In this document: positions 1 through 34,210 of the stretch, in pieces
Layout of the letters: each line of letters opens with the position of its first letter
Position numbering within the stretch: position 1 is the stretch's first letter
Virus record (IMG/VR): IMGVR_UViG_3300005077_000066
Coordinates: 1 to 34,210 of that record
Reading direction: 5' to 3' (one strand)
DNA length: 34,210 bases
DNA from: a virus
Taxonomy: Duplodnaviria; Caudoviricetes
The notes under the pieces: generated by a model
Seen by the model: the letters and a program-made list of their open reading frames with translations, nothing else
What the model was told of the DNA's origin: nothing
The model's database searches: none
Made by a program: the position numbers and the translations under genes

Positions 1-1383
1 GTCGACCCATGCCGCGCTTGACGGCTCCGGCAAATATACTTGTTGCGCTTCGTGAACGTGTTGAACGGCGTCGGCCCGGACTGCCTTGTCGCCTTTCGGA
101 CTTTTGCCGACAAGCCCCGGGATTTCCTTTTCTAACATATCGATTGCCGCGTCCCCGGACGCCGCCCGCTCGACTATTACCTTGCCGACTTCCGGCCGCG
201 CTCGCTTCATGTCGATAATCGCCTGTTTTGTTTCAGTAAAGCCGCCTCTTTGCCTGTAAAGCCAAATGACATAAATGCTTGCCCCGGCCTTGCCTAATAT
301 CAAGCCGCAATTATAGGACGCCTTTTTTGCTTTCCGGGTATCTTTGCCCCGGTTTAAATCCCATACCGATATTATTTTGTCGAATTTTTCCGGCAAGGTC
401 TTATAAAAGCGCCAGTTTTCCCGCTTAAAATATTCTCCGGTCGACGGCGCGGGCCTTTGTTGATAAAGGGCCGAGTAAAAATAAGAGCCGACCGACGCGA
501 TTAAGTCATTTTCGTTCGTGTCGAATTTTTCGGGCCATAACGGGGCGCCGATCTCGCGCGGGTCTGTTTCGTCGTCGTCGTCCTCTTTGATTTCCGGGTA
601 TTTTATAATTTGCCAATCGCCGCCTTTCGGTGAATTTAAAATCCGGCCCGCTAAGTCGTCCTCATGCCAGCGCGTCGCCGTTAATAATTGCCGGGCGTTT
701 TGCTCAAGCCTTGTTAAAAAAGCGGCCCTGTACCAGTCCCATACGCGATTTCGGTATGTCAAGCTTTGAGCCTCGAGCGGGTCTTTTGCGTAATCGTCGA
801 CAATGCCAAGCGTCGCGCCCATGCCCGTTATTGCACCCATGACCCCGGCGCATCGGTAATAGCCGCCCGCATCGACAATTTGGAAATAGTCCGCTTGCTC
901 GGCGTATTTTTTCCCGTATTTCGACGATCTCAAGCTCTGTAACATCGAGTCGGGGAATAAGCGGTAATAAGTCGGGTCGCGCATTATGTTTTGAACGTCC
1001 CGGGACATCATGAGCGCAAGGTCGCCGCCGTAACTACATGCGATTATTTTTTCATTTGGATTAAGGCCCAAAGCGAAAGCGGGCAAACGGCGGGATGTCA
1101 ATTCGGATTTTCCCCGGCGCGGCGGCAAAAATATCATAAGCTTTTGAATTTCGCCCCGGGCCAGCCGCTCGATCTCCCGGGCCATGCGGCGGTGAACCCA
1201 TGAGATTAAAAAATCCGGCTTCGTGTGAACGGTGAAAGCTAAGAAATTGCTTCTAATTAAAGCCCTTTGCTCGGCAAGGTCGATTTTTAGTAGTTCCTTT
1301 TCAAGCGCCTTGACCGCTTCCATCTTGCGCGGCTGTTCCTTTGGAGTCCGACGTCGTTTCGGTATTTTTTTTGCGTTTTCCAT
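1..1383 (-). CDS. terL: Terminase large subunit, N-terminal ~460 aa (runs off left edge; not in ORF track)
   Basis: Manual translation is open from ATG 1383 (alternative 1323) to base 1. Walker A LMIFLPPRRGKSELTS, Walker B GIVDD, TRWHEDDLAG, ALYQQRP, nuclease domain SVWD..VIVE..GDKAVRA..YLPEPSSAAWVD. Confidence 0.95.
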   Translation of the reverse strand, partial: MENAKKIPKRRRTPKEQPRKMEAVKALEKELLKIDLAEQRALIRSNFLAFTVHTKPDFLISWVHRRMAREIERLARGEIQKLMIFLPPRRGKSELTSRRLPAFALGLNPNEKIIACSYGGDLALMMSRDVQNIMRDPTYYRLFPDSMLQSLRSSKYGKKYAEQADYFQIVDAGGYYRCAGVMGAITGMGATLGIVDDYAKDPLEAQSLTYRNRVWDWYRAAFLTRLEQNARQLLTATRWHEDDLAGRILNSPKGGDWQIIKYPEIKEDDDDETDPREIGAPLWPEKFDTNENDLIASVGSYFYSALYQQRPAPSTGEYFKRENWRFYKTLPEKFDKIISVWDLNRGKDTRKAKKASYNCGLILGKAGASIYVIWLYRQRGGFTETKQAIIDMKRARPEVGKVIVERAASGDAAIDMLEKEIPGLVGKSPKGDKAVRADAVQHVHEAQQVYLPEPSSAAWVD

Positions 1384-1813
1384 TTAATACTTTGTCGCGC
1401 TCGGCCTCAAGCTCTTTGCGCCTTGCGCGTATCTCGTCCAAAGTTAAGCCGTCAAGATCGCCGACCCCGACGCCTATATGCCCGGCCAATTCTAAAACGT
1501 CTTTGACTTTACCTATTACCCGATTAAATATCGCGTCGAGTCTCTTTTCGTCGCCCCCCTCAATGGCCCTCAAAAGAACCTTTGCAAGTGCGGCCTCTTT
1601 GACCGGGATGTCAAGCCGCTTTGATCTCGCCTTTAATTCTTTGACGTGCATGTCAAAAAGCTTTGTCCCGATTATTATAATTTCCTCGGTCGTCATTCGC
1701 CGGACTTCCCGGGCCTCGGGCGGTAACACCGGGCCGCCTTTCGGATTCCCCGAAACCCCTTTGACCCACGCCGGATTCCCGCGCCGCTTTGTCTTTTTTT
1801 TGTCGTCTGTCAT
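1301..1813 (-). CDS. terS: Terminase small subunit
   Basis: WVKGVSGNPKGGP motif (DUF5681-like N-terminus of TerS); directly upstream of and overlapping terL. Confidence 0.85.
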   Translation of the reverse strand: MTDDKKKTKRRGNPAWVKGVSGNPKGGPVLPPEAREVRRMTTEEIIIIGTKLFDMHVKELKARSKRLDIPVKEAALAKVLLRAIEGGDEKRLDAIFNRVIGKVKDVLELAGHIGVGVGDLDGLTLDEIRARRKELEAERDKVLNGKRKKNTETTSDSKGTAAQDGSGQGA

Positions 1814-1819
1814 AATTTC

Positions 1820-1849
1820 AATTTATCAGATTTATATAAATAAAATCAA
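1820..1849 (-). promoter_or_regulatory. Putative late promoter TTGATT-18-TAAATT; likely leaderless terS mRNA
   Basis: Hexamers read directly; ATG 1813 lies 6 nt after the -10; no SD. Confidence 0.55.
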
Positions 1850-1854
1850 ATCGC

Positions 1855-2145
1855 TTATTTGTCCCTTTCGGCAAAAGGCAAGATTGTCGGCTGAAACATA
1901 CTTTTTTCTATTATATCGACAAGCCTGTTAATTAACTCGACGTCGCTTTTGTCCCGGCCCGTGACCGGGGAAATATACCCGTTGTTAACTAAAAACGGGA
2001 TTAAAAGCCTTAACTCGTCGGCATGCAAGGTTTTTGTCGGCTCGACCCTTTCGCCCTCGACCAAAAACCCGCCCCGGAAAAAATGAAGTCCACTTGCTAT
2101 CGGGTCTTTATACCAAGCCGCCTCTTGATAATATTTGTTTCCCAT
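1855..2145 (-). CDS. Hypothetical protein
   Basis: 96 aa ORF with SD-like AAAGGCGGT; fits the packed minus-strand operon. Confidence 0.7.
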   Translation of the reverse strand: MGNKYYQEAAWYKDPIASGLHFFRGGFLVEGERVEPTKTLHADELRLLIPFLVNNGYISPVTGRDKSDVELINRLVDIIEKSMFQPTILPFAERDK

Positions 2146-2158
2146 TTTACACCGCCTT

Positions 2159-2428
2159 TCAATATTCCGATCTCACAATTATTTCGTATTCTCTTTGACA
2201 TTCCCGACAAAAGCCCTCGTATACGGTCGTCAAAATAAACGCCGGATTCCCGTTTTTAAATTTGGAGCCTATCATCTGGCCCCATGAAGTTTCGCCCTCT
2301 ACAAGCTCGACTTGCGAAAGGCAAGAAAAGCAAAGCATGTGTTTTTGCCTTGTGTGTTGCTTGACCGTGGTTTCCTCGCCGCTTACTTGGTCGAATTTTT
2401 TTAAATCAGGATAATAGTCTAAGCTCAT
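2159..2428 (-). CDS. Hypothetical Zn-finger protein
   Basis: CFSC...CREC; likely start MSLDYY at 2428 after GGGG. Confidence 0.65.
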   Translation of the reverse strand: MSLDYYPDLKKFDQVSGEETTVKQHTRQKHMLCFSCLSQVELVEGETSWGQMIGSKFKNGNPAFILTTVYEGFCRECQREYEIIVRSEY

Positions 2429-2714
2429 ATTTGCCCCATATTTTGACTTTGTGTTTTGTGCAAAATTCCCAAATAATTTTATTATATTCAAGCTCGTAGT
2501 CGTCAAAATCTTTATCAACAAAAACCTTTAAAAAGCGGATTCTTTGTTTCGCTGGTATTTTTTTCAACATGCAGCGAAAGTTTTTCGTTTTGCGATCGAA
2601 TTCCCGGGACTGTCGCCAGCATGTTTCGGAGCAATATTTCATTCCAAGCATTGGAACAATTTCTTGCCCCGGCTTGTAATCGAATTCCCGTTTACATTCT
2701 TTGCAAAATGGCAA
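2406..2714 (-). CDS. Hypothetical Zn-finger protein
   Basis: CKECK...YCSETC; probable TTG start at 2714 after AAAGGGGCGGAGA. Confidence 0.6.
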   Translation of the reverse strand: MPFCKECKREFDYKPGQEIVPMLGMKYCSETCWRQSREFDRKTKNFRCMLKKIPAKQRIRFLKVFVDKDFDDYELEYNKIIWEFCTKHKVKIWGKYELRLLS

Positions 2715-2872
2715 TCTCCGCCCCTTTTGTCCCGGCGCCTGTTTTTCTCGCCCCAAAGCCAAAGCGCCGCATCGTCAATATTCATGGTTTCAATCTTTAT
2801 CTTGAGCGCCCGGCGAATTATAACCGCCATCAAAAAGCCGCTTATTGTCGCCAAGATTATTAAACACGCCAT
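2639..2872 (-). CDS. Small predicted membrane protein
   Basis: N-terminal hydrophobic helix; overlaps both neighbours. Confidence 0.4.
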   Translation of the reverse strand: MACLIILATISGFLMAVIIRRALKIKIETMNIDDAALWLWGEKNRRRDKRGGDCHFAKNVNGNSITSRGKKLFQCLE

Positions 2873-3239
2873 GCTTGAGCCTTTTGGCTATAAGTTTGTT
2901 GACTACATTCAGCCCGGTATCAAGATCGTCAAGGTCATAGCAAACCATCGAAAAGCCGCCCGCGTTTGCGTTTTCCGAAAGCCTCATTTTTTGATTGAGC
3001 GACGGCCTGTTATTGCCTTGTTTTAATTCGCAAAAAACAGAAAAGCCTTTGAGGATAATTAGCAAATCCGGCAAGCCAGTCGCCCGGTACGGGTCTTTGT
3101 GCCAGCGATTCGTCCCTCGGATAACAACGCCCGTCGTTTTAATCATAAACGCGACGTGTTCCGTCCATTTCAAATAGTTCAGCGCGTCTTTTAAAAACGC
3201 CCTTTCGGGATTTTTATTTTTCTGGCGTCGGTATTTCAA
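2790..3239 (-). CDS. VRR-NUC / Holliday junction resolvase-like nuclease
   Basis: GLPDLLII..FCELK...RPSLNQ PD-(D/E)xK motif of the VRR-NUC type. Confidence 0.8.
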   Translation of the reverse strand: MKYRRQKNKNPERAFLKDALNYLKWTEHVAFMIKTTGVVIRGTNRWHKDPYRATGLPDLLIILKGFSVFCELKQGNNRPSLNQKMRLSENANAGGFSMVCYDLDDLDTGLNVVNKLIAKRLKHGVFNNLGDNKRLFDGGYNSPGAQDKD

Positions 3240-3438
3240 CGACTCGCCCCCGCCTGTAAGTGTCCCAATTATAAATCTTGCCTTTTGATTTTAGCAATAC
3301 TTTTTTGCCCTTTTTTATTTCATTACACAAAAAACAAACGTAACCGCGCCAATCTGAAAAGCCGAGGCAATACCCGACGACCCGGGATATTTGCAAGTCG
3401 TTATTGCCACAAAGCCGACAAGTTCGCATTTGCCCCAC
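3214..3438 (-). CDS. Small Zn-finger protein
   Basis: CRLC...CFLC; operon packing. Confidence 0.55.
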   Translation of the reverse strand: MGQMRTCRLCGNNDLQISRVVGYCLGFSDWRGYVCFLCNEIKKGKKVLLKSKGKIYNWDTYRRGRVVEIPTPEK

Positions 3439-4051
3439 GCCTTAAGCTCCCCCAAGTAATTTCCCAAAAATCCAAAAGATCGCTTTCCCGGACGTGATAG
3501 TTGACCGGGTATCCCGGGCGCTTTATTGTTTGATCTTTTTTATAAGATCGTTCCATAACCTCAAGCCTCGGGCAAAACCCCCAAAACTGGAAGTCCGGGT
3601 AATCGCCCGTCATGAGCGCAAAAAGATCGCATTGGCTTTTTGCAAGCGTTTCAAGAGGGATTAAAAGCGTCTTTGCGGCCCAATGCCCCTTTAGCCCGTT
3701 ATGCTTGACGTCGACGTAGTACCCGCCCCAAAGCTTGACGTCCCCGGCGTCTGGCGCCCAATTAGTTTTGCGCAAACCCATTTTGACGATACCGCCAAAT
3801 AGCTTGGCAAAGGCAATCTCCGCCCCGGCCCCGTTGCGTTTATATGCCTTGCTTTTTTCGGCGTCGCCCCGGTCGCATCTGTCCCGAACGCCTTGCAATA
3901 CCCTTGCCTTTAACCGATCTTGAACAAAAGCCTCGACGTCCCCTTGCTCGCTTTCGTCAAGTCCGACCCGGGCGCCCTTGTGCTTCGCTATTTCCGGATA
4001 ATACTTCCCGTCCGACGTGAATATTTTTTTATAGGCTCGGTAAATTTTCAT
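3401..4051 (-). CDS. Hypothetical PD-(D/E)xK-like nuclease-fold protein
   Basis: GAGAEIAFAK...PDAGDV...VDVK pattern; start MKIYRA after AAGAGG. Confidence 0.6.
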   Translation of the reverse strand: MKIYRAYKKIFTSDGKYYPEIAKHKGARVGLDESEQGDVEAFVQDRLKARVLQGVRDRCDRGDAEKSKAYKRNGAGAEIAFAKLFGGIVKMGLRKTNWAPDAGDVKLWGGYYVDVKHNGLKGHWAAKTLLIPLETLAKSQCDLFALMTGDYPDFQFWGFCPRLEVMERSYKKDQTIKRPGYPVNYHVRESDLLDFWEITWGSLRRGANANLSALWQ

Positions 4052-4214
4052 TTTCCTCTTTGGGACTTTCGGCCGCCCCGCCGTTAAGATAAGAAACCCG
4101 TTGCGCCGCATTTTCTCGTTTATTCCAATCGCTTTCTGGCTCCCATTTCCCGTCGGGCGTGTAAAAGCCGACCGTGTAAACCCTCGGCTCCGTTTTAATA
4201 TAGACGTATTTCAT
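4029..4214 (-). CDS. Small hypothetical phage protein
   Basis: YTVGFYTPDGKWEPESD...AAQRVSYLNGG; SD AAAGGCGGT; ATGA overlap with the upstream gene. Confidence 0.75.
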   Translation of the reverse strand: MKYVYIKTEPRVYTVGFYTPDGKWEPESDWNKRENAAQRVSYLNGGAAESPKEENENLPSL

Positions 4215-4756
4215 TTTTCACCGCCTTTAATTTTTTTTGTCCCCATTTTTTGGCCAAGTTCGCCGACAATATCCTTGAGCGCGGGCGGGATTTCCCGGCG
4301 CCCCTGTTTTTCCCGATAAATCATGGTTTCGCCCAATTCGCGCAATTGCGCCCGGATGCCGACCATGTTCTCGGCGTTTAAGTTTTTGCATAAATCTGGC
4401 CAGCCGCCAAACCGCTCGACTACCAAAACCCCTAGTTCGCCGATATGCTCTTTGGCGGCCTCAAAATTATAGGCCCCATAAGTCCCGACCGCCTCGATAA
4501 TTCTATTGGCCGCCTCGATTGCTTCGCGCTTGTCTGATACTGGCGGGTCAAGTTTGTCTGAAAACTCGCCTATTGCCGGGAAAAGGCCCTTTTTGGCCCT
4601 AATTTGAAAGCCTCTCAGGACAATGCCGACCCTGTCCCATCCGTATTGACTCAAAACATCGGCATAAAGAGCCGCAAGCCTCGGGTCGAGCTTAACCTCG
4701 CAAGCTTGAGCCAAAAGAAATAAGCCTTTTAAAAATTCGTCTTTATTCATTTTCAC
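4211..4756 (-). CDS. DUF6475-like protein following the replication initiator (possible helicase loader/inhibitor)
   Basis: FPAIGEF..AVGTYGAY..VERFGGWPDLC motifs; position after an O-like gene. Confidence 0.65.
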   Translation of the reverse strand: MKMNKDEFLKGLFLLAQACEVKLDPRLAALYADVLSQYGWDRVGIVLRGFQIRAKKGLFPAIGEFSDKLDPPVSDKREAIEAANRIIEAVGTYGAYNFEAAKEHIGELGVLVVERFGGWPDLCKNLNAENMVGIRAQLRELGETMIYREKQGRREIPPALKDIVGELGQKMGTKKIKGGEK

Positions 4757-5549
4757 CGCCTTTCGATAATACCGCTTTCAATGCCCGGGCGTTATATTCG
4801 GCCGTTTCGATCTTTTTTGCGTCGTCGGCCGTGATCGACTTCCCGGTTTTTAAATAAGTTTGGATTTTATTCAAGTTTTGCTCAAAAGTAAATATATCGT
4901 GCTGCTTTGTTACAAACCATTTGTCCCGCATCGCAAAATAAGCCTCGGCCAAATCAGCCGCCTTTTGGAAACCCAAGTCTTTAACTATTCTTTTAGCCGT
5001 CCCAATAAATTTCCCTGTTCTCGGAACGTCGCTATTATATAAACCCTTGTTGTAGTCCATCCAAAGGCCAATAAAAGCGGCGACCGATTTTTCGGTCGCG
5101 CCGTATTTATTCTTTAAGTCAGAGTCAGAATAAGAATCAGAGTCAGAGTCAGAGTCAGAGTCAGAGGGTTGGATGTGCTTGGTTTTGCTTGGATTCTGCT
5201 TGGCGGTGAATCGGCCTGTTTCGTCCCGCTTGGCTCGGCTTATGTTCCGCTCCCCGCCTAGTTTTCCGGCCTCTTTTTTCATTTTTAACCAGTTAAAGCG
5301 GTCGTTGGCGCCCCGGACGTAATAACCGCCGCCTTTTTTCTCGACAAGGTCGCATTCGGCAATGTCCGGGGAAAACTCTTTTTCATAAAGCCGGGCCGGG
5401 ATAAGCTTGTCTTTGACAAAATACTCTTGCGCAAGCCTATATAATCTCACCATGTCCCCGATCGCTTTACTAAAACATCCGTATCGAATCGCCAGCCGTT
5501 GCAATCTAGGGTCGACAAAAAAATCATCGTCAAGGTTTATTCGCGGCAT
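4743..5549 (-). CDS. Phage replication initiator (lambda O-like architecture)
   Basis: N-terminal DDDFFVDPR helical domain, EAGKLGG, low-complexity SD linker, C-terminal domain; internal iteron-like repeats. Confidence 0.7.
   Translation of the reverse strand: MPRINLDDDFFVDPRLQRLAIRYGCFSKAIGDMVRLYRLAQEYFVKDKLIPARLYEKEFSPDIAECDLVEKKGGGYYVRGANDRFNWLKMKKEAGKLGGERNISRAKRDETGRFTAKQNPSKTKHIQPSDSDSDSDSDSYSDSDLKNKYGATEKSVAAFIGLWMDYNKGLYNSDVPRTGKFIGTAKRIVKDLGFQKAADLAEAYFAMRDKWFVTKQHDIFTFEQNLNKIQTYLKTGKSITADDAKKIETAEYNARALKAVLSKGGENE
5119..5166. repeat. (TCAGAG)n hexamer repeat encoding the Ser-Asp linker
   Basis: About 8 units, two imperfect. Confidence 0.9.
5167..5235. repeat. Iteron-like TGCTTGG repeats (candidate replication origin)
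   Basis: TGCTTGG at 5176, 5186, 5197 (10-11 bp period) plus degenerate copies near 5167 and 5228. Confidence 0.55.
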
Positions 5550-5553
5550 GCAA

Positions 5554-5677
5554 ACCTCAAAAAAAGAGCCGTCGGCGGTCGCATGGGATATGCTAAATTA
5601 AGGCAAGTTTTTTGACGTGACTTAACACCGCTCGACGGCCCAAAAGATTTTAAAAATATTTTTTGCGCATATCCCAT
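5554..5677 (-). promoter_or_regulatory. Structured 5' leader of initiator (pseudoknot/attenuator)
   Basis: Interleaved helices 5667-5677/5583-5593 (11 bp perfect) and 5627-5641/5566-5579, then U7 and SD GAGGU. Confidence 0.6.
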
Positions 5678-5686
5678 TAATTGCAA

Positions 5687-5714
5687 AAACTACCAGTTCA
5701 AAAATTTAAGTCAA
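5687..5714 (-). promoter_or_regulatory. Promoter TTGACT-16-(TGG)TAGTTT for the replication operon
   Basis: Near-consensus -35 and extended -10 in an AT-rich intergenic region. Confidence 0.55.
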
Positions 5715-5777
5715 GATATTTGACTTTTTTTTTCTGCTATGCAAGTATGCATTATACCATACTACTCTTTTCGTTAA

Positions 5778-5833
5778 GACCTCGCCCCGTTGCCCTGTCA
5801 CCGCCGGGCGGCGCCAGTCGCGGGGTCTTTTTT
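5778..5833 (+). ncRNA. Candidate small RNA / terminator hairpin, opposite strand to flanking genes
   Basis: GACCUCGC/GCGGGGUC and CGUUGCCC/GGGCGGCG stems pair through G-U only on the + strand, followed by a U tract. Confidence 0.45.
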
Positions 5834-6140
5834 ATTTCCTTTTCAAATTGTTTGATGCCCCGATCGCCTGTAATATTTTCGATTCCCCGGCGTTTTTTCT
5901 CATTTCGGAGAAATAAGCGTCGTAAATGTCTTTTGGAATTTCAATCCAATTTTGCCATTGGAAAACGACGCCCGAGTCGCGGACTTCAAGCTCATGTAAA
6001 AGAGGATGCTTGTCTAAAACCATTGTTGACGGCGCGACTTTCGGCATCCCGGCCAAAGGCGATTTGCGAATAATAATCGCGGCCGCCCAATAATGTTTTT
6101 TAATGCTTTCGTTTTTTATTTCTTTTGTTTCGTTTCCCAT
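5832..6140 (-). CDS. Hypothetical protein
   Basis: 102 aa; SD AAGGGG. Confidence 0.7.
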   Translation of the reverse strand: MGNETKEIKNESIKKHYWAAAIIIRKSPLAGMPKVAPSTMVLDKHPLLHELEVRDSGVVFQWQNWIEIPKDIYDAYFSEMRKNAGESKILQAIGASNNLKRK

Positions 6141-6163
6141 GTTTCGCCCCTTTTTAAAAGTTT

Positions 6164-6382
6164 TTAATCAATGTCAAAGTTTTCGGTGTCCCCCGGGTCT
6201 AACCAGTAATAAGCCGCCCCGGTTATAAGGTCGAAGCAAAAAAAATGCTCGCACGGAAAAAGCTCTTTGCTACCGCATACCGGGCAAACAAAATTTTCAT
6301 TTCCCGTCGAGGGGCCGCCCGGCTTGCGTCTAACAAGCTTTTCGGATTTGTCCATTTTTTTAATGATTCGCCGATCGAGCAT
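6164..6382 (-). CDS. Small Zn-ribbon protein
   Basis: CPVCGS...CEH. Confidence 0.6.
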   Translation of the reverse strand: MLDRRIIKKMDKSEKLVRRKPGGPSTGNENFVCPVCGSKELFPCEHFFCFDLITGAAYYWLDPGDTENFDID

Positions 6383-6581
6383 GTTTCGCTTTTTTCTTTT
6401 CTAAAACTTGAATTACGTCCCCGGCTGATTTCATTCTAAATAAATAATATTTGCCGCCTTGCTCGGCAATCAATGGGACAAACTCGTCGCCGGGCCTGAA
6501 ATACTCCCCGGCGTATACCGTCCCCGTCTTAACAAGCGCCATTATTTCGGCCGGGTCGCGTATGATTTTTATTTTTTTCAT
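6360..6581 (-). CDS. Hypothetical protein
   Basis: Likely start MKKIKIIRD at 6581; the ORF track extends to a TTG at 6674. Confidence 0.55.
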   Translation of the reverse strand: MKKIKIIRDPAEIMALVKTGTVYAGEYFRPGDEFVPLIAEQGGKYYLFRMKSAGDVIQVLEKKKAKHARSANH

Positions 6582-6677
6582 GTTTTTTATAAGCGCGCAA
6601 AGGCAAAAGGCCGTTGGGTATGCTATGCCGCCTCTATCGACGGAACGGCTGGACGAACCCTTTGCCCCGCGCAAGAA

Positions 6678-6926
6678 TTAACCCCTTAACGCCGTTTGGC
6701 TCGACTCGCAAATTTTCTCAATTTGCCGGGCGATAAGCTTGTCGTACTCTTTGCCCTGAACAAGCGACTTGTCCCGGCCGTTATCGTAAAGCATCGCAAG
6801 AACCCGGTCAAGGACTTCGTTTGGGTAATGTTCGATGTCTTTCACAATAGACCGCGAAAGTTTTTCAAGATCGATTTTCCAAATGATTCTTTGAATTACT
6901 GATTCGCGCTTTATTCTTGCCCTCAT
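6678..6926 (-). CDS. Hypothetical protein
   Basis: SD AAAGGCGGAG; ATGA overlap. Confidence 0.7.
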   Translation of the reverse strand: MRARIKRESVIQRIIWKIDLEKLSRSIVKDIEHYPNEVLDRVLAMLYDNGRDKSLVQGKEYDKLIARQIEKICESSQTALRG

Positions 6927-7129
6927 AAGCTCCGCCTTTCTGTTTTTTTGTTCATTACTTCGACTAAAAACCCGCCTTTATCCGCGACAATATAAAACGA
7001 ACCTGTTTTTTCGTTAATAGTGATATGACCTATCGGCTGAGAATTGTCCTTGTTGTTGCCATAAATGGGATGTTTCCGCATTTCCGCCCCGGAGTCGTTT
7101 TCGTAATCGATATAAAATTTTCTTTTCAT
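6923..7129 (-). CDS. Hypothetical protein
   Basis: SD AAAGGACGGT; operon packing. Confidence 0.7.
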   Translation of the reverse strand: MKRKFYIDYENDSGAEMRKHPIYGNNKDNSQPIGHITINEKTGSFYIVADKGGFLVEVMNKKTERRSL

Positions 7130-7132
7130 TTC

Positions 7133-7663
7133 TTACCGTCCTTTTTTAAATTGTCTTAAAATTTTAAACCCGTATGCGTTCGCTTTGGTCTGATAATTCC
7201 CGGTCGCTTGTTTCGTATGGCATAAGTAATGCCAGAGCTCATGGCTCAATATCCAAATGACAAGCTCGTCAAATGTCGCGCATCGTTCCGAGTCGTATAT
7301 CCAAAGAAATTCACCGTCCCGGGATATGTTACAGTCGACGACCCCGCGCTCGCGCTCAAGCTCGCAAGCCTCGGGCGTCCCGTCCCCGGGCGTCTTGACC
7401 CGCTTTGTTTCGACCGCATACCGCAAAACATAAGGCAAGCTTATTTGAAAATTAACGCCGACCCTTATTAGGTAATTGCCCCGGCCCCGGGGATATTTGC
7501 AATACCCGACGACGATCTCCCGCGACCGTGACTTTTTGACCTCGACAAAAAGGTCGTCCGTCTTGACGTTCGGCGCGTTCTCAATAAAGAACTTAAACCA
7601 GTCGAGCGCCCGGCCTAGACCATAAGCCGGGCCGTCGTAACCTGTTTTATTTTTTATTTTCAT
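7133..7663 (-). CDS. HExxH zincin-like metallopeptidase (SprT-like)
   Basis: ILSHELWH motif. Confidence 0.6.
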   Translation of the reverse strand: MKIKNKTGYDGPAYGLGRALDWFKFFIENAPNVKTDDLFVEVKKSRSREIVVGYCKYPRGRGNYLIRVGVNFQISLPYVLRYAVETKRVKTPGDGTPEACELERERGVVDCNISRDGEFLWIYDSERCATFDELVIWILSHELWHYLCHTKQATGNYQTKANAYGFKILRQFKKGR

Positions 7664-7872
7664 TATTTCACCTCGTCGATAAGTTTTAAGAATTTATATC
7701 CAATGACGTCGAGCGTTTCGGCAAGCTCTTTGTTCGGGACGATAAGCATAAAAACCTTGACCGTCGCATTTGGATATTGCTCGGCCTCGATCTCGACTTG
7801 CCGCCCGGTCGACTTATTAACAACAAGCAGCGTCACCGGGATTTTACGGACGAATTTTTCGAGTGATTTCAT
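7663..7872 (-). CDS. Hypothetical protein
   Basis: SD AAAGGGG; its stop overlaps the next start. Confidence 0.7.
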   Translation of the reverse strand: MKSLEKFVRKIPVTLLVVNKSTGRQVEIEAEQYPNATVKVFMLIVPNKELAETLDVIGYKFLKLIDEVK

Positions 7873-7897
7873 AGCATACCCCTTTCATTAATGTTTA

Positions 7898-7926
7898 AAT
7901 TTAAAGCAATACGTTTGCTTTGTCAA
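7898..7926 (-). promoter_or_regulatory. Early promoter TTGACA-17-TAAATT with a palindromic operator-like spacer
   Basis: Consensus -35; AAAGCAA-N5-TTGCTTT at 7903-7921. Confidence 0.7.
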
Positions 7927-7928
7927 AT

Positions 7929-8102
7929 TTATTTCTTTGCTTTGCGATTTAATTTTTTCTCCGTTACGACGATTTGCCAAACAGGATAATAAAAGCTTTT
8001 GTTTGAATTGTCCGGCGGGTCGACTTCGGGGCCGACGCAAAGAGTAGAAAATTTAAAATATCGGCCTGTTTTAAGATTTTTAAAATATATGTTCTTTTTC
8101 AT
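7929..8102 (-). CDS. 57 aa hypothetical protein (below the ORF-track cutoff)
   Basis: MKKNIYFKNLKTGRYFKFSTLCVGPEVDPP...; SD AAAGGACGGT. Confidence 0.6.
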   Translation of the reverse strand: MKKNIYFKNLKTGRYFKFSTLCVGPEVDPPDNSNKSFYYPVWQIVVTEKKLNRKAKK

Positions 8103-8135
8103 TTTATACCGTCCTTTCGTTAAGGTTAAGATTCC

Positions 8136-8162
8136 AAAGAGCGGGGCGACTTGCGCCGCCCC
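8136..8162 (-). terminator. GNRA-capped hairpin, probable terminator
   Basis: GGGGCGGC-GCAA-GUCGCCCC followed by a short U-rich tail. Confidence 0.5.
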
Positions 8163-8182
8163 TGACTTTCAGCCCTTAAGCA

Positions 8183-8479
8183 TTATCCGTATTGGACGAC
8201 TTGCCTGTCTTTCGGGTCAAACCAGCCATGAACGCGCCTGACGCTTCCGTCTTTCCCCGAAAGAATTGTGAAGTCGAAATAAAGTGCCGAGCCGTCCTCG
8301 CAACCGTCTTTCAAAGTCCCGACCTTTACATATTGATTGATAAGGCCGTCGTAAGTCGTACCTTGCAGCCCGCCGCATGACTGACATTCATAAACTTGAG
8401 TCGCGTCGCCGTACTGCTTAAGCTCGCCATTGCAAGCCGAGCAACAAAAAGTGTTACGTCTTGGGATTAAATTTGACAT
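8183..8479 (-). CDS. Zn-ribbon hypothetical protein
   Basis: CSACNG...YECQSCGG; SD AAGGGG before ATG 8479; alternative leaderless start at 8530. Confidence 0.7.
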   Translation of the reverse strand: MSNLIPRRNTFCCSACNGELKQYGDATQVYECQSCGGLQGTTYDGLINQYVKVGTLKDGCEDGSALYFDFTILSGKDGSVRRVHGWFDPKDRQVVQYG

Positions 8480-8536
8480 CGCATGCCCCCTTGTTAAGGT
8501 TTCGTTCCTTTTTGTTTTCCTTGCTACCATGATTTA

Positions 8537-8564
8537 ATAATATCAAATTTAAAGCCATTGTCAA
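8537..8564 (-). promoter_or_regulatory. Early leftward promoter TTGACA-16-(TGA)TATTAT
   Basis: Consensus -35 and extended -10 in the divergent intergenic region. Confidence 0.65.
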
Positions 8565-8645
8565 GCATTAAATTCAAACAATGTCCGAAAATAAGCAAAT
8601 ATATTGCATCTGGCAAGAATTATTGACTTTTCCGACATTATTTTT

Positions 8646-8674
8646 TTGACTTTTTGCCTCGTTTCCAATATTTT
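8646..8674 (+). promoter_or_regulatory. Rightward promoter TTGACT-17-TATTTT for bet
   Basis: Hexamers upstream of the divergent + strand operon. Confidence 0.5.
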
Positions 8675-8741
8675 CTTTTACAAGGTCAACGACCCTTAAA
8701 TGACGGTCGTTGCCGAAACCCATACCAAAGGACGGTGTACC

Positions 8742-9758
8742 ATGAACGAAAAAATCGTTATCGACGAAAGCGGCAAGCGTGTCGAAAATTTGCCGCAAGC
8801 TCAAACCAGCGCCCCGCCTATGAAAGCCGACGATGTCGTCTTTACGCCAGAGCAAATCGCGCTTATCAAAAAGCAAATTGCAAAAGACGCCTCGGACGAC
8901 GAGCTTTCAATTTTCCTTTATCAATGTAAAAGGACAAAGCTCGACCCTTTCAATCGGCAAATTTATGCAATCAAGCGCAAGGGGCAAATGTCAGTACAAA
9001 CTTCAATCGACGGCTTTCGCCTGATTGCCGAACGCTCTGGGAAATATGCGGGTCAAGGCGATGTCCTCTTTTGTGGCGACGACGGCAAATGGGTCGATGT
9101 CTGGCTTTCAAATAAGCCGCCAGCGGCCGCCAAAGCGACCGTTTACCGCAAGGATTTCGCCCAGCCCTTGACGGCCATTGCGAAATATGAATCATACAAG
9201 GTCGCCCATTATGACGAAAAATCAAAAACAATGGAATTGACCCCGCTCTGGCAAAAAATGCCCGAGCTTATGCTTTCAAAATGCGCCGAGGCGCTCGCGC
9301 TTCGCAAGGCGTTTCCTCAAGAATTGTCCGGCCTGTATACGCCCGACGAAATGGGGCAAACCGACAACGACGAAAAGACCCCGGCCAATACGCCGCCAGC
9401 ATCAAGGCGCAAGGAAATTAAAAAAGAGGCCCCGGCGCCTGAACGAAAGGCCGCCGACCGCTCGGACATGGCAACAATTGATAATTTGCATTTTCAATGC
9501 GACGTCTGCGGCGACAAGTTAACTTACAAGCCGGACGGGAAAAACGGCCCGACGTACTATTGCCGGAATTTTAAAGACAAAGAGGCGGGCGAGCATACGG
9601 TCTACTCCGGGGCAAAGCCCATCTGGACAGCCTTTGACAAACAAAATAATCCAAAAATGGCCCCGCCGGACGACGAGCCAATCGACGTCACTTATGAGGA
9701 CATCCCGGACGCATGGGAACCACTAACCGACGACGAAAAGGCCAATCATAATTTTTAA
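8742..9758 (+). CDS. bet: Phage recombination protein Bet/RecT (single-strand annealase) with C-terminal Zn ribbon
   Basis: [64 protein letters not shown]; SD AAAGGACGGT. Confidence 0.92.
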
Positions 9759-9818
9759 ACCAAGTCGCCGAGAATGACAAAAGCTCTAACGGCGACGTTA
9801 AACTATGGAGCGCATAAA

Positions 9819-10316
9819 ATGAAAAACATTGAATTAATTGACTTTAACACTGGCGAATTAATTAACTTGAACACCGACGATTTAAAAAGTTTAATGGCCG
9901 TGTATGACTCGGCCCGGGCGCGTCGGGACGAAGCTTATACGGTAATTGAAACCATCAAACTATTGCTTATCGAAAAGTCAAAAGAGTCTGCTGTCGACCC
10001 GACGAGATTGACCCGGCGCATTCAAGGCGACGGCGTCGTCGCGGTCTTGAGGGAAAACCCAAAAATTTCATGGGACGGGAGCCTCTTATCCCGGGCAAAG
10101 CGTATGTTAGGCAAAGAGCAGTTTGCAAAATATTTTCAGGAAAAAATCGAGTATAAGCCGCAATATCGCGAATTAAATAAGTTGCCTCATACGATCGCCC
10201 CTGATAAAAATACTCAAAAAGCATTTTCTCTTATGCTTGACGCCCGGAAATTGACCGGGCAAAGCTATTTTACTTTGGCTTGGGAAGTCCCAAAAGGCGA
10301 GCGATCTTTTAAATAA
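9819..10316 (+). CDS. Hypothetical protein co-transcribed with bet
   Basis: 165 aa; GGAG upstream of ATG 9819. Confidence 0.7.
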   Translation: MKNIELIDFNTGELINLNTDDLKSLMAVYDSARARRDEAYTVIETIKLLLIEKSKESAVDPTRLTRRIQGDGVVAVLRENPKISWDGSLLSRAKRMLGKEQFAKYFQEKIEYKPQYRELNKLPHTIAPDKNTQKAFSLMLDARKLTGQSYFTLAWEVPKGERSFK

Positions 10317-10529
10317 ACGTTGGCTTGACGCTCTTGCGGGCGGCTTTCTGGCCTTTTCCTTTTATCTGTTTTTACCTTTCGGGTCGGATACGCCGCCCCA
10401 AATAGCGTCTAAACCAAAAGAAAAGGCCGTTTTTAGCGTGTTTTGAGGCCCGGGAATAGCAAGGGTCGGTCGCCCCGGGGAAAACGGCTTAAATTGGCTT
10501 AAATTAATTTTTAAACGAAAGGCGGAATA

Positions 10530-10808
10530 ATGGAAAGCGTAGCAAAAGCGGAAAAAACCGAAACGGGCATAAACTGGCAAAGCTTTTTAAACCTCATTAT
10601 GTCACGGCGCGGCAAGATTGATTTTTCAAAAACCGAAAAGATTGAAAAGGAAAAATTCCAAATAATCGTTATTGAGATTGAAACGACCCACGGGAAATTA
10701 ACGGCGTCCGGGGTTTCGCTCAAAGAGGCCGTCGAGAATTTTCATATTGCGCTGTCGGAAACGGCCGAAGAATCAAAACAATTGGTAAAGCAGTTAAGTT
10801 TATTTTAG
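10530..10808 (+). CDS. Hypothetical protein
   Basis: 92 aa; SD AAAGGCGG. Confidence 0.65.
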   Translation: MESVAKAEKTETGINWQSFLNLIMSRRGKIDFSKTEKIEKEKFQIIVIEIETTHGKLTASGVSLKEAVENFHIALSETAEESKQLVKQLSLF

Positions 10809-10935
10809 TATTGCCAGCGCAAGGGGCATTAGCGTAAGGCCGTAAACCGACCGCTTGACTAGTCGATGTCCCGGCAATACAAAGAGGCTGGCCGTACCGT
10901 GTAAATCTTTGATTTGCCGGGCGGCTGGCCTTTTT
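10809..10935 (+). ncRNA. Structured intergenic RNA ending in a long terminator hairpin
   Basis: Nested stems UAUUGCC/GGCAAUA, GGGGCAUU/GAUGUCCC, AGCG/CGCU; then AGGCUGGCCG/CGGCUGGCCU with inner GUAAAUC/GAUUUGC and a U tract. Confidence 0.5.
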
Positions 10936-11233
10936 ATTTGTCCGGCTCGGTTTTGTCCAGTAAGTTTTGAAAATTACAGCATTTGACAAGCTCATTGTGC
11001 CGGGCCGGGTATAAGCCTATCATTTCCTCGGTGTCGGCGGGCAAGTCCGAATTGCAATCAAGGGCGTTCCCCTTAACACTACAACAAAGAATTTTTTTGT
11101 TCCCGTTAACGTCTTGCGAGCGCAAAAAAAGATAAGTCGCTTTACTTGTCGGCCTGATTATCGTTTTCGTTTTCCCGGCGCAAGCGCTCGCGCTCATCGA
11201 TAACCCTATCACTAGCATTAAGGTAATCGACAT
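10934..11233 (-). CDS. Putative outer-membrane spanin (Rz1-like lipoprotein)
   Basis: Hydrophobic leader with lipobox-like ASA|C; Cys-rich; overlaps the 3' end of the i-spanin candidate; last gene of the lysis cassette. Confidence 0.55.
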   Translation of the reverse strand: MSITLMLVIGLSMSASACAGKTKTIIRPTSKATYLFLRSQDVNGNKKILCCSVKGNALDCNSDLPADTEEMIGLYPARHNELVKCCNFQNLLDKTEPDK

Positions 11234-11435
11234 ATTTTTTATTTGATAAAGAGTCGTCAATTTCGCCCTCGAATTTGTCTTGCAATTCATTGATTTTTTT
11301 CGACCTCGGCTTAAACGGCCATTGCTTTTTGTGATTCAAATATAAAGTCAAAAGGGCGGCAATGATTGACAAGGCCGCCCCGACGATTGTTTTCCATCCG
11401 CCTATTTGTTGGAATATATCGAGAATTGCGTCCAC
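11142..11435 (-). CDS. Putative inner-membrane spanin (Rz-like)
   Basis: N-terminal TM helix plus charged helical C-terminus; GTG start. Confidence 0.55.
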   Translation of the reverse strand: MDAILDIFQQIGGWKTIVGAALSIIAALLTLYLNHKKQWPFKPRSKKINELQDKFEGEIDDSLSNKKYVDYLNASDRVIDERERLRRENENDNQADK

Positions 11436-11756
11436 TTAGAAAAATGACTTTATTGCCTTTACAAGCGCATAGGCCGCATCGATGCAAGCCTCGACTTTCG
11501 CCTCGGCCTCGTCTTGCGGCAAATCAAACTTGGCCATAAAGTCCGTGATAAGATTTTTCACGTCGTCCTCTGTCGCGGCCTTTAACTCGTCGTCGATTTT
11601 TGTTATGCCGCTAATAAGCGCCGGAACGGTCGTTAATGCGGTCATGAATTTCGGGAAGTCCGTCCAAGTGATTTTTCCATCGTCGGCAAGCGATGCTCCA
11701 ACTCCGTTTCCGATCTCGGCCAGCGTGATAATTAAGTCCCTCGTTTCGGGCATCAT
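11436..11756 (-). CDS. Hypothetical lysis-cassette protein
   Basis: 106 aa helical protein between endolysin and spanins; SD AAGGGGG. Confidence 0.7.
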   Translation of the reverse strand: MMPETRDLIITLAEIGNGVGASLADDGKITWTDFPKFMTALTTVPALISGITKIDDELKAATEDDVKNLITDFMAKFDLPQDEAEAKVEACIDAAYALVKAIKSFF

Positions 11757-11796
11757 AAAAACCCCCTTTTTAATTTAAAGTTTTAAAAAAAATATA

Positions 11797-12267
11797 TTAC
11801 TGCTCCCGATTAATCCAGTCTTTATGCTTAAAAGGGCTCGAGTACCCGACGACATCAGAACGGTAACGATAAGGCCGCAAATTAACATAAGCGTCATATT
11901 TGACCGCATCTGCAATTGTCTTGACGTGTTTGCCGCCGCCGTTCGCCCCTAAGAATTGCCAATCGTTGTAAAGCAATCCTATATGAGATATTGCGTTGAT
12001 GTTTTTCCCGAAAAACACAAAGCCGCCCCGCTCCGGGCGCATCGTCCGGGGAAATTCCCAATATATGCCTTGCGCCGTCATGTCTTTTTTTTCTTTGGCC
12101 CATGCCGGGAATAAGCATCGGCAATATTCGACGACGACGCCAGAGCAATCGACGCCGCCATATTGCATAATTACTTTTGACCCGTCCGGGGCTGTTTCGA
12201 TTTTGGTTTCAATGACCGGATTGTCCCCGGCATATAAATAAGGCAAGCCGCCAAAAACTACAAGCAT
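11797..12267 (-). CDS. NlpC/P60 peptidoglycan endopeptidase (endolysin); true start probably upstream
   Basis: GLPYLYAGD, GVDCSG (catalytic Cys), VFFG, SHIGL (catalytic His). Confidence 0.85.
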   Translation of the reverse strand: MLVVFGGLPYLYAGDNPVIETKIETAPDGSKVIMQYGGVDCSGVVVEYCRCLFPAWAKEKKDMTAQGIYWEFPRTMRPERGGFVFFGKNINAISHIGLLYNDWQFLGANGGGKHVKTIADAVKYDAYVNLRPYRYRSDVVGYSSPFKHKDWINREQ

Positions 12268-12358
12268 ATATTGGAGCGCGACTTCCCGGGGATTTTCCCG
12301 GTAATTTATAATTTTGTCCCCTATTTTTTCCGCGATTTGGTTTAAAATAATAAAGTCC

Positions 12359-12772
12359 TTAAATAAAGGTTTTCAATTTTTCCCACAAAAACTTGATTAT
12401 TTCCCACGCAATGACGGCCCCGCCAGCCGCGCCGCTACCGACGACCGCGCTTCGCTTCGTCGATATTTGCTTAATCCGGCCGTCAAGGTCTTGATCTTTA
12501 ATCGACAATTGCTTGTCGACCCCGTTGATTTTGCTGTTAAGGGTAATATTAACGTCGTTGATTTTGGAAACAATATCGTTTTGCGACCTTATGAGCGACT
12601 TTACCGACTCATTGACAAACTTAAGCTCCGTTCGCGTTTCGGCCCGGCAAGACAAATGCGCGTCGCTTATGAATTTTTGTTGCTCTTTAAGCTCGTTTAA
12701 TATTCTCGCAAAATCGTCCATACCTTTTCTGCGTTCGCTTGAATTGTCGCCGTTTCCGTTGTTGTTTGGCAT
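12359..12772 (-). CDS. Coiled-coil protein with C-terminal hydrophobic segment (holin/antiholin candidate)
   Basis: ERRK N-terminus, heptad repeats, C-terminal GAAGGAVIAW segment; directly before the endolysin. Confidence 0.55.
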   Translation of the reverse strand: MPNNNGNGDNSSERRKGMDDFARILNELKEQQKFISDAHLSCRAETRTELKFVNESVKSLIRSQNDIVSKINDVNITLNSKINGVDKQLSIKDQDLDGRIKQISTKRSAVVGSGAAGGAVIAWEIIKFLWEKLKTFI

Positions 12773-12778
12773 CGCAGT

Positions 12779-13114
12779 TTATTCCACTATCGACCCTTGA
12801 ATCAATCCATTACTGATTATATACGTTTCGACCTGAGAAATAATACTGTTTACATTGGCAAGCGCAGTAAAATTAACGTTTGCCTTTGGACTATATGTTC
12901 CATCGGCATTTCTGGAATTGACCAGAACAGCCTCGCCTGTATCAGCCCTCTTGAATGAAACATAAACATTCCCGTCTGGATTGATTTGTACGCCACGCAC
13001 CAAAATATTTTGATAACTTGACGTTACCGGATTATTAAGCTGTATTTCGCAGTAAACCTGATAAGCCGTGACCAAAAAAGCCGCGAATAAAAATCCAAGT
13101 ATAAATTTTTTCAT
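12779..13114 (-). CDS. Signal-peptide-bearing hypothetical protein
   Basis: MKKFILGFLFAAFLVTAYQVYC leader; SD AGGGGG. Confidence 0.75.
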   Translation of the reverse strand: MKKFILGFLFAAFLVTAYQVYCEIQLNNPVTSSYQNILVRGVQINPDGNVYVSFKRADTGEAVLVNSRNADGTYSPKANVNFTALANVNSIISQVETYIISNGLIQGSIVE

Positions 13115-13133
13115 TTTTCCCCCTATACTAAAA

Positions 13134-14690
13134 TTATCTTGTAAACCAATTAGAACCGTTACTATAAACGGTTATATGTCCGTAATTTGTGCTTATTGTA
13201 GCGGTCGCGGCTCCGTCTATTGTTTCCGCGCCTTGCGTTGCAATTGTTATGTTTGCGCTGCTCGCCCCGCCGGACTCGTCTTTGACGACCAATTCGCGGT
13301 TTAAAACGCAATCGGCTGTCTGCAATGTTACCGTATCGCCGCCGCCTGTAATCGCTGTTATTGCGATAAGATAGTCCATTGCCTCGGTCGTCGTTCCGCC
13401 CGCCCCGACCGCGCGCCTTTTAATTTTCTGCGCTCCATTTGAATTAATTCCGCCGACGACTTCCAAATAATTTTGGGCGTTGTCGGTAACGACTTCTTTT
13501 AGTGAGAGGGTATCTATTAACCCCGCCCAAGCCGTAGAAACCGCCTTTATTGTAAAATCCGTCGGCGACGCGTTTGTCTTAAATACTATTTGCTGCCCTC
13601 GATAGTATTCGCTCCTAAGCATATAAACGCGGTCTGCAACATCCGTGTCAATATACAGGTAATCACCCGCCCCGCCCGGAGCAACGCCAGTCGAGTAAAC
13701 AAGCAAATAGTAAGTGTTTGCCTTTAATGCGATTGCCAAATCCGCTTGCGCTTGCGTAATGCTTCCGGCCCCTGTACTATGAGCGTAATCCGCGCTATTA
13801 TTTGCAAGCGTGAAGTCCCCGGCGTCGCTCCAAGACGTACCGCTCGTTAACGCTCCATTTGTCAAACATTCCGACCCCAACGACTGGTATAAATGCAATC
13901 TTGTGCTATTAAAGCCATCTATATAAAAACGTTTATTCGTTTGGGTATAAGACGGATTCGGCTCGGTTGTAGTTCTCGCCATATAATCGACATTGTAATA
14001 GCCCCCGATTTCTTTGGCGTTCCCGCCCCAATAAATAAAAGACGGGACTTTGAAATAGTCATTACCAACTAGTTCTATTCCGTTAAGCCCGTAAATTCTA
14101 CCTTGATTACCCATTGACATCCTTCCAGCATTTGGGATGTCGACATTGCCCCATAATTTTATTGACGCTGCCTTTGCGGTCAATTCCGTTCCCGCCGCAT
14201 TTGATTGCAAATAAACAGCCGTTCCCCCATCAAAATAAACAGTGCCGCCATCGGTTGCAGCGTTATTAAGTTGAAGATAATCAAAGTTGTATAAACTTGC
14301 ATTTCCCCCGCCGACACCGTAAATATCCCGATTATTCATAAGCATATCACTACCCATTACAGTAGTGGTAAATCCGCTGCTTATGGTCAAGCTAGTTCCA
14401 TCGGCTGACGACTTTATATATTTGGCTGAATTGCCATCAAAATAAATTGCCCCGCCGTCTGTCGCTCCATTGTTCAGAACTAAGTATTGCCATGATAAAG
14501 GCGTTGAATACTCGCCTAAGTGATAAGTGTCTGTTACGGACGGCAAAAGATTTGAGGCAATAGCAAGCGGGTCAATGCCGCCGCCTATGCTATAAGTCCC
14601 CAAGTTTGTTTTGCGCGGGTCATTCAAACCTATGGCATGGGCGTTGACTGTAAAGAGTAACGCAAATAAGAATATAAAAAGTTTTTTCAT
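13134..14690 (-). CDS. Tail fibre/receptor-binding-like protein with Sec signal peptide
   Basis: MKKLFIFLFALLFTVNAHA| leader; G/T/N-rich; internal repeat; C-terminal VTL..VVKDESG..ETIDG..SNGSNWF domain typical of fibre/baseplate proteins. Confidence 0.7.
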   Translation of the reverse strand: MKKLFIFLFALLFTVNAHAIGLNDPRKTNLGTYSIGGGIDPLAIASNLLPSVTDTYHLGEYSTPLSWQYLVLNNGATDGGAIYFDGNSAKYIKSSADGTSLTISSGFTTTVMGSDMLMNNRDIYGVGGGNASLYNFDYLQLNNAATDGGTVYFDGGTAVYLQSNAAGTELTAKAASIKLWGNVDIPNAGRMSMGNQGRIYGLNGIELVGNDYFKVPSFIYWGGNAKEIGGYYNVDYMARTTTEPNPSYTQTNKRFYIDGFNSTRLHLYQSLGSECLTNGALTSGTSWSDAGDFTLANNSADYAHSTGAGSITQAQADLAIALKANTYYLLVYSTGVAPGGAGDYLYIDTDVADRVYMLRSEYYRGQQIVFKTNASPTDFTIKAVSTAWAGLIDTLSLKEVVTDNAQNYLEVVGGINSNGAQKIKRRAVGAGGTTTEAMDYLIAITAITGGGDTVTLQTADCVLNRELVVKDESGGASSANITIATQGAETIDGAATATISTNYGHITVYSNGSNWFTR

Positions 14691-14700
14691 TTATTCCCCC

Positions 14701-15171
14701 TTATTGTACCTTGCCGCTTAACGTGACATAAGCCTCGTCGATCTGCCCGGCTGTCGCTCCGACCGTCCCGGCCTTGACTTGTACTTGTGCATAATTCGCG
14801 CCCATTAATCCAAACTCAAAAACAAAGCGCCCGTCGGCATCGACGTTATATTCCAAATACTCGCCCTCGAATTTTACGTCGCTTGACCCGGGACTCAATA
14901 TCACCGACTGGTATTCGTTCCCGGCGCTTTCAAGCCCATATAAGACCCGAAATTGTACGTTATTTGTGCTATTAATATCGACATTTACCCATAAGGCCAT
15001 GCGCTCAAAATTTCTCACTTCGATTTGCGACCCCAAGTCGACCCATCCCGACGTCACCGCTTGCGGGGCCGATGTCGCGACAAGCTCGGTTTTTTCATTG
15101 TAAACCCTTATAGCGCAAGACGATAAAACGAGCGCCCCGGCCAAAAGCAAAGTAAAAAGTATTTTTTTCAT
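14701..15171 (-). CDS. Predicted lipoprotein, beta-rich
   Basis: MKKILFTLLLAGALVLSS|C lipobox. Confidence 0.75.
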   Translation of the reverse strand: MKKILFTLLLAGALVLSSCAIRVYNEKTELVATSAPQAVTSGWVDLGSQIEVRNFERMALWVNVDINSTNNVQFRVLYGLESAGNEYQSVILSPGSSDVKFEGEYLEYNVDADGRFVFEFGLMGANYAQVQVKAGTVGATAGQIDEAYVTLSGKVQ

Positions 15172-15179
15172 TTTTCCCC

Positions 15180-15524
15180 CTAGTGCAAAAATAGCAAATA
15201 ATTTTTTCTCAATATTTCCTTTGTCAATGACTCGGTATATCCAGAGCCTTTTGTAAATGCTTCAAATTCCCATTTAAAACGCCAGTAATTCCATCCCAAA
15301 GGCAAGACCAAAAGATATAAAAAGAACCATGCGAGCCAGCCGAATATATAAAGCGTGTACCACTTGACCCATTTGCTTTGTTGCTCAAAGTGAATAAGTT
15401 CATGACGCCGGGTATCAGCCGACAATGCATTGACATAAAAAATAAACGGGTAAACCGTTACCGCTCCGAACCCAAAAAACCATTTTATTTTTATAAATTT
15501 TGCTTCCATTGTTAAGGCAGCCAT
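15180..15524 (-). CDS. Small hydrophobic HExxH protein (putative membrane metallopeptidase)
   Basis: RRHELIHFEQ, aromatic/hydrophobic segment, FEFEA-like WEFEA third-ligand candidate. Confidence 0.65.
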   Translation of the reverse strand: MAALTMEAKFIKIKWFFGFGAVTVYPFIFYVNALSADTRRHELIHFEQQSKWVKWYTLYIFGWLAWFFLYLLVLPLGWNYWRFKWEFEAFTKGSGYTESLTKEILRKNYLLFLH

Positions 15525-16294
15525 TTGTCAATATAACCCCTTGACGCCCAAACTACATTTGCAGCCGCATTTTCCGTTTTGACGCAAACATCGCCATCGG
15601 ATTGCGGCGCGACATAAATCATGCCCCTGGTATAAGTTCTGGTTTGGTAATCGTCGGTCGTGCAATCATGCGAAGCATAAGCCCAACGAGCATCGTCGTT
15701 TGTATATAAAGTTCCGATTACCATTGCCGCCAATGCGCTTGGGATGTCGGCCGGGTCGATGTCCGTATAAGACGTCGAGCTTGAAGTTTGATTTGCGGCC
15801 TTTCTAATCATCATGATATTGCCTATTTGCGAGAAATAAATAATATTGGACGAACTGTCGTTTTTGATCGTTCCCAAATATAAATTTTGGTCGAAAACAT
15901 CGCCGTTTAAATCCGTGTCGTAAAGCCCCGTTGCCAGAGTAGCCGAGCCGACGATGCCAAGCGAGCTAGACGCGTAATACATATAAATCGAGTAATAAGT
16001 GTCGCTTGTTTCCGAGCCTGTATCCAGCCCGTAATCATAAGCACCGCCAGAGCCGTCAAATTTCCAATCGGCGTCGCTTGCCAAGTTGATAAGGTTTCCG
16101 TGTTCGACGTAGTAGTTCCCGGCTTTAATTGTAACCGTCCCGGCGTCCTTATAGACTAAATGCAAGGGCGGCATAATTTGAAACTTATAGCTGTTAATTT
16201 CTAACCCGTTTACGTTTAAATTGCCGCGCCGAACGTCGCATGCCCCGATAAAAATTAAGCTCAAAAATAAAAATATCGAAAAAAGTTTTTTCAT
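15512..16294 (-). CDS. Predicted lipoprotein with tail-fibre-like domain
   Basis: MKKLFSIFLFLSLIFIGA|C lipobox; TVTIKAG..GLDTGSETSDTYYSIY motif resembling fibre modules. Confidence 0.7.
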   Translation of the reverse strand: MKKLFSIFLFLSLIFIGACDVRRGNLNVNGLEINSYKFQIMPPLHLVYKDAGTVTIKAGNYYVEHGNLINLASDADWKFDGSGGAYDYGLDTGSETSDTYYSIYMYYASSSLGIVGSATLATGLYDTDLNGDVFDQNLYLGTIKNDSSSNIIYFSQIGNIMMIRKAANQTSSSTSYTDIDPADIPSALAAMVIGTLYTNDDARWAYASHDCTTDDYQTRTYTRGMIYVAPQSDGDVCVKTENAAANVVWASRGYIDKWLP

Positions 16295-16303
16295 TTTTCC
16301 CCC

Positions 16304-16963
16304 TTAAATTTCGACTATGCGCAAATCGTTGTCTGTCCCTAAGTCCCTGTAATGATATGTCATTGTTCCGGCTTGATTTCTTATTATCCCGTCAAATATA
16401 TTGTAATTCGCATTTACATAAAGTCCGTTTGTCAACGTACCGCCCGCGCCGTTTTGCTGTATCCTTATCCCTCTGGCTTGCGTTGCATAATTGACGATTG
16501 TTAAAGCCGACGTAACCGTCCCGGTCGTATTGGTCAAGTAAAAAGTCAAATCGTTAATTCGGCAATTGTACCCTGAAACATAAAGCATGTGTATTGCCGC
16601 GCCCGTCGTTTGCAAAATACTGTACCCATTACCGATAATTATTCCGTCATTTATTGAGAAAGTTTGTTGTGTTGTGACTTCAATATCCGATGTCAAAATT
16701 ATTTTGGATGCCCCGCCAGCGACCGCCGCATTTATGTCGGCGTAATCGTCATAAGTCCCGCTTCCGACCGTTGCGAAGTCCTTAAAAACTGAATTGCCAA
16801 GCCAGCGCGTCCATAAACCGACGTTATAAAACAGCCAGTTTAATTCGTCCCCCGGCGGATATTCTTGATAAACGAACCCTGTCCCCTTTTTCCCGGACGA
16901 CGGCTCTGTTCTATAAGACGCCGAGCCGTTGGCCCAATCAACATAACTTGTCGGTTTTCCCAT
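16304..16963 (-). CDS. Short tail fibre / fibre adaptor with baseplate anchor
   Basis: N-terminal W..EPS..K..GF..EYPP..LNWLF anchor motif, then a beta-helix-like segment; follows the baseplate wedge genes. Confidence 0.75.
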   Translation of the reverse strand: MGKPTSYVDWANGSASYRTEPSSGKKGTGFVYQEYPPGDELNWLFYNVGLWTRWLGNSVFKDFATVGSGTYDDYADINAAVAGGASKIILTSDIEVTTQQTFSINDGIIIGNGYSILQTTGAAIHMLYVSGYNCRINDLTFYLTNTTGTVTSALTIVNYATQARGIRIQQNGAGGTLTNGLYVNANYNIFDGIIRNQAGTMTYHYRDLGTDNDLRIVEI

Positions 16964-16983
16964 TGTTAACCCTTTCGCAGAAT

Positions 16984-17013
16984 ATTATAATTAGTTTTAA
17001 ATTTTTATATCAA
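16984..17013 (-). promoter_or_regulatory. Putative late promoter TTGATA-18-TATAAT for the fibre module
   Basis: Shares CTTGATATAAAAATT with the portal promoter. Confidence 0.65.
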
Positions 17014-17016
17014 GCT

Positions 17017-17613
17017 TTATATAGTCCATCCTATCCGGCCCTGATCTAACGACCCCGTCCATGAAAGCCCCTTGCCTAACGTTGTCGGGTCTGGCTGGCC
17101 AGTCCAGCCTAAAATAAACGGATTCGGCTCGTAATATTTGACGCCATTAACAAGTATCGAGGCCCCGACCGAGTCTTGCAAAATCGGCTCAATGTACGGC
17201 TCGACATCGGCGTCAATCGCGCTCGAAACCGTGACCCGTATTTCGGCCGGGAATAATTCAATAATCCATCCGTCGGCCGCGCCCCTCAATATATTGAAAA
17301 TTTCGTATACCTCGGGCATTGTCCCGTCGCTAAAGTTCTGACCTATTTTGGCCTTTAAAAATTGTCGATATACGGCGTCGGTCTGACCTGATTCCCGGGC
17401 AATGCCAACGACGACCCCTATTAAGTCCAATACTTCGCCCTCGACCGTGTCTATACTTAACACCGATAAAAGATCGTAAATTGCGTCCTCGGCCGCCTGA
17501 AACTCCGTTGTAAATTGCTTTAATAAGTTTTGAAAATTAGTTTTGCCCTTGTATTGTTGCAAAAGCCGGGCAAGGGCCGCCGCTTCGTGATCTGTTATTT
17601 GAGTAATCGCCAT
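17017..17613 (-). CDS. Baseplate wedge protein (DUF2612-like)
   Basis: ARLLQQYK..IDTVEGEVLDLIGVVVGIAR..DAVYRQFLKAKI. Confidence 0.85.
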   Translation of the reverse strand: MAITQITDHEAAALARLLQQYKGKTNFQNLLKQFTTEFQAAEDAIYDLLSVLSIDTVEGEVLDLIGVVVGIARESGQTDAVYRQFLKAKIGQNFSDGTMPEVYEIFNILRGAADGWIIELFPAEIRVTVSSAIDADVEPYIEPILQDSVGASILVNGVKYYEPNPFILGWTGQPDPTTLGKGLSWTGSLDQGRIGWTI

Positions 17614-17623
17614 TTTAATTACC

Positions 17624-18790
17624 TCATGAGATATTGACCGTCATATCGACATCGGCAAAGGTCGCAAGCTCGTCGGCGTCGACCGTAATCGGGGCGTCTG
17701 AAACGGGCGGTGTCGTCGGATGCTCCGAAACTAATACCTCAATATCCCGGATTCCGTCGACCGCGTCCATTATGGCCGGAATGATCTCGGCGGCTGGCAA
17801 AACATCGTCGCCCATATTAAGCCCGGCTTCATAAGCATTAATTGCCGCCTTTACTTGTGCGCTTGTTACGGTATAACCGCTTTCTTGCGTAATGTTTACG
17901 GTAACATACATTCTTAATTCCGTCGGCCTTGAAAAGTAAATAGTATGCGAGTCGCCTTGACTATCGGTAGCCGACCCCGAGCTTGAACCGAATGTTTCAA
18001 TACCGGCTGGCTTTGCGTCCCATATCGCGTCGACGATGTCCTGATCTGCTCCGCCCTTGACTACCATTTCAAACGATTTTGCCGGGCGCCCGGCCCCGTC
18101 GACCGTCGAGCCTGTATTTTCATATCCGGCGACCGCATCGACGTTGCTTATGTCAAGTAAAGCCGTCCTTATGGCCTCAAGCGTTCCTTTTTTGCTTTGT
18201 TGTAATTGTGTATTGCGCCTCGCCCTCAATTCGGCGTCCGTTTCCTCGGCGCTTCCGAGCGTTGCATCGGCGGAATTCGTAACCGACGTCAATCCCGAAA
18301 CGGGCGTTACAATTACCGTCAATGTCCCGGCTGGCGCATTTATCGCCCCGGTCGCTGTCGCCGTACATGTCACGTCGACCGTACCGCCGCCGCCGATTGT
18401 CGCGTTTTCGTCCGTTTCAAAAACGGCGTCCTCATCGCCGCTTACTTGAATTTGAGTCCCGGCCGGAACGACCGTCGTTGAAACCCCGGTCAAAGTGACC
18501 GTCGCCGTCGAATAAGACGCCGCCCGCCTTGCTATCCCGACCAAAGCGCAAGCCTTGTCTAACGAAACGCCCTCGGCCGTTTGCGGGTCGACCGCCTGAT
18601 ATACCGCTTGACCCAATTCCCACAAAAGCGAAATGCGCTCCGAAAGTATACCCACTAATTGACCGAGCGGCGTTTGAGCCTGTAAGTTAATCGAGGCCCC
18701 GAAAGCCGTTTTAAAAGATGTTTCCAGATCGCTTTTAATTGTCGCAAGGTCTTTAATCTCAAAGCCGTTTGAAGTTAAACCGTATGCCAT
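17624..18790 (-). CDS. Baseplate J-like protein
   Basis: MAYGLTSNGF, AEGVSLD, EETDAELRAR, AKPAGI motifs. Confidence 0.92.
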   Translation of the reverse strand: MAYGLTSNGFEIKDLATIKSDLETSFKTAFGASINLQAQTPLGQLVGILSERISLLWELGQAVYQAVDPQTAEGVSLDKACALVGIARRAASYSTATVTLTGVSTTVVPAGTQIQVSGDEDAVFETDENATIGGGGTVDVTCTATATGAINAPAGTLTVIVTPVSGLTSVTNSADATLGSAEETDAELRARRNTQLQQSKKGTLEAIRTALLDISNVDAVAGYENTGSTVDGAGRPAKSFEMVVKGGADQDIVDAIWDAKPAGIETFGSSSGSATDSQGDSHTIYFSRPTELRMYVTVNITQESGYTVTSAQVKAAINAYEAGLNMGDDVLPAAEIIPAIMDAVDGIRDIEVLVSEHPTTPPVSDAPITVDADELATFADVDMTVNIS

Positions 18791-18793
18791 TTT

Positions 18794-19156
18794 TTAACCC
18801 CCAAGATTTACTTTAAATTGTATCAAGTTCGGGTCGTCCTCGACGTATCCCTCAAATTCGACGGACAATTTCCGGGCCGATTCGTCATAGTCCATTCGGA
18901 AAAATGTCAATTCTTTGAAACCGTCGGTGTTGATTATTTCCCGGACAATGACCGCATTAACGACCGTCGGGTTTACCCGCTTTGTCAATATATGCTGATA
19001 ATAGGGCAAACCAATCGTAATGTTTAAAAACCATTCGCCCATAAATGTTTGAAGTCGCTGGCTCACAAGCTGCTCGATTTCCTCTGACCCATCAATCAAA
19101 ACAAGCTCGTTGCCCTCGACCGCCAAATCGCCCGTGCTATCAAGTTTTAAATTCAT
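18794..19156 (-). CDS. Baseplate sheath initiator (gp25-like/DUF2634-like)
   Basis: QRLQTFMGEWFLNITIGLPY motif; before baseplate J. Confidence 0.85.
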   Translation of the reverse strand: MNLKLDSTGDLAVEGNELVLIDGSEEIEQLVSQRLQTFMGEWFLNITIGLPYYQHILTKRVNPTVVNAVIVREIINTDGFKELTFFRMDYDESARKLSVEFEGYVEDDPNLIQFKVNLGG

Positions 19157-19160
19157 AATA

Positions 19161-19844
19161 TTAAACCTTTATTTTTGCCAAAGCTGCTTTTATAGCCGTA
19201 AATGTCGCCTTGTTTGTCAACGACTGTTCGTGACGTGTTGACCACGGTGTCCCCGTAATCGGAGTCGTAACCACGGAAACCGTCGCGGCGTCCCCGGCCT
19301 CGGCCAATTTGTACGCCTCGTCGACAAGGTCGACCCCGTCTTTGCCTATAACCGACATCGTTCCGCCCGGTTTTAAAGTGATTTTGCAGTCATTGTTTTT
19401 AATTATAAGATCGTCGGCATTTGCAAGATCGCTTATTGCATTGTTAAAACCATAAGCCCCGGCCAAAGCAAAAGCGTCGGTAATGTTATGCGCCCGGATG
19501 TCTTGAGGGTCAAGGTCTTGCTCTGAATTAAAAGCCCAATTGTCGAGCGAATAATCCGAAAAAATTAAAAGGACGTTGTCCCCGACTTTTATCGGCAAAT
19601 ATACATAAGAATTATTGACCCTCGGAAATACGACCGGGACGTTTGGGATAACCGGGATGCTTTGGCTTGTCCCGTCCCGGAACCGCCTTTTTATCATCGG
19701 CTTGCAATCCGCTTTTTGTTTTGTGTAGTCGTAACTTGTTACCCGTGCGGGCATTGCGACGTGAACGTCCATCAAAATATTTTTTACTTTTCGCTCGAGT
19801 ATTGCGTGAAGTTTATCCGTATATTTTTTGCTATCATCGCCCAT
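19161..19844 (-). CDS. Baseplate spike (Gp138-like N-terminal OB fold)
   Basis: HVAMPARV, NVPVVFP..LPIKVGD, RAHNITDA. Confidence 0.88.
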   Translation of the reverse strand: MGDDSKKYTDKLHAILERKVKNILMDVHVAMPARVTSYDYTKQKADCKPMIKRRFRDGTSQSIPVIPNVPVVFPRVNNSYVYLPIKVGDNVLLIFSDYSLDNWAFNSEQDLDPQDIRAHNITDAFALAGAYGFNNAISDLANADDLIIKNNDCKITLKPGGTMSVIGKDGVDLVDEAYKLAEAGDAATVSVVTTPITGTPWSTRHEQSLTNKATFTAIKAALAKIKV

Positions 19845-20662
19845 TAAATCGCCTCGACTTGCATTATTGAATAAAAATCGCCCTCTTTTGAATTCCCCTT
19901 GTGACTTAACTTGTTGACCTTATAATAAGATTTGCCCTCGGCGACCAAAATATCCGATTCCAATTCGATAAGCCGCCCGATCTTAAGCTCGGGGTTTAAT
20001 AAGCTTGCGACCTGAATCCCCTTGTCGGTTTTAATAGGCGAGCTTATCATCCCATGACGACGATTGATAACGACCGCCGTGTCGCTTGTCGCTTCGTTTT
20101 GCGGCATAAACTGCAATGAATTATCTTGGATTGACCATTGCATGTCGTATTTTTCCGCAAGTATATTTAAGTTGTCTTTAACATATCCGCTTGCAACGTA
20201 TCCGTTTTTAAACTTAATGTCGTCCGGGATTGATCTTAGCCCCTCGGTTGTATAACCCAACGTTTCGACTAGCTTATTCAAGACATCCCGATATTTCGTA
20301 TCGGCCTTAAAAGATACGTTGACTTTTGTTTCCCTCATTTTTTTGCCGCCGTCCGTGGCCTTGACGGTTGTTACCCAATCGGCCCCTTGCCGGGCATGGG
20401 TCGCCCCTTGCTCGATAACGTCCCCATAAAATATAAGCTTTACGGCGTCCCCATATCCGGCGTAAAGTTCAACAATATTGTTTTCTTGCTCAAAAAGCGC
20501 CCGGCTTTGCGGTGATAAATTCATGATAACGATTGTTGCTGAATTTTCGGCCGCCGATGCGTCTTTGTCGACCTGAAAGTCAATTGTAAAATTTTCATAT
20601 TCTTTGCCGTCTTGCCCCTCGCGCCCTATTTTCAATTTTACTTTTCTATTAAAATAAAGCAT
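19844..20662 (-). CDS. Baseplate hub protein
   Basis: ELYAGY..IFYGD, WSIQDN, GMISSP, SLLNPEL motifs; position. Confidence 0.85.
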   Translation of the reverse strand: MLYFNRKVKLKIGREGQDGKEYENFTIDFQVDKDASAAENSATIVIMNLSPQSRALFEQENNIVELYAGYGDAVKLIFYGDVIEQGATHARQGADWVTTVKATDGGKKMRETKVNVSFKADTKYRDVLNKLVETLGYTTEGLRSIPDDIKFKNGYVASGYVKDNLNILAEKYDMQWSIQDNSLQFMPQNEATSDTAVVINRRHGMISSPIKTDKGIQVASLLNPELKIGRLIELESDILVAEGKSYYKVNKLSHKGNSKEGDFYSIMQVEAI

Positions 20663-20663
20663 T

Positions 20664-20999
20664 TCAAGTTCCGTCGTCGTAAATAAAATTTAAAAAGCCG
20701 TCCGTCCCGAGCGCTGTTTTATCGATTTCGGTATTTTCATTTTTGAAGTTTGCCATTACAAAAACGCCCTCGGGCAATTCGGCCTTGCTTTTGTAATTGA
20801 GTAATATATCCGTTCCGAGCAATAGCGGCAATCCCGATACAACTGCGACGTCGTCGACCGTTCTAAAATCTATAAACCAGCGTGACATCCGATAATTATA
20901 TTTTAACCGCAAAGTATACACCGCCCCGCGCAAGTTAATCGTAAACTTGTAATTTTGGACATTGTTTGAAAGCGGAATTTCTTTGATTATAATTGCCAT
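20664..20999 (-). CDS. Small baseplate (plug-like) protein
   Basis: YTLRLKYNYRMSRWFID..GLPLLLGTDIL; position. Confidence 0.75.
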   Translation of the reverse strand: MAIIIKEIPLSNNVQNYKFTINLRGAVYTLRLKYNYRMSRWFIDFRTVDDVAVVSGLPLLLGTDILLNYKSKAELPEGVFVMANFKNENTEIDKTALGTDGFLNFIYDDGT

Positions 21000-21778
21000 T
21001 ATTCAAGCCCCGTATATCCTAAAAGTTTTAACGATAAATCAGCCGCCTTATACAAGGTAGTAGTCGCCCCTTTTTTAATATCGTCTATTTTCTGGTCGCT
21101 CACGTTTTTGGCCGCCTGTCGGCCCTTGTCGGCCTTATCAGCCGGGGTCGGCGTGTTTGTCGCCGATATTTTTTCGCTTATGGTCGCCGTTTCGCTTTCG
21201 ACTATTTGAACGGCACGCATGTTCGCCGTAAATTCTATTGCGTCGCCGTGTGTTATGTTGCTAGGTATGCTAATTGATTCAATAATCATGTCCTGATAAA
21301 CTCGCAATTTGGTCACAACGTCAATCAGCCTTTTTTCGGCATACATGGTCAAAAGCGTTTCGAGCGAGTCTTTGGCCCGATCTCCGTAAATCGATTCTTG
21401 CAAATATCCGCCTAATTGAGATTGCGCAACGTTCCCGGCGATGCCTAGACCCAAGCCCCGGCCCTCGGTCGCAATGCTCGAGGCTCCGGCAAAATTGCCA
21501 ATTAAGGCGCTTACAATCGTTAGAGGCTCTTTGCTCATTACGCCCCTGACTGTTATACTGGCCGGACGTAAATCGACGTGATCGACGACATTTTCGCCGC
21601 CCTCAATCGGATGCTCGGACGTTCTGGCAACGAAATTGTGATTTGTTTCGATCGTTGCGTCCAAAGTCAAAACGTCCTTTTTTTCCCGAACGTGCGTGTT
21701 CCCGGACTCGATAAAAACCATCGATTGAAACTCTGTCCGGGCCTTTGCTCCGCCAAATAATTCAAATATATCGGCCAT
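20999..21778 (-). CDS. Tail tube initiator / Dit-like baseplate protein
   Basis: LDATIETNH..SEHPIEGG..DHV..P motif; after the tape measure. Confidence 0.8.
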   Translation of the reverse strand: MADIFELFGGAKARTEFQSMVFIESGNTHVREKKDVLTLDATIETNHNFVARTSEHPIEGGENVVDHVDLRPASITVRGVMSKEPLTIVSALIGNFAGASSIATEGRGLGLGIAGNVAQSQLGGYLQESIYGDRAKDSLETLLTMYAEKRLIDVVTKLRVYQDMIIESISIPSNITHGDAIEFTANMRAVQIVESETATISEKISATNTPTPADKADKGRQAAKNVSDQKIDDIKKGATTTLYKAADLSLKLLGYTGLE

Positions 21779-21787
21779 TGTTTCCCC

Positions 21788-23116
21788 TTAAGGCGTGCTT
21801 GCTTTTGTAAATTCAAGCTCGGTTATTATCCCGCGCCCGATCTCACGGCCCGTTTGATAAGCCCCCTCGCCCCCTTTAACATTAACGTTTATTGTCGTAT
21901 TGCGGTCGGCGTGGCCCTTTGGCCTCGCCTCGGGATTTTTGTCGTAATGGGTATATTGGGGACTGTACTCTTTGCCCGTAATTGCCGCGCCCATTGTCTT
22001 TATCGCCTCTTTAAAGTCCCATATAGTACCCGCTATTTGCTCCGGAATTGAACGCAGAGCCGTTTCCCAATTTTCGCCGACCAATGACCCTATTAGCGAC
22101 TTTTTTCCGCTCATAAGGCCGTATAAGTCCTCAATAAGCCCTATTAAGCCTATGATTCCCAATCCGATTGCAAATATCTTTAAATTGGCTATTAACGCGG
22201 AATTTCCTAAAAGCTTAAATCCGGCCGCCGCCTTTAAGGTCATAAAGCCGACTTCGGCCAAAGAGCCGACAAGCATCGCGATTTTAAAAGCCATATAAAA
22301 AGCCAATACCCGGCCGACAAACCTTATCGCGTCCCCAAGTTTATAAAAATATTCGATTGTCCTTTGCTTGACCAATTCTTTGTTTGCTTTTACATATTTT
22401 AAAATGCGGTCAAAATACTTGTTAAAAACGGGGATAAGCTCGGCGCCTAAAACATTTTTTAAACCCGTGACAAAAAGCTTCATTCGGGCAAGCTGGTCGT
22501 TAAATTGTTCGGACGCCTTTTGCAATTTTGTATCAAAAATAAAGCCTAATTGCTCGGCCTCGGCCATTTGCGCGGCGATTGCTTCCCGGCCCTGATTAAG
22601 CATCGGTATCATTTTTGCCCCGGCCCGGCCGAATAAGTCTTGAGCAATTGCGGTTTTTTCAATGCCATCGGCCATTTGGGAAAACTTGTCGGCGACCCTT
22701 AAAAGGACTTCCTCGTTCGTTACAAGCCCATTTTTAAGCTGATCTTGAGAAATGCCGACCTTGACATAAGCTTTTAAATATGTTTCGAGGCCGTCCCCGG
22801 CGTCGACCATTGTATTAGCTAAAATTCGCATGCCGTTTACAAGTTCCTCTTGCGATACACCGCCCAAAGTTGCGACATGCGCCATTTTCTGCAAAAGCTC
22901 TGCGTTTACACCGATTGCTTGAGATGTTTTTCGGAAATAGTCCCCGGACGCGGCCGTTGATTTTGCAAGCCCAAACATTGCGGCCCCGGCTGCGACCCCG
23001 GCCGCACCAATCAAAGCAAAAGATTTCGTCAAGCTTTTGACCTGACTGTCAAGCTTGTTTAAAGCCTTATCGTCGACCTTAAATCCCCAAGTCGTCAATA
23101 ATTCTCTTACAATCAT
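21788..23116 (-). CDS. Tape measure protein (short, 442 aa)
   Basis: Ala/Gly-rich helical sequence, AQDLFGRAG..PMLNQG, hydrophobic segments; follows the chaperones. Confidence 0.9.
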   Translation of the reverse strand: MIVRELLTTWGFKVDDKALNKLDSQVKSLTKSFALIGAAGVAAGAAMFGLAKSTAASGDYFRKTSQAIGVNAELLQKMAHVATLGGVSQEELVNGMRILANTMVDAGDGLETYLKAYVKVGISQDQLKNGLVTNEEVLLRVADKFSQMADGIEKTAIAQDLFGRAGAKMIPMLNQGREAIAAQMAEAEQLGFIFDTKLQKASEQFNDQLARMKLFVTGLKNVLGAELIPVFNKYFDRILKYVKANKELVKQRTIEYFYKLGDAIRFVGRVLAFYMAFKIAMLVGSLAEVGFMTLKAAAGFKLLGNSALIANLKIFAIGLGIIGLIGLIEDLYGLMSGKKSLIGSLVGENWETALRSIPEQIAGTIWDFKEAIKTMGAAITGKEYSPQYTHYDKNPEARPKGHADRNTTINVNVKGGEGAYQTGREIGRGIITELEFTKASTP

Positions 23117-23122
23117 ATTTTA

Positions 23123-23365
23123 TTACCTTTTCCGGGATTGTTTCGAGGCGCTTTCATAGGCGGCGCGTTCCGCTTCCGCCTTTATGTCCAATGCCTCGTT
23201 TGCGTCGGCAAGGTCGTCAATTGAGTAATGGCGCTCGATTTCCTCAAGCGTTGCGACGCCCTCTATTATCGGGCGCCAGATAAACCAGTTGATATTTATT
23301 TTTCCGAGCTTGTACCCGCCGCCGCTTGAGCGCCGGAAATTGCGGCGATTTCTCCGAAAAAATTT
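23123..23365 (-). CDS. Tail assembly chaperone -1 frameshift extension (gpT-like)
   Basis: The -1 frame is open from the slippery site to TAA 23123: ...NWFIWRPIIEGVATLEEIERHYSIDDLADANEALDIKAEAERAAYESASKQSRKR. Confidence 0.8.
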   Translation of the reverse strand, partial: KFFRRNRRNFRRSSGGGYKLGKININWFIWRPIIEGVATLEEIERHYSIDDLADANEALDIKAEAERAAYESASKQSRKR

Positions 23366-23739
23366 CCGTATTGTACCTCGAGGGCCGCACGCAATATCTT
23401 AAATATAAGTGCATACTTGCCTTGAAAATGTACGTCGTAAATGTCTGTTAACGACTGGCCTTTATAATGGACTTGATTGAAAAAAGTCTGGATAAGGCTG
23501 TATGTTTCGTCGACGTCCATATTGTCGGCGAGGGATTTGACCGCCTTGCCAATCGCGGCGCCCGCATCGGCGGTCAATGCGCCTTTTACGCCGCCCTTTA
23601 AAACGTCGCCGCCCAAAAGTCCGAGCGGCTCGCCCAAAAGCTTTGACAGTCTAATTAAAACCTTAGTCCCGAGAGTCGCCGGGAATTGATAAAAAATATA
23701 TTCGTTCCCGTCGATTGATTTCTTGATTTCTTTTTGCAT
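23296..23739 (-). CDS. Tail assembly chaperone (gpG-like)
   Basis: Between tube and TMP; ends ..VQYGNFF at the slippery site. Confidence 0.85.
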   Translation of the reverse strand: MQKEIKKSIDGNEYIFYQFPATLGTKVLIRLSKLLGEPLGLLGGDVLKGGVKGALTADAGAAIGKAVKSLADNMDVDETYSLIQTFFNQVHYKGQSLTDIYDVHFQGKYALIFKILRAALEVQYGNFFGEIAAISGAQAAAGTSSEK

Positions 23740-24152
23740 TAGCTAACCCCGCCGATGTTCGCCTCTAGTCTGTCGGTTTCAAGCACCCATTCACGTTCGC
23801 CGACTTCCTCGCCAAAACTCAAATCGGGTCTTGACTTAACCCACGCGGTTTCGGCGATCCCAATTGTTGTCCCGTTGTTGTCTTTTATCGCAAGCGTAAA
23901 AGTCTGGCGTGTCCGGGCATAAGCCGAAAGCGTTTCGTTAAAAGTCGACGACTGCAAAAGTCGAATTCTTATCTCGGCCGAATCGTCATTCATTTTTGAC
24001 CGCGCGGCCTCGCCGTCGGCCCCGGTGATTAAGCTCGCAAGCTCCCGGTTAAAAGCAACGCTCACCGCGTCCCCGCCGGACGCGTAACCATGAGCCAACG
24101 CGCCGCCGATAACGACGGCCAATTCTTTAATATCAAAATCTTTGGCTGACAT
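23739..24152 (-). CDS. Tail tube protein (DUF3277-like)
   Basis: GADGE..IRLLQSSTFN..IKDNNG..EREW. Confidence 0.88.
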   Translation of the reverse strand: MSAKDFDIKELAVVIGGALAHGYASGGDAVSVAFNRELASLITGADGEAARSKMNDDSAEIRIRLLQSSTFNETLSAYARTRQTFTLAIKDNNGTTIGIAETAWVKSRPDLSFGEEVGEREWVLETDRLEANIGGVS

Positions 24153-24170
24153 TTTTAACCCCCTGTTTTA

Positions 24171-25505
24171 TTAAACTTGGACTAAGCCTTGAATTACGAC
24201 CTCATGAATTGCGCCTTTCATTGTTGCGGTAAATTCGACATCCGGCAATATTCTTGTTGCCTTTTCGGTCGTTGATATGTCGTCGATGTTCGGGACGGTA
24301 ACGTCAAAGCCGCCGTCCGGCTTAACGATAATATCGTTCCTGTATGCATCCTCGAGCGTTTGCCTGATTATCCCCTCAATCACTGCAATTCCGTTTGCCG
24401 TATAGGGGATTTTATCGACCGACGATAATACCTCGAAAATGTTTTCCTCAAGGCGGGCCTGAATGTAATCAATGCCCCGGGTAATGTCGATATATTCGCC
24501 CTTTGCGACTGTCCCCTCAAGCGTGACGTCTTTGCCGCCAAGCTCGATAAATACGTTCGCATATTTGCCAAGTGCATAAGCAAGTTCGGAGTCGGTATAA
24601 GTGTCGGACGTTATCCCGTTTAAGCTTTTAAAAGCCCAAGTCGACGACCCCGCGTCTTTTGCAAGCATGTGCGCGGCCCAAGCGATGTCGAAATAATGAC
24701 CCGATGTTTCCGAGTATGCAAGCGCTGTTCTGATATAATTTGCGGTTTTAAGATCGCTCGCAACGTCGTCTGTCGCGCTCGTTATGACCGCCGCATCTTC
24801 GCTGCCCGCAATATAGATTTTTCGCCTTGCCTCGATGTCGGCTGCAATCAAAAGAATGTCGGCCTCTGTCCGGGTCGTTGCGACCAAACAATACCAGTCA
24901 TTGTCAAATGCGACTACATTGCTAATTGCTTCGACCCACGTTTCCGTGGCCGACCCGTATTGATTCACCGTAACCGTAACGGCCGTTGTAGTCGTCAAGC
25001 CGCTTGCATCGACCGACATTGTTGCGAAATGTGTATTCGCATCGGCCCCGGTAAATTCTACGACTACGTCCCCGGCGGAAAGCGACCCTGTAACCGTGAC
25101 TTCCGTAACCGTTGCCAGAGCCTCAAGCGCCGCTTTGATTGCTGCGGCATTGCCATCGTAATTAATTGCGGCTGTCGTCAAAGCCCCTAGCGTAATTGTA
25201 TAAGTCCCGGCTGTCGGATTTGCGTCCGGGGATAAAGTCTGCTTTGCGTTTACGTTTGCATACTTGCGGCCGACCTTTAAAGTCCGGGGCCTCGGGGACT
25301 GGCTGAAAAATTTTGCGGCCATTAAATAAATTGTGTCCGTCGACGCAAAATCATCGGCGACCGCCGCAATACTGTTATAAGATTTTGTCCGCTCGTAAAA
25401 TTCGCTGACCTCGCCTAGCAAAAGACAAGTCCCGAACCCCGTCCGTTTGACCCCTTGAGTAAGCCGGGTAATTGTGACCTGTATATAATCAGATATGTTC
25501 GGCAT
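24171..25505 (-). CDS. Contractile tail sheath (DUF3383-like) with inserted domain
   Basis: FFSQSPRP, GSSTWAFKSLNG, YIDITRGID, KIPYT, GAIHEV. Confidence 0.92.
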   Translation of the reverse strand: MPNISDYIQVTITRLTQGVKRTGFGTCLLLGEVSEFYERTKSYNSIAAVADDFASTDTIYLMAAKFFSQSPRPRTLKVGRKYANVNAKQTLSPDANPTAGTYTITLGALTTAAINYDGNAAAIKAALEALATVTEVTVTGSLSAGDVVVEFTGADANTHFATMSVDASGLTTTTAVTVTVNQYGSATETWVEAISNVVAFDNDWYCLVATTRTEADILLIAADIEARRKIYIAGSEDAAVITSATDDVASDLKTANYIRTALAYSETSGHYFDIAWAAHMLAKDAGSSTWAFKSLNGITSDTYTDSELAYALGKYANVFIELGGKDVTLEGTVAKGEYIDITRGIDYIQARLEENIFEVLSSVDKIPYTANGIAVIEGIIRQTLEDAYRNDIIVKPDGGFDVTVPNIDDISTTEKATRILPDVEFTATMKGAIHEVVIQGLVQV

Positions 25506-25547
25506 TTTATCAATCCCCCTTTAAATGGTTTAAATCTTTTTGCCTAA

Positions 25548-25577
25548 ATAATAGCATTGTAAAAATTTTAAAATCAA
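25548..25577 (-). promoter_or_regulatory. Putative late promoter TTGATT-18-TATTAT for the tail operon
   Basis: Shares CAATGCTATTAT with the portal promoter. Confidence 0.65.
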
Positions 25578-25583
25578 TGTTTT

Positions 25584-26120
25584 TTAGTCCTCAATGTCGT
25601 AAGTATCCGCTAAAGAGTCCAAAGTCCCGACGTAATCGACCTCGTCAATGCGATAAAGCGTTTCTGACCATGATTCCCGAGTCGCGCAAATAAGGTCAAA
25701 AGAGGCCCTTTTTTCAAACCCTGTTTCAAGAAAAGTCGTTGTATCCTGTAACGGCTCGACCCTTATTACCGAAAAGCCCGCCGTTCTGAAAGCCGCCCGG
25801 ACGGTATCCTTGCCGATAGACCGTTGCAGCGTGACCATTTTTTCAAGGGCCGAGTCCCCATAATAAGTCAAGTAAATAGAAAATTGCCGCGTGTTCTTAT
25901 AAGTCGCCCCGCAATTATCGCCCGAGGCCCTATAAGTCGCATCGTCGACTGATTGCAACGCGACCGGGGCCGCGACCCTATAAGTAACAAAAGGCAAGCT
26001 TGGTTTCGGGGCCTGATAGTCTTGCATTTCGGCAATGCATGTTACCAAGTCCCCGGAAAGCTCATTTTCGACCCAATCTTTGACGGCCTTTTCAAAAATT
26101 CTATTGTACTTGTGCGGCAT
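25584..26120 (-). CDS. Neck / tail terminator protein
   Basis: APKPSLPFVT..FEKRASFD motifs; before the sheath. Confidence 0.75.
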   Translation of the reverse strand: MPHKYNRIFEKAVKDWVENELSGDLVTCIAEMQDYQAPKPSLPFVTYRVAAPVALQSVDDATYRASGDNCGATYKNTRQFSIYLTYYGDSALEKMVTLQRSIGKDTVRAAFRTAGFSVIRVEPLQDTTTFLETGFEKRASFDLICATRESWSETLYRIDEVDYVGTLDSLADTYDIED

Positions 26121-26325
26121 TTTTGTTTAATTCCGTAAAGTTATACCCGATATTTTTATAATCGGTAGCTATTATTAAAAGGTCTTTGGTTTCCCTGACC
26201 TCAAAGTCAAATTTGCATAACCCGGCCAAAACGCAAGAGCAAAAAAAATTTAAGACGTCAAACTCCGGGTCGTATTTAATCTCAATAGGATACGCCGTCG
26301 GCCTTTGCAAAATATTTATTTTCAT
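26101..26325 (-). CDS. Hypothetical protein inserted in the neck module
   Basis: ATGA overlap at 26322-26325; 74 aa. Confidence 0.55.
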   Translation of the reverse strand: MKINILQRPTAYPIEIKYDPEFDVLNFFCSCVLAGLCKFDFEVRETKDLLIIATDYKNIGYNFTELNKNAAQVQ

Positions 26326-26954
26326 TGATTTTGCCTTTCGATTATTAAAGCCCGGTAATACCCGCGCCATAATTCGACTTTGTTGACTTCAAATTCGGTG
26401 TCCTCATATTCGATTGAATCGTTTGTCGTAATTTCGGTTTTTGTCCATAAGTTTAAGTGACGCCTTTCCTTGTCATACTCTGGCAATTGCTCAATTTCCT
26501 TGCCAGTCAAGGGCTGCACGTTGGCGCTTATTTCGGTTTCGGTCAAAACCCCTTGACGATAATTCCCGAGATTGTCATATCCCCGGCCTGTTATTTCAAC
26601 GGTGACAGTTACATCTACAAGCAATATTTTTAAGCCGGACGTCGCGACTTCAAATTTCATTTTGTCGGTGTTCCCGTCAACGCCTTGAAAAGTGATTTCA
26701 AATCCGTCGCTGTAATCGCCGCCGACGTCAATATCGTTTATCCCTGACAAAAGCAAAAGGGCCGCCTTTACCGCCGCCGCATCTGCGTTATAATCAAGCC
26801 ATGTAGTCGTTTCATGATCGTAACCAATACGCCAAGTCCCGACCGTCGGAACGGCCGAGAAAGTAATCGTTTGTTGCATGTCTTGAGTCAAAAGCTTCGC
26901 CGCCTGTACCCTCATCAATTCGCAATCGCCTATTTTCCCAAATTCAAAGCTCAT
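26322..26954 (-). CDS. Head closure (stopper) protein with inserted domain
   Basis: C-terminal ANVQPLTGKEIEQLPE..DSIEYEDTEFEV; N-terminal insertion paralogous to the sheath insertion. Confidence 0.75.
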   Translation of the reverse strand: MSFEFGKIGDCELMRVQAAKLLTQDMQQTITFSAVPTVGTWRIGYDHETTTWLDYNADAAAVKAALLLLSGINDIDVGGDYSDGFEITFQGVDGNTDKMKFEVATSGLKILLVDVTVTVEITGRGYDNLGNYRQGVLTETEISANVQPLTGKEIEQLPEYDKERRHLNLWTKTEITTNDSIEYEDTEFEVNKVELWRGYYRALIIERQNQ

Positions 26955-27478
26955 TATTTCCCCGCCGGGTTTTTATTGACCTTGCTTTTAACCTTGTTGA
27001 CTTCCGCTTGCCAGCCGATCGCCCTCAAAAGAGTCCCCGACGCAATAAGCGGCCGGGTCGTCCAGCCCCGATTAAAGCTTTTTCTCAAAGTTGTACTCGG
27101 CGCATTAGGCGCGGCCCATGCAATCGAATTTAATATTTGCCCCTGTATTTCAATTGCGATGCGCGTCCCAAGCGCTCCGAGGGCTGTTTCAGTCGTCTTT
27201 TTTAAAGTCAAAACGTCGCCCCATAATGATTTTGTCAATTGACGAAAGGCCCCGCCCTTTGCGTCGATTGTTGATCTCATGAACGGCCGGGACGGGATTC
27301 GACTTGTCCCGTACTCGTTCCAAAAAGCGACTTGGGATATAAGAACCTTTGATTTTTCGTAAGTCCCCGCCCCCTTGTGTATCCCGATCGTCACCTGAGC
27401 GTTGTTAGTGTTTTCAATTTCCTTGATAATTTTTTTATAACCCCGGTCTTTTATTACGGTTTTTGCTTTACCTTTCAT
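26954..27478 (-). CDS. Neck / virion morphogenesis protein
   Basis: AFWNEYGT..IPSRPFMR, PNAPST, PLIASGTL. Confidence 0.85.
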   Translation of the reverse strand: MKGKAKTVIKDRGYKKIIKEIENTNNAQVTIGIHKGAGTYEKSKVLISQVAFWNEYGTSRIPSRPFMRSTIDAKGGAFRQLTKSLWGDVLTLKKTTETALGALGTRIAIEIQGQILNSIAWAAPNAPSTTLRKSFNRGWTTRPLIASGTLLRAIGWQAEVNKVKSKVNKNPAGK

Positions 27479-27872
27479 TGTCTTGAAAACCCCGCTCGAA
27501 AGCTGGCTCGACCCGGTCGGTGTCCGTTTCGTTTGCGGTTTTTTCTGACTCTGAAATGCCGCCGACCCATACCGCGCCGCTTGCTTGTGTCGCGACTTTT
27601 GCTTTTAATCTGGAAATAAGCTTTTCATACTGATTGACTAAATTAGAATATTGAACCGAAACCGAGCCGACCGTTTGAGTAACGTATCCGGCATATTTGG
27701 CAAGCAAAGCCTCGGCGCATTTCAAGGCGCAAACAAGCGGGTCTGAATAATCGGCAAGCATGGCGTCGATCTCGTTATCGGAAAGCCGCTCAAGCGTCGC
27801 ATCGTTCGACGTGTCCCCGATATAAAAACGTACCTTGTCCCGGTCTGTCGCTAAAGTATTGTCATACGACAT
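27468..27872 (-). CDS. Head-tail adaptor
   Basis: DKVRFYIGDT..LSDNEI..VGSVSVQY. Confidence 0.8.
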   Translation of the reverse strand: MSYDNTLATDRDKVRFYIGDTSNDATLERLSDNEIDAMLADYSDPLVCALKCAEALLAKYAGYVTQTVGSVSVQYSNLVNQYEKLISRLKAKVATQASGAVWVGGISESEKTANETDTDRVEPAFERGFQDNER

Positions 27873-28313
27873 TTATTTTGACCCTTTCTTTTTTCGGCCT
27901 ATTTTCCATTTTGGTTTTTCATCGACTTTTGGCTCAACTGGCTTTTCGGCCTCGACCTTTACCTTGCCCTCTGTCGGCTCGACAAGCTTTTCAGCCTCGG
28001 CCGCCTTTGCTTCCTCGGCCGCCTTTGCCTTTGCTATCTCGTCTTTGAGCCGTCCATATTTCGGCTTTGCGGTCGATTCAAGGTCTTTTTTAATGCCCTC
28101 TAATACTTCCGGGGCGTTCTCTTTGTCGACCACTATTACCTTTTCAATCCAGCCGACACGCGACGACGTCAAGCGCTCAAAGGCCCTTGCGTCCATTGCG
28201 TCGCTTGGGATTTCCTCGCCGACCCCATATATTTTTAACTGGCCCGTTTCCTTGTTGGGAACCTTAACTGCCCTTTTTGCAAAATACTTATAACTGTAAT
28301 TTTTAACGCCCAT
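27873..28313 (-). CDS. Hypothetical Lys/Glu-rich protein after the capsid gene
   Basis: 146 aa ORF in operon; low-complexity C-terminus. Confidence 0.7.
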   Translation of the reverse strand: MGVKNYSYKYFAKRAVKVPNKETGQLKIYGVGEEIPSDAMDARAFERLTSSRVGWIEKVIVVDKENAPEVLEGIKKDLESTAKPKYGRLKDEIAKAKAAEEAKAAEAEKLVEPTEGKVKVEAEKPVEPKVDEKPKWKIGRKKKGSK

Positions 28314-28339
28314 TTTAAAACCTCGCTTTCATTGTTAAC

Positions 28340-28374
28340 AAAAAGGGCGAGGCGAGATAATCCGCCCCGCCCTC
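28340..28374 (-). terminator. Intrinsic terminator after the major capsid gene
   Basis: GAGGGCGGGGCG-loop-CGCCUCGCCCUU followed by a U tract. Confidence 0.8.
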
Positions 28375-28398
28375 AAAGGACTAAAACCCGCGTGACGA

Positions 28399-29355
28399 TT
28401 AAGTCATACAGCCGTCGAAATAAACCCCGCAATCCGCACAAACCTGAACCGGGTCGGCAAGAATGCTTCCGTCAAAATGCCAAGCTTTTGTTTTGTCGTC
28501 CCAATATTTTTCGATTCTCACGCCGAACTCATTGCCGCCGTGAGGCTGATTGACTACCGAGTATCCGGCGCTTGGAACAAGCAAATTCGGCGACGGTGTC
28601 GCGTAAAGTAAAAGCGCGTCGGCCGTTCCGAATATATGCCCGACAACGTCTGTCGCTCCTTTTTTGGCGGAATTGTAAACCGCCTTTGCGACAAGGTACA
28701 TGTCGACTTCAAAAAGAATGGCCATAACGCTATTGGGTATCACGTCCCGCTCGTTCGCTCCTAATGAACCCCTTATGTCGGCATTCGCCTTGAGCGCTCC
28801 GTCCACGTCCGGCGTAACGATTAAGATGTTCGGGTCAAATCCGGTCTTTGCCTGAATTGACCGGGCCTGTAACTTGACATCCTCAATCGGTGTCGAGCTT
28901 GCGGCGTCCCACTTTGTGCCGGGCGTTATGTCCGAGCCTGTCGTCGACCCTGTCCATTTTGAAGTTGTGAAAAACTCGGATGCAAACTGTCTTTCATACT
29001 TGATAAGACATTTCTGCGTCACAAACTCGGTGATTGTAACATCGCTTGTCGCTCTGGCCTTATCCCTGTTCCGATTACGCCTCGGGACTTTATGTTTCGC
29101 GGCGTATTCTTCACAAAGAAAAGTCCCCGAGCTTACGTCAAAATCGGAGTCCGGGAATTCTACCCCGGGCGCTACGATCTCGGCGGTATCCCGGTACATG
29201 TCGCCCTTGTCAAATATGTAGTATATCCCGGCTTCGTCGTCTACCGACACGCGAGGAAATACTTTCATTGCGATAAAATTTGCTTTGTCCTGTAAATACG
29301 CGACCGACGCAGTTGTTAGCGGCGCGCTGTAACTAATATCTGCTCCTTGTGGCAT
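28399..29355 (-). CDS. Major capsid protein
   Basis: 318 aa; LTTASVAY..FIAMKVFPRV, PIEDV..TGFDPN, PSAGY; after scaffold and decoration genes; followed by a terminator. Confidence 0.9.
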   Translation of the reverse strand: MPQGADISYSAPLTTASVAYLQDKANFIAMKVFPRVSVDDEAGIYYIFDKGDMYRDTAEIVAPGVEFPDSDFDVSSGTFLCEEYAAKHKVPRRNRNRDKARATSDVTITEFVTQKCLIKYERQFASEFFTTSKWTGSTTGSDITPGTKWDAASSTPIEDVKLQARSIQAKTGFDPNILIVTPDVDGALKANADIRGSLGANERDVIPNSVMAILFEVDMYLVAKAVYNSAKKGATDVVGHIFGTADALLLYATPSPNLLVPSAGYSVVNQPHGGNEFGVRIEKYWDDKTKAWHFDGSILADPVQVCADCGVYFDGCMT

Positions 29356-29393
29356 GGTTTCCCCCTATTTAAAAATTAATTTCATTTTTCCAA

Positions 29394-30128
29394 TTAGCAA
29401 GAATACTCGATTACGAGTGTCCCGGCGCCCTCGATAAATGTCGTTGTTGAGCTTGCTTCGACGCTGATTGTATCCGATGCCCCGAAAGTGTTGTTCGCCG
29501 TGATTGCAGTCCCGGCAATGACCGCGCCTAGCGGCGTGCATGCGGCCGATGTCAACGAAACAACGCCGCCCGTGACGTTCGTTGTCCCAATCTCAAGGTT
29601 GAGCGCCGATGCCTTTGCCGCCGTTGTTACTGGCGTTTCCTGAACCCAGAAAACCTTTGTAATCGTTCCGGCAAATCCCGGTGTAAAAGCCGTTATGATG
29701 TCGCCGTTTGCTATCAAGGCCATGTTCAGATAAAACGACCATGCGCCATAATTGACCGATGCGCCCGCAACGTTTGAACATGTTATCAAAGCCAAAAATG
29801 CTTGATTTGCGCTGGCGCCCTCAAGTGCTATGCCGATAACCTTGTTTGTCCCGGTATGCGGCACGGCTTTCCCGTTTGCATCGGACATCAAAGCGTTTCC
29901 GGCGGTAACGGTATTGCCCGCGTATACAAGGCAAACGCCGTTATGAACCAAAACGCAAGGTTTCCCGGACGCTGGCTCATTTACCAAAACACCGATTGCG
30001 GCCTCGCCAGCCCCGCAAAGGACTGCTTGTCTGGCGGTCGAATCAGCCTTTAATATATAAAACTGTTTCGCCGAGTAATCTGCGGCCGCTTTCAAAAAGC
30101 CTGTACTAAAATTTATCTGCGATTCCAT
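29394..30128 (-). CDS. Capsid decoration/cement protein (DUF2190-like) with extra C-terminal domain
   Basis: AIGVLVNEP..AGNALMSDANGKAV..IGIALE N-domain plus ~120 aa Thr/Ala-rich beta domain. Confidence 0.75.
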   Translation of the reverse strand: MESQINFSTGFLKAAADYSAKQFYILKADSTARQAVLCGAGEAAIGVLVNEPASGKPCVLVHNGVCLVYAGNTVTAGNALMSDANGKAVPHTGTNKVIGIALEGASANQAFLALITCSNVAGASVNYGAWSFYLNMALIANGDIITAFTPGFAGTITKVFWVQETPVTTAAKASALNLEIGTTNVTGGVVSLTSAACTPLGAVIAGTAITANNTFGASDTISVEASSTTTFIEGAGTLVIEYSC

Positions 30129-30174
30129 TTTTCCCCCTATGGTTTAAATTTATTATTTGCAAGATAAGCCCGGC

Positions 30175-30966
30175 TTAAAGCTTTTCGTAAAGCTCGGGAT
30201 TCTCTCTTATAATCTCCGTGTATGCCCTTTCGTAAGTCATTTTCTTTTCGACCGAGCGGGCCTTTGCCATTTTTTCAATGGACTTCAAGGCGTCGCTTGT
30301 GTCGCCCTCGGCGCTCGTTCCTTTTTCGTCAAATAACGCCGATTTCTCAACTGCGGCCTCGTATGACTTGAGCATATTATCAAGCTTGTCGAATGTTTCC
30401 TTATTCACGCCCTTGCTAATCTCAATAAGTAAATTAGCAAGCTCACCCGATTGCATCCCTGAATTTTTGAAAGTTTCGGCCTTTACGACAAACCCTTTTT
30501 TAAGGCTTTCGGCCTCGATTGCCTCGAGCCTTTTTTCAAGTTTTTCCTTTTCTGCTTTGGTATCTTTTAAAGCCTTTTCTATTTCCTCTTTTTTTTCATC
30601 CTCATTAATGGCGGCGGAATTGTCCTTGCCCGGCTCACCCTCGCCGCTTTTATCGCCATCGCCCTCGGCGGCCTTTCCCGGCTCGTCCTCTTTGAGCGTT
30701 TCCATAAAAACCTTTAAAACCTTGTCGCTTGCCTTTGGTATCGCAAGCATTGCGGTCAATAGGTCTTTGTCCTCATCGGAAAGTTTGTGCTTTTCGACAA
30801 GTTCCTTTATTTCGTCGGCGGGTATTTCGACCTTTGACAATTTTTCGATAAGTTCTTTCATTGCCCTATTCCCCCTTTTTAAAATTAAAAAAGATTCTTT
30901 GACGGCTCCATTATCGACAAATGAAACCTCGTTTACGTCGTAATTAAATAAATCAAATTCTTGCAT
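30175..30966 (-). CDS. Scaffolding protein with N-terminal protease-like EVSFVD segment; internal start at 30861
   Basis: Charged coiled coil ending ENPELY; second SD AAAGGGGG/AGGG before ATG 30861. Confidence 0.8.
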   Translation of the reverse strand: MQEFDLFNYDVNEVSFVDNGAVKESFLILKRGNRAMKELIEKLSKVEIPADEIKELVEKHKLSDEDKDLLTAMLAIPKASDKVLKVFMETLKEDEPGKAAEGDGDKSGEGEPGKDNSAAINEDEKKEEIEKALKDTKAEKEKLEKRLEAIEAESLKKGFVVKAETFKNSGMQSGELANLLIEISKGVNKETFDKLDNMLKSYEAAVEKSALFDEKGTSAEGDTSDALKSIEKMAKARSVEKKMTYERAYTEIIRENPELYEKL

Positions 30967-30972
30967 GTTTCA

Positions 30973-31002
30973 ATTATTGTTGATTATAAAAAAATAAGTC
31001 AA
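30973..31002 (-). promoter_or_regulatory. Putative late promoter TTGACT-18-AATAAT; leaderless start at 30966
   Basis: Same geometry as the terS promoter (6 nt from -10 to ATG). Confidence 0.5.
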
Positions 31003-31007
31003 GTTAT

Positions 31008-31442
31008 TTAAGGCCGGGGCTGTCTTTGTGCATACCCGCCAGCCGAATAAGCCGTGTAATGCCCGGCCTTGATTGCATACCAAAGCGATTCGCTCAATAC
31101 TTTTGACGTAATGAGCCATGTTCCTTTTGCTATCGCCCGGCCCGCGATATTCATATCGACCGGGGCGATATAACTCTCGACCGGGACGGCGTCGGCCTTG
31201 TTTTCGTGTTGCTCGCCCATGTTGCGGTAATGTAGCATAAAGCCGTGAGCCGTTTTCTCGATCTCGTCAGCGGTCATGATGTCCCCGTGTCCGTCCGGGA
31301 CGTCCGGCTTTAATACAATACCCGTTACGAGCCTTTTTTCGGTGTCCGTCGCCTCTTTGAGTATCTCGACCATTTTGACGACTGGCGGCTCAATGTTTTT
31401 TTTCATTGCCGCGATTATTAAGTCAATGCTTTTGCGTTCCAT
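31008..31442 (-). CDS. XkdF-like prohead serine protease
   Basis: EKRLVTGIVLKPD.PDGHGD..EIEKTAHGFM..EQH..VESYIAP..KGTW..AYSAGG. Confidence 0.9.
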   Translation of the reverse strand: MERKSIDLIIAAMKKNIEPPVVKMVEILKEATDTEKRLVTGIVLKPDVPDGHGDIMTADEIEKTAHGFMLHYRNMGEQHENKADAVPVESYIAPVDMNIAGRAIAKGTWLITSKVLSESLWYAIKAGHYTAYSAGGYAQRQPRP

Positions 31443-31450
31443 TTTTCCCC

Positions 31451-31750
31451 CTATTCGGCCGGAGTCGGTATCGTTTGCTTTGCTTCCGGCGTCGGTTTTG
31501 TTTCCGGCTCCGGGTCTTTTCCGACCTCGTCGGCAAATAATATCAAATCGCTTGTTTTGACGATCTTGCATCTTATCCCCGGGATAATCAACAATGTTTT
31601 TTCACTATAACAAAGCATTATTTCTTTTGAGTCCGGGACGTCAAGCCGGGGCATGTCGTCGGCCGCCGCCCTAAAAGCGCATAAAAAAGCAATTACAATT
31701 AAAATCAAAAGGGCGAGTACAGCCAGAAAGTCGGATTTCATTGTGTCCAT
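31451..31750 (-). CDS. Hypothetical secreted/membrane protein in the head module
   Basis: Hydrophobic N-terminus ending AAA; Pro/Thr-rich tail; SD AAAGGGG. Confidence 0.6.
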   Translation of the reverse strand: MDTMKSDFLAVLALLILIVIAFLCAFRAAADDMPRLDVPDSKEIMLCYSEKTLLIIPGIRCKIVKTSDLILFADEVGKDPEPETKPTPEAKQTIPTPAE

Positions 31751-31763
31751 ATTAAGCCCCTTT

Positions 31764-32714
31764 CTATTTTTCAAAAACCATGCGCATAACGCATCGGCAA
31801 TTCGGATGCAAGGGCGGCGAGTCGATCGCCCCAAACGCCCCGCTTTGAAAAACATCGTTTATTTTTACCTGTTCTCGGTTAAGTTCTTGACAATGTTCGC
31901 ATAAAACGTCGTCCGGCGTGACAATCCATTCTTTTTTGACGTTTTGCTCGTCAATAAACCCGGCGTCGGCGGCCTGTTCCCAAGTCGCTTGTTGCCCGCG
32001 CATTACCGATGCGACGCTCTCTGTCCGGCTTATCATTTCGGCCCTGTACTTTATGGCCCGGCTTTCATACTGGCCGACGAGCTTGTCAATTTGACGTTTC
32101 CCGAGGCCGTCGTTTATCAAATTGAGCCTATAACGCCCCAATGCGACCGCTTGCCTTTGGTTTAATCCTATTGACCCTCTAATCGCCTTTGCCGCTTCGT
32201 GGGGCGCATATCCGCGTTCATAATACATAGCGGTCACGTCCTGAACGGCCTTGACGCCCTCGGCTTCCATCCGGCCGACAAGCCAATCGACCCTTTGGTT
32301 TATCCAAAACGAAACCCTCGGATTGTCTAAAGTAAACGGGATTTCGACCTCTGTTATTTCAGGGATTATCCGCCTAACCGCTTCGACAAAAAACTCCTTT
32401 TCAGCCTTTCCCCCTCGAATAACCCCTTTGCCAAGCCCCCCTTTTAATTGTTCGCGAAAGTCGGTATCTATTTTGTCCCAATTTATTATTTGTGCGTTTA
32501 TTAAATGCAGTTTCCCGGATTCGATTGCGTCGACGATCTCGTATAAATTGACATGCGATTTCATTGCCTCAAAGCCCTTGACCAGCCCGGCCCTCATAAC
32601 CGGGACTAAAGAGTCGGCGACGTTTTGCAGTATTTCATATTGAACCCGCCGGGACGCCTTGACCAGTTTTAAGGCTGGCTTAACGTCAATAACTGCTTTT
32701 TTGAATTTTAGCAT
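31764..32714 (-). CDS. Head morphogenesis protein (Mu gpF / SPP1 gp7 family)
   Basis: RAEMISRTE, KKEW..CEHC, PPLHPNCRC. Confidence 0.92.
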   Translation of the reverse strand: MLKFKKAVIDVKPALKLVKASRRVQYEILQNVADSLVPVMRAGLVKGFEAMKSHVNLYEIVDAIESGKLHLINAQIINWDKIDTDFREQLKGGLGKGVIRGGKAEKEFFVEAVRRIIPEITEVEIPFTLDNPRVSFWINQRVDWLVGRMEAEGVKAVQDVTAMYYERGYAPHEAAKAIRGSIGLNQRQAVALGRYRLNLINDGLGKRQIDKLVGQYESRAIKYRAEMISRTESVASVMRGQQATWEQAADAGFIDEQNVKKEWIVTPDDVLCEHCQELNREQVKINDVFQSGAFGAIDSPPLHPNCRCVMRMVFEK

Positions 32715-34042
32715 TATTCAGTAATACCCTGTATTTTGGGAAGTCCGGCGGCCGTGCGAATATAGTTTTCAAGGTTTTCGTCCGGGAATAGCGGCATCCC
32801 GGCCATTGACAAAGCCGAAAGCGCCGTCGCAATGCCCTGTAAGTCGATGCTTTCAATGTCGCCGTGCTTAAACTCGGGATATTTTTCTCGTTTCATTCCG
32901 TTGATCTCAAAGAGCCTCGGGACTGCATACGAATTAAGAACGGCCGCAATGCTATCGGCATAGGCCCCAAGCGCGGTCGCAAATATTTCGGTCTTATTTG
33001 ACGAAAGCGCAAAAGACCCGACCTTTTCATGACCAAGTAAAATAAAATCCGCCAAAACCGACATTGCAATTTCTTGCTTTTTTCGATTTATGATTTCGTT
33101 TGTATTGAAAAGCCTCGACCCGGACGTCGACAAAAGCTTTAAATTGAAAAGCGGGTTTCCTTTATCGTCCGTATCGGACGGTAAAATCGCCCCGGCATTT
33201 TCGTCGTTTTTTATGTCCTCGATAATATCTTTTAGCGATTCGTAAAGGGCCGATTCTTTTGACCCGGCGCCAGCGCCCATAATTTCGGACGGGCAAGTTA
33301 TTACCGGGATGCCCGCAAGGTCGCGTTCGACGCCTATCGCCTCGATTTCCTCAATTTGCTTTTTGAAATACCATGACCGATAAGCCCGGCGCAAAATGCT
33401 TTCGCCCTCGGGATTGTTTTTGTACGTCGACATCCTGAAAAGCAAACCCTTTTCAATCGGGATTTCGTAATATTTAAAATTGTTCGGGTCTTGCTGAACA
33501 AGGGCCTTGAGGCCGCCGTCGTCGTCCATTACCCACTTGAAAAGCGTATCTTGTGACCTTATGGCAAACTTGCGCCAGCCGATTTTATTGTCGTTATATT
33601 TCGACCTTTTCGACCCGTCGGTCTGATCTTGCCCGGCCCGGCGCTTGTAAACGGTTTCAAAAAACGACCAGCCGTAAGTCGCCATTGACATGACCTCGCT
33701 TATGAAGTCGCCCCAAGTATGCGACATGTCCCCTTGACATCCTTTTAAAAATTCTCCGTCGTCCCGGCTTTGCGGCGTTTCGTCGGCTGGCTGTACGTTC
33801 CAATCAATTTGACGTATTAGCATTGTAATTGCAAATAAGACCGAGCCGACCGTCGAGTCGTTCTTTGACATTTCCTTATAAACCTTGACCGCCTTATCGC
33901 CTTTAAGCTCTGTCAAAAACTCATCGTCCGAGCGCCCGACCGACATGCGATTTCCCGAAACGCCGATTTCCCCGAAAGGCTGCTTTGTTGCCGCTTGTTT
34001 TTTTATTTTAAAAAAATTCCGTACCGTGTCGGTTATTGACAT
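32714..34042 (-). CDS. Portal protein
   Basis: NNPEGESILRRAYRSWYFKK..EAIGVERDLAGIP, GSFALS; follows terL; start MSITD at 34042. Confidence 0.92.
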   Translation of the reverse strand: MSITDTVRNFFKIKKQAATKQPFGEIGVSGNRMSVGRSDDEFLTELKGDKAVKVYKEMSKNDSTVGSVLFAITMLIRQIDWNVQPADETPQSRDDGEFLKGCQGDMSHTWGDFISEVMSMATYGWSFFETVYKRRAGQDQTDGSKRSKYNDNKIGWRKFAIRSQDTLFKWVMDDDGGLKALVQQDPNNFKYYEIPIEKGLLFRMSTYKNNPEGESILRRAYRSWYFKKQIEEIEAIGVERDLAGIPVITCPSEIMGAGAGSKESALYESLKDIIEDIKNDENAGAILPSDTDDKGNPLFNLKLLSTSGSRLFNTNEIINRKKQEIAMSVLADFILLGHEKVGSFALSSNKTEIFATALGAYADSIAAVLNSYAVPRLFEINGMKREKYPEFKHGDIESIDLQGIATALSALSMAGMPLFPDENLENYIRTAAGLPKIQGITE

Positions 34043-34060
34043 AAATATTCCCTCGCCGCA

Positions 34061-34090
34061 ATAATAGCATTGCATTAATTTTTATATCAA
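34061..34090 (-). promoter_or_regulatory. Putative late promoter TTGATA-18-TATTAT for the portal operon
   Basis: Extended -10 (TGC); member of the repeated promoter family. Confidence 0.65.
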
Positions 34091-34210
34091 GATTTTTTCC
34101 ACTTTGAGCTTTTGGCAAAGCTTTCGATTTTAGCGTCGATATTGAACCCGCCCGTCATTTCCTCAAGGCCGTAAACCAGAACATCGAATTGGTCGTCGTT
34201 CGGGGCGTTC
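34087..34210 (-). CDS. terL: Terminase large subunit C-terminus (enters from right edge)
   Basis: NAPNDDQFDVLVYGLEEM...SSKWKKS*; carries the terminal DD..D nuclease motif. Confidence 0.9.
   Translation of the reverse strand, partial: NAPNDDQFDVLVYGLEEMTGGFNIDAKIESFAKSSKWKKS

Follow-up and report, generated by a model that had tools for sequence, protein, structure and literature searches.

A fibre-slot gene cassette with export-type leaders in an uncultured myovirus genome and its possible loading onto particles at lysis

The window, i.e., the whole stretch of 34,210 nucleotides that was analysed, is the near-complete 34-kb genome of a small uncultured contractile-tailed phage (a myovirus), in which the terminase gene spans both ends. 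Neither a tyrosine integrase nor a resolvase was found in this near-complete genome, and profile scans of its open reading frames gave no match to a repressor. After the baseplate J and DUF2612 genes and before the lysis genes, a position corresponding to the fibre slot of Pam3/E217-type phages, lies a cassette in which a short leaderless fibre gene is followed by five genes, four of them starting with a leader. The following features are found, all on the minus strand:

17017-18790, minus strand: baseplate J and DUF2612 wedge genes (profile matches), which define the fibre slot
16984-17013, minus strand: promoter-like site upstream of the fibre cassette (TTGATA, 18 nt, TATAAT; consensus match only)
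16304-16963, minus strand: leaderless short fibre of 219 aa with an N-terminal baseplate anchor (residues 1 to about 58) and then a probable short beta-helix (by eye)
15512-16294, minus strand: predicted lipoprotein of 260 aa (leader 16241-16294, Cys19) with a tether of about 20 residues and a head resembling the second domain of Mtd ('GLDTG')
15198-15227, minus strand: second promoter-like site of the 18-nt-spacer type, upstream of the 156-aa gene (consensus match)
15180-15524, minus strand: gene for a small hydrophobic protein with an HExxH...E motif, located between the lipoprotein genes (start probably at 15509; low GC of 0.37)
14701-15171, minus strand: predicted lipoprotein of 156 aa (leader 15118-15171, Cys19) with a single jelly-roll domain
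13134-14690, minus strand: fibre-like mosaic of 518 aa (SPase I leader 14634-14690) with a repeat (residues 42-189), a middle module (263-436) and a C-terminal T4 gp9/XD1-like domain (412-517)
12779-13114, minus strand: protein of 111 aa (SPase I leader 13049-13114), with no family assignment
10934-12772, minus strand: lysis block 3' of the cassette, with a holin-like protein of 137 aa, an NlpC/P60 hydrolase, a 106-aa protein and two overlapping spanin-like genes, 11142-11435 coding for a single transmembrane stretch and 10934-11290 for a lipobox (assigned by eye and from established knowledge)

The first 13 bases of the promoter-like site at 16984-17013 are those of the site upstream of the portal gene. 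A promoter-like motif is common to the cassette and the portal, scaffold, sheath and lysis genes, with 12 sites compared to 0.88 in shuffled sequences, a comparison affected by the post hoc choice of the motif after the sites had been seen. In the lysis block, the holin-like protein gives a weak holin match (E 0.04), and the overlapped spanin-like pair points to a probable two-membrane host.

Leaders were called by a rule asking for a basic n-region, an uncharged h-region of nine residues with a mean Kyte-Doolittle value of at least 2.0 and then a lipobox or an AxA-type site. The preliminary description had assigned very similar leaders to four of the five genes following the anchored fibre and quoted them, two with a lipobox and one of the SPase I type. 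All five frames were found at their coordinates on the minus strand with the N-termini as quoted, and the rule calls exactly the same four among 34 late-region genes, with lipoprotein leaders in 15512-16294 and 14701-15171 and SPase I leaders in 13134-14690 and 12779-13114; from the portal to the anchored fibre none of 24 genes is called. Used as a null, internal positions fire 35 times, all within three tail genes (26322-26954, the tape measure and a Dit-like gene), and never in the four leader proteins. That the gene at 10934-11290, a probable o-spanin lipoprotein, escaped the rule shows the latter to be conservative. A GGGGG Shine-Dalgarno sequence precedes all four genes as described before, its spacing being 4 nt in three of them and 5 nt in 13134-14690 and therefore not the same throughout. 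Genome-wide, GGGGG-N3-8-ATG occurs at 12 sites on the minus strand and at none on the plus strand, and such sites also stand before the genes for capsid decoration and for the major capsid protein, so that the motif marks strongly translated genes and is not specific for the cassette. Translation from internal starts past the leaders had been named as a point against them; each leader start has a strong Shine-Dalgarno sequence, and no in-frame start with a Shine-Dalgarno sequence lies within 60 codons downstream of any of the four. Conservation of the signals, which was also in question, is seen in both close homologues found (P0002 and P0162), where the leaders are kept and drift faster than the mature parts: the 156-aa protein and P0002 share 6 of 18 leader and 118 of 138 mature residues, including the lipobox cysteine, and the 111-aa protein and P0162 share 8 of 22 and 55 of 89, with the cleavage register kept in both pairs. 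By these sequence criteria the four are confirmed as real export-type leaders.

No second leaderless fibre gene was found in the genome besides that of the 219-aa protein, which is also the only one of the five with an N-terminal virion anchor, none being recognisable on the four leader proteins. Its anchor is 40% identical to a 64-aa open reading frame of a related phage (L009) which matches PHROG tail-fibre N-termini, and a homologue in L046, the single sequence from which the anchor profile was built, covers residues 1-195 (E 4e-18). The 219-aa protein may function unaided as a short spike, and no docking domain was recognised in it. The HExxH protein matches phrog_15610 'protease' (E 2e-6), and neither a homologue nor the motif was found in 8761 open reading frames of the fetched loci, nor a homologue in phage records. 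A role of this gene as sheddase for the lipoproteins was retained as a candidate option; a counterpart was found in no other cassette.

A profile made of 115 viral GLDTG domains finds the head of the 260-aa lipoprotein at E 1.5e-15, with residues 40-217 covered. Position +2 of this lipoprotein is Asp, which in enterobacteria signals retention in the inner membrane. Elsewhere these domains are found C-terminally on anchored tail fibres (with PHROG tail-fibre matches for L103, L116 and L162) and, in eight loci, as stand-alone proteins 3' of a capsid-like gene. Most relatives of the cassette proteins are leaderless and cleavage would bring the cassette proteins to the same N-terminal register: the GLDTG motif lies at residue 55-72 in the stand-alone members and at residue 71 in the mature 260-aa protein. 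Inspection by eye of L096, L099, L101, L121 and L160 shows a start resembling a fibre anchor behind the leader. The leader-bearing GLDTG relatives gave no direct phmmer match to the 260-aa protein, for which neither a word-index search (one match, itself, among 1445 candidates) nor tblastn of phage records returned a homologue. As an explanation for export, disulfide formation is not supported: cysteines are not enriched (1, 0, 2, 4 and 1 in leader-bearing GLDTG domains, mean 2.0 in 69 leaderless ones).

A comparison was made with Mtd of Bordetella phage BPP-1. Of the relatives of the 260-aa head tested, 12 of 13 match PF21916, the second domain of Mtd, two of them over the cut-off, whereas the 260-aa protein itself has no direct Pfam match; in the Atlas, unnamed phage tail proteins score higher against it (TM 0.70-0.72) than the Mtd-family clusters (TM 0.44-0.49). 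It furthermore differs in its N-terminal lipobox. Mtd carries a C-terminal C-type lectin variable domain together with a diversity-generating retroelement, whereas neither a C-type lectin/FGE-sulfatase domain nor a reverse transcriptase was found among the open reading frames scanned here. Modelling of the mature domains as trimers had been proposed, and the 260-aa head is predicted as a homotrimer with an ipSAE of 0.87 (best control 0.00, pLDDT at least 82, at least 61% of contacts common to the runs). This ipSAE passes a mark which 20 of 30 solved homo-pairs attain, as does 1 of 23 monomers; these numbers apply to the present protein only roughly. Mtd-like trimers are known, and the trimer prediction may reflect likeness to them. 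Single-sequence AlphaFold gives the mature part a pLDDT of 32.

The jelly-roll family of the 156-aa protein is viral, usually leaderless and located among head or fibre genes. Six of eight homologues in the database and all eight in loci are leaderless, and in L008 two copies flank the fibre gene 5' of the lysis genes. Within the family two of nine members have a lipobox, one has an SPase I-type leader (by eye) and six are leaderless, which shows that the lipid is not a constant feature. The best structural matches of the model are the C-terminal domain of PBSX XepA (Z 10.3, rmsd 3.0, 108 residues aligned) and SPbeta YomS (Z 10.0, rmsd 3.7, 112 aligned), followed within 1 Z by PGP3, TNF-like lectins and BclA. 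The likeness to XepA and YomS consists in the fold and in a gene near lysis genes; the differences are the single domain with a lipobox, an identity of 9-12% and the ties with TNF-like lectin folds.

For the 518-aa mosaic, 137 of 149 matches to its modules are leaderless by the leader rule. Compared to P0061, the leader and 23 further residues stand in place of an anchor-like start, and in L024 an anchored fibre ends with the same C-terminal domain (E 9e-8). The fibre/baseplate-type modules noticed earlier by motif in this protein and in 15512-16294 are thereby borne out as fibre-type in both by domain matches. The gp9-like domain gives a weak match to XD1 (E 0.21), a domain that does not bind trimeric partners (PMC8825819); it was therefore dropped as a candidate docking site. 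The position of the 111-aa gene suggests a fibre chaperone or tip; homology to the small post-fibre protein of L008 was rejected (hhalign probability 0.8%). Sequence searches of the PDB gave nothing at E<0.2.

In gene order and in the wedge-anchor N-terminus of the 219-aa protein the window resembles Pam3/E217/PB1-type myoviruses. It differs in what follows: the next gene is leaderless in 54 of 57 related myoviruses, whereas in the window leaders occur on four of the five genes that follow. A leader occurs in the same slot in three of the 57, a count that contains none of the genes of L024 (537 aa), L082 (235 aa) and L074 (182 aa), whose leader calls were dropped as enzyme-like or membrane proteins by eye. 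L009 has a bare 64-aa anchor followed by a leader-bearing fibre of 673 aa, which need not be its only fibre since two further leaderless fibre-like genes lie 3' of its lysis block. In L042 the leader is on a protein matching phrog_1645 'virion structural protein' (E 4e-73), and in L011 and L046 leaderless fibres occupy the slot. Two scans of genome contigs with baseplate J as query gave no match, and no loci were returned when the 156-aa, 219-aa or 114-aa protein was used alone as query.

The layout recurs in a cultured phage, Cellulophaga phage phi10:1 (NC_021802.1), in which a leaderless 116-aa protein (gp090) is followed by a run of leader-bearing fibre/depolymerase genes and then by membrane and lysis genes (gp090-gp095). 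Its gp091-gp094 carry leaders and are annotated as virion proteins with the GenBank note 'experimental MS/MS proteomics'. The phage differs in its non-contractile-type tail genes and its Bacteroidota host, and its leaders are of the SPase I type whereas half of the cassette has a lipobox. The GenBank record makes no remark on the leaders, and MS/MS of phage preparations can take in envelope carry-over, which is relevant to this annotation.

The textbook view is that assembly of tailed-phage particles is completed in the cytoplasm, and their structural proteins are normally leaderless. The mature parts of the cassette proteins are, as judged from sequence, modules of virion-surface type (the 260-aa trimer head, the 156-aa jelly roll and the 518-aa fibre mosaic), and we see an even chance that the four leader proteins are exported virion parts which are added to the particles at lysis. 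The shared promoter-like motif suggests that this cassette of virion-surface domains would be expressed late, and the products would pass through the host Sec system and fold in the periplasm. The 518- and 111-aa proteins would be freed by SPase I, and the two lipoproteins (260 and 156 aa) would receive their lipid and be staged on a membrane. Spanin-type lysis would then bring the particles into contact with the periplasm, and docking of the mature proteins might take place through the N-termini exposed by processing; the lipoproteins would either retain their lipid or be clipped from it. The leaderless 219-aa fibre would be the likely foothold on the baseplate. We regard the mixing at lysis and the N-terminal docking as the weakest steps, above all for the lipoproteins. 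Several points speak against this reading: an N-terminal lipid, expected for two of the four, blocks N-terminal docking unless it is clipped, none of the four has a recognisable fibre anchor, the 219-aa protein may suffice as a spike, the gp9-like match to XD1 is weak, the leader-bearing fibre of L009 need not be its only one, the MS/MS annotation in phi10:1 may include envelope carry-over, cysteines are not enriched, and the leader-bearing GLDTG relatives lack a direct phmmer match. Candidate reasons for export are glycosylation by the host and sparing the cytoplasm the folding of a sugar-binding fibre, both put forward as ideas.

Of the two readings offered in the preliminary description, export followed by addition to virions is the better supported. 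It is favoured over a cell-surface function because of the late promoter class, the absence of an integrase, the phi10:1 precedent and the leaders ahead of fibre-anchor-like starts in relatives. Exclusion of superinfecting phages from a lysogen is disfavoured, whereas masking at the time of lysis fits the two lipoproteins. In the literature searched (titles and starts of abstracts, most subscription journals lying outside the coverage) no description of a phage fibre or virion protein with a signal peptide was found; in this respect the system is undescribed as proposed, although the arrangement recurs in unrelated phages, one of them cultured. The broader idea comes slightly short of even in our estimate: in many unrelated tailed phages a particle with a short leaderless anchor might be built in the cytoplasm while the recognition parts are exported via the host's Sec and lipoprotein pathways, staged in the envelope, part of them on a lipid, and loaded at lysis, with signal peptides as a switchable module attached to otherwise ordinary genes for fibres and decoration proteins. 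If export and loading at lysis hold, phage infectivity would depend on host secretion, periplasmic host enzymes could modify fibres, and pipelines that drop proteins with signal peptides would miss host-range genes of many environmental phages. As phi10:1 is cultured and has the same layout, the question is testable now.

As the main rival, in our judgement less likely, the exported receptor-binding domains, two lipid-anchored and two soluble, might act as late decoys that cover host receptors and never join the virion, which would use the 219-aa spike; progeny would then not be lost on debris, or the dying cell would not be re-infected. The two lipoboxes, one of them kept in P0002, are better explained in this way, lipid, short tether and trimeric head form an adhesin-like design, the lack of a fibre anchor on all four would be expected, and the late promoter class suits masking at lysis equally well. 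A precedent for a phage lipoprotein is Llp of T5, which is small, made shortly after infection and binds FhuA from the periplasm, blocking this receptor (10.64898/2026.03.26.714494). Two of the four cassette genes share with it the lipoprotein leader and a possible masking role, whereas the cassette is late-slot and built from fibre domains and Llp is early and not fibre-derived. Against decoys also stand the inconstant lipid of the jelly-roll family, the annotation of the leader-bearing phi10:1 proteins as virion proteins and the fibre-anchor-like starts behind leaders in the five relatives, which would be needless for a decoy. If decoys were nevertheless correct, phages would turn domains of their own fibres into lipid-anchored decoys, of which the literature searched likewise holds no description.

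It is improbable that the exported proteins, the jelly roll above all, are lysis accessories which, in the manner of PBSX XepA, help to disrupt or remodel the envelope. The structural ranking of XepA and YomS and the location of the cassette directly 5' of the lysis block are in line with this, whereas PGP3, TNF-like lectins and BclA tie with these matches, a separate lysis block is present and the 260- and 518-aa proteins are fibre-type. Moreover, cytotoxicity of XepA needs the two-domain dumbbell, and single-domain YomS was not cytotoxic (PMC6834076). We likewise give little credence to leaders that do not act in export, be it due to an internal translation start or as uncleaved hydrophobic N-termini on cytoplasmic fibres: most relatives are indeed leaderless, yet the strong Shine-Dalgarno sequences lie at the leader starts and not at internal ones, and the n/h/c architecture, the cleavage register and the lipobox cysteine in P0002 are kept despite sequence drift.

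Least probable of all are host-derived surface adhesins as lysogenic-conversion cargo, modelled on the MAT proteins of Bdellovibrio bacteriovorus, i.e., fibre-like bacterial surface adhesins which have fibre-type domains behind a signal peptide, a conserved domain, rich in beta structure and about 130 aa long, following the latter and an S74 chaperone in 13 of 21 (PMC10769870); the cassette differs from these in lying in a phage late operon and in giving no match to S74, it occupies the fibre slot with the Shine-Dalgarno and promoter-like motifs of virion genes in a genome with no integrase, resolvase or repressor match, and its relatives were found in viral contigs or phage-like loci, the unnamed database matches coming without context. 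In line with such cargo is the GC3 of the 111-aa (0.36) and 518-aa (0.45) genes, which is lower than the 0.48-0.58 of most structural genes.

The tail-fibre cassette of this uncultured phage is assembled from parts of known kinds; what is new about it are the export leaders, and this observation is real. The following features are concerned:

16304-16963, minus strand: 219-aa anchored fibre
15512-16294, minus strand: 260-aa protein, lipobox leader
15180-15524, minus strand: HExxH...E membrane protein of low GC, between the two lipoprotein genes
14701-15171, minus strand: 156-aa protein, lipobox leader
13134-14690, minus strand: 518-aa protein, SPase I-type leader
12779-13114, minus strand: 111-aa protein, SPase I-type leader

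The five ORFs behind the fibre and their N-termini are exactly as in the preliminary description, and our own leader rule (basic n-region, uncharged hydrophobic h-region of nine residues, then a lipobox or AxA-type site) flags four of the 34 late-region genes, precisely those for which leaders had been proposed; from the portal through the anchored fibre (24 genes) it flags nothing. The GGGGG Shine-Dalgarno sequence before the ATG is present as described; its supposedly equal spacing is 4 nt in three genes and 5 nt in one, and the site is not cassette-specific, as capsid genes have it too. Translation from internal starts had been named as a finding that would speak against the leaders, and no internal start with a Shine-Dalgarno sequence lies downstream of any of them. 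Both close homologues retain the leader, with 6/18 identical residues compared to 118/138 in the mature part for the 156-aa protein, and 8/22 compared to 55/89 for the 111-aa protein. A leader that is kept while its sequence drifts faster than the mature part is expected if selection acts on the export function and not on the sequence. In the literature searched, which was of limited coverage, no description of signal peptides on phage fibre or virion proteins was found. For the cultured phage phi10:1, gp091-gp094 have leaders under our rule and the GenBank note 'experimental MS/MS proteomics analysis', while gp095 has a leader and lacks this note, and gp090 (116 aa) is leaderless.

With TM 0.70-0.72, the Atlas model of the 260-aa protein is similar to unnamed phage tail proteins; its similarity to Mtd clusters is weaker (0.44-0.49). 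Scanning viral contigs for the GLDTG motif of its Mtd-second-domain-like head yielded 122 loci, and residues 40-217 match a profile built from 115 distinct motif-bearing domains (E 1.5e-15; best pairwise E 3e-13), a profile score that is partly by construction because the motif was picked from this very protein. PF21916 is matched by 12 of 13 tested relatives of the head, two of them over the cut-off. Such relatives are found at the end of anchored tail fibres (L103, L116, L162) and, as judged by eye, as stand-alone leaderless genes immediately downstream of a capsid-like gene (L105, L106, L113, L128, L149, L161, L166, L169), the latter probably being a head decoration or spike family. In these eight proteins the motif begins at residue 59-72 (55-72 including L127), compared to 71 in the mature 260-aa protein, and this shared register means that the leader was added onto a complete leaderless protein. 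Three copies of the 260-aa protein gave a trimer with an ipSAE of 0.87 (best control 0.00) and a pLDDT of at least 82, repeat runs having at least 61% of contacts in common; a pass was also obtained for 20 of 30 solved homo-pairs and for 1 of 23 monomers, counts that serve only as a rough guide here. The protein is predicted to fold as a homotrimer; resemblance to known trimers may account for the pass.

Among the 80 loci with full flanks, our rule finds a leader in 5 of 71 motif-bearing proteins, to which inspection by eye adds L099. By eye, an apparent fibre anchor follows the leader in L096, L099, L101, L121 and L160, and the leader-bearing genes of L096 and L121 have tail-type neighbours. 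Cysteines are not enriched in leader-bearing compared to leaderless GLDTG domains. Three leader-bearing proteins are encoded at 1665-7049 in L160, an unrelated phage: a GLDTG fibre of 802 aa, a 139-aa protein and a fibre-like protein of 841 aa. A single 156-kb contig (L100, L134-L137) holds at least eight leaderless GLDTG/Mtd-like genes in tandem, several of them trailed by a 73-aa gene that is nearly identical each time; it is in this array that the 260-aa head has its closest relatives.

The 518-aa protein is a mosaic matched by 4890 representatives (E<=0.001). Under our rule, leaders occur in 12 of its 149 best matches, self excluded, with 0/7 for the N-terminal and 5/18 for the middle module. 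P0061 has both the N-terminal repeats and the C-terminal domain, and begins with an anchor-like stretch in the place of the leader. The C-terminal domain matches phrog_20556 (E 9e-10), a gene annotated 'T4 gp9/gp10-like' and the last part of the anchored L024 fibre; in the PDB it has a weak match to the XD1 region of CBA120 TSP4 (E 0.21), which according to PMC8825819 does not serve to dock trimers. The 156-aa protein is modelled as a jelly roll (pLDDT 72) with XepA (Z 10.3; 108 residues aligned at rmsd 3.0) and YomS (Z 10.0; 112 residues at rmsd 3.7) as top structural matches; PGP3, TNF-like lectins and BclA tie with these, and uncharacterised viral proteins also resemble the model (best TM 0.70). 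The predicted fold reveals no function. Its eight database homologues comprise one with the lipobox, one with an SPase I-type leader and six leaderless proteins, and all eight homologues in the fetched loci are leaderless. They sit among head or fibre genes: L008 has two jelly-roll copies on either side of a 636-aa fibre-like gene upstream of the lysis genes, and in L004 the gene that follows encodes a leader-bearing fibre-like protein. The searches returned one homologue and no family for the 111-aa protein, and no homologue of the HExxH gene among 8761 ORFs of the fetched loci, other cassettes being without a counterpart.

The fibre slot behind the baseplate J gene and DUF2612 can accept leader-bearing or leaderless genes. 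Of 83 loci with a J gene, 57 were non-redundant and sufficiently long; the second gene after J has a leader in 0/57 and the third in 3/57 (L009, L012, L042). In L009, a 64-aa ORF that is an anchor alone (40% identity with the N-terminus of the 219-aa fibre; PHROG tail-fibre match) precedes leader-bearing 673- and 244-aa proteins, and two leaderless fibre-like genes lie farther along. In L042, one of the four leader-bearing genes encodes a virion structural protein of phrog_1645 (E 4e-73); the relative of this protein in phage SCTP-2 has no leader. The 219-aa protein has a homologue in L046, followed there by a leaderless 251-aa protein, and L011 has a 100-aa anchor and then leaderless fibres. 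The L042 genome has direct terminal repeats, and its four leader-bearing genes (12969-17913), located after the anchored fibre, have Thr/Pro-rich repeats that could be glycosylation sites. In L043 (1541-5171), DUF2612 is followed by three leaderless fibre genes of about 400 aa in a row, of which two or more begin with the baseplate anchor motif. Methyltransferase-like and glycosyltransferase-like genes, assigned by eye, come immediately after the fibre genes in the leaderless relatives L024 (7543-9695) and L084 (7335-9761), possibly for cytoplasmic fibre modification.

Promoter-like sites suggest that the cassette is co-expressed with virion genes:

17013, minus strand: TTGATA-18-TATAAT site upstream of the 219-aa gene, 13 bases identical to the pre-portal site
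34090, 31002, 25577, 17013, 15227, 12376, minus strand: sigma-70-like sites with 18-nt spacer upstream of late gene blocks

The 18-nt-spacer sites are a candidate late promoter. A looser motif occurs at 12 sites, 11 on the coding strand, compared to 0.88 in shuffles, a contrast inflated by its definition after the sites were seen; it precedes the portal, scaffold, sheath, fibre cassette, 156-aa and NlpC/P60 genes.

Beyond the leaders, domains, slot and trimer, which are observed or predicted, we infer export, staging and docking: the cassette proteins would be made late, exported via Sec and folded in the periplasm, and the mature proteins would be loaded onto particles when the cell lyses. 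This is the best reading, to which we give an even chance, and would be categorically new if shown. P22 tailspikes and T4 fibres can be added in vitro to finished particles, which makes late docking plausible. Against loading at lysis count the two lipoboxes among the four proteins, the fibre anchor found on none of them (0/4), the docking domain for which no candidate was found, and the 219-aa protein, which may be sufficient as a spike on its own. The main rival, late decoys that mask receptors, is possible though rather unlikely; T5 Llp is a loose analogue. Quite possibly the outcome is mixed, the virion carrying the SPase I proteins and the envelope the lipoproteins, which would partly credit both loading and decoys. 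A lysis accessory and non-functional leaders are both weak, improbable explanations, and host adhesin cargo is the least probable.

The window, 34,210 bases long, is an entire IMG/VR virus record. The phage itself is contractile-tailed, encoding a Mu-type portal, sheath, Pam3/E217-type baseplate, baseplate J and DUF2612. Further features of its genome are:

1-1383: large terminase, left part (phrog_38, E 3e-87)
34090-34210: large terminase, right part, where the right contig end opens with the remainder of the nuclease motif
8700-10316, plus strand: RecT/Bet gene and 165-aa partner, the only substantial genes on this strand
10934-11435: spanin-like overlapped pair (by eye), one TM stretch plus coiled coil and a Cys-rich lipoprotein in the other frame

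Both contig ends lie within the large terminase gene and about ten codons, counted by eye, are absent between them, so the genome is essentially complete; despite the IMG/VR class linear and a CheckV completeness of 61%, what the record holds is a circularly permuted genome with almost nothing missing. The search for a tyrosine integrase or resolvase was negative here (0/1), its controls being positive in 14/14 and 12/14 genomes, and since the window has no recognisable gene for an integrase, a resolvase or a repressor, the lifestyle is probably lytic. The overlapped spanin-like pair points to a host with two membranes.
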